Shown here: positions 1-64,000 of the stretch, in pieces
How positions within the stretch are numbered: position 1 is the stretch's first letter
How the letters are laid out: the number at the start of each line of letters is the position of its first letter
Source: a virus
Taxonomy: Duplodnaviria; Heunggongvirae; Uroviricota; Caudoviricetes
Direction: 5' to 3' (one strand)
Length of the DNA: 64,000 nt
IMG/VR virus record: IMGVR_UViG_2541047857_000014
The notes under the pieces: generated by a model
Database searches by the model: none
What the model saw: the letters and a program-made list of their open reading frames with translations, nothing else
Told to the model about the DNA's origin: nothing
Translations under genes and position numbers: made by a program

Positions 1-26
1 AAACCTGCCGTAGCAGGTTCTCTTTC

Positions 27-245
27 TCAAAAATTCATATGCCCCTGACCACCTGGCAATGGATGTGGAGGAGCAGTAGCAATCAGTGCGGGTGTCACAA
101 TAAACCGGACCACTGTTTCATGGGTAACAAAAGTGCTCCCGCAGTTAATATTTTGGCACTGGCAGTAACGCTCTTTGGTGCTTTCAGTTACTTGAAAACT
201 GCTCCTTGTGTGTGCCGCATGACCACACTTTGGACAATTCATCAT
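27..245 (-). CDS. ogr: Ogr-like zinc-finger late-gene transcription activator (72 aa from MMNCPKCG)
   Basis: Translation MMNCPKCGHAAHTRSS...ERYCQCQNINCGSTF has the Cys4 pattern and length of P2 Ogr; sits downstream of gene D as in P2. Confidence 0.8.
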   Translation of the reverse strand: MMNCPKCGHAAHTRSSFQVTESTKERYCQCQNINCGSTFVTHETVVRFIVTPALIATAPPHPLPGGQGHMNF

Positions 246-313
246 ATCCAGATCCCTACCTTTGCTATCAGAATCATTGTAATGATACACAAAATATCAA
301 TATTGAGAACACT

Positions 314-1414
314 TTATTCCATTTCAAGATCATCAATCTTCACTTCGAGTTCAATACTGGTCGTAAAACCATTATCCGGGCTGACGGTATGAGTCAGAGT
401 CGTAATGGTCCATTCCGCATCATCTATCGGTTGTTTAAAGCCACTAACTTTCACTGGCATTTCCGTGTAAAGATCTGCCCGCCCTTCCGCCAGTTGTAGC
501 GAGAATGACGCAACGCCGCGTTGCAGGCGTTCCCACTGCATTTTCGCTGCCCGTTCAGCGTTGCTCCGGTTGGCATAAGTGCGATTAAGTACCAGCACGT
601 TTTCATCCGTACCCACCAGGTAATCGCCCTGCTTCGCTTCCGGCTCTTTCTTCTGCTTCTTAGTTCTGCGCTTACGCTTCACCGTGGTGCTTTCTTTCTT
701 CGCAGGTTCGCGGGTATGCAACCAGCTGGCAATTACGCCCGTGTAGGCTCCGCGATCTGCCAGGGTAAATCGGTGACTGTCGCCGTCCTTGCGTGTGATA
801 GTGATCACTGGCAGAGGTTTACCAGTGGCGCTTTTGCCCTGCCCCTGCCGGATGAATAACAGATTGCCATTTTTCACCGACGCGATGGCACCGTACTGTC
901 GCGCCAGCCGCATCAGAAAACTGCCGTCACTCTCATTAGTCTGGTCTATATGCTCCACGGGCTTATCCGACAGGTCTTTACCCAGTGCCATCTTCAGCTT
1001 GTGCCGCGCGGCTATTTCCTTCACCACTTCCCCGACGGTGGTCTTATGCCACGATTTTTCACGGCGGGTATTCAGCGTTTCCCGAAAATCAGCACTTCGC
1101 GCCCGGATAGTCAGGCGGTCCGGTGCGCCAGTGTGTTCAATCTCGTCCACTGTGAATGCCCCTTTCGGGAAAAGCGGCTGCCCCTTCCAGCCCAGCGCCA
1201 GCGTAATAACCGCACCACGGCGCGGCAGCACGATTTTTCCGTCAGCGTCATCCAGCTCCAGATCAAGCTGGTCCGCTTCAAAGCCCCGGTTATCCGTCAG
1301 CGTCAAACTCATCAGGCGGTTATCCAGCACAGTGGTGATATCCCTGCCCTCAATACTGATGCTGAATGCGGGAGTTTTGTTGCCTTTGTTAAGCAGTTCA
1401 GAGCTGAAATTCAC
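314..1414 (-). CDS. D: tail protein D (late control gene D)
   Basis: 366-aa ORF, position after U and before ogr, sequence typical of P2 gpD family. Confidence 0.85.
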   Translation of the reverse strand: MNFSSELLNKGNKTPAFSISIEGRDITTVLDNRLMSLTLTDNRGFEADQLDLELDDADGKIVLPRRGAVITLALGWKGQPLFPKGAFTVDEIEHTGAPDRLTIRARSADFRETLNTRREKSWHKTTVGEVVKEIAARHKLKMALGKDLSDKPVEHIDQTNESDGSFLMRLARQYGAIASVKNGNLLFIRQGQGKSATGKPLPVITITRKDGDSHRFTLADRGAYTGVIASWLHTREPAKKESTTVKRKRRTKKQKKEPEAKQGDYLVGTDENVLVLNRTYANRSNAERAAKMQWERLQRGVASFSLQLAEGRADLYTEMPVKVSGFKQPIDDAEWTITTLTHTVSPDNGFTTSIELEVKIDDLEME

Positions 1415-1896
1415 GACAGCAGCCCTCCCACCGTTTTACTGATATCGCTTAAGGCAGACGTTGCCGTGTCCTGCAGATTATTCAGTTGCGCACTGAGATC
1501 ACCGAACATATCGGACAGGGATTCATCCACTCGTTTGAGCGACAGGGTGAACTCAATCCGGCGCGGCATACCGTCGCGGAAAAACTCCGTTTTAGTCTGA
1601 TTCAGTCCCTCAATCACATACATGCCGTAAATCGTGCCGCTGCCTTCAATCAGGGGCCATGCTTTCCCCTGTTCTGCCATCTGCTCCAGTGCCAGCAACG
1701 ACAGCCTGCCGCCTGTTATTTCCGGCATAAGAACACCGGAAAGCGTCAGCATGTCGTTTTCCGGTCCCAGAAACTGCGTGGACGGACGTCGGTTTACCCG
1801 ACTGTTTGCCGCATGTCGCCAGCTGCGTTGATACTGCAGTTCCTGATACGGAACGGTGCGCAGCATAAACACGTACAATCCCAGCACCATCATCAT
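1411..1896 (-). CDS. U: tail protein U
   Basis: 161-aa ORF between T and D, overlapping stop/start with neighbours. Confidence 0.8.
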   Translation of the reverse strand: MMMVLGLYVFMLRTVPYQELQYQRSWRHAANSRVNRRPSTQFLGPENDMLTLSGVLMPEITGGRLSLLALEQMAEQGKAWPLIEGSGTIYGMYVIEGLNQTKTEFFRDGMPRRIEFTLSLKRVDESLSDMFGDLSAQLNNLQDTATSALSDISKTVGGLLS

Positions 1897-4800
1897 GCGT
1901 CGTATCCCCCCTGATCGCTGTAGTTACTCCTGGCTTTTGCCTTCAGCCTGCGTTCACGTTCATCAAGCTGGCGTGCCACCTCCCGCGCAATATCCTGCGC
2001 ACTTTGTCCTGGCTGCGTCTGAATGATGATCTGCGTCGGTGCCTCAATCCGTTGAACGAGTGGCACAGTGGCTGCGCGACTCACAATTGCTTCTCCACCT
2101 TTCGCGGGAAGTGCCAAGGGGTGCAACGGTGGAAGCTCTGCTGGCGCGGCAGCAACGCCCATCATTCCGGCAACAACGGCAGCCAGTGCAGCTGTATTTC
2201 TCCGGCTGGTCACATTTGCCGGGCCGTTAACAATTTCCGGCCCGTTTTCACCGACGATGCCAAACTGCCCGCGCGGGATATACCCGCCGCTGTCATACAT
2301 CCCCGCAAAGCCATATCCCCATGATGGAAAACCACCCGATGGCATCATCACTTTACCGTCTGCATTCACCGTCGCAGGTTGCTGACGCGTCACGCTTTCC
2401 GGCAGTTTTGCCTTTGCGGCCTCTTTACTGACAATGCCGAGCTTCTCCAGCAACCAGGAAACGCCGGATTTCAGGGAGTCCAGCGGATGCATGACCATAT
2501 TCAGCCCTTCCGCCAGTGCCTCCCCGAATCGCCGCCCCATTGCCGCTGCGCTCTGCAGTTCGGCAGAGGTCGACTTAACGGGCGTCAGTAGATCAGTAAA
2601 CCAGCCCCACAGCGCCTGCACTTTGTCGCCAATCCACTGGAACACGGGCTTAAGCGGTTCGAACGCTGCACTGATGGGACCTGCCGCCGCTTTGAATCCT
2701 TCCACCACGCCACCGAGAAATGCGGTGATAGGTTGCCAGTATTTCCAGACAACCAGCGCCACGCCCGCCAGTGCAGTAACCACAAGACCTATCGGACTGA
2801 GCAGAGCACCTAACAGACCAGATATGGCATACAGGGCAACGCGCAGCATCGCCAGTGGACCAGATGCCAGTACTCGCAGCACCGTGCCTGCGGCGGCCAG
2901 TCCACCGCGCAGTACCGCCAGAGGATTCATAAACATCACAGCAACAGCACGTAAACCGGATAATCCAGACCGCAAAAGTGCAACCGGCGCACCTGCTACA
3001 GTTTTCAGGACATTTCCCGTCAGTGATGCCGTGCGGCGCAAAGACGACAACGGCGCAGTAAGTAAACCTGCGGCGTTGCCCGATGAAGCAAGCCCGCGTC
3101 GCAGCAGTGCCAGTGGTGCGCCAGCCAGCCAGGACAACGCGCTGCTGGTTCGAGTTACTGCTGCCGTAACGGAAGATAACGTTTTGATACCCAACACAGA
3201 GAATCCCAGACGGATCACTGCCAGCGGCCCCAGCACTGCAGCCAGCGCCACCGCTAAGGTGCCGAGGCCGACGGTAACCGCAGCCACAACAGCCGATGCT
3301 TTCATCAGTGTGCCTGTCAGTTCCGGGTTAGCTTCCACCCAGCGACGCAACGCCCCCGTGACGCTTTTCACCGTGTACAGAATATCCATCAGCGGCTGGC
3401 GCAGCGTTTCGCCCAGGCTGCTGAAGGTGTTCTGCGCTCCGGTTTTGACCAGCAACCACTGCGCAGAAAGTGAATCCTTGTTAATGTCGGATTCTTTCTG
3501 CATGGAGCCAAGCGCATCATTGCCCGCTGTCAGTTTTAACTGACGCTGCAGTTCCGGCAGGTTGTTTGCCAGTTTCGCCGCGTCATCGCCAAACTCTTTA
3601 CCAAACAACATAGTCATGGCAGACAGGCGCTTGTCCTGCGGCAGCGCGTTTACCTTCTCCAGCACGCGCTGGATGGTTCCCATCGCATCCTTCGTCATCT
3701 GCTTTTCAATCACTTCAGGATTGAGTTTCAGCAGATTCATCCCTTCAAAGAAACTCTTGCTTTGCATGGTGGCAATGGACAATTCACGCACCATCGCGTT
3801 TGCTGCACTGGCTGCAACCTCTGGCGCAGCGCCCAGTGTCAGGAAGGTGGAACCCAGCGCCGCCGCTTTACGATAATCCAGACGGTCAGCCACACCGCCC
3901 AGACGTTGCATCACATCAATGATGTCTGCCCCTTTCGACATGGCGTTATCATCCAGATAGTTCAGCGCATCACCGAGCTGTTCAATATTGCGGGTGGGGA
4001 TTTTGTAGAGCTGGGCGATTTTCCCCAGACTTTCTGACAGTTCATCCGCTGGCAGCTCAAAGGCTGTTGCCGCCTTTGCTGCCGTACTGGCGAAGGCCAG
4101 CAGGTCACGTTTCTGATCTTCCCAGCTGTCGTCAGGGTTTGCGACGTTCATGCGCGCACCACCTTCAACCAGTGCAGCGAAGTCCACCGCACCGTTTTCC
4201 ATCGGCAACTGTTCGCTGGCAGCCTTGATGGCATCCTGCATTTCATAAAAACGTGCAGTGCGGTTGCCATTATCGTCACGCAGACCACTGACCTGCTTTG
4301 CCACACCTTTCATGGCATCTTCCATGCTGGTATAGCTTTTTACTGCCGCCATCACTGGCGCACCCATTGCCAGCCCTGCAGCCGTGGTGGTGGCTCCGGC
4401 ACCTGCAATACGATCACGCACCTCCAGCGAACGGGCATAACTGGCACGCGCTGCATTCATCCTGCGCTGAGCTTCCCCCAGTCGCTTCAGCCGCGCCTCC
4501 TGTTTCGAAAGTTCCTGGTTATAACGTGATGTTTCACGGGCTAAACGGGCAGTTGCTCCCGCATCGTCTTTCGCAGAAATTCCCGCCCGGTACAGTTCAG
4601 CACGCACAAGCGCCGTCTGCCGCTGCAGCTTTTTCTGGCGTTCTTCCAGGCGCTGAACAGCCAGCCGTTGACGGCCCAGAGCAACAACCTGACGTTGCGA
4701 AGGCGGCCCCATCGCTCCCAGTTCCTGACTGAGCAAATTTGCACGCTGGCGGGCATAGTTCAGCCTGTCGCCTAATTTCTGATTTTCTGCCTGCAGCTTT

Positions 4801-4970
4801 CGGAAGCTGTCCAGACTGCTCCCGGCCTGATCAAGCTGCTTTATTGCATCGCGGGATTTTTTGACAGCAGCAGCCAGTTCTCTTGAACTGGCCTGCGCAG
4901 ATCGAAATGGGCGGGTGAGCTTGTCAACCGCATTAAGAATGACCTGCAGACGCAGGTTGTTATCACTCAT
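1893..4970 (-). CDS. T: tail tape measure protein T
   Basis: 1025-aa ORF with coiled-coil N-terminus and Ala/Gly/Leu-rich repetitive membrane-like core; position after E/E'. Confidence 0.85.
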   Translation of the reverse strand: MSDNNLRLQVILNAVDKLTRPFRSAQASSRELAAAVKKSRDAIKQLDQAGSSLDSFRKLQAENQKLGDRLNYARQRANLLSQELGAMGPPSQRQVVALGRQRLAVQRLEERQKKLQRQTALVRAELYRAGISAKDDAGATARLARETSRYNQELSKQEARLKRLGEAQRRMNAARASYARSLEVRDRIAGAGATTTAAGLAMGAPVMAAVKSYTSMEDAMKGVAKQVSGLRDDNGNRTARFYEMQDAIKAASEQLPMENGAVDFAALVEGGARMNVANPDDSWEDQKRDLLAFASTAAKAATAFELPADELSESLGKIAQLYKIPTRNIEQLGDALNYLDDNAMSKGADIIDVMQRLGGVADRLDYRKAAALGSTFLTLGAAPEVAASAANAMVRELSIATMQSKSFFEGMNLLKLNPEVIEKQMTKDAMGTIQRVLEKVNALPQDKRLSAMTMLFGKEFGDDAAKLANNLPELQRQLKLTAGNDALGSMQKESDINKDSLSAQWLLVKTGAQNTFSSLGETLRQPLMDILYTVKSVTGALRRWVEANPELTGTLMKASAVVAAVTVGLGTLAVALAAVLGPLAVIRLGFSVLGIKTLSSVTAAVTRTSSALSWLAGAPLALLRRGLASSGNAAGLLTAPLSSLRRTASLTGNVLKTVAGAPVALLRSGLSGLRAVAVMFMNPLAVLRGGLAAAGTVLRVLASGPLAMLRVALYAISGLLGALLSPIGLVVTALAGVALVVWKYWQPITAFLGGVVEGFKAAAGPISAAFEPLKPVFQWIGDKVQALWGWFTDLLTPVKSTSAELQSAAAMGRRFGEALAEGLNMVMHPLDSLKSGVSWLLEKLGIVSKEAAKAKLPESVTRQQPATVNADGKVMMPSGGFPSWGYGFAGMYDSGGYIPRGQFGIVGENGPEIVNGPANVTSRRNTAALAAVVAGMMGVAAAPAELPPLHPLALPAKGGEAIVSRAATVPLVQRIEAPTQIIIQTQPGQSAQDIAREVARQLDERERRLKAKARSNYSDQGGYDA

Positions 4971-5399
4971 CGTTGGCCCCGCTTCTCTGAATCGCTTTAT
5001 ACCGCCATTCCAGCACTTCGGTCAGCGGCATAACGTCAGTAACGGATGGCGGCCAGTGAAAAATGGTGGCGATATCTGCCACCAGATCGTCAACCGTCAG
5101 GCTGTCGGTAAACCGGCAAGCACCGACTTCTTCAATAAAAAAGTGACAACCTCAACCGACATGGCAGTGAGATCTGCCGGGTCCATCTCTGCAATTTCCT
5201 GTGCAGTCAGTGCCGGACTGGAGATGCGGGAGATCACGGTCATCATCGCGTTTACATCCATATCCATAATGGCCTGCAGGCGTGTACCGCGCAGCGCACC
5301 GGACTGCGGTTTACGCAGCACAATTTCGGTGATTTCTGTTTTACCGCGCTTGATGGGGGTATCCAGTTGAATGGTCTTTTCAGTCTGCTTATCGCTCAT
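4963..5399 (-). CDS. E': E+E' extended chaperone produced by programmed -1 frameshift
   Basis: Slippery T_TTT_TTA in E zero frame at 5136-5142 (minus strand); -1 frame stays open to TGA at 4963-4965, overlapping T start ATG 4968-4970. Confidence 0.6.
5097..5399 (-). CDS. E: tail assembly chaperone E
   Basis: 100-aa ORF directly upstream of T; contains slippery heptamer near 3' end. Confidence 0.8.
   Translation of the reverse strand: MSDKQTEKTIQLDTPIKRGKTEITEIVLRKPQSGALRGTRLQAIMDMDVNAMMTVISRISSPALTAQEIAEMDPADLTAMSVEVVTFLLKKSVLAGLPTA
5136..5142 (-). promoter_or_regulatory. -1 ribosomal frameshift slippery heptamer TTTTTTA (E/E')
   Basis: X_XXY_YYZ pattern in E reading frame, same arrangement as P2 E/E' and other tail chaperone pairs. 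Confidence 0.6.
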
Positions 5400-5453
5400 T
5401 TTGCTGTCCTGTCAATTGGGTTCTGGCGCGGTATCCCGCGCCGTTCAGATATA

Positions 5454-5969
5454 TCAGAGGCCGAGGGCGTTGCGGTGCGCTTCCATCAGGTCCACACCGT
5501 CCACAATTTCCACCATGTTGATAAGGTCCACTTCATAGAGCACCTCACCATTGATGGTCAGCTTCGCGTAGCTGTTGGTACTGGTCACTTTGGTGGTGTT
5601 GCTTTCGCCCGTCTTCCACTCGCCGGAATCCACTTCTTTGTGACGTCCACGCACGACAAGCTCCACGGCCTGCACTTCCCCGGTATCGTCACGCTGAATA
5701 GAGCCGGTAAAGCGCAGCTGGATGCCATCCACCGTGGCTTTACCCATCTGTTTAAACAGCAGCAATTCAGTACCACCAATGGAAAATTCTGTGTCCAGCG
5801 CACTGTCATCAAGCCCCAGATCCACATCCACCGCACCCGGCATTCCGCCGCCGCGATACTTCTCATATTTGCGGGTAAATTTCGGCAGCGTCAGCGACTC
5901 AACGATCCCCTGCCAGTTGTTCCCGTCGTTAAACAGGTTCAGGTGTTTTAATTTGCGTGGTAAAGCCAT
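5454..5969 (-). CDS. FII: tail tube protein FII
   Basis: 171-aa ORF downstream of sheath gene. Confidence 0.85.
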   Translation of the reverse strand: MALPRKLKHLNLFNDGNNWQGIVESLTLPKFTRKYEKYRGGGMPGAVDVDLGLDDSALDTEFSIGGTELLLFKQMGKATVDGIQLRFTGSIQRDDTGEVQAVELVVRGRHKEVDSGEWKTGESNTTKVTSTNSYAKLTINGEVLYEVDLINMVEIVDGVDLMEAHRNALGL

Positions 5970-5978
5970 GTTGTCCCC

Positions 5979-7151
5979 TTACGCGCTGACCTGGCTGGCG
6001 AAATTCACCAGGTACTGATCGGTGATGCGCTGACGCAGCATCAGGTTTTCAAGTGGCGGCACTGGCGTGTAGTCGTAGTCGATGGTGAGTTTTCCGGCTT
6101 TCAGCGTGTCTTTGTCGTTCACCGACTCATCCAGCCAGCAATCACCACCAATGAGATAGCCCTGACTGACCAGGCTGCGCATTTTGGCGCGGATACCTTC
6201 GATAATGTCGCGGGCCAGCGACGGGTTAAGCGGTTTATCCACCGCCCACATGTGTGCTTCTGCCATCGTGTCCATCAGCACCTGCGCCGTGCGGGTGTAG
6301 TTTTCGAAGGCAAAGAGCGGGTCATCACTCAGGCAGCGGGAACCCCAGAAGCGGAAACCGTCTTTACGCACAAGCGTGGTGACGTCGTTCTGGTTCAGCA
6401 GACCTGCATCGGTTGCCGGGTCCTGCAGATCCCAGAACACATCTGCAGAAATTCCGGTGACACCGTTCACGCCCACGTTGGACAGGCTTTTGTGCCATCC
6501 GGTCTGCTCGTCAATTTTGGCGCGCAGACCAAGCGCACGGGCGGTGGCATATGCCGTTGCTTCGGCATTCAGCACCGTGTCCCAGCCAGTAAAGTCAGGC
6601 CAGATCAGCATCCCTTCGCGCTGGCTGAAGTTTTCACGGTAAGTGATCGCCTCCTGTATCGTCTTGCAGCCATACGCTGACAGGTAAGCAAACCCACGCA
6701 GGCTTTGCGCCACGCTCAGCAACTCAGTAGCTACCGCCTTGGTGTCGTGACCAGGTACACCCAGAATGCGCGGTTTAACGCCGAGCTGTGACTGGGCAGA
6801 TAACAGGGCTTTCATACCTGTTTTTTTACCTTCAGCAGTCACTGCGCCGATGATATTGGTCGTGGTTTCGTCTTCCGTTTCACCCTGCGGCACACGCACA
6901 ACAACGGTCACGGGTTTTGCCTGGTCAGCGATGGCATCCAGCGAACGGGCCAGCGTGCCGGACTCACCCGCTTTACCGCTGGCAGTCAGCACATCAGTGA
7001 TCAGTACGGGTTTATTAAGAGGAAACATTTTTGCATCGGCATCATCGCCCGTGCAGACCATGCCCACGATGGCGGTGCTCACCGTGGTAATGGATCGGGT
7101 GCCTTCGTTGACTTCAACAACGCGCACCCCGTGGTGGTAATCCTGAGCCAT
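5979..7151 (-). CDS. FI: contractile tail sheath protein FI
   Basis: 390-aa ORF, sheath-like, followed by tube. Confidence 0.85.
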
Positions 7152-7226
7152 AAGGCAGTCTCTCCGGTTGTAGAGGGGGTCTGCCTATGTTCTGGTTGAT
7201 ACACGCAGGGTGCACGCGATGGGTTT

Positions 7227-7244
7227 TGTATGGAAAATGGCACA
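7227..7244. promoter_or_regulatory. candidate Ogr-dependent late promoter dyad (TGT-N12-ACA) upstream of FI operon
   Basis: tgtatggaaaatggcaca lies 84 bp upstream of FI start codon; matches P2 late-promoter activator-site pattern. Confidence 0.5.
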
Positions 7245-7254
7245 ACGACGGGGC

Positions 7255-7279
7255 GAAAAAATCCCCGCAGGCGCGGGGC
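7255..7279 (-). terminator. rho-independent terminator after G
   Basis: hairpin ccccgc-aggc-gcgggg followed on minus strand by T-run. Confidence 0.6.
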
Positions 7280-7285
7280 AGGAAT

Positions 7286-7888
7286 TTAAATTTCTGGTAG
7301 TTTGGGCCAGTTAATATCAGGGGCTGTGCTGATATCTATTGCTGCTACCACGTCGATATAGTCAAGAACGGAATCGAGCTTTACTGTTTCTTCCGCAGTT
7401 AATTTTCTTCCCGCCTGCAATTTTAGTTGAATCAGAACAATGGAAGACATGGCATCATCAATCAGTGACTGGCGTTGCAGTTCAGCCCCTTCCACTGCTG
7501 CGTTATGTTGCGCTTTGGTATCCGTCACCCATTTCTCACCATCCCACTTATCGTATGGTGTTAACGGAGCAATAGTGGTTGTCTTTTCAGGGTAATCTCC
7601 CGGCACTGTGATTTCTTTTGAGTCCCCCGTTTCGGTGTTATAGACGATTTCACCGCGATGGTCTGGCACATATTCCCATGATCTCAAATCCAGAGTTCGA
7701 CAGGACACATAACCTGACTTATATGAACCAGGAGCATCTAAACACGAATGTGCGGGAATACCGACGCCAACAGCAAGATATTCAGTTGATTCAGAAATAT
7801 ATTCCCGTGTTTCACCATCATAGTTATAAACGGTAATATCCCCTGCCTTTGTAGCAACAAGTCCACTATTTAATATTGCTTTATCCAT
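7286..7888 (-). CDS. G: tail fibre assembly protein G
   Basis: 200-aa ORF immediately after tail fibre H, stop/start overlap. Confidence 0.8.
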   Translation of the reverse strand: MDKAILNSGLVATKAGDITVYNYDGETREYISESTEYLAVGVGIPAHSCLDAPGSYKSGYVSCRTLDLRSWEYVPDHRGEIVYNTETGDSKEITVPGDYPEKTTTIAPLTPYDKWDGEKWVTDTKAQHNAAVEGAELQRQSLIDDAMSSIVLIQLKLQAGRKLTAEETVKLDSVLDYIDVVAAIDISTAPDINWPKLPEI

Positions 7889-9513
7889 TATGCTGCTCTC
7901 ACGATATAGTTAAATGCAATATTTCGTGGACGGGTTTCGCTCCCACCTGTGTTACCAATACTCCCTCGTGTATGTAGCGTTGGTGATGGAATCAGAGTCC
8001 CTCCGGCATCGGCAGCATCAAGCCCCCGGCCTTGCGTATATGCTTTTCTGAAGATTGCCGCCAGTTCCCATTCCTCTTTTGAATCATACCCATCGTTGGC
8101 TACAACCATATGGCGGTGTTTTTCCAGCATTCCAGCCTGAAGGCTCAATAAAGCACGCCCAGCATCAATACCACGCCCATCATCCCAGCCACGAATAAAC
8201 TCACCACGTAAATCAGGCAATTTATTTGTCGGATAAACCTTTGCCAGTTTGGGATATTCTTCAGCCGAAAAAGCCGCTCCGTTGCATTTCAGCCAGCCTG
8301 TCGGTGGAGTGGCAGAAGGCCACGGAACAGGGACACCAACAGGTAATGCAGAGCCATCCCCTAAACCAAGATAATCAAGAACGCCCTGTGCGCTGGGCCT
8401 GCTAAGAATGGTACGCCCAACACTTGTCAGTGCAGTTAAGGCAGCTCGATCTTCCCCTGTAAAATAAGGGAGTTTATCTTTTGATGTAGAAAGCCCTGCC
8501 AACGCCGTTAAAGTAGCATCCTTTGGCTGCTTCCCCGCAAGGGAGTTAGTTATTGTCGTGGCAAAGTTCGGATCATTCCCCAGCGCCGCTGCCAGTTCGT
8601 TCAGCGTATCCAGTGCCGCAGGTGCAGAACCCACCATTGCTGCAATTGCCGATTTCACAAAAGCGGTAGTGGCAATCTGTGTATTGTTGACCGACTGCGC
8701 CGCCGTGGGAGCTGTTGGCGTTCCGGTGAGTGCCGGACTCGACAGCGGCGCTTTTTGTGCCAGTGCATTGTTAATGGTGGTACTGAATTTCGGATCATTG
8801 TTAATGGCTGCGGCTATTTCTTTCAGCGTGTCCAGGGTGGCTGGCGCACCATTAATAAGAGCCGTCAGAGCCGCCTGAACAAACGCGGTGGTCGCAATCT
8901 GCGTGGTGTTATTCCCTGCTGCTGGCGTTGGCGCTTTGGGTGTCCCGGTAAACGTCGGACTTTCTTTGGGTGCATACTGTGAATGCGGGTCCGGTGCGGC
9001 AAGATGTTTTGCCATCAGGTCATCCACGTACACCTTCAGCTCCAGTACCTTATCATCCACATACTTGCGGGTTGCCAGCACGACGGCAGGGTCGATTTTC
9101 AGGGTGATATTGTCCGTGCTGCTGGTTATCAGCACCATGCGCACGGTCTGGGTACGTCCGCTGCCTTCAGCCAGTTGCGGCTTATAGCTTTCCGGGCAGT
9201 TTCCCACGGCAATCAATGCCCCGGACTCATCAAACAGGCCCACTTCACGTATCCACCAACCGCCCTCGTTTTCAGGGATCACCTGTTCAGCAATAATCTG
9301 GCTGCTGTTCTGCGGGTCGATATAGAGCATATTCAGCGCAGCCCGGCGTTTCTCATTTACCAATGCTGTCTGCTTGGCGTCCGGCGTTGGCAATGTTCCG
9401 CCGCCATCGCCGACCGCCATATGGGTAATTTTTAAAGGCACACCGAGCGCGGCGGCGCTGGCAAGTTTCGCCGCGCCAATATCCGTCAGCAGGGTATAAA
9501 ATTTTGTGCTCAT
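7888..9513 (-). CDS. H: tail fibre protein H
   Basis: 541-aa ORF with conserved N-terminal tail-fibre domain MSTKFYTLLTDIGAAK... and repeated Ala/Thr-rich segments. Confidence 0.85.
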   Translation of the reverse strand: MSTKFYTLLTDIGAAKLASAAALGVPLKITHMAVGDGGGTLPTPDAKQTALVNEKRRAALNMLYIDPQNSSQIIAEQVIPENEGGWWIREVGLFDESGALIAVGNCPESYKPQLAEGSGRTQTVRMVLITSSTDNITLKIDPAVVLATRKYVDDKVLELKVYVDDLMAKHLAAPDPHSQYAPKESPTFTGTPKAPTPAAGNNTTQIATTAFVQAALTALINGAPATLDTLKEIAAAINNDPKFSTTINNALAQKAPLSSPALTGTPTAPTAAQSVNNTQIATTAFVKSAIAAMVGSAPAALDTLNELAAALGNDPNFATTITNSLAGKQPKDATLTALAGLSTSKDKLPYFTGEDRAALTALTSVGRTILSRPSAQGVLDYLGLGDGSALPVGVPVPWPSATPPTGWLKCNGAAFSAEEYPKLAKVYPTNKLPDLRGEFIRGWDDGRGIDAGRALLSLQAGMLEKHRHMVVANDGYDSKEEWELAAIFRKAYTQGRGLDAADAGGTLIPSPTLHTRGSIGNTGGSETRPRNIAFNYIVRAA

Positions 9514-10115
9514 GGATTCACTCTCATTGTGTCAATAACATGGACCGCCCCGCCTTCATGCGCGGTGCCGCCGGAAATAATTGTTTCGTTGATATACGGA
9601 TAGATCGTGATTTCTTCGCCAAGATAGCTGGCGGCTCCCACCCAATGCGGGCCGCTGGTCTGCAGGTTGATGGACATGCCGATCATGTGACGGCTACATG
9701 GTTTGGCATCGCTTATCAGTCGCTCAAGTTCCAGATAGGTATCTTCAGTGATGCCCTGGTCCTGCACGCCGATATCCAGACGAAACGTGCCCGGTGTCTC
9801 TCCGGTCTGCCACCACTCAATAATGCGGATCAGAAAGCCGAACGGCTCCACCACCCGCCGCACGGCACTGGTGGTCCCTTTATGCTGATGAATATAAAAA
9901 GCATCCTTCACCACCTGGCGCTTGACGCTTTCTGTCCAGCCCTCATCCCAGCGATCCACAGAGAACGCCCAGGCGAGATAAGGTAGGAAACTGACCGGAC
10001 AGGTTGCCGGATTCCACAAGTCACGCAGCGGCACCTGCAGATCAGAAATCCCGCTACAGGTCTGCGCCAGTCGGCGCTCCAGTGAAGTTGAACCCGGTGG
10101 CAGCAGACTATTCAT
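9510..10115 (-). CDS. I: baseplate assembly protein I
   Basis: 201-aa ORF, N-terminus LLPPGSTSLERRLA like P2 gpI. Confidence 0.8.
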   Translation of the reverse strand: MNSLLPPGSTSLERRLAQTCSGISDLQVPLRDLWNPATCPVSFLPYLAWAFSVDRWDEGWTESVKRQVVKDAFYIHQHKGTTSAVRRVVEPFGFLIRIIEWWQTGETPGTFRLDIGVQDQGITEDTYLELERLISDAKPCSRHMIGMSINLQTSGPHWVGAASYLGEEITIYPYINETIISGGTAHEGGAVHVIDTMRVNP

Positions 10116-11016
10116 CCGTTCCTCCGTTGGTTACGCTCCACTGCGTACATGATGCGGCCTGTGTTTTGTTCAGGACCACATCAGCCAGCGGTGAAGCCAG
10201 CTCCACACGTTGAACCCCCTCAACATGCAGCGCGGCAAAAATGGCACTACGGCGAATATCCCGACCAAGCCGCGTCTGACTGGCGATGTACTTCTGCAGG
10301 CTGGCTTTTGCCGCTGCCATTACCGGCTCTGCTTCGGGCCCCGGATAGAGAAAAATGGTGGCTTCCACGCGGTACGGGATGATTTCTGCGCTGCGAACCG
10401 TAAGACGGTCAGCCACCGGGCGGACGTTCTCACTGTTCAGGGCTTTCTCCACCACATCCAGCAGGTCTTTTTCTGCTGTTCCGTCGCCTTCGCGGCTAAG
10501 GACAGTCAGCACCACCTCTGCAGGTGCCGGGCTGGTTGCACTGGCATCCGCCACCCGACCGTCGGCGCTTCGGGCATGAAATTCATAAGCTGCAGTTGGC
10601 CCCGCAACTGAAAGCCCTTCAAAGGCTGCAGGCACACGCAGGCGTAACGCTTCATCACTTTCCATCACTGCCGCAACGGGCGGCACAGCGTCATTATCAG
10701 CAGGCGTCACCGTCAGGCGTTTCACGTTGTAATTGGCAGCGAGCTGGTCCAGATCGCTCCCTATGGCATAAGCCGCCATCACCGCCTGCGCGGCTTCGTT
10801 AATGCGCTGGCGCAGAAGCAACTCACGATAAGCGTTCTCCTGCAACAATTTGGTGACGGGTTCAGATTCCAGTTCCAGCGTGCGGATCACTGCTTCCTGC
10901 TCATCTTTCGGATGAAGCGCCACAAATTCTGCCTTGCGTTCGGCAAGCAGCGTCTCAAAGTCCGGCACATCCACAATCTGCGGTGCAGGCAACTGCGAAA
11001 GGTCAATCACTGCCAT
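10108..11016 (-). CDS. J: baseplate assembly protein J (start taken at MAVIDLSQLP)
   Basis: 302 aa from internal Met, matching P2 gpJ length; baseplate J-like. Confidence 0.8.
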   Translation of the reverse strand: MAVIDLSQLPAPQIVDVPDFETLLAERKAEFVALHPKDEQEAVIRTLELESEPVTKLLQENAYRELLLRQRINEAAQAVMAAYAIGSDLDQLAANYNVKRLTVTPADNDAVPPVAAVMESDEALRLRVPAAFEGLSVAGPTAAYEFHARSADGRVADASATSPAPAEVVLTVLSREGDGTAEKDLLDVVEKALNSENVRPVADRLTVRSAEIIPYRVEATIFLYPGPEAEPVMAAAKASLQKYIASQTRLGRDIRRSAIFAALHVEGVQRVELASPLADVVLNKTQAASCTQWSVTNGGTDE

Positions 11017-11362
11017 TCTCTGCTCCTGTTGATACGGAAAGGGACACAGGTACACCGTTATTCCGCCGCCCGGTCAGCTCCACCATCATTGAACCGTCAA
11101 AATTGCTGTTGATGGTGATGGAATCCAGCATCAGCCGTGGCTCCCAGCGACTCAGCGCCACATACACTGCCGACATGACCTGCAGGCGTAATGCCGGATT
11201 TTGTGGCTGATCTATCAGTGCCGACAGCAGGGAACCATATTCCCGGCGAGCAATGCGGCTACCCTGCGGTGTCAGCAGAATGTCCCGCACCGACTGGCGC
11301 AGATGGTCAATATCAGTAATGGCTTTACCGCTGGTATTGTTCATCCCGCTATAAAGCGTCAT
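11003..11362 (-). CDS. W: baseplate wedge protein W
   Basis: 119-aa ORF between V and J. Confidence 0.8.
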   Translation of the reverse strand: MTLYSGMNNTSGKAITDIDHLRQSVRDILLTPQGSRIARREYGSLLSALIDQPQNPALRLQVMSAVYVALSRWEPRLMLDSITINSNFDGSMMVELTGRRNNGVPVSLSVSTGAENGSD

Positions 11363-11937
11363 ACCGGGCCTCCGGTTGTATCGCCGCCTTTCAGGACGCC
11401 AGTATGCTGATGCGCATCAACCACGATCCCGTTAGAACTCATCGCACCGCCGCCCTGGGTAACGCCGCCATTGATCACTACTTCACTATTAATACGCGTG
11501 CGGTCAGCCTCCAGCACAAACTCACTGGTTTTCAGGGTGATATTGTCGGCAGCCTCAATAACCATGGATTTGATGCCCCTGACATACCAGCGCCCGGTGG
11601 CGGGTTCGTATTCAAACCAGCCACCGTCAGGATGTTCTGTCACGCAGGCGTCCGCCGACGTCGACGGTGGTGCGAACTGATTCGAATAGACAGCGGGCAG
11701 CGCAAAGGCGGTCTCCAGATTGCCGCCCAGACTCAGCAGCACCACCTGCTCACCTTCCGATGGTCGCCACCATGTCCGGGCATTCCCGGCACGCAGGGTC
11801 AGCCAGCTGATCCAGTTGGTTTCTAAGTCGCCTGTTTTCACCCGACAAAGCCAGTTTTCCCGGTCCACTTCGGTGACTACCCCAGTGCGGATCAGGTTGG
11901 TGATAAGGCGCATGATTTCGGTTAGTTGTGTGTTCAT
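11359..11937 (-). CDS. V: baseplate spike/assembly protein V
   Basis: 192-aa ORF, gpV-like. Confidence 0.8.
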   Translation of the reverse strand: MNTQLTEIMRLITNLIRTGVVTEVDRENWLCRVKTGDLETNWISWLTLRAGNARTWWRPSEGEQVVLLSLGGNLETAFALPAVYSNQFAPPSTSADACVTEHPDGGWFEYEPATGRWYVRGIKSMVIEAADNITLKTSEFVLEADRTRINSEVVINGGVTQGGGAMSSNGIVVDAHQHTGVLKGGDTTGGPV

Positions 11938-11982
11938 GAAAATAGACTGCTATATCTCAAAATTGAGAAGTAGCTTTGATAG

Positions 11983-12000
11983 TTGTATCACGGCTGTCAC
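11983..12000. promoter_or_regulatory. candidate Ogr-dependent late promoter dyad (TGT-N12-ACA) upstream of V
   Basis: tgtatcacggctgtcaca centred ~55 bp upstream of V start codon. Confidence 0.4.
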
Positions 12001-12075
12001 AAACAACTGGCAAAAAACGACTACTATCTATAAATTATTGAGAGTTATCTCATTAACAAAAAAGAAGCTTGGTAA

Positions 12076-13776
12076 ATGGAACACTTAAGACAACTGCAAA
12101 ATAAAACTTCCCTGTTAGAAAAGTACGGGACTAGTAACGCACATCTTTTATGGTCATTAGGTCTTTACTTAGATGAATCCGATTTTGATAAGCTAGCATC
12201 TGATGGACTTACTGATGGTGGAAACGATAAGAAAATAGACTTCATTACCGTAATTAATTCAACGTTATTTATTGCTCAGGGTTACTACTGCAATCAGCAA
12301 GCACTTAAAATAGTTGCGCCTGCAAATAAAGCTTCTGACTTAAACACTGCTTTAGCGTGGATTATGGCAGGCTCAGGAGAGTCTCCAAATGCAAAATTAA
12401 GAGCAAAAATTTCTGAGGTTAGAAAATTAATTGATGATAACGAAATTGAAGCTGTTGAATTATTATATATCCATAATTGTGCCGAATCTGAGCAGGTTAA
12501 AACTGAGCTTGAAACTTGTCGTGACTATCTAGCAGGTAGATTTGCAGACAAAGAAATTGAGGTAACTTACAGAGAACTTGGTGTTAATAGTCTTGAAAAA
12601 TTGTATATTGCGCTATCACAACAAATTGTTGTGACTGACAATATAAAGTTCAATGGCGAACTTATAAATTCTGTACAAGGTGATGGCTGGACTTCACATG
12701 TTGGCTTTGCAAACGGCACTTGGCTAAATTATTTATACAAAAATTATGGAGCAGAATTATTTTCTGCTAATTATAGGGGGTTCATGGGATTAAATAAGAG
12801 AAGAAAAATAAACTCATCAATTAAGAATACCGCAGAAACATCCCCAAAAGACTTCTTTGTCTTTAACAATGGTGTATCAATCCTAACAACAAAATTCAAC
12901 AAAGAAAAAGGGTTGTTGGAAGGAGTTTCAATCATAAATGGAGCTCAAACCACTGGTTCTATTGGTTCAGTTCAAGATATACAAAAATTAGATGGCCTAA
13001 AAGTCCTTTGTAAGGTTATTGAATGTAATGATGCGGACAAAGTAAAAAAAATAGTCCAGTATAATAATACTCAGAATCATATTACAACCTGGGATCACTA
13101 CTCTAACAGCACAGAACAAAAACAGGTGGCAGAAGAATTTTCCACTCTTGGTTATACATATTCACTGAAACGCGGCTTCGAAAATACTGGTTCTTTATTT
13201 GGCATTGAGTCTGTTGCTCAACCGCTGATAGCGTTACATGGGGATTATGTTAGCGCCAATAGAGGTAAAAACTACGTTTTCGATACAAAATCAGCCTATG
13301 ACAATGCCTTTCATGATTCGAAAGCCCAGCATATTTTATGTGCTTACACTATTTCAAAAGCTATAGAAAAAGTAAAATCTCAAATCCGTGCAAAAGAGAA
13401 TAAAATTAAAGTAGATGAGGATAACTTATTATTCCTCCAAAATTTAAAGTCTCGATTCTTTTTAATATCCGTCATCGGAGAAATACTTGAAGAATTAACA
13501 GATAAACCTTTGAACAAGAAGAAAATAAAATATAAATATGATACAGCATTATCTAAAAATAACTCTCTGGATGATTTAATCGACCTTTGGACACCAGTTA
13601 TAACTGCGATATTACCACATGTTATCCGTGTTTCAGGTCAAGATTTAACCACCTACTTATCTGTAACAGACAACCCGTTATCTATCGTATCAAAGGAAGT
13701 TAAAAACATATTAACATCCTTAAAAGCGTTCCAACCGATTGAGCCATTAATTACTCTTTCAAATCACCTTGAATAA
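12076..13776 (+). CDS. cargo gene in S-V hotspot: 566-aa putative abortive-infection/defence protein (AIPR-like by motif memory)
   Basis: Only plus-strand gene inside a minus-strand late operon; visibly AT-rich; own AT-rich upstream region; motifs FFVFNNGVSI and GVSIINGAQTTGS. Confidence 0.6.
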   Translation: MEHLRQLQNKTSLLEKYGTSNAHLLWSLGLYLDESDFDKLASDGLTDGGNDKKIDFITVINSTLFIAQGYYCNQQALKIVAPANKASDLNTALAWIMAGSGESPNAKLRAKISEVRKLIDDNEIEAVELLYIHNCAESEQVKTELETCRDYLAGRFADKEIEVTYRELGVNSLEKLYIALSQQIVVTDNIKFNGELINSVQGDGWTSHVGFANGTWLNYLYKNYGAELFSANYRGFMGLNKRRKINSSIKNTAETSPKDFFVFNNGVSILTTKFNKEKGLLEGVSIINGAQTTGSIGSVQDIQKLDGLKVLCKVIECNDADKVKKIVQYNNTQNHITTWDHYSNSTEQKQVAEEFSTLGYTYSLKRGFENTGSLFGIESVAQPLIALHGDYVSANRGKNYVFDTKSAYDNAFHDSKAQHILCAYTISKAIEKVKSQIRAKENKIKVDEDNLLFLQNLKSRFFLISVIGEILEELTDKPLNKKKIKYKYDTALSKNNSLDDLIDLWTPVITAILPHVIRVSGQDLTTYLSVTDNPLSIVSKEVKNILTSLKAFQPIEPLITLSNHLE

Positions 13777-13778
13777 AT

Positions 13779-13805
13779 AACGGGTGGCCTCCTAGGCCAC
13801 CCGTT
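13779..13805. terminator. bidirectional hairpin terminator between cargo gene and S
   Basis: perfect inverted repeat aacgggtggcc-tccta-ggccacccgtt. Confidence 0.6.
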
Positions 13806-13831
13806 CATAACTTATTTTTAATCTAAAATTT

Positions 13832-14290
13832 TTACGGCTTATTGTTATTAATTAACCATTGATAAAAAACATTCTTAACGTTGTTCTCAATATCATTGTT
13901 AATACCCAACAAACGCCGCTCTGCATACCGTACGTCCGGTCCTTTGCGACTGACGCGATCACGCAGACCGTAATGGTGAACACGGGCAATGCGCTGTACC
14001 TTACCTTCAAACTGCACGCTGGCAGAGTCGGCGCTGGCGGCAGTTTTCAGGTATTTTGTGGTGCGCAGCTTTGCAAACATCTGACGTTTGATACGGCCTT
14101 TTTTACTGCGTGCTGTTACCCGTCGCGGTTCATAGCTGCTGCCGTCAGGGTTGCGCTGCATCCTGATATTCTGCTGCTGTGTCCGGCGAAGTTCCTGCGC
14201 CAGCTGGCGCATCATGCGGCTTCTCGAGGCTGGTTCCAGATTCGCCAGCAAGGCACTCAGCCAGTCGTCCACCTTCTGCAGTTCAGCCAC
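13832..14290 (-). CDS. S: tail completion protein S
   Basis: 152-aa ORF, gpS-like. Confidence 0.8.
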   Translation of the reverse strand: MAELQKVDDWLSALLANLEPASRSRMMRQLAQELRRTQQQNIRMQRNPDGSSYEPRRVTARSKKGRIKRQMFAKLRTTKYLKTAASADSASVQFEGKVQRIARVHHYGLRDRVSRKGPDVRYAERRLLGINNDIENNVKNVFYQWLINNNKP

Positions 14291-14735
14291 ATTTCACCGT
14301 CCACATTTCTTCAGGTGCATCAGGTTCCGCTATAGCTTCAACGCTCGACACACTGCCGTCAGTGCTGACCAGCACACGTTCCGTCAGTTGCAGGTTCAGG
14401 CTGATATCACAGACATCGTTGCGCAGAATATCCACCTCAAAGGTGAATAGCTTTTCCCGTAACGCCGGGTTATTGATGGCATCGGGCTGGTTATCCCTCA
14501 GCCACAGCAAAACCGGGGCCATCAGCAGATTCTGGTCGCCGCTGAAATCCTCAATCACCGCGTTCAGTGTGTAACGGTACTCCCACGACATGGAGCTGGC
14601 CCCCGTGGCAACCAGCGAACCGTTATCCACAAACAGATGCAGTTTGTCCGGGTTATTGCGGACATAAGGCACCGCTTTATTGAGGGCGTGGCGCAGGGAT
14701 TGTGGTTTGTTCACTGTTTCGCTCCTGACACGCAA
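14283..14735 (-). CDS. R: tail completion protein R
   Basis: 150-aa ORF, gpR-like. Confidence 0.8.
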   Translation of the reverse strand: MRVRSETVNKPQSLRHALNKAVPYVRNNPDKLHLFVDNGSLVATGASSMSWEYRYTLNAVIEDFSGDQNLLMAPVLLWLRDNQPDAINNPALREKLFTFEVDILRNDVCDISLNLQLTERVLVSTDGSVSSVEAIAEPDAPEEMWTVKCG

Positions 14736-14967
14736 TAATCATGTCCACTTTGTCTGCACAGACCGCCCAGGCGGCCTCCGTTTCATCCAGCAACGCGTTC
14801 AGATCACCGTTAGTGCGCGGCGTTGCCTGATCCAGCCGACACGGCGTCACTCGCGGACAACCACTGACGGTAAGCCATACCTCCGGTGAGTGCCGGACGT
14901 TTCCGCAGCCGGATAATGTCAGCAGGCAAAGGAGTATCAGCCCAGCGGCGTAAATCCTCGTTCTCAC
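14677..14967 (-). CDS. lysC: LysC o-spanin (Rz1-like lipoprotein) embedded in lysB
   Basis: 96 aa with signal peptide and lipobox LTLSGC, out of frame inside lysB as in P2. Confidence 0.7.
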   Translation of the reverse strand: MRTRIYAAGLILLCLLTLSGCGNVRHSPEVWLTVSGCPRVTPCRLDQATPRTNGDLNALLDETEAAWAVCADKVDMIIACQERNSEQTTIPAPRPQ

Positions 14968-15238
14968 GTTTCAGTTCCTCGATCCGGTGTTGTCGTTGTC
15001 TCAGCAGCGTGCTGGTCTGTTCTGCTTCGGCATAGAGCCGCGCCTGCTCCCGGTTATTGGTTTCAGTCAGAATGGACAGGCTGATAAGCTGGCTATTGCT
15101 CTTTGCCAGTGCCTGGCTTTTGCTCTGCAGCTCGTCTGCCTGCGTGCTGATGGTCTGGCTGGCATCAGCCAGCCGCCACGTCTGCCAGCCCAGCGCCGCC
15201 AGTAATAACGTCAGCACAACCAGCAGCAACCGGTTCAT
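14810..15238 (-). CDS. lysB: LysB i-spanin (Rz-like)
   Basis: 142 aa, N-terminal TM helix then coiled coil. Confidence 0.75.
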   Translation of the reverse strand: MNRLLLVVLTLLLAALGWQTWRLADASQTISTQADELQSKSQALAKSNSQLISLSILTETNNREQARLYAEAEQTSTLLRQRQHRIEELKRENEDLRRWADTPLPADIIRLRKRPALTGGMAYRQWLSASDAVSAGSGNAAH

Positions 15239-15612
15239 GCTGCTACCTGTTGCGCCATCTGATTACGGGTGATCCAGAAGGCAATAACGGTCAGTAGATA
15301 AAAGACCAGGGTAATAGCCCACCCCGTCCAGGCGAGACTTACAACAATCAGCAATCGCATCACCCAACTGGTAAATACGTTTTCTTTTCGAGTAATTGTC
15401 TTCAGCAAAGATGCCCTTAACTCCTGCCAGAGCGGGCCATTCTTAATTAACGCAGCCAGTGCTACCGGAATTACCGCCCATGTCAGCAAACAGGCTACCC
15501 AAACGCCGGACGCTGCCAGTACCGGAAAAATCCCCTGCGGATACACCATTGCTGCGATTAACAGCGCCATCCATAACATCAGAAACAGTCCGCTGATTAA
15601 TTTCTTTTTCAT
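15235..15612 (-). CDS. lysA: LysA lysis-timing membrane protein (start at MKKKLISG)
   Basis: multi-TM hydrophobic protein after endolysin; start overlaps K stop. Confidence 0.7.
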   Translation of the reverse strand: MKKKLISGLFLMLWMALLIAAMVYPQGIFPVLAASGVWVACLLTWAVIPVALAALIKNGPLWQELRASLLKTITRKENVFTSWVMRLLIVVSLAWTGWAITLVFYLLTVIAFWITRNQMAQQVAA

Positions 15613-15613
15613 T

Positions 15614-16126
15614 TCAGTTTGCTCCCTGTAAACACCAGGCCATCTCCCGCGCACGGCGGTTATCCAGCCCCTGATTAAAAACACCTTTCACATAAACCCA
15701 GCGCGGCAACTGTCGGCATGCATCCGCCCAGCGCCGCTGATTGAGCAATTTCACCAGCGTGGAACTACAGGCATTGCCCGTCCCCACGTTGAAGGCAAAC
15801 GACACCGTAGCGTCATACACCTTCTGCGGCGGCTGTTGCTTCACACACCTTTCCAACGCCCGCTCCACTCGTAGCACGTTGGAGATCAGCCCTTCAGCTG
15901 CCTGTCGTTCCGTAATAATTTTGCCGGGAATGACGCCCGACGTATTACCAATGCCGTCGGTCCAGACACCCGCGCTGCACTGATACGGCTGCAGACGACA
16001 GCCTTCATAATCAGCGATCAGTTTCAGTCCCTCCTCGGAGGTGTGAAGCTGCTGAAACCCCGGCAGCGTGGCAGCAATAGCCAGCACGGCCCCGACAAGG
16101 CAGCGTTTAACGATTGATGGATTCAT
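15614..16126 (-). CDS. K: endolysin (lysozyme) K with N-terminal signal-anchor
   Basis: 170 aa, hydrophobic N-terminus followed by lysozyme-like domain. Confidence 0.8.
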   Translation of the reverse strand: MNPSIVKRCLVGAVLAIAATLPGFQQLHTSEEGLKLIADYEGCRLQPYQCSAGVWTDGIGNTSGVIPGKIITERQAAEGLISNVLRVERALERCVKQQPPQKVYDATVSFAFNVGTGNACSSTLVKLLNQRRWADACRQLPRWVYVKGVFNQGLDNRRAREMAWCLQGAN

Positions 16127-16322
16127 AGTCCTCCCGCGAGATCTGCCCGTCGCGCAGAAGCTGGTAGGCTTTGTGTTTGTAGTACCAGTTGATAGCCAGC
16201 ATCAGCACACCGATCATCAGGCCGCCCAGCGTTGAGGCATCCTTGATGGACAAATCGCCCAGCCAGGCCAGCACGACGGCGATGCAATACGTGATAAAGG
16301 CGCTGATTCGCTCAAGCGTCAT
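16107..16322 (-). CDS. Y: holin Y
   Basis: 71-aa two-TM protein with charged C-terminus upstream of endolysin. Confidence 0.75.
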   Translation of the reverse strand: MTLERISAFITYCIAVVLAWLGDLSIKDASTLGGLMIGVLMLAINWYYKHKAYQLLRDGQISREDYESINR

Positions 16323-16325
16323 AAT

Positions 16326-16529
16326 TCAGTCCCATAGCTGGACGGTCTGCACGGTGGTGGTGGTCGGAATGTCCGGCAGCTCCACCTGCAGCCCGTGAGG
16401 TAAAAAGGGGCCGTATTCGGCAAGCCCCGGATTTGCCTTCAGTACCTGCTCCGTGACACCCTGCGTGCGCCCGTAATGACGCCAGCAAAGTGCGTCCACC
16501 GTGTCATACTGATGCGCACGCACTTTCAT
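16326..16529 (-). CDS. X: tail protein X
   Basis: 67 aa, same length and position as P2 gpX. Confidence 0.8.
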   Translation of the reverse strand: MKVRAHQYDTVDALCWRHYGRTQGVTEQVLKANPGLAEYGPFLPHGLQVELPDIPTTTTVQTVQLWD

Positions 16530-17056
16530 CAGATAAGCTCCACTGTGCAGTGCGGCGCATCCTGCACCCGGCTGATGGCCCAGCGGGCGTCACGCCATAA
16601 ATCACCGCTTGCTTCCGCCAGTTCCTCGCCTCGCTTCGCACCGGATGCCGTGGCGTCATAGTCCTGGTAACGTTCGTTGAGCATGGCGCGTGCCCAGCAG
16701 TAAACCGCGTTGAAATAGTGCTGAATGCGCTCGCTTTTGCCGTCCAGTTGTTCCGCCGGGACTTCTGCCAGCGAGGCATACCCCAGCATCTGCTGGCGTC
16801 TGCGAAACTCATACAGCTCTGCGTTGACCTCCGAAATTGCCGACAGGGCAACCTGTTTTAAACGCGGCTGCGTCACCGTGCCGTCAGTGCGCATCACACT
16901 GCGAAACTCCGACAGGTCCACATCAGGCCAGAACGGCGTATTCCTGATGATTTCCGCCTGTTCCGGTGCCTGTTCTGGCGCAACAAACTTCATGCTGCTT
17001 TCTCCTGAAATAGAGGGCGGTGGACGGGGTTTTGATGTGGCAGTGCCTTTCGCCAC
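16529..17056 (-). CDS. L: head completion/stabilisation protein L (start uncertain; internal Met at 16993 has a good SD)
   Basis: ORF between M and X. Confidence 0.75.
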   Translation of the reverse strand: MAKGTATSKPRPPPSISGESSMKFVAPEQAPEQAEIIRNTPFWPDVDLSEFRSVMRTDGTVTQPRLKQVALSAISEVNAELYEFRRRQQMLGYASLAEVPAEQLDGKSERIQHYFNAVYCWARAMLNERYQDYDATASGAKRGEELAEASGDLWRDARWAISRVQDAPHCTVELI

Positions 17057-17088
17057 CCCGTGCCGCCCGTGCGCGGGGGCACGTTCTG

Positions 17089-17739
17089 TCAGCGGCTGTC
17101 ATTGCGCAGTCTGCGCTCTAGCTGCTGTTTGTCTTTTTTCACGCCACAGCGGGGATCGAGCTGTAACGCATGGTTGAGATGATTAAGGGCAGACGCCGGA
17201 TTTCTTTCACTCAGGACAGCGCCAATCGCTTTATGCAGACGCGCCCGTGACTGGTCCGGCATATCCATACCGTCTGTCAGCTCCAGGGTCTTCAGCAACA
17301 GATCGGTATCAAAGCCGGTGGCGGCAAGCATTGCGCTCTGGGCTGCATCTGCCATTTCCTCTGCCAGCACGGTCTGCACGTTGCGGTTACCTAACGGCAT
17401 CACCCAGCCATGACGCAGGGCGTGACGCCCGATCTCCAGCGCCCCGGCATAATCTCCGGCATCAATGCGCCACAGCATCACGTACATCAGCACGTCATCC
17501 TGTTGAGCGCCTCCGGCAGCCAGGACACCCTCCGCCCAGGCGGCGTACTTCGGCAGCAGCTCCACCTTGATTTCCGCTTTTTTGACCGTGGACTGAACGC
17601 CCTTGAGACGGCGGCGGTCTTCCGCCAGTTGCAGCAGCATCAGGTCATAGCCCGACGCGTGGCGAACGCTGCCGCCCTCGCGGGCGGCCTGTTCAGCCTG
17701 AACGCGCAGGCGATGCTGCCGTGCGGGACTCAGGCTCAT
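17089..17739 (-). CDS. M: terminase endonuclease (small) subunit M
   Basis: 216-aa ORF after N. Confidence 0.8.
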   Translation of the reverse strand: MSLSPARQHRLRVQAEQAAREGGSVRHASGYDLMLLQLAEDRRRLKGVQSTVKKAEIKVELLPKYAAWAEGVLAAGGAQQDDVLMYVMLWRIDAGDYAGALEIGRHALRHGWVMPLGNRNVQTVLAEEMADAAQSAMLAATGFDTDLLLKTLELTDGMDMPDQSRARLHKAIGAVLSERNPASALNHLNHALQLDPRCGVKKDKQQLERRLRNDSR

Positions 17740-17742
17740 GAA

Positions 17743-18801
17743 TTACGCTCCGGTTTCTGCTGCTGCGGCGCTGAAGTCGCCAATCTGGATGTTTTCCACC
17801 AGTGCGGCGCAGCGGTAGTCCTCAACCACATAGGCTTCGTTAACGGATTCAAAGTTTTCAATCCGGTCACGTTTCGGGTTGTCGATAACTGAGCGGCGGC
17901 GGGTGTCTTCCTGCCAGTAGATGGACAGGTTATCCAGACGGGTGATCAGCAGTGCATTCGGCGGGAAGAACGGCGCACGCACGGCCTGCAGGCCACCCAT
18001 GCGTTTCTGACTGATGATCATATCAGCAGCCAGTTTTTCACTGTTTTCCTGCTCTTTGTTGACCAGCGGGAAATACTTGTCAGACAGCAGTTCACGACCG
18101 CAAATCACCACCAGATCGTCATCGTCCTGGTAGACCACATCGATAAGCTCATTGACGGCATCCATCACCACGGCGTCCAGGTTGGCATATTCGCCACCTT
18201 TCCCGACTTTCACCGCACCCGGTGTGGTTTCACCGCCCGTGGTGGTGCTGCCCATGACGTGATCCGGTGCATCTTCACGGATTTTCTGCAGCCAGCCTTT
18301 GTTCACATCCTGCAGCAGCGGGTTTTCGCTACGGTTGGAGGTTTTCGCACGCTTCACGCCGTTAAAGCCGATCATGATGCGGTCCAGAGCCTGACGTTTC
18401 ACGATGGCGTCACGGATGCGCACCTGGAAATCCTGAAACTTCGCCCACAGGTCCAGCTTCGCGTAGGTCAGCACCGTGTCAAAGTTGGTCTGCTCGCATT
18501 TATATTCCACATCGACCATCAGCGTCGGATCGACAGGTTCACGCTCTTTCGCGGTGGTGTCAGTGGTTCCGGCAATGGTGCTGCCAACTCCCAGCCCCAG
18601 CAGCTGACCGGACTGCTCAGTCACTGGCGTGACGTTAATCAGCGTCAGGAAAGCGGCGGACTGCTGGATCTGGTCTTCCAGCGTCTGCTGCACAGACGGC
18701 TCCACGGTGAACTTGCTGGACAGTTCTTCAACTGCCACACCGTTCAGACGCGCCAGCTGCTGCAGGTAAGCGTTAAAAGCAAAGCGGGTATTCTTCTTCA
18801 T
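17743..18801 (-). CDS. N: major capsid protein N
   Basis: 352-aa ORF, gpN-like. Confidence 0.85.
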   Translation of the reverse strand: MKKNTRFAFNAYLQQLARLNGVAVEELSSKFTVEPSVQQTLEDQIQQSAAFLTLINVTPVTEQSGQLLGLGVGSTIAGTTDTTAKEREPVDPTLMVDVEYKCEQTNFDTVLTYAKLDLWAKFQDFQVRIRDAIVKRQALDRIMIGFNGVKRAKTSNRSENPLLQDVNKGWLQKIREDAPDHVMGSTTTGGETTPGAVKVGKGGEYANLDAVVMDAVNELIDVVYQDDDDLVVICGRELLSDKYFPLVNKEQENSEKLAADMIISQKRMGGLQAVRAPFFPPNALLITRLDNLSIYWQEDTRRRSVIDNPKRDRIENFESVNEAYVVEDYRCAALVENIQIGDFSAAAAETGA

Positions 18802-18817
18802 CGGGTTTTGTGCTCCA

Positions 18818-19651
18818 TCAGCAATTGGTCAGAGTGTCAGCGGGGGCGTTACCGCCTGTTGCACGCTGGCGGTAGTCCTGGCGACTGTCTTCATGACTCA
18901 GCTTGTCCACCAGTTCGTTAAAGGCGGTTTGCTGTGCCTGCAGGGCAGTCTCCAGCTCAGACAGGCGTTCTTCCTGCTCAGACAGGGATTTTTCGGTGCG
19001 TGCGCTCAGGTTCTGCTGCTCAGTGGCGACCAGCTCCACGGCCTTATGCACATCAGAGAACCGGGCGTCATCGGACTGCTCTTTTTTGGTAAACAGCGCC
19101 GTGACGCGGGCAAACAGGGACGGTTTGTCGTCCTGGATTTCTTCCAGTTCGATCACCGTTTCCTCTGCAGCGGTAAAGAGATTGGCAGGATTCTGCTTGC
19201 GGTTTGCCAGCAGGTTATGGGCTGCACTGGCGCTGAATGTCAGCATTTCCGTACCCAGACTGGCAGGGTCATCAGTGGCAGCCAGGCCGACCAGATAGGC
19301 TTTGCCCGTATCAGCGAACTTCGGGCTGACTTCCATAGAGGTGAATAATTTCTGGCCTTTTTTCACCAGTTCCACCAGGGACTCCGTTGGCTCAACGTCG
19401 GCATACAGCGCCATCTTGCCTGCCAGCGGACCTTCCGTGATTTCTTCAGCAAACAGCGCCGTCACCTTGCCGTAGCGGTTAAAGGTGCTGTCCGGCAGAT
19501 AAGACTTGATGTGCTCAAGGTTAATCAGCGCGGTATACACCGCCGGGTTGTAGCTGGCTGCCATCTGTTCCAGCCATTCACGCTGGATTTCGCGTCCGTC
19601 GGTGGTGGCACCTTCCACCCCGATGCGAAAACGCTTTGCTTTCACTGTCAT
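18818..19651 (-). CDS. O: capsid scaffolding protein O
   Basis: 277-aa ORF divergent from P. Confidence 0.8.
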   Translation of the reverse strand: MTVKAKRFRIGVEGATTDGREIQREWLEQMAASYNPAVYTALINLEHIKSYLPDSTFNRYGKVTALFAEEITEGPLAGKMALYADVEPTESLVELVKKGQKLFTSMEVSPKFADTGKAYLVGLAATDDPASLGTEMLTFSASAAHNLLANRKQNPANLFTAAEETVIELEEIQDDKPSLFARVTALFTKKEQSDDARFSDVHKAVELVATEQQNLSARTEKSLSEQEERLSELETALQAQQTAFNELVDKLSHEDSRQDYRQRATGGNAPADTLTNC

Positions 19652-19719
19652 GAGCCGTGCTCCGTTAGAAAAAACTTACTGGAGCCTTATGGTTGCGGTG
19701 ATGGGGGCAGTGAAACAAT

Positions 19720-19737
19720 GCGCGGTATTTGTACCGA
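19720..19737. promoter_or_regulatory. candidate Ogr-dependent late promoter dyad in divergent O/P intergenic region
   Basis: tgtaccgacaaccacaca (TGT-N12-ACA) between O start 19651 and P start 19794. Confidence 0.45.
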
Positions 19738-19793
19738 CAACCACACAAACCGCAGGCGGGGAAAGCCTTCATTCAAGGCTGTAGGTTTGTGCC

Positions 19794-39299: not shown

Positions 39300-41312
39300 A
39301 TCAGCTCGCATCCTGCACAGTTCAGCGCATTACGTTGTAGATCTGTGTTCTGGTCATTTGTTGACACACGTACATAGCCAATAAGCATGGTAGATCTCCC
39401 TGACAAAAGCAGGAATGATGCCATTTGCTCGTTATTTCTGCATTTTCATAAACGTTGGTTTGGGAGAAGCGGCTACACTGCATGTGGGCAACCGTGATCA
39501 ACAAATCTCTGATATACCTTCCACGAGGTTGCCGGGTGGCAATGGAAATTTTGTGATTCGTCAACCTGACGGGCTACTCGTACAGATTGATCCGACAAAT
39601 AAAAGCCCTCATTTGGGGATTGATGTTATTACTGACTATGATGATGGCATCGGAGTTGATAAAAGGTCTGCTGTTGCGTCAGCAACATTGCCATCTGTAG
39701 GTACTTTTAATGTGGTGCGAGTTATCCTCCCGGTAACAACAAGAGGTTCTGGTGCTAAATCCAGCAATACAGTAGGTTTATGAGCGACCACTGTTAGCAC
39801 TACTGTCGGTGTCAGTGGTGATAAGTCCATTTCGGGTAAAGTCGCCATTCCACTCGACGATACCTTTCCATGCAATACTAGCTTCACAGATATCGTGATT
39901 GCAGGATAATAGTTAAAGCAGTATTAAATTCAGCCGTTATTACAAGTTTGGATGGGCAAGTAATCGTTCAAAACTATGAGGGTGAAGGACCGGTTTCTGT
40001 TTCCGTTATAGAAAATTATATTGACGTATGTGTGGATATTCTGGGTTATCCCCCACTGGGTGCAGAAATTAGAGCTAACGCTGGTGGTCGGCTCTTATGG
40101 TTTGATTACCTACCCTCATGAAAAGATGTGCAAGTGTTGCCCGCTGAAATCAAATATAACACTGAAACGTGAGAAGTAAATACAAACACCAAACCGGGTC
40201 ATTGGCCTGGCAATGCTACCACTAGTGGTCTGATAAGCCCAGAACAGAAATAAGATGATTAGTAACGGGATAACCTTAATGCGGTAGAACTTAGCGCTGC
40301 ATCCGGTGCGCCAGAAACACAATGTCAGACACCTCCTGAAGCTGAAACCGCATGAAACGCGGCGCTGTAGCTGTAATTATTGGCGGCACCGCGTCTGATG
40401 CAGGCAGCAAAGACCTAAGCCAGCGCTTTTCTGCCTTCATTAGCCGCGGTGAGGCCTGCAAATACCAGTGAAGCACCGGGATTGATGCGATCGGAACATC
40501 AATAAGTGTCGGCCGTTCTACTTCTGCCGCACCGGATGTAGCGACATGTTCTAGCGCGGCCTGGGTCTCCCACCTCGCACTATACCACTTCACTTCCTGG
40601 CTTATCGGAGGACCAGTAGTAGCTTTGTCGGGCTAATCATGCGTTGCTGTGTTGTTTTTTACTTCTGAAATTTCGGAGTTTTATTCGATTTCAGCGGGCT
40701 ACACCGGCACATCTTCCCAAGAATTTGGGGACTCAGTACAACCTAGAGCACAACCACTGTTATGGACACTTGGTTTATCTACTGAAGGATAAGCAAGAAA
40801 ATGCTCATATGTTGCTATGGTTATATTAATAGTAGAATCATAAAGCCTACCCGCATCATCATAGTCTGAAACGGTTACATCCAGATAATAACTATTAACT
40901 CCGCGACAATTGAATATTGATTTCACTATTACCGTCCACTGACGAACGATGAAAATGCGATATCTCGTGGAAAGGTATCAATGGGTGGTTCGTCCACTTT
41001 AAACACCATCGTCTGGTCACTACCGATGCCGACGGAAGAGCAAATCCTGGTTGCTTCAGACCCTGTTGTATTAGTAAATTTAGCACCATAGCCTCTCGTT
41101 GATCCCGAGGTGATAGCTCGCAGCACCTTATTAGTAAATACAGTTGGCTCTTTTGCTGTCGGCACATAACGCTTTTAAGCACCGGCGAGCGCATAAGCCT
41201 AACCACTCATTACATTCACCCGCACAGCACCCATTTTATTTGCAGTAAACACCTGTGCCAGTAGCGGGTATTGTTCACGAGACACAGCCGCTCCATTGCC
41301 ATCCGGAACCGC
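39300..41312. pseudogene. degraded tail-fibre / fibre-assembly region of second prophage (only short broken ORFs)
   Basis: Intact tail-fibre N-terminus stops at 41313; next 2 kb has no ORF above 122 aa despite lying where fibre genes are expected. Confidence 0.4.
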
Positions 41313-41672
41313 TCAGAACGATGTGTCTGAAAGTCGTGGAACCGGCTCACCAACAGGTAATGCAGAGCCTTCTCCCAAACCAAGGTTTTCGAGAGCCGTT
41401 TTCACCGTGCCGTCCGATTTGATATCGCTAAACGGATTCTTGCGGCTTAACAGCAGCGCACGAAGCGCGGTAAGCAGCTGGTCGTGCCGCGCCTTCTCCA
41501 GACTGGCACCGGATGCCTCCACCACGCTGCAGAGTTCTTCCTGCAACATGTCAAAGTAGTCATCATCCAGATCGGTGGCAGGCGTGCCTGTCTGGGGGTT
41601 ACCACGGGTAAAACCGTTCTTACCCGCGCCGAACTTATCCTTCTGCGCGGTTTTCGTGTCTATACGATGCAT
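41313..41672 (-). CDS. tail-fibre protein, N-terminal fragment only (truncated)
   Basis: 119 aa; C-terminal [16 protein letters not shown] parallels a gpH segment in prophage 1; ORF ends where fibre shaft should begin. Confidence 0.55.
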
Positions 41673-41675
41673 GGA

Positions 41676-42260
41676 TTACTCCGGATATTTAAAAATTACG
41701 TAGGTATGCGAAGGGCAGAGTTTGTTAAGCACACATTCGACGACGGTGTCGCCCCAGATACGCAGCGCGGAATCACAGGGATCGCCACATGTCATCCAGG
41801 TGCTGTTGGTGGCGGCTGGCATGTTGACCTGCCAGTAATACCGCCATTCCGGCGCATTCACCGCGTCAGTACAGGCCGATGAGCAGGTGAACGTGCTTTT
41901 GTCGTATCGCGTGATGGTGGCGTCTGGTCTGCCCAGGGCAGCAAGCTGTGCAAGGTAAAAATCCTCATTGATGCCGCCCGCCAGGTTAACCTTCGCATCC
42001 AGTCGTTGCTGACGCTGGCGAAGGGTCTGTGTTCCTGCGGGAATACATTCATCCGGCAGGCCGCACAGACGCTCCCAGCGATTTATCAGTTCGGTGGTGG
42101 TGCGCGGATCCAGCTCCCGCATCAGGGCATCCGCACGCTGATGAACGCGGGTTAATGACTGTGCCGCACCGGCAATCGCCGGATCGCTGGCTGACCACGC
42201 CGGACCGGGCGGCAGCAGTGCCGACAACAGACGGATGTAATCATCGTTTGTCACGCCCAT
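41676..42260 (-). CDS. Mu gp48-like tail/baseplate protein
   Basis: 194-aa ORF in baseplate cluster. Confidence 0.65.
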
Positions 42261-43309
42261 GAAATCGTCCCCAGAACCGCCAGTTCATTTTTTGCAATGG
42301 AGATATTTTCCGCCGGTGCAAGCAATTGATGGCTGTATTCCCCGTTCGCACCGGAAATCGCTTCACTGATACGCGACACCTTCAGTTCTCCCTGCGGATA
42401 ACCATCACGCAGCAGGAACGAACGCAACTCCGCGGTGATGGCAGCCCGTATTTCCGGTGTATCCGGCGTCACACGGATATGAAAATCCACCGTATGCGCC
42501 ACCGGCCTGAACACATACAAATCAGAGCCTGCCACCGGGGCCAGTGGCCCGATATGTTGTCTTGCCGCCGTTTCCGTTGATTCTTCCGGAATGGGATTAA
42601 TCAGGTCACTGCTGGCAATCATCACACCGACAGTCCCCGTTCCCATCCAGTGACGGTATGCCCATGCGCGGGTAATGCCGGGCAATTCTTTAGCCCAGAC
42701 AACATAGTCCCCGTCAGCCCCGCCCTGAGGCGTCCAGTAATACCGCTCAATGACGCGGGCGCGCCACGTTTCCAGCTCTTCAGTATCAAATCCACCTGTC
42801 AGAGTGTCTGCCACGCCGGAAGACGGCAGACCATTAACCGGCGTGACCAGGATTAATGACGTACCGTCGTCAGCGTTACCGACCGCGCCTGCACTTGAGC
42901 AGGCGATCGGCACGCGCAGGACACCACCGGCGCTGGTTGCATCGGCAGTTGCCGTGTACTGAATCAGGTCATCGCGCTGAATAACACTCCCGGCGGTCAC
43001 CTTCAGGCCATCGCTGACGCCTTCCCAGCGCATATACCCGCTGGCAGTCGTGGCCCCCTTGCGCGGACACCGTTTCATCGCAGCATGTCGCGCCAGCCAG
43101 GACTCATCGCACAGGTCAGGCAGCATGTTCATTGCCAGATAATCGATGTACCCGTAAACCGTATGCAGCGCCGCCGCATACACCTTTGCCCGCACGTCTT
43201 CATCCATGCGCCGGAGCGTGTCGCTGACGTCCAGCCTGGCGAATAAATCGTTACGGAGCATACTGATATTTTCTGCCAGCGTCGGGCGCTGAAATTCACT
43301 GTCCGCCAT
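42251..43309 (-). CDS. baseplate J-like protein (Mu gp47-like)
   Basis: 352-aa ORF. Confidence 0.7.
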
Positions 43310-43724
43310 GCGTTATCGCACTCCACAGATCATCTAAAGAAATCATTACCGGTCCGTCACGACGCCAGAGAGTGATACTGTTACCCAGTTCATTAATCCC
43401 GGTGCGGAGGATATCCAGATCAATACGGGACACCACGCCGTCATCAATCATCCATTGCAGGCATTCGCGGATATACCCCCTTACCGTCTGCACCAGCTGA
43501 TTGGTCAGTTTGCTGCGCTGAAGCAGCCACAGTCGGGAGCCGTAACGGTCATTCTGTACCGCAGGCCAGGTATCCCCCCACCATCCCATCGGGACGTCGG
43601 CGTTGTCATCAGGCTCCGCCCGCCGCCAGGTAAACAGGGAAATCACCACGGCGCGGGTCAGCGGATCCAGCGGTGCGCTGGCGCAGGTGCGTTTACCGTT
43701 CACCGTCAGCCACAGTTCCATCAT
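43296..43724 (-). CDS. Mu gp46-like baseplate protein
   Basis: 142-aa ORF. Confidence 0.65.
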   Translation of the reverse strand: MMELWLTVNGKRTCASAPLDPLTRAVVISLFTWRRAEPDDNADVPMGWWGDTWPAVQNDRYGSRLWLLQRSKLTNQLVQTVRGYIRECLQWMIDDGVVSRIDLDILRTGINELGNSITLWRRDGPVMISLDDLWSAITHGGQ

Positions 43725-44269
43725 GCCTCCATCGCTTTATCAGGTTTGTCGGTGTTACTGCCCTGACCGTTCTCTCTGTGACGATGCCCGTTATAGGCAA
43801 GCCGCATCGCTGACATGGTGGTGCCGCTGGAGTCGCACAGGTCTTTCACCTGTCCTGTCACTTCCAGGTCCATTTCAAAACGTGCTTCAGGTGCATTGCG
43901 AAACGTGATCGTTTTACCTGCACCGTCCACCACGATCCCCTCCCGGGTCAGCGTCACAGACTGCCCCTGATCGTCATAGACCGCCACCTCACCCGTCTGC
44001 AGCCCTTTCAGGCGGTAGCGCCGGTCCGACACCGTAACAACCACCGCATGAGAACGGTCACCATCCGGAAACAACACCACCGCTTCCGCACCGCTGTTTG
44101 CCCTTGCGGTAAAACCGTAGGGTTCAAGATGTTCAACCCCGGCTTTGGGTTCACCGGCAATCAGGGACACATCCACGGTCTGACATTTCGTGGCGGCACT
44201 GATGCTTTTCACCACTGCCCGCCCAATCAGGCCGAGGAGTTGTCGCTGCATGGCTTCAATCGTACTCAT
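43721..44269 (-). CDS. baseplate assembly protein V-like (Mu gp45-like)
   Basis: 182-aa ORF. Confidence 0.65.
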   Translation of the reverse strand: MSTIEAMQRQLLGLIGRAVVKSISAATKCQTVDVSLIAGEPKAGVEHLEPYGFTARANSGAEAVVLFPDGDRSHAVVVTVSDRRYRLKGLQTGEVAVYDDQGQSVTLTREGIVVDGAGKTITFRNAPEARFEMDLEVTGQVKDLCDSSGTTMSAMRLAYNGHRHRENGQGSNTDKPDKAMEA

Positions 44270-45348
44270 CAGAACGGGTCCTCCTGTACTCTGGCTTTTT
44301 TCTTTTTCCGCGCGCCGGGGGCTTCGGGTTCAGGCAGATAAGCATCAGGTGGGCCGACACGGATTTCCGTCAGGGTGCCGTTCTGGTCCTGAGTAAACGT
44401 GACTTCCGAGACAAGCAGTTCGGTATTGTCGAAACCACAGACCGGATCGAAGACAATCACCCGCTGGTTGGGCTGCCACAGCGTACCGTTACCCTGTCGC
44501 CAGCCCTGCACCACATAGGTGGTTTCATCCGTCCGCGCCGCCCGTTGTCGGGCTTCAAAGTCAGCACGCGCAATACAGCCTGCCCCCGTAGCCTGCCCTG
44601 TCTGCCTGATATACATCGGACGGTAACGGGCAATAAATGCGTCCTCTGTGCGGGCCCGCAGCGCGCTGGTGGTGGCCTCACCGAAATCATCGTCGTTTCC
44701 AGCACGCTGCCCCGCCACCTGGTAAACAGAAAACCGCTCCCGGATACTCTTCTCCGTATCGCAGGAAAGGATGTTTTCCCCGAGTACCAGCGCAGTATGT
44801 GCCCGCGTTGAGCCAATACCGCCAATCACCAGCCTGCCGTGTGGGTCGTCGTAAGCCAGTGCCTGCTGCTGACCGAGTATTTTGTTGATTACCTCAATCA
44901 CCGTTTCACCGTGATCGGGCTGGACGTCAGGAATAACACCCGACGGCGCACCGTTGTTCACCACCTCAATGCCGAAAGGCGCAGCAAGCGCCTGCGCAAT
45001 CTGTACCAGCGATCGTCCGTTAAACTGTGTCGGTTCGGCTGCACAGTCAATCAGGTCAGCGGTCAGACTGCGTCCGGCAATACCGGTGCTGACCGAACGG
45101 GCATCGTAACGAACGGGCGTCGCCTCCACCCAGCCGGTGATCACCAGCTCATCACCAATCAGCACCTCCACTTTTGAACCGTTTTTAATGCGCGGCTGAA
45201 GCGTGGTGATACCCTCATCACCCGGCCACTGGCGGGTGATCTCCACACTGAAATCCCGCGCCAGCCGTTCAATACCGGCACCGATGCGCACCGATGTCCA
45301 GCCATTCCACTCCCGGCCATTTACCCGTAGCGTGACGTTATCGTTCAT
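44269..45348 (-). CDS. tail/baseplate hub protein (Mu gp44-like)
   Basis: 359-aa ORF. Confidence 0.65.
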   Translation of the reverse strand: MNDNVTLRVNGREWNGWTSVRIGAGIERLARDFSVEITRQWPGDEGITTLQPRIKNGSKVEVLIGDELVITGWVEATPVRYDARSVSTGIAGRSLTADLIDCAAEPTQFNGRSLVQIAQALAAPFGIEVVNNGAPSGVIPDVQPDHGETVIEVINKILGQQQALAYDDPHGRLVIGGIGSTRAHTALVLGENILSCDTEKSIRERFSVYQVAGQRAGNDDDFGEATTSALRARTEDAFIARYRPMYIRQTGQATGAGCIARADFEARQRAARTDETTYVVQGWRQGNGTLWQPNQRVIVFDPVCGFDNTELLVSEVTFTQDQNGTLTEIRVGPPDAYLPEPEAPGARKKKKARVQEDPF

Positions 45349-46673
45349 TGCACTGGCACCTTCAGAGGGATCACCGGCACAAAGCCGGGATGCGTAATGG
45401 CATTACGCCGGATAATGTCCGCGTCACGCGCCGCGTTATCAAACCAGGTCGCCGCCAGCACCAGCGCGGGTAAAACCTCATCCGGTGTGCGCTGAATGAT
45501 CCGTGCAGACTGTTCAAGGCGCGTGTTGATATCCGCATTCAGATCTGCTTTCACCCGGCGCAGCGCCAGAAACAGCACATCACTGGTTGTACGGGACAAC
45601 TCCTTATCAATTGCCGTATTCAGTGTGTCGCGAATGTCGGTCAGTTCTTCCCACGTTGGCAGGTCAACCGTGTTTTTCACCGCCGGTGCATTGTTCAGTG
45701 CCGGATGCGTGACAGAAGGCCAGCCGGTGCTCTGCGCGGGTGTTGTTGACTGCCCCACTGTGGCATTCTGCATCACCGCGGAAGTTGTGGGCGCAGGCAA
45801 TCGTGTGACGGCATACGCCGCTTCGCTGATTGCGGTCGTACGAAGGGTGCTGGCAACCACGTTACGCTGCTGCGTCGCCGTGGCGGTGGTTTTACTGTCC
45901 GTTTTCCAGACGCCGCGCGGTTGCAGATCGCTGCCGAGGCTGACACCGGAAAGCGTTTTGATCATGGTGACCAGGTCGCTGGCGTTACCATAAAGGCGTT
46001 TCCCGGTACGCCACATTTTCTGCACCTGCTCAACGAAATTTTTGCCTGACGATGGCGGCGGCAGAAGTACCGAGATATCCCCCTGCAACAGCCTGGCGGC
46101 ATCCGATACGGCAGAATCCACCACTTTCATCGCATCAGAAACATACCCAAGCATTGTGCTGGCATTACCGACGACGTCGTTCTGCACAAAATCTGCCACG
46201 CCATCGATACTGAAACCACTGAAGCTGTCACTGATGCAGTCATCCAGTGCAGAACAGGATGACATCAGCGTCTGCGCCGTCGCCGCACCTGAAGTGGGGT
46301 AAGAGAGTTCTCCCGCTTCGACAAACTTCAGGTCAAAGCGGACAATACGCCCTTCACTCTTCGATGTGCTGACCCGAACTTCCCCGTCAACACAGACTTT
46401 CAGCTCACCGTAAGTCGGATGGACAAGCGTGCCGGGACCGGGTTTATTCAGCGCGTCAATCAGGCGATCGCGCTGGTCAAAGCAGTCATCTCCCACCACA
46501 TAAGCTGTGATGGACGGGCGGAAAGTGATTTTCCCCAGGTCTTCGGTATAGGGTTTGTCGCGGTTCGGGTATTCGTGCGTTTCCACACGACGACCGGTTC
46601 CCGCACTTTCTTCTTCAACCTTAAACGGCACACCGCGAAATGACGCGTCCTGAAGTCTGTCTTTCCACGTCAT
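45345..46673 (-). CDS. DNA circulation protein-like tail protein (Mu N/gp43-like)
   Basis: 442 aa from MTWKDRLQ with GGAG SD. Confidence 0.65.
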   Translation of the reverse strand: MTWKDRLQDASFRGVPFKVEEESAGTGRRVETHEYPNRDKPYTEDLGKITFRPSITAYVVGDDCFDQRDRLIDALNKPGPGTLVHPTYGELKVCVDGEVRVSTSKSEGRIVRFDLKFVEAGELSYPTSGAATAQTLMSSCSALDDCISDSFSGFSIDGVADFVQNDVVGNASTMLGYVSDAMKVVDSAVSDAARLLQGDISVLLPPPSSGKNFVEQVQKMWRTGKRLYGNASDLVTMIKTLSGVSLGSDLQPRGVWKTDSKTTATATQQRNVVASTLRTTAISEAAYAVTRLPAPTTSAVMQNATVGQSTTPAQSTGWPSVTHPALNNAPAVKNTVDLPTWEELTDIRDTLNTAIDKELSRTTSDVLFLALRRVKADLNADINTRLEQSARIIQRTPDEVLPALVLAATWFDNAARDADIIRRNAITHPGFVPVIPLKVPVQ

Positions 46674-46733
46674 ATAAACTCCGTACATAAAAAATCCCAC
46701 CGGAGTGGGACTCATTAACAGATTAATTTTTCA

Positions 46734-48569
46734 TTACCTGCCAAAGCGCGTATAGCCAACATCATGGCTGACATCAAAACCGCTGGATCGCGTTTCCATA
46801 ACCCGCATACCCGGAGGTGAATTCACAAAAGAGACCTTGATCTCACCATCAACTTTTGGCGCAGAAGCTTTGTTAATCATGAAGGGATTCGGGCCTGTGG
46901 CACCGGAGGCGTTGTTTGACTGAGCCGGATCCACCGCCTGATAAGGTGTGTATCCCCGTGCCGGTATTCCCGTCCCATAAGCATCATAAGCACCCGCGCC
47001 CCACTGCGCAGAGTTAATGGCATCGACCGTGTCACCGGAACTGTCGGTAAACCACTCAATAATTGGCTTCAGCTTGTCCCACATATCCTGAAACCACTTA
47101 ACAACCGGTCCCCAGTTATTGATTACCATCCCCAGCGGCGACCAGGCAAAAACCTTCTTCAGAAGTTCCCGGCCAGCCTCAAAATAAGGACCAATGGTTT
47201 CCCAGAGCTTCTTGAAATAAGGTCCGACAACATCCCAGTTAGTGATAATTAATCCCGCAGCCAGGGCTATCGCCGTCGCAATCATGCCAATCGGCGTCAT
47301 CGACATGATCCTGCTGACAATACTGATGGCACCGCCAACGCCCATCAATCCCAGTTTCAGAATCGCAAGACCGGCAGCAAGCCCGACGACGCCGCGAATA
47401 ACCCGGGGATTTTCATCCGCAAACTTCGTGAATTTCTCCCCCAACTCCCCCAGCCATTGCGTGATATTTTTAGCGTCACCAGAAAATGCGCCGCCAATAG
47501 CCGCAAGGCCGTTAGTTGCGGTCCCTGTCATTGCCTCCCACAGGTTGGACAGCGTACCAAGCTGTGCCTGAACACGTTTATTCAGACTGGCCTGTTTATT
47601 CATCTTCTGCTGGATCTGGTCGTAGCCATCCTTTCCTTTATCGATTAGTGCATTGACCACCTGAAGGGTTTCGGCATCATCACCAAATATTGCCTTAAGT
47701 ACACCAGTTCGCTTAACGTCGGTCAGTTTTCGCAGCTTTGCCAGTTGCCTGAACATGTTATCAAGACCGCCAAAACTCCCTTTGCCGTCAGTAAAATCGA
47801 GCTGTACCCCGAGTTTCTGGCGGGCCATGACTTTATTGACGTCCCTGATTTTCTTAACGCTTAATCCGGACTGGATAACTTTTCGCAGGGCGTTACCTGC
47901 CGACTCCCCGTTCATCCCCATCTGATCCATCATGACGCTGATGGGGGCAAGGCTCTGTGCAGCCTGAAGACCGTCCTTGTTCACCATCTTCAGAACAGAG
48001 CTGGTTTTAGTGAAGAAGGACAACATGTTGGTATCGTCAACGCCCAGATAAAACGCCTTCTGGATAGTGTCGAACAGCCCCATCATGTCTTCTGACGCCG
48101 TTCCGGTAGCATCCTGCATCTTTGCGGCAAACTCGGCAGCCGCTTCCGGTGTTTTTTTCAGTTGTACCGCAAGATAAGCTGTCGCTTTACCCACACCGCC
48201 AAGAATGTTTTCTGCCGGGATCCCCTGACGCACCAGCATCTGCATCATGTTCTGGAAATCAGCCGTTGTACCGGGTAGCTGGTTACCCAGACCAATAGCC
48301 AGTTTATTGATGTCCTGAAAGCGCTTTCCGACCTCACCGTTCGCATCCATCATGGCAACTTTCAGCCCGGTGGCGGCGTTTTCCTGATCGGCATAAGATT
48401 TCAGGGAAAGCGTCAGACCCGCAGCCAGTCCGCCACCAAGCGCCAGCCCACCCTGTGACGCTTCTTCCGCCTGGCGTTTAAATCCCCGGATTTTCTTTTG
48501 CATTTTCGACAGCGCGGGAGAAAGCCTGTCGACACCGGTGATCAACGCCTTAAGCTCAAATTCAGCCAT
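46734..48569 (-). CDS. tail tape measure protein
   Basis: 611-aa ORF with TM-like Gly/Ala-rich C-terminal region. Confidence 0.8.
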   Translation of the reverse strand: MAEFELKALITGVDRLSPALSKMQKKIRGFKRQAEEASQGGLALGGGLAAGLTLSLKSYADQENAATGLKVAMMDANGEVGKRFQDINKLAIGLGNQLPGTTADFQNMMQMLVRQGIPAENILGGVGKATAYLAVQLKKTPEAAAEFAAKMQDATGTASEDMMGLFDTIQKAFYLGVDDTNMLSFFTKTSSVLKMVNKDGLQAAQSLAPISVMMDQMGMNGESAGNALRKVIQSGLSVKKIRDVNKVMARQKLGVQLDFTDGKGSFGGLDNMFRQLAKLRKLTDVKRTGVLKAIFGDDAETLQVVNALIDKGKDGYDQIQQKMNKQASLNKRVQAQLGTLSNLWEAMTGTATNGLAAIGGAFSGDAKNITQWLGELGEKFTKFADENPRVIRGVVGLAAGLAILKLGLMGVGGAISIVSRIMSMTPIGMIATAIALAAGLIITNWDVVGPYFKKLWETIGPYFEAGRELLKKVFAWSPLGMVINNWGPVVKWFQDMWDKLKPIIEWFTDSSGDTVDAINSAQWGAGAYDAYGTGIPARGYTPYQAVDPAQSNNASGATGPNPFMINKASAPKVDGEIKVSFVNSPPGMRVMETRSSGFDVSHDVGYTRFGR

Positions 48570-48710
48570 GTGTGCGTTTCTCCTGCTCTATCCTGTTTGC
48601 CTGACTGACCAGCAAGGGAATTTCACTGATCGGCATATTCAGCAATTCGAAGGGATTAATGCGCCAGTAGCTGGCGCAGTCAAAGAAGCGATCAGTGAGG
48701 TATTCAGCCG

Positions 48711-48980
48711 TCAGGCCTGGAGGAAAAAACCAGCCACAAGCCACGCCGCAGCATTCAGGTCTGCCGGAGACATCTGGTCGACAGAGTTTTGCGGCACTTT
48801 CGCCAGCCGCACAATGTATTTCGATACCACATGCGCCAGAAGTCTGACGGACTCATCCTGATTCATCTGGTAGGGATACCCCAGCTCGCGGACATCTTTC
48901 CCGGTGGGCTCATCAAACTCCAGTACGGAGAGTGTCTCGCCATGAGCGGTAATCGGTTTCTTTAACTCAAGCTCTTTCAT
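48711..48980 (-). CDS. tail assembly chaperone
   Basis: 89-aa ORF between tube and tape measure; overlapping 60-aa ORF 48562-48744 may be a frameshift extension. Confidence 0.55.
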   Translation of the reverse strand: MKELELKKPITAHGETLSVLEFDEPTGKDVRELGYPYQMNQDESVRLLAHVVSKYIVRLAKVPQNSVDQMSPADLNAAAWLVAGFFLQA

Positions 48981-49336
48981 TACTGGTAATCCCCTTCTTC
49001 ACCGTGGAACTCAAGATCAACCGTCCCTTCTTCGGCATTATGGTTCGCTTCGCCGTGCAGCCAGGCAGACGACAGTACATAGACCTGACCGTTCGCCAGC
49101 TCGGCAGTGATGGTCATCTCATCAGACGAGGTGATTTTGCTCACCGGAAAATTCTTCGGCACCTTGAAGGTCCCTTTAACATAAGGCGCACGGTGAGTTT
49201 CCTTGCGGTCCACTGAACCGTCCAGGCCGATGATGTCATCATTGACCGTCCTGTTCATGGGCACCTCAATGCCGCCGGTCAGCGATAGCTGCTGACCGTC
49301 AATTTTGAAATAACAGGTTCCCCCGATACGGGCCAT
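48980..49336 (-). CDS. tail tube protein
   Basis: 118-aa ORF after sheath. Confidence 0.75.
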   Translation of the reverse strand: MARIGGTCYFKIDGQQLSLTGGIEVPMNRTVNDDIIGLDGSVDRKETHRAPYVKGTFKVPKNFPVSKITSSDEMTITAELANGQVYVLSSAWLHGEANHNAEEGTVDLEFHGEEGDYQ

Positions 49337-50832
49337 TATGCGGACTCCTCTGAATACTGAAGACGGAACTGGTTAACCACGGCAAAGACACGCAACTGGT
49401 TAACATAGTCAGGCGGGAACAGCGTGTTCAGGCGGTTCGGATCGCTGGCATCACGCTCCACAACCAGGTACTGCTTAAAAAGTTCGTAGTTTTCCACGAT
49501 CCCCGCACGCTCAAGCTGACGGTAGGTTGCCAGCAGTTCCCCTTTGATCACCGCCGGGGTGACAATCGCCTGACCGGGACCAAAGCGGGTACCGTCGCTG
49601 GCAAGCTTGTGACGCCCGTACTTACTGGTAATGACGGATTTCAGTTTGCGCAGTACATACGCACTGGTATGCAGCGTCTCGCTGTCGAGGTAGCTGTTAT
49701 CCGCAACCCCGTAAGCGTTTTTCCTGTACGTGGTGACATCACGCTGAATGCGCAGTACCCCGCTTTCGACATACGCCGTTGCCACGCCATGAGACAGCAG
49801 GGTCTTTTGTTCGGTCATCGTGAACCGTTTCCCCTTCGGCGCAGGCAGCATACCCACCAGCTCACCGGTCTGCGTGGGACGTGCCGGATCGTTGCGGATA
49901 AACACCGCTGCGCGGGCGGTACGGCTTGCCGCCAGCTCGTCGGCAGGCGTCTGGGTGTCTTTTTCGTACCCCGCCAGGGTAATGTGCTGCTGGTTAAACT
50001 GGTCACCTGCGGTCACCAGTTCTGACAGCGTGCCGGTCTTTGCCGTATACACATGACCATACAGCTGACGCGCATAGCTCCAGCGACCGCTGGTATCGTT
50101 CATCTCGGTCACCAGCGTGTTAACGGAGGCCGTGTCGTTGAACGGCAGGCCGATATAATCAAACGGCTCATCCGCCATTGCAGCCACAGCGCCGGTGAGA
50201 ACCGGAGCACCCGTTCCGGCGGTACCCGTCACCACGGCAATCTGTACGCCCGCTGGCAGCACTTCGCCCCCACCAAAGCCGTAGTAATTGAGGCTGACAG
50301 GAATTTCATTCCCGCAAAGCCCCTTATGACGCGCGGTCAGTGTGACCACGCCTGCCGAAGATGAAGCCGTAAACGGCAGGGTCGGAACGGCATTGATGGC
50401 ATCCTGGATACTGCTGGCAATCATCGTAACGTTATCGCCGTTAGTCACCGGTACCTGCACGCGGGTACGTCCCACATACACATTCACCGTGCCGGTTTCG
50501 GTTGCCGCCCCGGTCACCGTCAGCGTAACCGTTGCCGCCGCGCCTGTGGATTCAGGAACGGCAATCACATACAGCTCGCCAAACGGGTCAGTCTGGCGAT
50601 AAGCCTCGACCATACGCGCCAGCTGACTTCCCGCACCACAAATCTGGCGTGCATAGTCTGCCGACGGCATCAGTACCAGACTGTTGGCAACAATCTCTGC
50701 ACCGTTATTGGCATGACCAATCAGCAGCGATGCTCCGCTGTCCTGTGCAGTATTCGCAGCCTGGTTATCCATTTCCGCATAAAACAGCGGAACCAGCGTA
50801 TTCGACGGAATGGTGTTAAAGCTTATCGTCAT
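49336..50832 (-). CDS. contractile tail sheath protein
   Basis: 498-aa ORF. Confidence 0.8.
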   Translation of the reverse strand: MTISFNTIPSNTLVPLFYAEMDNQAANTAQDSGASLLIGHANNGAEIVANSLVLMPSADYARQICGAGSQLARMVEAYRQTDPFGELYVIAVPESTGAAATVTLTVTGAATETGTVNVYVGRTRVQVPVTNGDNVTMIASSIQDAINAVPTLPFTASSSAGVVTLTARHKGLCGNEIPVSLNYYGFGGGEVLPAGVQIAVVTGTAGTGAPVLTGAVAAMADEPFDYIGLPFNDTASVNTLVTEMNDTSGRWSYARQLYGHVYTAKTGTLSELVTAGDQFNQQHITLAGYEKDTQTPADELAASRTARAAVFIRNDPARPTQTGELVGMLPAPKGKRFTMTEQKTLLSHGVATAYVESGVLRIQRDVTTYRKNAYGVADNSYLDSETLHTSAYVLRKLKSVITSKYGRHKLASDGTRFGPGQAIVTPAVIKGELLATYRQLERAGIVENYELFKQYLVVERDASDPNRLNTLFPPDYVNQLRVFAVVNQFRLQYSEESA

Positions 50833-50986
50833 CGGTGTTCACCTTTTTATTCACGCGCCGGATATCACCCGCTGCTTCACGGCGCAGCCAGTAGTTGTTC
50901 TCATCAACATTTCGCCCTTCGGCGGGCAAAAGGTCGCCGCGGGCAGGGTCAGGCACTGACCGCCCTTTAACAGGTTTCACAAACAT
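50817..50986 (-). CDS. small virion protein (Mu gp38-like), not in ORF track (56 aa)
   Basis: MFVKPVKGRSVPDPARGDLLPAEGRNV... with GAGGA SD; fills gap between sheath and upstream gene. Confidence 0.45.
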
Positions 50987-50994
50987 GATGATCC

Positions 50995-51555
50995 TCAGGA
51001 AGGAAGGGGTATTTCGGTGTGATGTTCGATATCGCCGTCAGACCCGTTACCGGGATCGAGATAATCAACATCAATCGCCAGCGTTCGCAGTTCATCCAGA
51101 CTGTTCAGGTCATCCTGCTGGCGGGTATCGTCTTCGGTCAGCTCTCTGATGACCGAAAAATCGAACTGATAAATCAGCTCATGACGATTCAGATCCAGCA
51201 GCGTGCCGCCGTCATAGGTAATCGGGTTACCGCACGCTTCCGGGTTCCAGCCCAGCAGGGCCTTAAAGAGCATCTGCCGGACATCGTCCACCACATCATA
51301 CGAGGCAAACTGACCGCGCTCATCACGTCCGTTACTCAGTATGACAACCACGGAGAAGCCCTCTTTCAGCTCCTGCCAGTAGTCGGTCTGGCTTTTGTTT
51401 TCTCCCGGAGAGTCATCACCCGGTACCACATATGCCGCCGGGAGTCTCAGCTTTCCGACCTCCGGCAGATTTTTGAACTGTGCCGCGCCTGCCACCCGGT
51501 TTTCAAAATACGGGCAGCGGGCACGCAGCGCAGCAATAACAGGCGTCAGTTTCAT
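50995..51555 (-). CDS. Mu gp37-like tail-associated protein
   Basis: 186-aa ORF. Confidence 0.6.
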   Translation of the reverse strand: MKLTPVIAALRARCPYFENRVAGAAQFKNLPEVGKLRLPAAYVVPGDDSPGENKSQTDYWQELKEGFSVVVILSNGRDERGQFASYDVVDDVRQMLFKALLGWNPEACGNPITYDGGTLLDLNRHELIYQFDFSVIRELTEDDTRQQDDLNSLDELRTLAIDVDYLDPGNGSDGDIEHHTEIPLPS

Positions 51556-52058
51556 CTGCGTCGTCGCTCCGGCTTCAGTGATTTACGTAATTCCCGCGCC
51601 AGAAAATAGCGTGTCCAGCTGCGGTTCTTTTCAAGCGTTTCCACCATAAAGTTATTACGTGGAGCCAGTCGCCAGCCGCTGCCACCGGATGCACCACGAT
51701 GATGGCTGCGACGACGCTTTGCCCCTCGCCTCACGCCATAGAACAAAAAAGCCGGATAAAAATCACCGGTGATACGGCGGTTTCCCTCTCCATTACGCTG
51801 GTTAGGGGCTATACGTGCCATAAAACCAGGGCGATGTTTACTGGCTCTGGGTACCATGTAACCAATCGAACGAGCCAGGCGTCCGGTCTGATAACCGGGG
51901 TTTTCACCCGGTGCCGACCGCGCACGGCGCATCACCAGCCGACGGGCATCACGCATATGACGCTGACCAATCGTGACAAACGCCCGCCGGACACGGGCGC
52001 GGTTAAAGCGCATCTCCGCGGGCTGCTGAAAATCAACGTGCAAAAAGGAAGTCGTCAT
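51552..52058 (-). CDS. virion morphogenesis protein (arginine-rich)
   Basis: 168-aa ORF. Confidence 0.6.
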   Translation of the reverse strand: MTTSFLHVDFQQPAEMRFNRARVRRAFVTIGQRHMRDARRLVMRRARSAPGENPGYQTGRLARSIGYMVPRASKHRPGFMARIAPNQRNGEGNRRITGDFYPAFLFYGVRRGAKRRRSHHRGASGGSGWRLAPRNNFMVETLEKNRSWTRYFLARELRKSLKPERRRR

Positions 52059-52443
52059 TGTTGCCTCCGTGACTCTGCCTACATTCGCCCAGCTCCGTAC
52101 ACTCCAGCAGCAGAAAGCGCCGCGCCCCGTTCAGATCGCGCTGACGTTTCACCCGGTACACACTGTCACCGCAGACCACCTCATAATCAGCGGTAATCCC
52201 CCGGCGGTAACGAATGGTGATGTAATGGGTGATGGCGTCCCCGGTCTGCGCGGTTTCCTGCCAGGTGGTGGCACTGGTCTGGATAACCTTCGCCCATGTC
52301 CGGAACGTAATCAGGTATTGAGGCTCCACGCCAAAGTTATCCGCGGGCATATCCACCCGCAGGCGGATCAGGACGCGTTTATTCAGTTCACCGGGGTCCG
52401 GCAGAATGTAGGTTGCGCTGGTCTGCGCCTGACGAATTTTCAT
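52033..52443 (-). CDS. head-tail joining protein
   Basis: 136-aa ORF. Confidence 0.55.
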   Translation of the reverse strand: MKIRQAQTSATYILPDPGELNKRVLIRLRVDMPADNFGVEPQYLITFRTWAKVIQTSATTWQETAQTGDAITHYITIRYRRGITADYEVVCGDSVYRVKRQRDLNGARRFLLLECTELGECRQSHGGNNDDFLFAR

Positions 52444-52763
52444 TGCGGAAAGTACCTGTACGGGCCGACAAGCCAGCCAAAACTCTGCGGCATGTCGAGT
52501 TTCTCCACTTCCGTAACCGACGAGCGGTTTTCGTAAAAATGGCTGATAAGCATCAGCATCCCCAGACGAATATCATCCGGCAGGTGCAGCCCGTCCGGAT
52601 CGCTGTCCGGAATGGTTTCATCCGGTGCATAGAGCTTCCGGTTCAGATACGTTTCCGTCCGCTTTTGTGCCGCACAGGCCAGCAGTTGCAGATGGCGGTC
52701 ATCAGCATCGAAATCCTCATCCAGCCGGAGTTGGGCTTTAATCTCTTCCATTGTCAGAAGCAT
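52440..52763 (-). CDS. head-tail connector protein
   Basis: 107-aa ORF after capsid gene. Confidence 0.6.
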   Translation of the reverse strand: MLLTMEEIKAQLRLDEDFDADDRHLQLLACAAQKRTETYLNRKLYAPDETIPDSDPDGLHLPDDIRLGMLMLISHFYENRSSVTEVEKLDMPQSFGWLVGPYRYFPQ

Positions 52764-52765
52764 AC

Positions 52766-52966
52766 TCAGCCCTCTTTACTGGTCGTGGCTTTTTTCTCTT
52801 TTGCCGCTTTACTGCTTTTTGCACTGATTCCGCGCTCTGCTAACCCGGCCTGAAGTGCAATCTCCTGCACCCGGGCAGGAAGCGCCCCATCGTCATACTC
52901 ACCGGCCCGAATGACCTCAACACGCATACCGTCCGGTGACCATTTCAGATCTTGTTTCAGGATCAT
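52766..52966 (-). CDS. small head-associated protein
   Basis: 66-aa ORF. Confidence 0.4.
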   Translation of the reverse strand: MILKQDLKWSPDGMRVEVIRAGEYDDGALPARVQEIALQAGLAERGISAKSSKAAKEKKATTSKEG

Positions 52967-53015
52967 GATTCTTCACCCGTCAGAACAGGGGGCGCGGTTC
53001 CGCGCCCCTGAGTGA

Positions 53016-54221
53016 TTACGCCGCTGCAATCTTCAGCAGTTTGATGGCCTGCGAATCGACCAGCATCCCGCCGGTGCGCTTGGTGGTATAAAAACCGACA
53101 AACGGTTTATTGGTGTACGGGTCACGCAGAATGCGGGTGCCGATACGGTCAACGATGGTGTAACCCCGTTTGAAGTTACCAAATGCAATGGCTTTCGCAT
53201 CAGCGGCGATATCCGGCATCTGTTCGTTTTCAGCGATACCGTAACCCGCCAGAGAGGACGGCTGCCCCAGTTCCAGCCCCGGACGCCACAGATAGTTACC
53301 CTCGCTGTCTTTAAGCAGACGGATGGCAAACAGGCTGTTGTTGTTCATCATGAACTTCGCGCCAGTGCGGTGTGCCTTACGCAGCGTGTAAATCAGTTTG
53401 ATAATGGCGTCTGCGGTCACCGCCGTCGCTTCGCCGGATACAATATGCTGAAGTTTGCCGAACGCCCGGACCTTATCGGTTTCATCAGTGGATTCATACG
53501 CCAGGAACCCTTTCGGCTTCTTGGTACCATCGCCGGTGGTAAAGGCAATTTCTTCCTGTTCGGCAAATTCGGTTGCCAGCTCGCTGTTGATCCATGCTTC
53601 CACGTTGAAAAAGGCATCATCCAGCATTTTCTGGGTGGCCTGCGGGTTACCGTAGATTTCCCCCATGAAAGGTTCAATCAGGCCCAGTTTTGAGGTGGCA
53701 GTCTGGGAGCGCGCGTCAGTCTCGCCAACCCATCCGGAAGCCGTGCCGCCCAGATTCACCAGTTTTTTGTAGTCGGAACCACCAACGGTGATCACCGTGG
53801 CTTCCTGGCGCATCACCACTTCATCTTTCAGCAGGGTGAGAATGTTGCGATCCAGTGCTTCCGGCACGGCATAGCCGCCGTCTTCATCGGTGCCCACCTG
53901 CAATGCCTTGCGCTCCAGATCGCGCAGACCATCTTCACGGCCTTTACGCAGGAAGCCCACAAACGCTTCTTTATGCTCGGTGGCCAGTTTATTTTGCGCA
54001 CCACCTGCCGGACGTTTCAGCTCAAGCAGCTCTTTTTCAAGATCGCTTTTGAGGTTTTCCAGCTCGCTGAGTTTCCCGTTCAGGGTTTCCACCTGCCCGG
54101 CAAGTTTGCCTTTTTCCTGCTCAATCGCATCCACGCGCTTGTCGTTCTTTGCTTTGAAGTCGTCAAACTTCTGCTGCAGCTCCTGCGCGACCTGTTCGAC
54201 ATCTTTAATATCAACCGCCAT
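53016..54221 (-). CDS. major capsid protein (HK97 family)
   Basis: 401 aa, N-terminal coiled-coil delta domain then capsid fold region. Confidence 0.85.
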   Translation of the reverse strand: MAVDIKDVEQVAQELQQKFDDFKAKNDKRVDAIEQEKGKLAGQVETLNGKLSELENLKSDLEKELLELKRPAGGAQNKLATEHKEAFVGFLRKGREDGLRDLERKALQVGTDEDGGYAVPEALDRNILTLLKDEVVMRQEATVITVGGSDYKKLVNLGGTASGWVGETDARSQTATSKLGLIEPFMGEIYGNPQATQKMLDDAFFNVEAWINSELATEFAEQEEIAFTTGDGTKKPKGFLAYESTDETDKVRAFGKLQHIVSGEATAVTADAIIKLIYTLRKAHRTGAKFMMNNNSLFAIRLLKDSEGNYLWRPGLELGQPSSLAGYGIAENEQMPDIAADAKAIAFGNFKRGYTIVDRIGTRILRDPYTNKPFVGFYTTKRTGGMLVDSQAIKLLKIAAA

Positions 54222-54235
54222 CGTATTTCTCCTGA

Positions 54236-54922
54236 TTAGAAGTTCAGATTTTTCAGTGCATTCAGTGCAGAGCCCACATCCTCAGCGTCGCGCAGGGACA
54301 GTGCGCCATAGCCCCCGGCCATGAATGCTTTGGCCTGGGTACGGGAGAGTCCGACATCACGCAGGACTCTTTCGATTTTTTTCTGTTCGGGGATTTCCCC
54401 GCGGGCCAGTGCGTTCTTGACGTCGCTGATCCGCGCCTCGTCGTTAGACGGGAACGTCACCAGGCTGACTTCCCAGAGGTCGATTTCTTTCAGCAGAAAG
54501 GCTTCTTTGCTCCGGTCGTATTCCCAGTCTTTCAGGACGTACCCAATAGAAAGGCCGGTTAACGAACCGGCCTTCATGTGTGCATGTGCGCGTTTTGCGA
54601 GGGGATCATCATCAATAAGCAACCGTCCCCTGACGTAAAGCCCGACATCGTCTTCCTTCATTTCGGTGTAAACACCGATGGGTTCATCCATGCGGTGCTG
54701 CCAGAGCAGCGCAGGTAACGCTTTTCTGTCACTCCACGCCCGCAGGGAAGCAGCAAATGCCCCGGACATCACCACATCATCGTGGCTGTCCTTTACACCA
54801 AAGACGGAGCCATACCCTTCAAACTCACCGGAGTCACTGACAGATTTCAGACTCAGCGGTACATCAAGACGTTGTTTCGTCTGCATTGGCGTTATCCTTC
54901 TGCTTACCGGCTTTACTGCCAT
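54236..54922 (-). CDS. prohead protease (HK97 family)
   Basis: 228-aa ORF between portal and capsid. Confidence 0.8.
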   Translation of the reverse strand: MAVKPVSRRITPMQTKQRLDVPLSLKSVSDSGEFEGYGSVFGVKDSHDDVVMSGAFAASLRAWSDRKALPALLWQHRMDEPIGVYTEMKEDDVGLYVRGRLLIDDDPLAKRAHAHMKAGSLTGLSIGYVLKDWEYDRSKEAFLLKEIDLWEVSLVTFPSNDEARISDVKNALARGEIPEQKKIERVLRDVGLSRTQAKAFMAGGYGALSLRDAEDVGSALNALKNLNF

Positions 54923-56105
54923 CGGAGGGTTTCGTGGTCATGTTCATCGGTGTGAGATAGACATCCCCACCGGGACGGGGATTCATATCTTCCAGGTCGC
55001 GGCAGTCATTGGGAGAGTAAATTCCCCAGTTAATCCCGGTGGCGTAGGCTTCAAAACGGGACTTCATATCCCCGCGCAGTAACGCCCCGGCGTTAAATTT
55101 GGCGTAATAAACGCCCTGCTTACTTTTTCGAACCAGTCCGGTGTTGATCCGCTGCTCGATGCGGGTCAGATACGGCACCAGTGAATAGTTGATAAATCCC
55201 AGCCCCAGCTCTTCAATATTGTTGAAGGTGGCGCGATCGGTGTTCTGCACCATGTGCAACGGCACCCGGAACAGACGACAGATTTCTTCAAGCTGAAACT
55301 TGCGGGTTTCCAGGAACTGGCTGTCCTCGGCGTTCAGCGCCATCGACTTCCAGTCCAGCCCCATCTCAAGGATCATCGGGCGGTGAGCATTACCAAGCCC
55401 GGTGTGACGCTCCTCAAAATCTTTCTTCAGGCGCTCGTAAGCCTGATCTGACAGCGTCTGCTCTGTACGCAACACACCCGACGTCACCGCACCATTGCTG
55501 AACAGTCTGGCCCCGTGCTCTTCGGTCGCAGCTGCCAGCGATATTGCCTCGCGGGCATAGGCGATGGGATTCAGCCCCACCAGACCGTCCAGCGTCAGCG
55601 TGCGCACATGCCAGATATCTTCCTGGCTCAGCACATCCGTGGAGCCGTCCGAGAATGTGACCTGATAGACCGGCTCCCAGCTACTGTTAAGCTTCGGTAC
55701 CACACAGCCAGGATCGACGGGCAGCAGTTCAGCCACTTCGCCAAATGCTTTCACTTTGTAGGCGTAAAAGTTTCCCCGCAGGCACAGACAGGTGACCACC
55801 AGCTCCCAGAACTCCTGCGGCGTCATATAGCCATTGGGATGCGTGGAGATCAGCTTATGCAGACGTTCGCCGGTGGCCCTCTGTTTCAGGCTGCCGTTCA
55901 GGTGATACAGATTGCAGGGCAACATCCCGACCGACTCTGCCAGCACCCTGACGCAGGAAAAAACCGCCGTCAGTCGCATGGCCCGCTGGCTGCTGATCTG
56001 CTTTCCGGTATAGGTGTCGTATGACAGCCCGATAGCCTCCGCCAGCTCTGCTGGCGTGGTCACCGGCGCGTCACTTTTTCGTTGAAATAATCCCGAAAAG
56101 AACAC
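54864..56105 (-). CDS. portal protein (HK97 family)
   Basis: 413-aa ORF after large terminase. Confidence 0.85.
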   Translation of the reverse strand: MFFSGLFQRKSDAPVTTPAELAEAIGLSYDTYTGKQISSQRAMRLTAVFSCVRVLAESVGMLPCNLYHLNGSLKQRATGERLHKLISTHPNGYMTPQEFWELVVTCLCLRGNFYAYKVKAFGEVAELLPVDPGCVVPKLNSSWEPVYQVTFSDGSTDVLSQEDIWHVRTLTLDGLVGLNPIAYAREAISLAAATEEHGARLFSNGAVTSGVLRTEQTLSDQAYERLKKDFEERHTGLGNAHRPMILEMGLDWKSMALNAEDSQFLETRKFQLEEICRLFRVPLHMVQNTDRATFNNIEELGLGFINYSLVPYLTRIEQRINTGLVRKSKQGVYYAKFNAGALLRGDMKSRFEAYATGINWGIYSPNDCRDLEDMNPRPGGDVYLTPMNMTTKPSDGSKAGKQKDNANADETTS

Positions 56106-56287
56106 TATTTACCTCCGCCGACAGACAGCTGTGTACGATCGAGATATCGCGCCACCAGCCACGACCAGAACAGGCACAGCGCCCCGGCAACAACAAAACC
56201 CGCCGGGGGATAAATCAGCCAGGCACCATATGCCAGCAAAAGCGCACCCAGCACGCCCACCAGAGGCGCGAGAATCAGCATGATCAT
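56105..56287 (-). CDS. small membrane protein
   Basis: 60-aa two-TM ORF. Confidence 0.4.
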
Positions 56288-56298
56288 AATTACCTCAG

Positions 56299-58032
56299 TT
56301 AAAGCGAGCGGATCCCGTAGGACTCAATGTGGTCAGACAGCGTGTCTTCTTTCTCGTACAACATGGCTCTGCCAACCGCCATAATCAGCGCAACTGCACC
56401 ATCGATTTTGTTTTCCGCCTGCTCTTTGACGGGTTTCACCACATCATCGTTACCCGGAATGGTTTTGCCGACCACGTTGCCGATACACCAGGTCATGATG
56501 GGATTGCCATCATGATGAAAGCGCCCCGATTCAATTGCCGCTTCCAGCTCTTTCATCGGGTCGGACATGTTGGTGTAGTTCTGAATGATAGTGATGGGGT
56601 TCAGGTCTTCATCAGCAAGGTCATGTGACAACCCGGTCGCCCCGAAGGGGTCGATGGGTGACTCACTGACCGGGCTGATTTTGTTCGCCGCTTTGGCCTC
56701 CTCGAGGATGTAGCGATAATCCACCTCCGCACCATCGGTAACGGTCAGAACGCCCATTTCCACCCATTTCTGAAAGCGTTCGGCTGTCCGTCGATCTTCA
56801 TTTTTCTCGACGCTGTACACCGTGTCATACGGTACCCAGAAACGCGGGGCCACACTGTAGTAATGCGTTTTACCGTCAATCTCGCGGGTATAAAGTCGCG
56901 CCATGCTGTTCATATCCAGCTTACGCGCCAGGTCAAAGGCCAGAATGCACGGCTGCCCCTCGAACTGCTCAAGGGTCAGTGATTTATCCTCGCAGCTCTG
57001 CCAGCTCACCAGGTTGAAATACGCCGAACGCGCCGACACCCAGATATTGAGGTGTTTTGTTTTAAAGACGTTTGCCAGACGGGCGTTATTTTTCGCACGC
57101 TGCTGCTGACTTAACAAAAATTCGCGATAAACCGACACGCCAATATTTGGATTGGCTTTTTCCAGCACCTGCGGGTCGGTCCAGTCGTCACCTTCATCAA
57201 CGGTATAGATGATCCCGAACAGTTCATCGTTAGGCACCGAGCCATTGAGCATCTCGATGACTTCCCGCCGCTTGTCGTAGCACGGCCCCTCAATGTTGTA
57301 CCCGGCGGTGGTGATAGCCCACATCAGTGGCTGACGTCGCGCCCCCATCCCGGTAAGCATCGTGGTGTAAAGCGCATCGGTGGCGTGCTCGTGATATTCA
57401 TCCACCACCGCACAGTGGGGTGATGAACCATCACCGGGGTTACCGATCAGCGGTTCAAACCGCGCGCCATCCTCCGGACGGTTCATGTTTGAGGCGTTAA
57501 CCTCAATCCCGAACGCTTCCGTCAGCATGGGTGTGCGTTTACACATCAGTCGAGCCGGGCGAAAGACTTCCCACGCCTGTTTCTCTGTCGTGGCACCGGA
57601 ATACACTTCCGCGCCAAACTCGTTATCACAGGCAAAACAATACAGGGCAACACCGGCAGAGATTGCCGATTTGCCGTTCTTACGGGGGATTTCGGTATAC
57701 ACCTCCCGGAAGCGGCGCAGCCGGGAGCCTTTATTGACCCAGCCAAACGCGCAGCAGATCACAAAGAGCTGCCACGGCTCCAGCGTGATGGGCATCCTCT
57801 TAAATGCCCACTCACCCTTGGTGTGCGGCAACAGCTGAATAAATTTGGCGGCCCGTTCAGCCAGGTCCTTGTCGAAGCGGTAACGAAACGACTTACTTTT
57901 TTCCGCCATCAGGTCATCAAGATGGCGCTGGCAGGCCTGAATCACAAACTGGCAGGCCACAATCTTTCCGCGCACGACATCCCGGGCATACTGATTGGCA
58001 GCATTTACGTTGGGGTAAGATTTCCGGCTCAT
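56299..58032 (-). CDS. terminase large subunit
   Basis: 577-aa ORF. Confidence 0.85.
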
Positions 58033-58532
58033 GATTCGATGATTTTCAGAAACGGGTTAGTGGCTTTCTTCTGCCCCGCCAGGCCAATCAGACGCTGACG
58101 GCTGCTGGGGTCGAGTCCGAGCATTGCCCCCGTGCTGCTCATCTCGGACTCCTGTTCTTTTTTGGCTGTCAGCTCCGGATTTTTGACCCTGCCGCCCATT
58201 GCGCCGGTGATGGTATTGCCCTGTATGGCAATATTTTTCACAGCACGTCGCCAGAACTCATAGGCCACGCACCACCGCTCAAGCACCGCGAGGTCAGTCA
58301 CGCACAGCAGGCCCTGACCGCAGAGTTCTTTGGTTGTCAGTTGCCACATGATCGTGGCGAGAGGGAGATCTTCTTCAGCGAACCACTCCGGTGGCTCAAC
58401 ACCTTTGATGGGCGTAAAAACAGGTTCATCTTTGTTCAGGGCTCGCTTGCCGGGGTTTCCGGCCAGCGCCTTGCGCGCCGTTGGCTTGGGGCGACGCCCG
58501 GAACGCCCCGCCGTTCCAGCCATATGCGGCAC
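58029..58532 (-). CDS. terminase small subunit (P27-like)
   Basis: 167-aa ORF overlapping TerL start. Confidence 0.75.
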
Positions 58533-58648
58533 TCCTGGTTAAATTTCATTTTTCGCGGGTATAAAAAAACGATGGGGCGGGCAGTCCGGAAGACGTCAGG
58601 TCACAGGGATTTGACCCGCCCCTCCCCTCAGAAAGTTGAGAATTATTA

Positions 58649-58999
58649 TCACTTCAGTCGTTCACGGGCCGTCTTCGCCTTATGACACGGCCAGCACAGG
58701 CTCTGCAGATTGCAGTCTGCATCAGTGCCGCCATGCGCTTTAGGGATGATGTGGTCAACGGTTTTCGCCTCACGCACCACACCGACATGCAGGCACAACT
58801 GACACAGGCCTTTGTCACGCTTCAGCACGCGCGCGCGGATAACATCCCACTTCGAACCGTAGCCGCGCTGGTGACGGGATTGTCCTGGCTTGTATTGTTT
58901 CCAGCCTTCGCTTTTGTGGCTTTCACAATAGCCTGACGGATCAGTGGTGGTTTGGCGGCAGCCGCGAACGCGGCAGGCTTTTGGGGTTCGTGGGGGCAT
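58649..58999 (-). CDS. HNH endonuclease
   Basis: 116 aa with CxxC...DHIIPKAHGG...CxxCH motif, upstream of terminase. Confidence 0.8.
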   Translation of the reverse strand: MPPRTPKACRVRGCRQTTTDPSGYCESHKSEGWKQYKPGQSRHQRGYGSKWDVIRARVLKRDKGLCQLCLHVGVVREAKTVDHIIPKAHGGTDADCNLQSLCWPCHKAKTARERLK

Positions 59000-59038
59000 T
59001 TAAAGTGGGATCTAACTCTAATAATTTAAAAAATTTAA

Positions 59039-59542
59039 TTGGGTCTTGATATTAATCACATAGACTCAATGCTCTTTAGTTCTTACATAGGTGGTTGTAT
59101 TATGAGTATCCCCAGTTTAGATGTTCATAAAGTTGTTAAGTGCGCAGAGCATAAAAAGGCTTTAGATGCAATATCTCTCAAACTTAAGAATAACATTATT
59201 GACTCAAGCTCTGAATACGATTTTCTTGGCGACACAATAATTTTCAATAAAGATAAAAAAAATAGGTTAACCCTCAAACTTTCAACATATGAACTAGAAC
59301 TTATTTTCAAAGAAACACTGCTAGTCATTGATGAAGCTCCTGTATTGAAGTTTGCTGCCATTGACCCAACCGATGAAAATAACAACGAGCTGATTGATTT
59401 ATTTTTATCCAAAGGTGGATTTATTTATATTAGAGAATACAAATCCGAGCCACATTATGAGTATGGCGACACTTCTCTATTTTTACATATACTTGACGCT
59501 ACTCTTAAAGAGCTTAAATCTGCAAACAAAATATCCTATTAA
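59039..59542 (+). CDS. AT-rich moron, hypothetical protein
   Basis: 167-aa ORF on opposite strand inside a minus-strand late operon. Confidence 0.45.
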   Translation: MGLDINHIDSMLFSSYIGGCIMSIPSLDVHKVVKCAEHKKALDAISLKLKNNIIDSSSEYDFLGDTIIFNKDKKNRLTLKLSTYELELIFKETLLVIDEAPVLKFAAIDPTDENNNELIDLFLSKGGFIYIREYKSEPHYEYGDTSLFLHILDATLKELKSANKISY

Positions 59543-59648
59543 ATAAATTTTTGCTAACATAGCCCCGCGCCATGACAAGATTTTCTGTTCTAGATGCAAG
59601 GGCTATGTGTGAATATCTATAAACAAAAACCCCATCCGGTGATTTTTG

Positions 59649-59900
59649 TCATTTTTTAGCCATCTCAATTGCGGCATCAAAAAGTCGTTCAAGAATAAAA
59701 TCAGGGTACTGTAATTTTTCTTGCTCGATATGAAGCTCATAAATTTTCCCTTCCCACTCCCATTTAAAATTAAATCCAGAAGCAGAAGGTGCGAAATGTG
59801 TTTTAGCTTTAGGGTTAGCGTAACCAGCAACAGTCAACACATCAAACTTAAAATCTTGAGGTTTAATACGCATAATCATATCCTTTGCCAAGTTCATCAT
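59649..59900 (-). CDS. AT-rich moron, hypothetical protein
   Basis: 83-aa ORF. Confidence 0.4.
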   Translation of the reverse strand: MMNLAKDMIMRIKPQDFKFDVLTVAGYANPKAKTHFAPSASGFNFKWEWEGKIYELHIEQEKLQYPDFILERLFDAAIEMAKK

Positions 59901-59970
59901 TATTCTTCTCGATTATAAAACAATGAATAAAATCATTAAAGCATAGACGTTAAATATCCTCAAAATGTGA

Positions 59971-60408
59971 TTAGTTGGGACATTGCGTCCTGATATACTC
60001 CTGCAAGTAATTGACCTGTGAGGTTATCTTGTCGATTCCACTTCGGAGACGGTAATAATGGAGTTCAGCATCTGCTGTAAGTCTAGGGCTTTCTCCATCG
60101 CCCATGCCGCTGGCTCCGGTCGTTGACTTTGTACAGGTGGCGGCGACTTGCAGGCGCTTATGCCCAGCAGAAACATCAGCACGAAGACTTTCGATAGTCG
60201 CATTAGCATCAGCAAGCTCCTTTGTATATCTGGCATCGAGTTCAGCTACATTACGTTGACGCTTCTGCATATCAGCGATGATGGATGTGGCTTTATCGCG
60301 CTGTACTTTGTAGACGATGGCGTCATCACGGTAATTATCAACAGCCCATGACAAGCAGACGATGATGCAGATAACCAGAGCGGATATAATCACCGTTACT
60401 CTGCTCAT
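59971..60408 (-). CDS. Rz i-spanin
   Basis: 145 aa, N-terminal TM then coiled coil; embedded Rz1. Confidence 0.8.
60024..60203 (-). CDS. Rz1 o-spanin lipoprotein (embedded in Rz)
   Basis: [18 protein letters not shown] lipobox, Pro-rich. Confidence 0.7.
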
Positions 60409-60881
60409 ACCTGAATCTCTTTGACCGTTCCGCCGGCTTCTTTGAATTTTGCAATCAGGCTGTCAGCCTTATGCTCAAACTGACCATAACCAGCTCCCGG
60501 CAGTGAAGCCCAGATATTGCTGCAACGGTCGATAGCCTGACGAATATCACCGCGATCAATCATCGGTAAAGCACCACGCTCTTTAATCTGCTGCAGTGCA
60601 ACAGCATCCTGGCTTTTTGGAGAGAAGTCTTTCAGTCCAAGCTGTTTACGGTATGCATCCCACCAGCGGGAAAGAAGCTGGTAGCGCCCGGCAGCCGTTG
60701 ATTTGAGTTTTGGGTTTAGCGTGACAAGTCTGCGAGGGTGATCGGAGTAATCAGTGAATATTTCTCCGCCCACAATGACGTCATAACCATGATTACGTGT
60801 CGGTTGTAGCCCATTATCCGTTCCTTCTGACCAGGCCACCATATCGAGGAAAGCTTTACGCTGAGGATTAAGATTTTGCAT
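60405..60881 (-). CDS. endolysin (lambda R-like)
   Basis: 158-aa ORF with EGT..G catalytic region near N-terminus. Confidence 0.8.
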
Positions 60882-61272
60882 TTTTCACCCCTGTCAGTCG
60901 TTCCCAGAAGTACGTCAGTGCAACCGAACCCATCGCACCACTAATCCCCGCAGTTGCGAGAATCATGTAAATACTGAATCCACTTTCGATACTGATTAGG
61001 CCACCAATAACACCGGTGAATCCTGATACAACTATCTGAGCGAGGGCATTTATCCAGCTCCACGTTGCTTTACTCTGCTTCACATCAATCAGGTAACGGA
61101 CAAGCCCCCCCCAACCTGCGATGATCAGCAAAACAAGCCAGAACGCTCCGGCAAGATTCTCTTTTTCGTGCATATGAATAGCCGCAGTTTCGCCTCCGAC
61201 AGAAAATCGGAGCGTGAAATGATATGTTGATTTATTATTAATTCGAAAATTACATTCTAATTCATCAGGCAT
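60868..61272 (-). CDS. holin (start uncertain; internal Met at 61173 gives 101 aa)
   Basis: three hydrophobic helices upstream of endolysin. Confidence 0.65.
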   Translation of the reverse strand: MPDELECNFRINNKSTYHFTLRFSVGGETAAIHMHEKENLAGAFWLVLLIIAGWGGLVRYLIDVKQSKATWSWINALAQIVVSGFTGVIGGLISIESGFSIYMILATAGISGAMGSVALTYFWERLTGVKNAKS

Positions 61273-61282
61273 TGATGATTTT

Positions 61283-61320
61283 ATAATAATAAAGGCCGTT
61301 CGTTACGGCCTTTATTATTG
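61283..61320. terminator. bidirectional hairpin
   Basis: aaaggccgt-tcgtt-acggccttt flanked by A/T runs. Confidence 0.5.
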
Positions 61321-61324
61321 ATAT

Positions 61325-61660
61325 TTATTTTACATCCCAAGGTAGTTCCTCAAGAGAGAAGACTAATTCATTATCAATAATTTCGTATTCTGCATAACCT
61401 TCAACCTCTCCTGAGAAGTTATTGTCAACGCATCCTTCATAATAGCTATATGGTGCTATAAAGTGAAACCCATATTCATCTATCTCTGTGATTTCAAAAT
61501 TGTAGTAATCGTAAGAATATCGAATATCATCATCAGAAATAGAACTAAGTACATAGTTATTAAATTTATCGGAATGCTTAACGATAAGTTCTGACAACGC
61601 GTCAAGATTCTCTGGAGAGATATTTCCTAACGGTAATCTGTACTCAACGGCATTAATCAT
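61325..61660 (-). CDS. AT-rich acidic moron protein between tR' and holin
   Basis: 111-aa ORF, very acidic. Confidence 0.45.
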   Translation of the reverse strand: MINAVEYRLPLGNISPENLDALSELIVKHSDKFNNYVLSSISDDDIRYSYDYYNFEITEIDEYGFHFIAPYSYYEGCVDNNFSGEVEGYAEYEIIDNELVFSLEELPWDVK

Positions 61661-61715
61661 ACAACCTCCTTTTTAACTGATATGAGGTTATATAATGTGT
61701 TTCAGTACAAGTAAA

Positions 61716-61739
61716 TAAAAACCCGCTCAACAGCGGGTT
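61716..61739 (-). terminator. tR'-like terminator downstream of Q (site of Q antitermination)
   Basis: aacccgct-caacag-agcgggtt with T-run on minus strand ~110 bp after Q stop. Confidence 0.6.
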
Positions 61740-61845
61740 CGTGAAAATTATCAACGGCAGACATACAAAGCCCATCGTTGAGAAAATCTTATCCATATTT
61801 TTTGAAAAATGCAAGCTTCATGTCACTATCTTCGGCGAAAATCAC

Positions 61846-62598
61846 TTATCTCGTCACCTTTCTCAATTGTGTTTCAGCATATGCTTCTTCCTGCCAGCAC
61901 TTTGTTACTAGTTTATCAATTACGTCTGCATATCCTTTGTACCACTGATAATCAGTCAGGTCTGGAACCAGCTTCTGGACATGACGTCGTGCCAGTGTAG
62001 TCGGTAAACGGCTAAACCGGTTTCCATTGCAACGCCCACAAGTCTTATAAACAGGCGTGCCATGAAGCCGGGTTCTTTTTTCATCCAGGACAATACCTTT
62101 ACCCTTACACCCTCTGCACGCCGTGCTGACTTCTCCCTTGCCATGACAATGCTGACACAGTTCCTTCACCCACTCTTCTTTGATAACGGATTCCCCGCTT
62201 CTGGAATGTTTCACCACTTCGCGCAATACATTATGAAATCCAGTACCAGTACAATGCTCACAGCGAGCCTTACTTGCCGCAGACCTGGAATAATCAGCAA
62301 AGGCAAAATTCACAAGGTAAGGGATGATCTGTAACCGGGTTTCTTCACTCAATTTGTTCAATGTCGGGTTATCCAGTGCCATCGCGTAATTGAGCAGGCC
62401 TTCAATCGCAAACTGAGGATCCTGAACACCAACTTTTGCCAGGAATAAGGCAAACCCAAGCGGTGCTTTCGACTGCACCATCCCCTGCGCAGCCATTACA
62501 TCCGTAATTGTTAAACCACCCGAGCCTGTCGCCGATGCGTCATCGCTCAATTTTGGAGATTTTGGGGAGTAATATTTCGGTAAGGCTTCAAGGTTCAT
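61846..62598 (-). CDS. Q: late antiterminator Q (start at MNLEALPKYY)
   Basis: Cys-rich zinc-binding segments CEHCTGTG...CQHCHGKG...CRGCKGKG...CGRCNG. Confidence 0.7.
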   Translation of the reverse strand: MNLEALPKYYSPKSPKLSDDASATGSGGLTITDVMAAQGMVQSKAPLGFALFLAKVGVQDPQFAIEGLLNYAMALDNPTLNKLSEETRLQIIPYLVNFAFADYSRSAASKARCEHCTGTGFHNVLREVVKHSRSGESVIKEEWVKELCQHCHGKGEVSTACRGCKGKGIVLDEKRTRLHGTPVYKTCGRCNGNRFSRLPTTLARRHVQKLVPDLTDYQWYKGYADVIDKLVTKCWQEEAYAETQLRKVTR

Positions 62599-62611
62599 GC
62601 TCGTTCTCCAC

Positions 62612-63607
62612 TTACACCAGTACGCCAATTGCCAGCGCACGATCGATAAAACGAAATATCAGCTCCAGCTGGGAGCCATACATCTCTTCAAATGCCACGG
62701 TATCCGCATGCAGCTCGTCGTGATGCTTTCTGCACAAAGGCAACACAAAAAGGTCATGCGCTTTTGTACCCATTCCACCCTGTCCGTGGCCTATCAGGTG
62801 GTGGGGATCATCAGCGGGCTTTCCACAACATGCACACGACTGTGTCTTAACCCAGCGCGTGTACTTTTCATTAACCCAGCGGCGACGTTTTGGGCGTAAC
62901 ATAAAAGACTCCGGCGACTCCGGATCCACTTTCAGCGCCAGCACCTTTTTCGCTTTATCCTGGATGATGCTGGTGGCAGGAACCGAAGGCACAAGGTCAC
63001 TTTCCCGGGTGACAGACGGCACAACAGGCTTCGGTAATCTCAGTGCCTTACGGGCTGCACTTTCCGGTAAGGCATCCGCCAGATCATTACGAACCAGCCA
63101 CCAGCACAGTTCCGGCATTGTCACAACGTGACTGTCATCAAAACCGAGATCCCGACGCACAACAGACAACACCCAGCGGGCACAGTTATCCGTTGCCATT
63201 GATTCCAGCCGTTCCGTGAACTGATCGCGAAGCAGGTTATCGCAGTGCCAGCACAGACGGATTGCGCCCGGCGCGTGTCGCATTGTGGTCATGTTCTCGC
63301 TGTGCCATCCGGAATGAGGCCACTGACAGCCCTTTTCACGAAGTAACCAGCTTTCAAGACATTCCACACCCCCCGCACGACGAATAACTGCCTCATTGCG
63401 GAACACGGCCCGAATGGCAGGATCATCCGCCAGCGGTTGTGATGCCGCCGGAACGGCACCACTGGCAAAAGATGAATAACGTTCCGGCTCAGGCTCCAGC
63501 AGGACACGCCCCTGCATAAACAGGGGCATCAGCTCTGAACCGGGCCTGAACAATACGATCCCCATACGCGGGGCAATTTCAGGGGTCAGTAGTGCTCTCA
63601 CGGTCAC
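62612..63607 (-). CDS. DUF968-like lambdoid protein (nin-region)
   Basis: 331-aa ORF with C-terminal CACCGKPADDPHHL...CRKHH motif. Confidence 0.55.
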   Translation of the reverse strand: MTVRALLTPEIAPRMGIVLFRPGSELMPLFMQGRVLLEPEPERYSSFASGAVPAASQPLADDPAIRAVFRNEAVIRRAGGVECLESWLLREKGCQWPHSGWHSENMTTMRHAPGAIRLCWHCDNLLRDQFTERLESMATDNCARWVLSVVRRDLGFDDSHVVTMPELCWWLVRNDLADALPESAARKALRLPKPVVPSVTRESDLVPSVPATSIIQDKAKKVLALKVDPESPESFMLRPKRRRWVNEKYTRWVKTQSCACCGKPADDPHHLIGHGQGGMGTKAHDLFVLPLCRKHHDELHADTVAFEEMYGSQLELIFRFIDRALAIGVLV

Positions 63608-63608
63608 C

Positions 63609-63989
63609 TCAATGAACGGTATCGAGCAGCTTTAACAGCTCAGGGAATCGGGATTCGAAGAAATGCGGCTGCGTCTCGCGCGGATTTGCAGGACTGGTGA
63701 TGTTCTTGCCGAACATGCAGCCTTTCGCCGTCAGCGACCAGAATTTTTTGATGTTGTTAATCGCTGTACGGCTGTATCGTTCGCGCTGTTCGACGATCCC
63801 CAGCTTCGCCATCTGGTGATATGCCTGATTAGCCGTAAGGCGGATACCATACTGTTTCAGCAGTGCACTCAGCGACAGTGTCGGGCGACTTGAGCCATCA
63901 GGCGCGTCAGCAGGAGCATCAATGGCATAGCGCGGTGCCAGATTCGGTAAGCCAACAGCCTCCTGAAGCTTCTGACAGGCTCCAAGCAC
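63609..63989 (-). CDS. hypothetical lambdoid early/nin-region protein
   Basis: 126-aa ORF. Confidence 0.45.
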   Translation of the reverse strand: MLGACQKLQEAVGLPNLAPRYAIDAPADAPDGSSRPTLSLSALLKQYGIRLTANQAYHQMAKLGIVEQRERYSRTAINNIKKFWSLTAKGCMFGKNITSPANPRETQPHFFESRFPELLKLLDTVH

Positions 63990-64000
63990 TGATGAGTTAG

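Follow-up and report, generated by a model that had tools for sequence, protein, structure and literature searches.

What is a single AT-rich gene doing on the opposite strand in the midst of a prophage's tail genes? The question arises in a window of 64,000 nucleotides, by which we mean the whole stretch of viral DNA analyzed here, and it concerns an open reading frame of 566 amino acids between tail genes V and S. Its length, orientation, and AT-rich composition had been described from the sequence before any database search, and were confirmed by the list of open reading frames, by GC content, and by domain matches to gpV and gpS on either side. In the E. coli S88 record, which is 100% identical, every gene from ogr to O lies on the minus strand with this one exception, as the same description had it. 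The GC content of the gene is 0.33–0.36 along its length (0.34 overall) versus 0.52–0.60 in the flanking tail genes, of which gpV is 94–96% identical to the gpV of relatives. The reading frame is intact and of full length, and its start codon is kept among homologues (M-x-H-L). The host element is a P2/186-like prophage at ssrA in a chromosome of the E. coli S88 type, and the A–Q hotspot of the same prophage holds PD-T7-1, a validated defence family. The pFR103 clone that Rousset and colleagues took from S88 was considered as this A–Q gene and rejected; its sequence differs, and it derives from another S88 element. The prophage gene for gpA is annotated as frameshifted. Coordinates of the features discussed below are collected in Table 1.

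Table 1. Features of the V–S interval and of the protein encoded there (positions in the window)
Feature	Position	Strand	Remarks
gpV baseplate spike gene, left flank	11359..11937	-	PF04717 + Apex
TGT-N12-ACA dyad, presumed Ogr/B activator site of late promoter P_V	11984..12001	-	sequence TGTATCACGGCTGTCACA
Candidate AIPR promoter, CTGGCA-N16-TATAAA	12007-12034	+	tentative, read by eye
Candidate weak Shine–Dalgarno sequence of AIPR gene, AAGAAG	12062-12067	+	tentative, read by eye
AIPR/AbiU-family gene	12076..13776	+	566 aa, ATG start; WP_000400690.1 in E. coli S88
N-terminal alpha/beta domain, aa ~35-228	12178..12759	+	predicted PD-(D/E)xK nuclease-like fold
AIPR core, Pfam match aa 229-498	12760..13569	+	NNG, NGAQTT, NNTQN motifs; probably ParB/Srx-like
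C-terminal helical region, aa 499-566	13570..13773	+	least constrained part
Hairpin between convergent AIPR and S genes	13779..13805	.	perfect GC-rich 12-bp stem, 3-nt loop
AT-rich replaced 3' end of S, right module edge	13832..13884	-	homology to empty-site phages resumes ~13885
gpS tail completion gene, right flank, then gpR	13832..14290	-	PF05069, E 7.6e-41

The product of this gene is a member of the AIPR/AbiU family. The sequence-only reading had suggested as much, citing two motifs, FFVFNNGVSI and GVSIINGAQTTGS; both are present (residues 259–268 and 283–295, respectively), both fall on columns that are invariant across the family, and the suggested family name is borne out by four resources. 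Against the Pfam AIPR profile (PF10592), whose gathering cut-off is 25 bits, the protein reaches 90.9 bits (E 1.6e-25), with residues 229–498 aligned to positions 1–289 of 308; all 26 aligned homologues match this profile as well. The PADLOC AbiU profile (PDLC02357; 84.9 bits, E 1.7e-24) aligns residues 115–511 with positions 138–513 of 537, thus spanning about 70% of both protein and profile and leaving the N-terminal 114 residues uncovered. PHROG 1841, "Abi alpha-like abortive infection mechanism", matches over the full length (E 4e-146), and RefSeq names the E. coli S88 copy "AIPR family protein". The AIPR motifs S-x-N-x-R, F-x3-NNG, I-x-NG-x-QT, NN-x-QN, and D-x2-S are invariant in homologues of 20–84% identity. 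PADLOC, DefenseFinder, and PHROGs all list the AIPR family as defence. Two other identities were tried and rejected. MzaE of the MZA system reaches 50.3 bits against a cut-off of 1050 (NCBIfam NF041935); the MzaE-type matches (NF041935, E 1.3e-13; PADLOC MzaE, E 5e-09) are confined to residues 213–349, and the neighbours are phage tail genes. Nor is this the outcome that had been named as contrary to the AIPR assignment, a conserved P2 protein without any defence-family match: the best blastp alignment to P2 Orf30 has an E-value of 1.9 over 12 residues.

The gene is cargo, as the empty slot in relatives shows directly. In phage 500465-1, in Klebsiella phage 4LV2017, and in most related E. coli prophages, the V–S gap is an empty spacer of 68 bp, in place of which the window has ~1.95 kb (about positions 11938–13885). 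This segment carries a presumed P_V activator site of its own and extends into the tail gene itself: the last ~20 residues of S differ from those of the empty-site phages (INNDIENNVKNVFYQWLINNNKP vs. VNDDVEAMTRDMILQWLAG), and a second AIPR allele found in the same slot comes with yet another S C-terminus. In its exact form the module occurs in 4 of 5,426 complete E. coli genomes. A repeat search around the gene found no transposon-type terminal repeats or target duplications; transposition was therefore rejected as the route of entry in favor of cassette exchange by recombination, most likely a homologous exchange in which a different P2-like phage supplied the module. The S–V interval is a documented variable locus, the position of P2 orf30 (PMC3091744, PMC6823313), so the literature agrees with the sequence-only reading on this point. 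The further statement that this interval often carries defence genes is documented in part. TIR, FRG, P-loop ATPase, DUF6216, and PcfJ proteins do occur there, but the slot is empty in ~63% of the relatives in the sample compared here, and the fillers are mostly hypothetical proteins. The AIPR gene itself has the properties of orf30-slot cargo, lying between an O-operon terminator and a P_V activator site, being absent from close relatives, and having atypical GC content. Defence hotspots within P2 tail genes, and AbiU in P2 and P4 elements, have also been reported (PMC13586616).

The sites flanking the gene follow the arrangement seen in P2. The hairpin folds at −22.6 kcal/mol on the plus strand and −24.4 kcal/mol on the minus strand (z −5.9 and −5.2), and none of 200 shuffled sequences folded as well; its stem core, GGGTGGC/GCCACCC, is kept in the diverged AIPR allele. 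It had been read as the terminator that closes the AIPR gene. The perfect hairpin is real, but of the two strands only the minus strand, with the tail ATTTATTCAA, yields a terminator call in the consensus scan, and P2 annotates its O-operon terminator at the equivalent position. Since the T-run of the plus strand begins 9 nt past the stem and the terminator call is restricted to the minus strand, the hairpin is at least as plausible a terminator for S as for the AIPR gene, and it is likely a convergent/bidirectional or O-operon terminator. An Rfam scan of positions 11000–15000 returned sub-threshold noise, centred on the hairpin. At the other end, the TGT-N12-ACA dyad has the consensus form of P2 late promoters. 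It is centred 55.5 nt from the ATG of V, the same distance as in P2, where the activator site and the V transcription start are annotated, and the dyad recurs at the same offset in the empty-site phages and in the second AIPR allele. For the AIPR gene, the consensus scan called no sigma-70 promoter upstream, and the candidate promoter and Shine–Dalgarno sequence are poorly conserved in the second allele.

Purifying selection on the gene is strong. The second allele, present in the same slot in five genomes, shares 83.6% amino acid and 75.3% nucleotide identity with the gene described here, and the substitutions between the two (pN 0.103, pS 0.772, pN/pS 0.13) show constraint in all three domains, with pN/pS of 0.15 in the N-terminal domain, 0.09 in the core, and 0.29 in the C-terminal region. 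Homologues on Klebsiella plasmids reach 76% identity (41 records at 60–80%), and further homologues lie next to a Pantoea prophage, on the chromosome of an Aeromonas, and on a plasmid of Arthrobacter. Across these prophage, plasmid, and chromosomal contexts, no conserved neighbour gene was found, which suggests a single-gene system.

The domain architecture bears on how such a protein might act. In the predicted structure, the N-terminal domain has a PD-(D/E)xK (FokI-like) nuclease fold, of the restriction-endonuclease-like alpha/beta type: the model resembles FokI, and its top matches include MspJI and AspBHI. At the level of sequence, nuclease similarity was not recovered. Searches of Pfam nuclease and ParB families with 26 family members gave noise at E up to 10; a sequence-profile search of the PDB with the family alignment gave no matches; and hhalign, comparing the family with a user-supplied sequence of the FokI cleavage domain, gave a probability of 0.3%. 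A Foldseek search of the PDB yielded no match at E <= 0.001, the one of best probability (0.66) being a CdiA-CT toxin. The catalytic D...(D/E)xK motif is absent. By strand order the first Asp would be D55, and the next strand carries an invariant Q68-G-Y70, a mapping based on sequence and the order of secondary structure, without structural superposition; a distant AIPR subfamily reads Q-S-K at the same place. Seven charged or polar residues of the domain are nonetheless invariant across 20–84% identity, a pattern that would be compatible with a non-canonical active site in which the invariant K85, within the helix NKASDLN, could supply the missing lysine. The AIPR core, which models with low confidence as a domain alone, is probably a ParB/Srx-like nucleotide- or DNA-binding switch. 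The arginine of the GxxR nucleotide-binding box is absent there, and the equivalent segment is N288-G-A-Q-T-T293. The C-terminal region is modelled as all-helical with pLDDT > 88. With Q68-G-Y70 in place of (D/E)xK and NGAQTT in place of the arginine box, catalysis by either the N-terminal domain or the core is putative; this subfamily may represent a rewired nuclease (D47/D51/D55...Q68-x-Y70) under an arginine-less ParB/Srx-like module.

The reading that we favor, and consider probable, is that the gene is a horizontally acquired, single-gene defence cargo in the orf30 slot, whose product acts as a single protein by a nuclease-based mechanism. The gene would probably be transcribed in the lysogen from its own weak promoter, with the hairpin insulating it from late transcription. 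The protein, acting without a partner, may be activated upon infection by a competing phage and would then attack nucleic acid, so that the infecting phage is blocked early; the trigger, the nuclease and anti-phage activities, and the survival or death of the infected cell all belong to the conjectural part of the proposal. Such an early block would parallel lactococcal AbiUi, which delays phage transcription. Protection by lactococcal AbiU is only 10- to 100-fold (PMC13064643). A P4-borne AIPR (pFR77), 30% identical to this protein in the core alone, was cloned by Rousset et al. (2022) and is absent from their seven validated systems.

A nuclease gated by a nucleotide switch could also work outside abortive infection. 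The protein would then be a restriction-like enzyme that acts directly and without suicide of the cell, its nuclease gated by a ParB-like NTP switch in a "reverse GmrSD/SspE" design; phage DNA entering the cell, perhaps in modified form, would be cut and the host left unharmed. We hold this to be possible, though short of an even chance. Type IV enzymes and SspE are built in this way, from a ParB/DUF262-type domain and a nuclease domain, and the fold matches noted above include the modification-dependent MspJI and AspBHI; AbiU1/AIPR proteins have, moreover, been reported in linkage to restriction–modification systems (PMC3506569, PMC3632139). Beside this copy, however, restriction–modification and modification genes are absent, its domain order and motifs are unlike those of GmrSD, and both the family name and the sole phenotype data (AbiU, with delayed phage transcription and weak protection) come from abortive-infection screens. 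The AbiU phenotype, a delay of transcription and not a loss of DNA, would fit a protein that does not cleave. It is conceivable, if unlikely, that the nuclease-like domain at the N terminus has lost catalysis and serves only in DNA binding or oligomerization, leaving the ParB-like core as the effector or the protein to act by binding and blocking. The Q68-G-Y70 of this subfamily (Q-S-K in the distant one) and the lack of a nuclease signature in sequence are consistent with that account, as is the designation of the AIPR core as a "ParB superfamily nuclease domain" (Makarova 2013). Against it, the seven invariant residues and a pN/pS of 0.15 in the domain fit an active site, and K85 may be a replacement lysine.

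It is also possible to doubt that the gene has a defensive role in this host; it might be a silent or selfish passenger, or serve in prophage or plasmid maintenance or in the exclusion of plasmids and transforming DNA. A GC content of 0.34 is typical of H-NS targets, and H-NS may keep this AT-rich gene silent; the uncalled upstream promoter, the close homologues on many Klebsiella plasmids, and the unvalidated P4 clone point the same way, and the annotated frameshift in gpA could mean that the element is decaying. Against this, the frame is intact and purifying selection is evident between two alleles of one phage slot, the family is catalogued as defence in all three of the resources named above, and the prophage also houses PD-T7-1, from a validated defence family. 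We therefore regard a non-defence role as improbable, and retain single-gene defence cargo as the preferred reading.

In these terms, the locus is ordinary, already annotated prophage defence cargo: family, locus, and concept have all been published, the RefSeq name is correct, and no new question is raised. It adds one more temperate phage with presumed anti-phage cargo, in the less-studied S–V slot as opposed to the well-mined A–Q hotspot, and provides an example of two hotspots in a single prophage that are each occupied by a defence gene, PD-T7-1 in one and an AIPR/AbiU-type gene in the other. At ~1.9 kb, with a single gene and a native terminator, it offers a compact test construct of modest practical value, and the invariant residues provide targets for mutagenesis in a family that is widespread but has neither a solved structure nor a known mechanism. 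The S–V slot could be mined for further cargo, given the TIR, FRG, P-loop ATPase, and many hypothetical proteins that occur there. A broader claim, that the slot is a true fourth P2-like defence hotspot and, jointly, that the AIPR subfamily of PHROG 1841 is a mechanistically distinct switch-gated nuclease, seems doubtful to us. If true, S–V cassettes would travel as units, each with a P_V activator site, a terminator, and an S C-terminus of its own, and cargo exchange would be coupled to tail-gene recombination.

Among known systems, AbiU (AbiUi/AbiU1) of Lactococcus lactis pND001 is like this protein in its length of ~570 residues, its AIPR core, and its location on a mobile element, in the predicted FokI-like structure of its N-terminal domain, and probably in being a single-protein system; it is reported to confer phage resistance with delayed phage transcription (PMC13064643). 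The likeness is one of profile, with the first ~114 residues here outside the AbiU profile; the AbiUii/HEPN partner gene is absent, and the setting is a P2-like prophage of a Gram-negative host, unlike the lactococcal plasmid of AbiU. The AIPR proteins of Klebsiella P2-like phages (e.g., ST512-KPC3phi13.2) and of P4 (pFR77, E. coli E1167) are members of this family too, built from the same three parts and sharing the N-terminal D-x3-D-x3-D...Q motif, and are cargo of the same phage lineage. The Klebsiella phage copies are 28–31% identical to this protein (31.3% by tblastn, 28% in the alignment) and sit in the A–Q (old/tin) hotspot, whereas this gene is in the S–V slot; the P4/Aggregatibacter subfamily reads Q-S-K, and this protein Q-G-Y. 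MzaE has the AIPR core in common with this protein, but MzaA–D are not near the gene. DndB and DUF262 (the N-terminal domains of GmrS, BrxU, and SspE) are ParB/Srx-fold NTP-binding modules of defence linked to DNA modification; here, in contrast, the box arginine and any sequence-level match are absent, and the nuclease domain is N-terminal and PD-(D/E)xK-like, not a C-terminal HNH/DUF1524. The closest parallel in position is P2 orf30, a nonessential gene between S and V. Its product (261 residues, without a Pfam family) has no sequence similarity to the AIPR protein, but orf30 is AT-rich like the AIPR gene (GC 0.34) and occupies the identical slot, in the same order of S, O-operon terminator, opposite-strand gene, P_V activator site, and V.

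The 566-aa plus-strand gene between the tail genes V and S was recovered exactly where the sequence-only reading had placed it, and its suggested membership of the AIPR family holds under database comparison. Pfam PF10592 matches residues 229-498 with 90.9 bits (E 1.6e-25; gathering cut-off 25); the PADLOC AbiU model covers residues 115-511 (E 1.7e-24); PHROG 1841, "Abi alpha-like abortive infection mechanism", matches over the full length (E 4e-146); and RefSeq names the product "AIPR family protein" (WP_000400690.1). Both peptide motifs quoted in that reading are present, in columns that are invariant in the family alignment. The alternative that the gene is an equivalent of orf30, which occupies this slot in P2, failed: the protein is unrelated to P2 Orf30 (blastp E > 1), which itself has no Pfam family. 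The narrower identity MzaE was ruled out because the NCBIfam equivalog scored 50 of the 1050 bits needed and Mza partners are absent nearby.

Coordinates of the features discussed (window positions)
Feature	Position	Strand	Remark
gpV	11359-11937	-	PF04717 and Apex motif
TGT-N12-ACA dyad, presumed P_V activator site	11984-12001		centre 55.5 nt from V's ATG
Candidate weak promoter CTGGCA-N16-TATAAA	12007-12034	+	read by eye
Candidate Shine-Dalgarno AAGAAG	8 nt before AIPR ATG	+	read by eye
AIPR gene, 566 aa, ATG start	12076-13776	+	ORF listing
Hairpin, perfect 12-bp stem	13779-13805		between convergent AIPR and S genes
gpS, then gpR	13832-14290 (gpS)	-	gpS PF05069
A-Q (old/tin) hotspot gene, 469 aa	22642-24051	-	same prophage; RefSeq "hypothetical"
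407-aa ORF	32106-33329	+	directly after prophage integrase

The description of the gene as an AT-rich exception to its surroundings is also borne out: its GC content is 0.33-0.36, against 0.52-0.60 in the adjoining genes, and in the E. coli S88 record all other genes from ogr to O lie on the minus strand. The prophage is of the P2/186 type and its integration site adjoins ssrA. The whole V-S interval (11938-13831, 1,894 bp) is 100% identical in E. coli S88, MS7163 and N53. In the S88 RefSeq annotation, the gpA replication endonuclease (~24959-27399, minus strand) is marked as a pseudogene with a frameshift, and the prophage may be replication-defective.

Comparison of the S-V interval in related phages shows the gene to be cargo, as the closest of them (Escherichia phage 500465-1, Klebsiella phage 4LV2017 and many others, with V and S at ~94% identity) match the flanks only and lack the AIPR gene, just 68 bp separating the V start codon from the S stop codon. 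At the left edge, the window and these empty-slot phages diverge immediately past V's ATG, yet the TGT-N12-ACA dyad sits at the same offset in both despite the surrounding divergence. At the right edge, nucleotide homology returns only at ~13885, within S, so that the last ~20 S codons (13832-13900, minus strand) are AT-rich and unlike the S end of the relatives, apart from a shared ...QWL... pattern. The S C-terminus differs among the empty site and the two AIPR alleles, with a ...(Q/G)WL... pattern kept. From these edges, the imported module spans about 11938-13885, or ~1.95 kb. Every S-V cassette seems to carry along its own S C-terminus. A repeat search around the cargo turned up neither terminal inverted repeats nor target duplications at the module's edges; we therefore favor an origin by cassette exchange, through recombination in the flanking tail genes, over transposition. 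In E. coli ATCC 8739, the S gene beside a P-loop-ATPase cargo (L015, 2502-2923) is annotated as frameshifted, and cargo exchange in the slot may at times damage S.

The window shares both order and spacing with P2, in whose record S is followed by a "putative rho-independent terminator for O operon", then by orf30 on the other strand with a GC content of 0.34, by the P_V activator site ("activator binding site; activation of pV promoter") and finally by V, with V transcription annotated as starting at the first base of V; the distance from dyad centre to V's ATG is the same in both. The hairpin that was said to close the cargo gene is indeed perfect (plus strand -22.6 kcal/mol, z -5.9; minus strand -24.4 kcal/mol, z -5.2), but the claim that it closes that gene is only half true. 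The consensus scan calls a terminator on the minus strand only, and the plus-strand T-run starts 9 nt past the stem; the hairpin is thus probably the terminator of the O...S operon and may serve the AIPR transcript as well. The scan called no promoter consensus upstream of the AIPR gene, where the candidate signals were read by eye. H-NS often silences AT-rich cargo and may keep this gene silent in the lysogen. In empty-site phages, unlike P2 and the window, there is no terminator hairpin between S and V. The activator site of the empty-site phages forms an extended, nearly perfect palindrome (TGTATCAG-TG-CTGATACA, at ~2184-2201 of L001, phage 500465-1), which stops 4 nt short of the S stop codon.

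A search of 5,426 complete E. coli genomes for the V/S flanks found related flanks in 1,042. Of an evenly spaced sample of the flank-match ranking, the 54 rows with both flanks were retained; 34 of these (~63%) had the empty 68-bp gap and 20 had inserts of ~0.5-1.9 kb in either orientation. Insert annotations include TIR-domain, FRG-domain and PcfJ-domain proteins, DUF6216 (in REL606 and BL21), a Sll1717-family P-loop ATPase with a hypothetical protein, and several other hypothetical proteins. AIPR occupies the slot in nine genomes, four with the studied allele (99.9-100% identity) and five with a second allele, which shares 83.6% protein identity with it and only 75.3% DNA identity and keeps the TGT-N12-ACA site and the hairpin core GGGTGGC/GCCACCC. 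Between the alleles, pN is 0.103 and pS, which is saturated, 0.772, giving an overall pN/pS of 0.13; the regional values are 0.15 in the N-terminal domain, 0.09 in the core and 0.29 in the C-terminal tail. Judged by this ratio, the AIPR gene is functional and strongly constrained, not a decaying passenger.

The protein was modelled with AlphaFold2 from 26 homologues (mean pLDDT 82.6). Residues invariant down to 20% identity are D47, D51, D55, Q68, H133, N134 and E144 in the N-terminal domain, and S230, N232, R234, N264, N265, G266, N288, G289, Q291, T292, N330, N331, Q333, N334 and D340 in the core. Sequence-level methods (PDB, Pfam and hhalign against the FokI cleavage domain) matched no nuclease or ParB family, and Foldseek of the model against PDB gave no significant match. 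Placed by strand order, D55 would be the counterpart of the first catalytic Asp, and Q68-G-Y70 would fill the (D/E)xK position in the studied subfamily, as opposed to Q-S-K in the distant P4/Aggregatibacter subfamily. The putative ParB-type box in the core is NGAQTT, with no arginine; both putative active sites would thus be non-canonical, if active at all. We propose that the protein would work by itself, its N-terminal nuclease-fold domain targeting nucleic acid and its probably ParB-like core and helical C-terminus serving as sensor or gate, such that a competing phage would be blocked early, by analogy with the delay of phage transcription by AbiU.

Full-length homologues of ~570 aa occur in Proteobacteria, Firmicutes, Bacteroidota and Cyanobacteria. 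Copies in the 60-80% band are found in 41 plasmid records, mostly Klebsiella (76% among the matches listed). On the K. pneumoniae plasmid NZ_CP009116, the copy adjoins an IS3 transposase with a NACHT-domain gene near, surroundings that may form a small plasmid defence island. In Pantoea ananatis, an 80% copy sits just beyond the end of a P2-like prophage, with mug/UDG on its other side, and ~1.3 kb on either flank lacks called genes; phage-borne copies may have left it as a remnant or may have come from it. An Aeromonas copy (58%) adjoins thrC. No neighbor is conserved across the prophage, plasmid and chromosomal contexts examined, which fits a single-gene system. Klebsiella P2-like phages differ in carrying distant AIPR genes (28-31% identity) in the A-Q hotspot. 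In one of these, ST512-KPC3phi13.2 (NC_049452), the annotated CDS (481 aa, 4259-5704) looks 5'-truncated, since a 582-aa ORF (3956-5704) starting at GTG includes the N-terminal motifs TDGHDDKKCD...AQCY...APANKASDLN.

The A-Q hotspot of the studied prophage holds a gene with no Pfam family, which matches PADLOC PD-T7-1 from end to end (E 1.3e-196) and gives a weaker match to PD-T7-5; by these matches, two hotspots of the prophage each hold a defence-type cargo gene. The 407-aa ORF has no Pfam or PADLOC match; its integrase-att position is listed as a minor P2 defence hotspot (PMC13586616).

Much of this picture is already known, and the AIPR gene is an ordinary case of it: the AIPR/AbiU family and its RefSeq naming, the concept of P2-like hotspots with defence cargo (Rousset 2022, PMC9122126), the occurrence of AbiU in P2 as well as P4 elements, together with defence hotspots inside P2 tail genes (PMC13586616), and the orf30 slot as a variable locus (PMC3091744, PMC6823313). 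Added locally are the exact boundaries of the imported module; the finding that each cassette comes with a P_V activator site, a hairpin and an S C-terminus of its own; strong purifying selection, as shown by a second allele; and, at the two putative active sites, residues that depart from the canonical motifs. Among characterized relatives, lactococcal AbiU delays phage transcription and is weak, reducing plating 10- to 100-fold (PMC13064643). The P4-borne AIPR pFR77, cloned by Rousset et al. (2022), fell outside their seven validated systems (PMC9122126); it shares only 30% identity with the studied protein, over 158 core residues, and this negative result therefore transfers weakly.

What the first reader, a model, noticed from the sequence alone, without database searches (positions are those of the whole stretch)
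59039..59900. Convergent pair of AT-rich morons between the lysis cassette and the HNH/terminase genes
A 167-aa plus-strand ORF and an 83-aa minus-strand ORF, both markedly AT-rich and without recognisable domains, interrupt an otherwise uniform minus-strand late operon. A convergent two-gene arrangement inside a late region suggests independently regulated cargo, such as a toxin-antitoxin or superinfection-exclusion pair.
Basis: inference. Interest (0 to 1): 0.45.

Follow-up and report, generated by a model that had tools for sequence, protein, structure and literature searches.

The report
Two unrelated prophage cargo genes side by side
The two AT-rich genes between the lysis and DNA-packaging genes of this E. 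coli prophage are real and conserved, but they are two separate add-on genes ("morons") of unknown function that happen to be neighbours, not a toxin-antitoxin or exclusion pair.

Summary
A 0.97-kb segment (59000-59970) has 33% GC against 48-56% in its flanks. It carries a plus-strand ORF and a minus-strand ORF, between the spanin gene and the HNH/terminase genes of an SfV-like prophage of ST95-type E. coli (S88, UTI89).

Three corrections:
- The real genes are 146 aa (59102-59542, +) and 74 aa (59649-59873, -).
- Only the 146-aa gene is antisense. The 74-aa gene runs with the late operon.
- They are not a co-inherited pair.

The 74-aa family (Escherichia, Enterobacter, Citrobacter, Pantoea) always lies sense, downstream of the spanin genes. 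It has a conserved -10 box and a hairpin/T-run terminator, and occurs with several terminase types and without the 146-aa gene. The 146-aa family (Escherichia, Salmonella, Citrobacter, Atlantibacter) always lies antisense beside HNH/TerL packaging modules, without the 74-aa gene.

Phage SfV has nothing in this slot, and related prophages carry other cargo there. Both families are under purifying selection and encode soluble proteins. Neither matches Pfam, PHROG, NCBIfam, PADLOC, PDB or any sequenced phage.

The 146-aa gene is frameshifted at an A8 run in about 40% of carrier genomes, while the 74-aa gene stays intact. This argues against a toxin-antitoxin pair.

Verdict: two ordinary morons in a cargo hotspot, biochemical function unknown, modest interest.

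The parts
59000..59970 (.). AT-rich cargo island between the HNH start codon (58999) and the Rz stop codon (59971). It is absent from phage SfV and some related prophages.
   Evidence: GC is 0.329 against 0.555 and 0.478 in the flanks, in the lowest 1.1% of same-size windows. The slot is empty in SfV, 720R4 and ETEC1718. The island is present at >=99.7% identity in 105 of 5426 complete E. coli genomes.
59102..59542 (+). 146-aa gene (WP_000026993.1, old tag ECS88_2890), antisense to the late operon. The product is soluble, mildly acidic and predicted as a helix / 7-strand sheet / helix sandwich.
   Evidence: RefSeq call. GGTGG ribosome-binding site 7 nt before the ATG. Homologues of 143-146 aa at 30-64% identity in Salmonella, Citrobacter and Atlantibacter prophages, always antisense beside HNH/terS/TerL. 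dN/dS is 0.22-0.43. AlphaFold2 pLDDT 84.8, pTM 0.76. pI is about 5 with no membrane segment.
59039..59101 (+). 5' extension of the mechanical 167-aa ORF (TTG start), probably not translated. It lies in the region where the promoter of the 146-aa gene must be.
   Evidence: No homologue has this extension. The window and the Salmonella/Citrobacter-type loci share the blocks TTGATA/TTGATG and CTCAATG here, but no clean -10 box. The consensus scan found no promoter.
59255..59262 (+). A8 homopolymer inside the 146-aa gene, a recurrent frameshift site.
   Evidence: A8 to A7 truncates the product to 55 aa in UTI89. 24 of 58 evenly sampled carrier genomes, UM146, APEC O1 and the UTI89 records among them, have an island one base shorter, as the UTI89 allele is, and NU14 shows the same one-base-shorter match. 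The same slip occurs in a variant island that differs by 28 substitutions. P0002 has an in-frame codon loss at this site.
59557..59608 (.). Long hairpin (9-10 bp outer stem, CATAGCCCC...GGGGCTATG) 15 nt after the 146-aa stop codon.
   Evidence: RNA folds of both strands. The minus strand gives -32.5 kcal/mol, z = -3.9, with 0 of 200 shuffles as stable. Every family member has a hairpin right after the stop codon.
59622..59650 (.). A-tract / short GC stem / T-tract hairpin overlapping the 74-aa stop codon. It looks like a bidirectional intrinsic terminator and is a weakened copy of the family's strong terminator.
   Evidence: In 9 of 10 other loci the stop codon is followed by a GC-rich hairpin and a T-run, most often GCCGCC-loop-GGCGG-TTTTTT; in L045 the hairpin lies about 40 nt further on. 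The simple terminator scan did not call the window's copy.
59649..59873 (-). 74-aa gene (WP_001220676.1), same strand as the late operon, 97 nt downstream of Rz. The product is a small soluble alpha-beta3-alpha protein.
   Evidence: RefSeq call. AAGGA ribosome-binding site. Homologues of 72-74 aa in Enterobacter asburiae, Citrobacter freundii, Pantoea latae and metagenomes, all in sense orientation after the spanin genes. dN/dS is 0.03-0.17 where measurable. AlphaFold2 pLDDT 67.7.
59912..59917 (-). Perfect -10 hexamer TATAAT, 38 nt upstream of the 74-aa start codon. A weak -35 (TTTAAT) lies at 59935-59940.
   Evidence: TATAAT sits at the same distance (about 35-45 nt) in 7 of 11 loci whose intergenic sequence is otherwise diverged. 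Three others have GATAAT or TAGAAT and L005 has no match. The 97% variant island has TATTCT. It was not called by the consensus scan because the -35 matches only 3 of 6.
58649..58999 (-). HNH endonuclease gene, the left boundary of the slot and the first gene of the packaging module (HNH, P27-family terS, TerL, portal).
59971..60408 (-). Rz-type spanin gene (PF03245) with an embedded Rz1-like lipoprotein ORF (60024-60236). It is the right boundary of the slot. The lysis cassette is complete without the 74-aa gene.
   Evidence: The embedded ORF has a hydrophobic leader and an ISAC lipobox.

Best explanation
The interval holds two unrelated morons that are mobile separately. They sit next to each other in a cargo hotspot between the lysis cassette and the HNH/terminase packaging module of an SfV-like prophage.

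Moron 1 (74 aa, sense):
- It has its own sigma-70 promoter (TATAAT) and an intrinsic terminator.
- It can therefore be made from the repressed prophage. After induction it would also be made by Q-antiterminated late transcription reading through it.

Moron 2 (146 aa, antisense):
- It is transcribed against the late operon from the HNH-proximal spacer, and its transcript ends at the hairpins in the 106-nt convergent spacer.
- It would therefore be expressed in the lysogen and shut down by head-on late transcription after induction. Lambda bor, which occupies the equivalent position, is arranged the same way.

Products:
- Both are small, soluble, mildly acidic alpha/beta proteins with no catalytic motif, so they most likely act by binding another macromolecule.
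- The most probable payoff is a lysogen-level benefit, either interference with competing phages or mobile elements, or modulation of the host.
- For the 146-aa gene that benefit is dispensable in E. coli.

Shown: the anatomy, the independent distribution, purifying selection, absence from related phages, and the recurrent frameshift.
Inferred: promoter activity, expression timing, action by binding, and any defence or fitness role.
For: Insertion relative to relatives:
- SfV, vB_EcoM-720R4 and an ETEC prophage have the Rz1 stop about 26 bp from the HNH start.
- Other E. coli prophages with the same HNH carry a 229-aa protein, a 111-aa antisense protein or an 817-aa autotransporter in this slot.

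Foreign composition:
- GC is 0.33 against about 0.5.
- 146-family genes are 0.30-0.35 GC in every host locus, and 74-family genes 0.36-0.43.

Independence of the two genes:
- The 74 family sits in sense orientation after the spanin genes, in loci with Terminase_2/6N, Terminase_3 or P27 terminases, and without the 146 gene.
- The 146 family sits antisense next to HNH plus a PF03354 TerL, with at least four different lysis cassettes, and without the 74 gene.
- The two co-occur only in the E. coli island and its 97% variant.

Own transcription signals:
- 74 family: conserved TATAAT, AAAGGA ribosome-binding site, and a hairpin with T-run.
- 146 family: a hairpin after every stop codon, and TATAAT upstream in the Atlantibacter locus (L013) and in L033.
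- The window's spacer is structured.

Real genes:
- dN/dS is 0.22-0.43 for the 146 family and 0.03-0.17 for the 74 family.
- The 146-aa AlphaFold2 model is confident.
- Both proteins are soluble.
Against: - No expression data exist, and no paper mentions these genes.
- The consensus scan found no promoter for either gene in the window.
- The promoter of the E. coli-type 146-aa gene could not be pinned down.
- The window's copy of the 74-aa terminator is degenerate.
- The 146-aa family's constant linkage to HNH-type packaging modules, and the 74-aa family's constant place after the spanins, could reflect a role in the phage's own cycle rather than plain cargo.
Confidence: 0.72

Rival explanations
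1. One reading: the two convergent genes form one functional unit, either a toxin-antitoxin module or a two-component superinfection-exclusion or abortive-infection pair.
For: They are adjacent, both AT-rich and both of unknown function. They travel together in 105 E. coli genomes and in a 97% variant island. The convergent layout would allow antisense cross-talk across a 106-nt structured spacer.
Against: - Outside that one lineage the families never co-occur, across at least 7 distinct 146-family contexts and at least 9 distinct 74-family contexts.
- The 146-aa gene is frameshifted in about 40% of carriers with the 74-aa gene untouched. The slip arose at least twice.
- There is no hit to any toxin, antitoxin or PADLOC model. 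The weak PDC-M24A hit appears in only 2 of 8 members.
- Type II pairs are co-directional operons, and these genes converge.
- Neither protein has a membrane segment.
Confidence: 0.04
2. The 74-aa gene is a lysis accessory or late-function gene that belongs to the lysis cassette, for example a regulator of spanin or endolysin action. It would not be cargo.
For: It is always on the late strand and downstream of the spanin genes. In most loci it lies only 60-120 bp after them. It is very strongly conserved, with dN/dS of 0.03-0.17.
Against: - It has its own conserved -10 box and a strong terminator, which an operon-internal gene does not need.
- SfV-type phages with full lysis cassettes lack it.
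- The window's cassette already has holin, endolysin, Rz and an embedded Rz1.
- In L044, L045 and L047 other cargo separates it from the spanins.
- It has no membrane segment or signal peptide.
- No sequenced phage in 50,697 records carries it.
Confidence: 0.1
3. The 146-aa gene serves the HNH/terminase packaging module or the infecting genome's leading end. It might be an early-expressed counter-defence or anti-satellite factor placed near cos, rather than a lysogen-benefit gene.
For: - In every context it lies beside an HNH-terS-TerL(PF03354)-portal module, whatever the lysis cassette.
- In SfV the genome end lies just beyond HNH, so the gene is within about 0.5 kb of the right end.
Against: - Physical linkage to the neighbouring module is expected for any moron without a functional link.
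- Its orientation is against late transcription.
- It is absent from SfV, SfIV and 720R4, which package normally.
- Recurrent frameshifts in otherwise intact-looking prophages show it is not needed.
Confidence: 0.1
4. One or both ORFs are non-functional leftovers or chance ORFs in AT-rich DNA.
For: - AT-rich DNA yields long ORFs easily, and overlapping ORFs of 95 and 75 aa occur on the opposite strands here.
- The 146-aa gene is a pseudogene in many strains.
- Both families are tiny, with about 6 and about 15 clusters among billions of proteins.
Against: - Homologues down to 30-33% identity keep length, frame and position across genera.
- dN/dS is well below 1.
- Ribosome-binding sites are conserved.
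- AlphaFold2 gives a confident 146-aa fold from only 6 sequences.
Confidence: 0.04

Closest known systems
Morons of lambdoid and HK97-like phages (Hendrix/Juhala concept; definition as quoted in PMC2629481)
   Same: Each is a gene, or a few genes, present in one phage and absent at the same place in close relatives. They sit between two late-operon genes, have deviant base composition, and carry their own promoter and terminator. The 74-aa family fits this almost textbook-fashion.
   Different: Promoter activity has not been measured. The products belong to no described moron family, and no PHROG or Pfam model matches.
Lambda bor (my own knowledge: a lipoprotein gene antisense to the late operon just downstream of Rz, expressed in lysogens)
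   Same: The 146-aa gene has the same position class and orientation. It is antisense, between the spanin genes and the packaging genes, and is presumably prophage-expressed.
   Different: There is no sequence similarity, no signal peptide and no lipobox. It is a soluble cytoplasmic protein. It is not a Bor family member.
P22 'ant moron' with sieA, and other variable late-operon cargo slots (PMC2629481)
   Same: Both are single late-operon positions that hold different gene sets in different relatives and turn over quickly. Here the slot holds nothing, a 229-aa protein, a 111-aa antisense protein, an autotransporter, or these two genes.
   Different: The slot is different (lysis/packaging junction, not head/tailspike junction), and there are no immunity-I or sieA homologues.
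Frataxin/CyaY-type and RWD/UBC-type alpha-beta sandwiches (fold level only)
Type II toxin-antitoxin modules
   Same: Two small adjacent genes on a mobile element.
   Different: They are convergent rather than an operon, are distributed independently, and have no family hits. One partner is lost repeatedly with no effect on the other.

Membership tests
Moron (independently transcribed insertion in a phage operon) | Absent at the same position in closely related phages | tested here: met
   SfV, vB_EcoM-720R4 and the ETEC1718 prophage have Rz1 directly followed by HNH. Other relatives carry different genes there.
Moron (independently transcribed insertion in a phage operon) | Base composition unlike the surrounding operon | tested here: met
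   GC is 0.33 against 0.48-0.56 in the window. Homologues show the same contrast in other hosts.
Moron (independently transcribed insertion in a phage operon) | Own promoter | tested here: inconclusive
   74-aa gene: TATAAT is conserved at a fixed distance in 7 of 11 loci, with near-matches in 3 more, but the -35 is weak and no transcript data exist. 146-aa gene: TATAAT is present in two distant loci only, and the E. coli type has no clean box.
Moron (independently transcribed insertion in a phage operon) | Own terminator | tested here: met
   74 family: a GC hairpin plus T-run follows the stop codon in 9 of 10 other loci, directly in most and about 40 nt downstream in L045, and the window has a weaker copy. 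146 family: a hairpin follows every stop codon, with a T-run in the Atlantibacter and C. koseri loci.
Type II toxin-antitoxin pair | Two genes inherited together as one operon | tested here: not met
   The genes converge, and the families co-occur only in one E. coli lineage.
Type II toxin-antitoxin pair | Homology to a known toxin or antitoxin superfamily | tested here: not met
   No Pfam, NCBIfam or PADLOC hit for any family member.
Type II toxin-antitoxin pair | One product toxic, neutralised by the other | not testable with these tools
   This needs expression tests. Indirectly, loss of the 146-aa gene in about 40% of carriers leaves the 74-aa gene intact and the strains viable.
Membrane-type superinfection exclusion proteins (SieA/SieB, T4 Imm/Sp, HK97 gp15, Cor; features from my own knowledge) | Membrane segment or lipoprotein/secretion signal | tested here: not met
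   The maximum 19-residue Kyte-Doolittle hydropathy is 1.43 or lower in all members of both families, and both are hydrophilic (GRAVY below 0).
Bor-type lipoprotein morons | Signal peptide with lipobox, and Bor homology | tested here: not met
   No Pfam hit and no hydrophobic N-terminus. Only position and orientation resemble bor.
Lysis cassette accessory proteins (antiholin, spanin subunits, LysA-type) | Membrane or lipoprotein topology and presence wherever the cassette type occurs | tested here: not met
   The 74-aa protein is soluble. It is absent from SfV-type cassettes and from all 50,697 phage records. The window's cassette already has holin, endolysin, Rz and Rz1.
Known anti-phage defence systems (PADLOC-DB v2) | Significant match to a defence protein model | tested here: not met
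   The only hit is PDC-M24A at E = 0.006-0.016 over 31 residues, in 2 of 8 members of the 146 family. The 74 family has none.

The most novel reading that the evidence does not exclude
The 146-aa family is an unrecognised single-protein function of HNH/cos-type (HK97-like) temperate phages of Enterobacteriaceae. It would be a lysogen-expressed soluble factor that blocks competing phages or satellites that exploit HNH/terminase packaging. Its expression would be switched on and off by slippage at an internal A8 run, which would explain why the same frameshift arose at least twice. The 74-aa family could likewise be a new, highly conserved small inhibitor protein made from a constitutive moron promoter.
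Probability: 0.15. Interest if true: 0.55.

Novelty: new member of a known kind. Interest (0 to 1): 0.25.

Why it matters
If the reading is right, the finding is mainly a clean worked example. A lysis/packaging junction in SfV-like and P22-like prophages acts as a cargo hotspot, and adjacency of two orphan genes there does not imply a two-gene system.

The practical value is modest. It defines two small, conserved, uncharacterised protein families of enterobacterial prophages. One of them is present in the ST95 ExPEC/APEC/NMEC lineage, with an intact allele and a frameshifted allele. These are cheap to test for phage-resistance or fitness phenotypes.

The recurrent A8 frameshift gives natural on/off alleles for such tests.

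Tried and rejected
Searches that found nothing useful:
- Domain searches of both window proteins, and of every family member separately, against Pfam, PHROGs, NCBIfam and PADLOC gave nothing significant.
- Profile searches against PDB sequences gave only noise.
- tblastn against 50,697 phage records and 72,556 plasmids found no match for either protein.
- An Rfam scan of 58600-62000 gave only sub-threshold noise.
- A degenerate-pattern scan of species-representative genomes with the 146-aa profile confirmed no relatives.
- The Foldseek AFDB50 library was not available.
- Literature searches for accessions and locus tags returned nothing. A Gifsy defence paper turned out to concern an unrelated STAND NTPase.
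- I could not locate the Burkholderia phage Mana gene that matched structurally, because no sequence or accession was available.

Ideas considered and dropped:
- Fold searches gave only generic alpha/beta-sandwich matches: frataxin, UBC/RWD and type III secretion chaperones for the 146-aa model, and ribosome hibernation factor, T7 gp1.2 and a designed protein for the 74-aa model. I did not treat these as homology.
- The PADLOC PDC-M24A hit was rejected as noise because only the two near-identical E. coli members show it.
- I looked for flanking direct or inverted repeats that would mark an insertion mechanism and found none of note.
- A CRP-like TGTGA motif near the -35 of the 74-aa promoter has the wrong spacing, so I dropped it.
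- My own ORF caller suggested the 74-aa gene was broken in the variant island L039.
Full report
**What is there**

The window's right end is an apparently complete SfV/e14-like prophage. It is identical to one in E. coli S88 and MS7163. Its late operon runs on the minus strand in this order: Q (61846-62640), a 111-aa ORF, holin, GH24 endolysin, Rz with an embedded Rz1-like lipoprotein ORF, then HNH, P27-family terS, TerL and portal.

A 971-bp segment lies between the Rz stop (59971) and the HNH start (58999). Its GC is 0.329, against 0.555 and 0.478 in the flanks. That places it in the lowest 1.1% of same-sized windows in the 64-kb sequence.

The probable genes are shorter than those ORFs:
- The plus-strand gene is 59102-59542, 146 aa, with a GGTGG ribosome-binding site.
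- The minus-strand gene is 59649-59873, 74 aa, with an AAGGA site.
- Both agree with the RefSeq annotation and with the length of all homologues.

Only the 146-aa gene is antisense to the operon. The 74-aa gene runs with it.

**Are they real genes?**

Both families are very small.
- The 146-aa protein found 4 clusters in a 5.8-billion-protein index. An exhaustive profile search of 1.84 billion representatives found 6.
- The 74-aa protein found about 15 clusters.

Even so, homologues reach 30-33% identity while keeping length and frame.

By the sources' own names, the hosts are:
- 146 family: E. coli, Salmonella enterica, Citrobacter freundii, C. gillenii and C. koseri, and Atlantibacter hermannii.
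- 74 family: E. coli, Enterobacter asburiae, Citrobacter freundii and Pantoea latae.

Nei-Gojobori estimates give dN/dS of 0.22-0.43 for the 146 family. For the 74 family they give 0.03-0.17, with synonymous sites mostly saturated.

AlphaFold2 results:
- The 146-aa protein folds confidently from six sequences (pLDDT 84.8, pTM 0.76). The model has a long N-terminal helix, a seven-stranded antiparallel sheet and a C-terminal helix.
- The 74-aa model is weaker (pLDDT 67.7) and has a helix / three strands / helix layout.

Both proteins are hydrophilic and mildly acidic, and neither has a membrane segment. They are genes, not chance ORFs.

**Are they a pair?**

No. I collected genomic contexts from assemblies and from IMG/VR.

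The 74-aa family:
- It is always on the late-operon strand, downstream of the spanin genes and upstream of the terminase.
- It occurs in phages with Terminase_2/6N, Terminase_3 or P27-type terminases.
- In none of those loci is a 146-aa homologue present. Its neighbours there are other small genes: an antisense DUF2158 gene, 65-aa and 206-aa antisense genes, or nothing.

The 146-aa family:
- It is always antisense, beside an HNH-terS-TerL(PF03354)-portal module.
- At least four different lysis cassettes lie on its other side (GH24+Rz; GH19 with holin_3_7/holin_8; a 159-aa lysin; a lysozyme with a different Rz).
- It never has a 74-aa homologue next to it.

The two co-occur only in the E. coli island and in a 97%-identical variant of it.

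**The slot**

Phage SfV, phage vB_EcoM-720R4 and an ETEC prophage carry the same HNH gene, and there the Rz1 stop lies about 26 bp from the HNH start.

Other E. coli prophages of this type hold different cargo in the slot:
- a 229-aa protein in sense orientation;
- a 111-aa protein in antisense orientation;
- an 817-aa autotransporter.

In one 74-family locus a DUF6932 gene plus a 306-aa gene sit between the spanin and the 74-aa gene. The lysis/packaging junction is therefore a cargo hotspot, and the window's island is an insertion relative to SfV.

**Transcription signals**

*74-aa family.* Upstream sequence is otherwise diverged, yet several features are kept:
- A perfect TATAAT sits about 35-45 nt before the start codon in 7 of 11 loci. 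Three more have GATAAT or TAGAAT.
- An AAAGGA ribosome-binding site is invariant.
- In 9 of 10 other loci the stop codon is followed by a GC-rich hairpin and a T-run, most often GCCGCC-loop-GGCGG-TTTTTT.

In the window the -10 box is at 59912-59917 with a weak -35 (TTTAAT). The terminator is a weakened A-tract / short stem / T-tract hairpin at 59622-59650. This is the classical moron layout, as defined in PMC2629481.

*146-aa family.*
- Every member has a hairpin just after the stop codon.
- Two distant members have a TATAAT upstream.
- For the E. coli type I could not identify a clean promoter.

The window's convergent spacer folds significantly better than shuffled sequence (z = -3.9 on the minus strand).

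**Population picture**

The island occurs in 105 of 5426 complete E. coli genomes, all at 99.7% identity or more. The carriers include S88, UTI89, UM146, APEC O1, NU14, IMT5155 and the type strain ATCC 11775.

Inactivation of the 146-aa gene:
- 24 of 58 evenly sampled carriers have an island one base shorter. In UTI89, the carrier examined base by base, the missing base lies in an A8 run (59255-59262) and the product is truncated to 55 aa.
- The truncated product is recorded on 871 contigs. The intact one is on at least 1000, the counting cap.
- The same A8 to A7 slip is present in the variant island, which differs by 28 substitutions. It has therefore happened at least twice.
- One relative has an in-frame codon loss at the same site.
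- Two genomes have only the first 167-237 bases of the query, up to window 59186. In the one examined (APEC E18006) an IS1 element follows that break.

The 74-aa gene is intact in the carriers examined (UTI89 and the variant island), and every one of the 58 sampled full-length carrier records has at least one annotated gene under the island.

This pattern does not fit an addictive toxin-antitoxin pair. It shows that the 146-aa gene is dispensable, or even costly, in E. coli.

**Function**

No sequence-based resource recognises either family:
- Pfam, PHROGs, NCBIfam and PADLOC, with each member scanned separately;
- PDB profile searches;
- 50,697 phage genomes and 72,556 plasmids by tblastn;
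- the literature.

Fold searches:
- BFVD gives one convincing structural neighbour, an uncharacterised 151-aa protein of Burkholderia phage Mana with TM-score 0.72.
- The 74-aa model matches only generic alpha-beta3-alpha proteins.

I therefore commit only to the following, as inference:
- Each gene is an autonomous transcription unit.
- The antisense 146-aa gene is a lysogen-expressed gene that is silenced by head-on late transcription after induction, as lambda bor is arranged.
- The sense 74-aa gene is made both from its own promoter and by late read-through.
- Both products act by binding, not catalysis.

My rough odds for the payoff:
- about 35% interference with competing phages or mobile elements;
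- about 25% host modulation;
- about 20% a role in the phage's own cycle;
- the remainder unknown.

**Comparison with known systems**

The best label is moron. Absence from relatives, deviant composition and an own terminator were tested and met. The own promoter is supported by conservation for the 74-aa gene but not demonstrated.

The 146-aa gene resembles lambda bor in position and orientation only. It has no lipoprotein signal and no homology.

Membership was tested and not met for:
- toxin-antitoxin pairs;
- membrane-type exclusion proteins;
- lysis accessories;
- catalogued defence systems.

**Verdict**

The finding is two new members of a well-known kind of element, with unknown biochemistry. 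Interest is modest (0.25). The most interesting loose ends are the 146-aa family's strict association with HNH-type packaging modules, and its recurrent homopolymer frameshift.

Noticed in passing
window 61325-61660 (-): A third AT-rich ORF (111 aa, GC about 0.32-0.34) lies between the Q antiterminator gene and the holin gene. It matches phrog_13663 (unknown function) at E = 9e-54. It looks like another moron in the same late operon, at the Q/holin junction.
   Followed up: partly
window 59255-59262: An A8 run inside the 146-aa gene is a recurrent slip site. A8 to A7 occurs in the UTI89 allele and again in a variant island that differs by 28 substitutions, and about 40% of sampled carriers (UM146 and APEC O1 among them) have an island one base shorter. 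One relative has an in-frame codon loss at the same site. This is either possible phase variation or repeated gene loss.
   Followed up: partly
window ~59186; L018 (E. coli APEC E18006) 4237-4950: In APEC E18006 an IS1 element sits inside the 146-aa gene, and the prophage DNA from there to the yfdR/integrase end is missing. Strain ZJ3920 breaks off at the same base (its junction was not examined).
   Followed up: partly
window 60024-60236 (-): A 70-aa ORF embedded out of frame in the Rz gene has a hydrophobic leader and an ISAC lipobox. It is an Rz1-type outer-membrane spanin that the RefSeq annotation of S88 does not list.
   Followed up: no
L044 2385-3909: In one 74-aa-family locus a two-gene insertion (a 203-aa DUF6932 protein and a 306-aa protein with no Pfam match) sits between the spanin genes and the 74-aa gene. 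This is another candidate cargo or defence module in the same hotspot.
   Followed up: partly
L022 3171-5624 (E. coli 160-11H1): In a related E. coli prophage the same Rz/HNH slot holds an 817-aa autotransporter outer-membrane protein gene in sense orientation.
   Followed up: no
window ~11700-14230, 22120-24440, 31480-33980, 35980-38680: Four further low-GC islands (minimum 0.30-0.39) lie upstream in the window. By the S88 annotation the last two lie next to a P2-like remnant, in a stretch that carries a 407-aa hypothetical protein after an integrase, plus GIY-YIG, DUF262 and PD-(D/E)XK nuclease genes. These are possible defence cargo.
   Followed up: no
L003 6521-6712, L010 5308-5505, L047 ~5250-5330: In Enterobacter- and Citrobacter-type loci the 74-aa gene's terminator is followed by a conserved antisense small gene (63-65 aa, DUF2158). 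This repeats the sense-moron / antisense-moron layout seen in the window, but with a different antisense partner.
   Followed up: no
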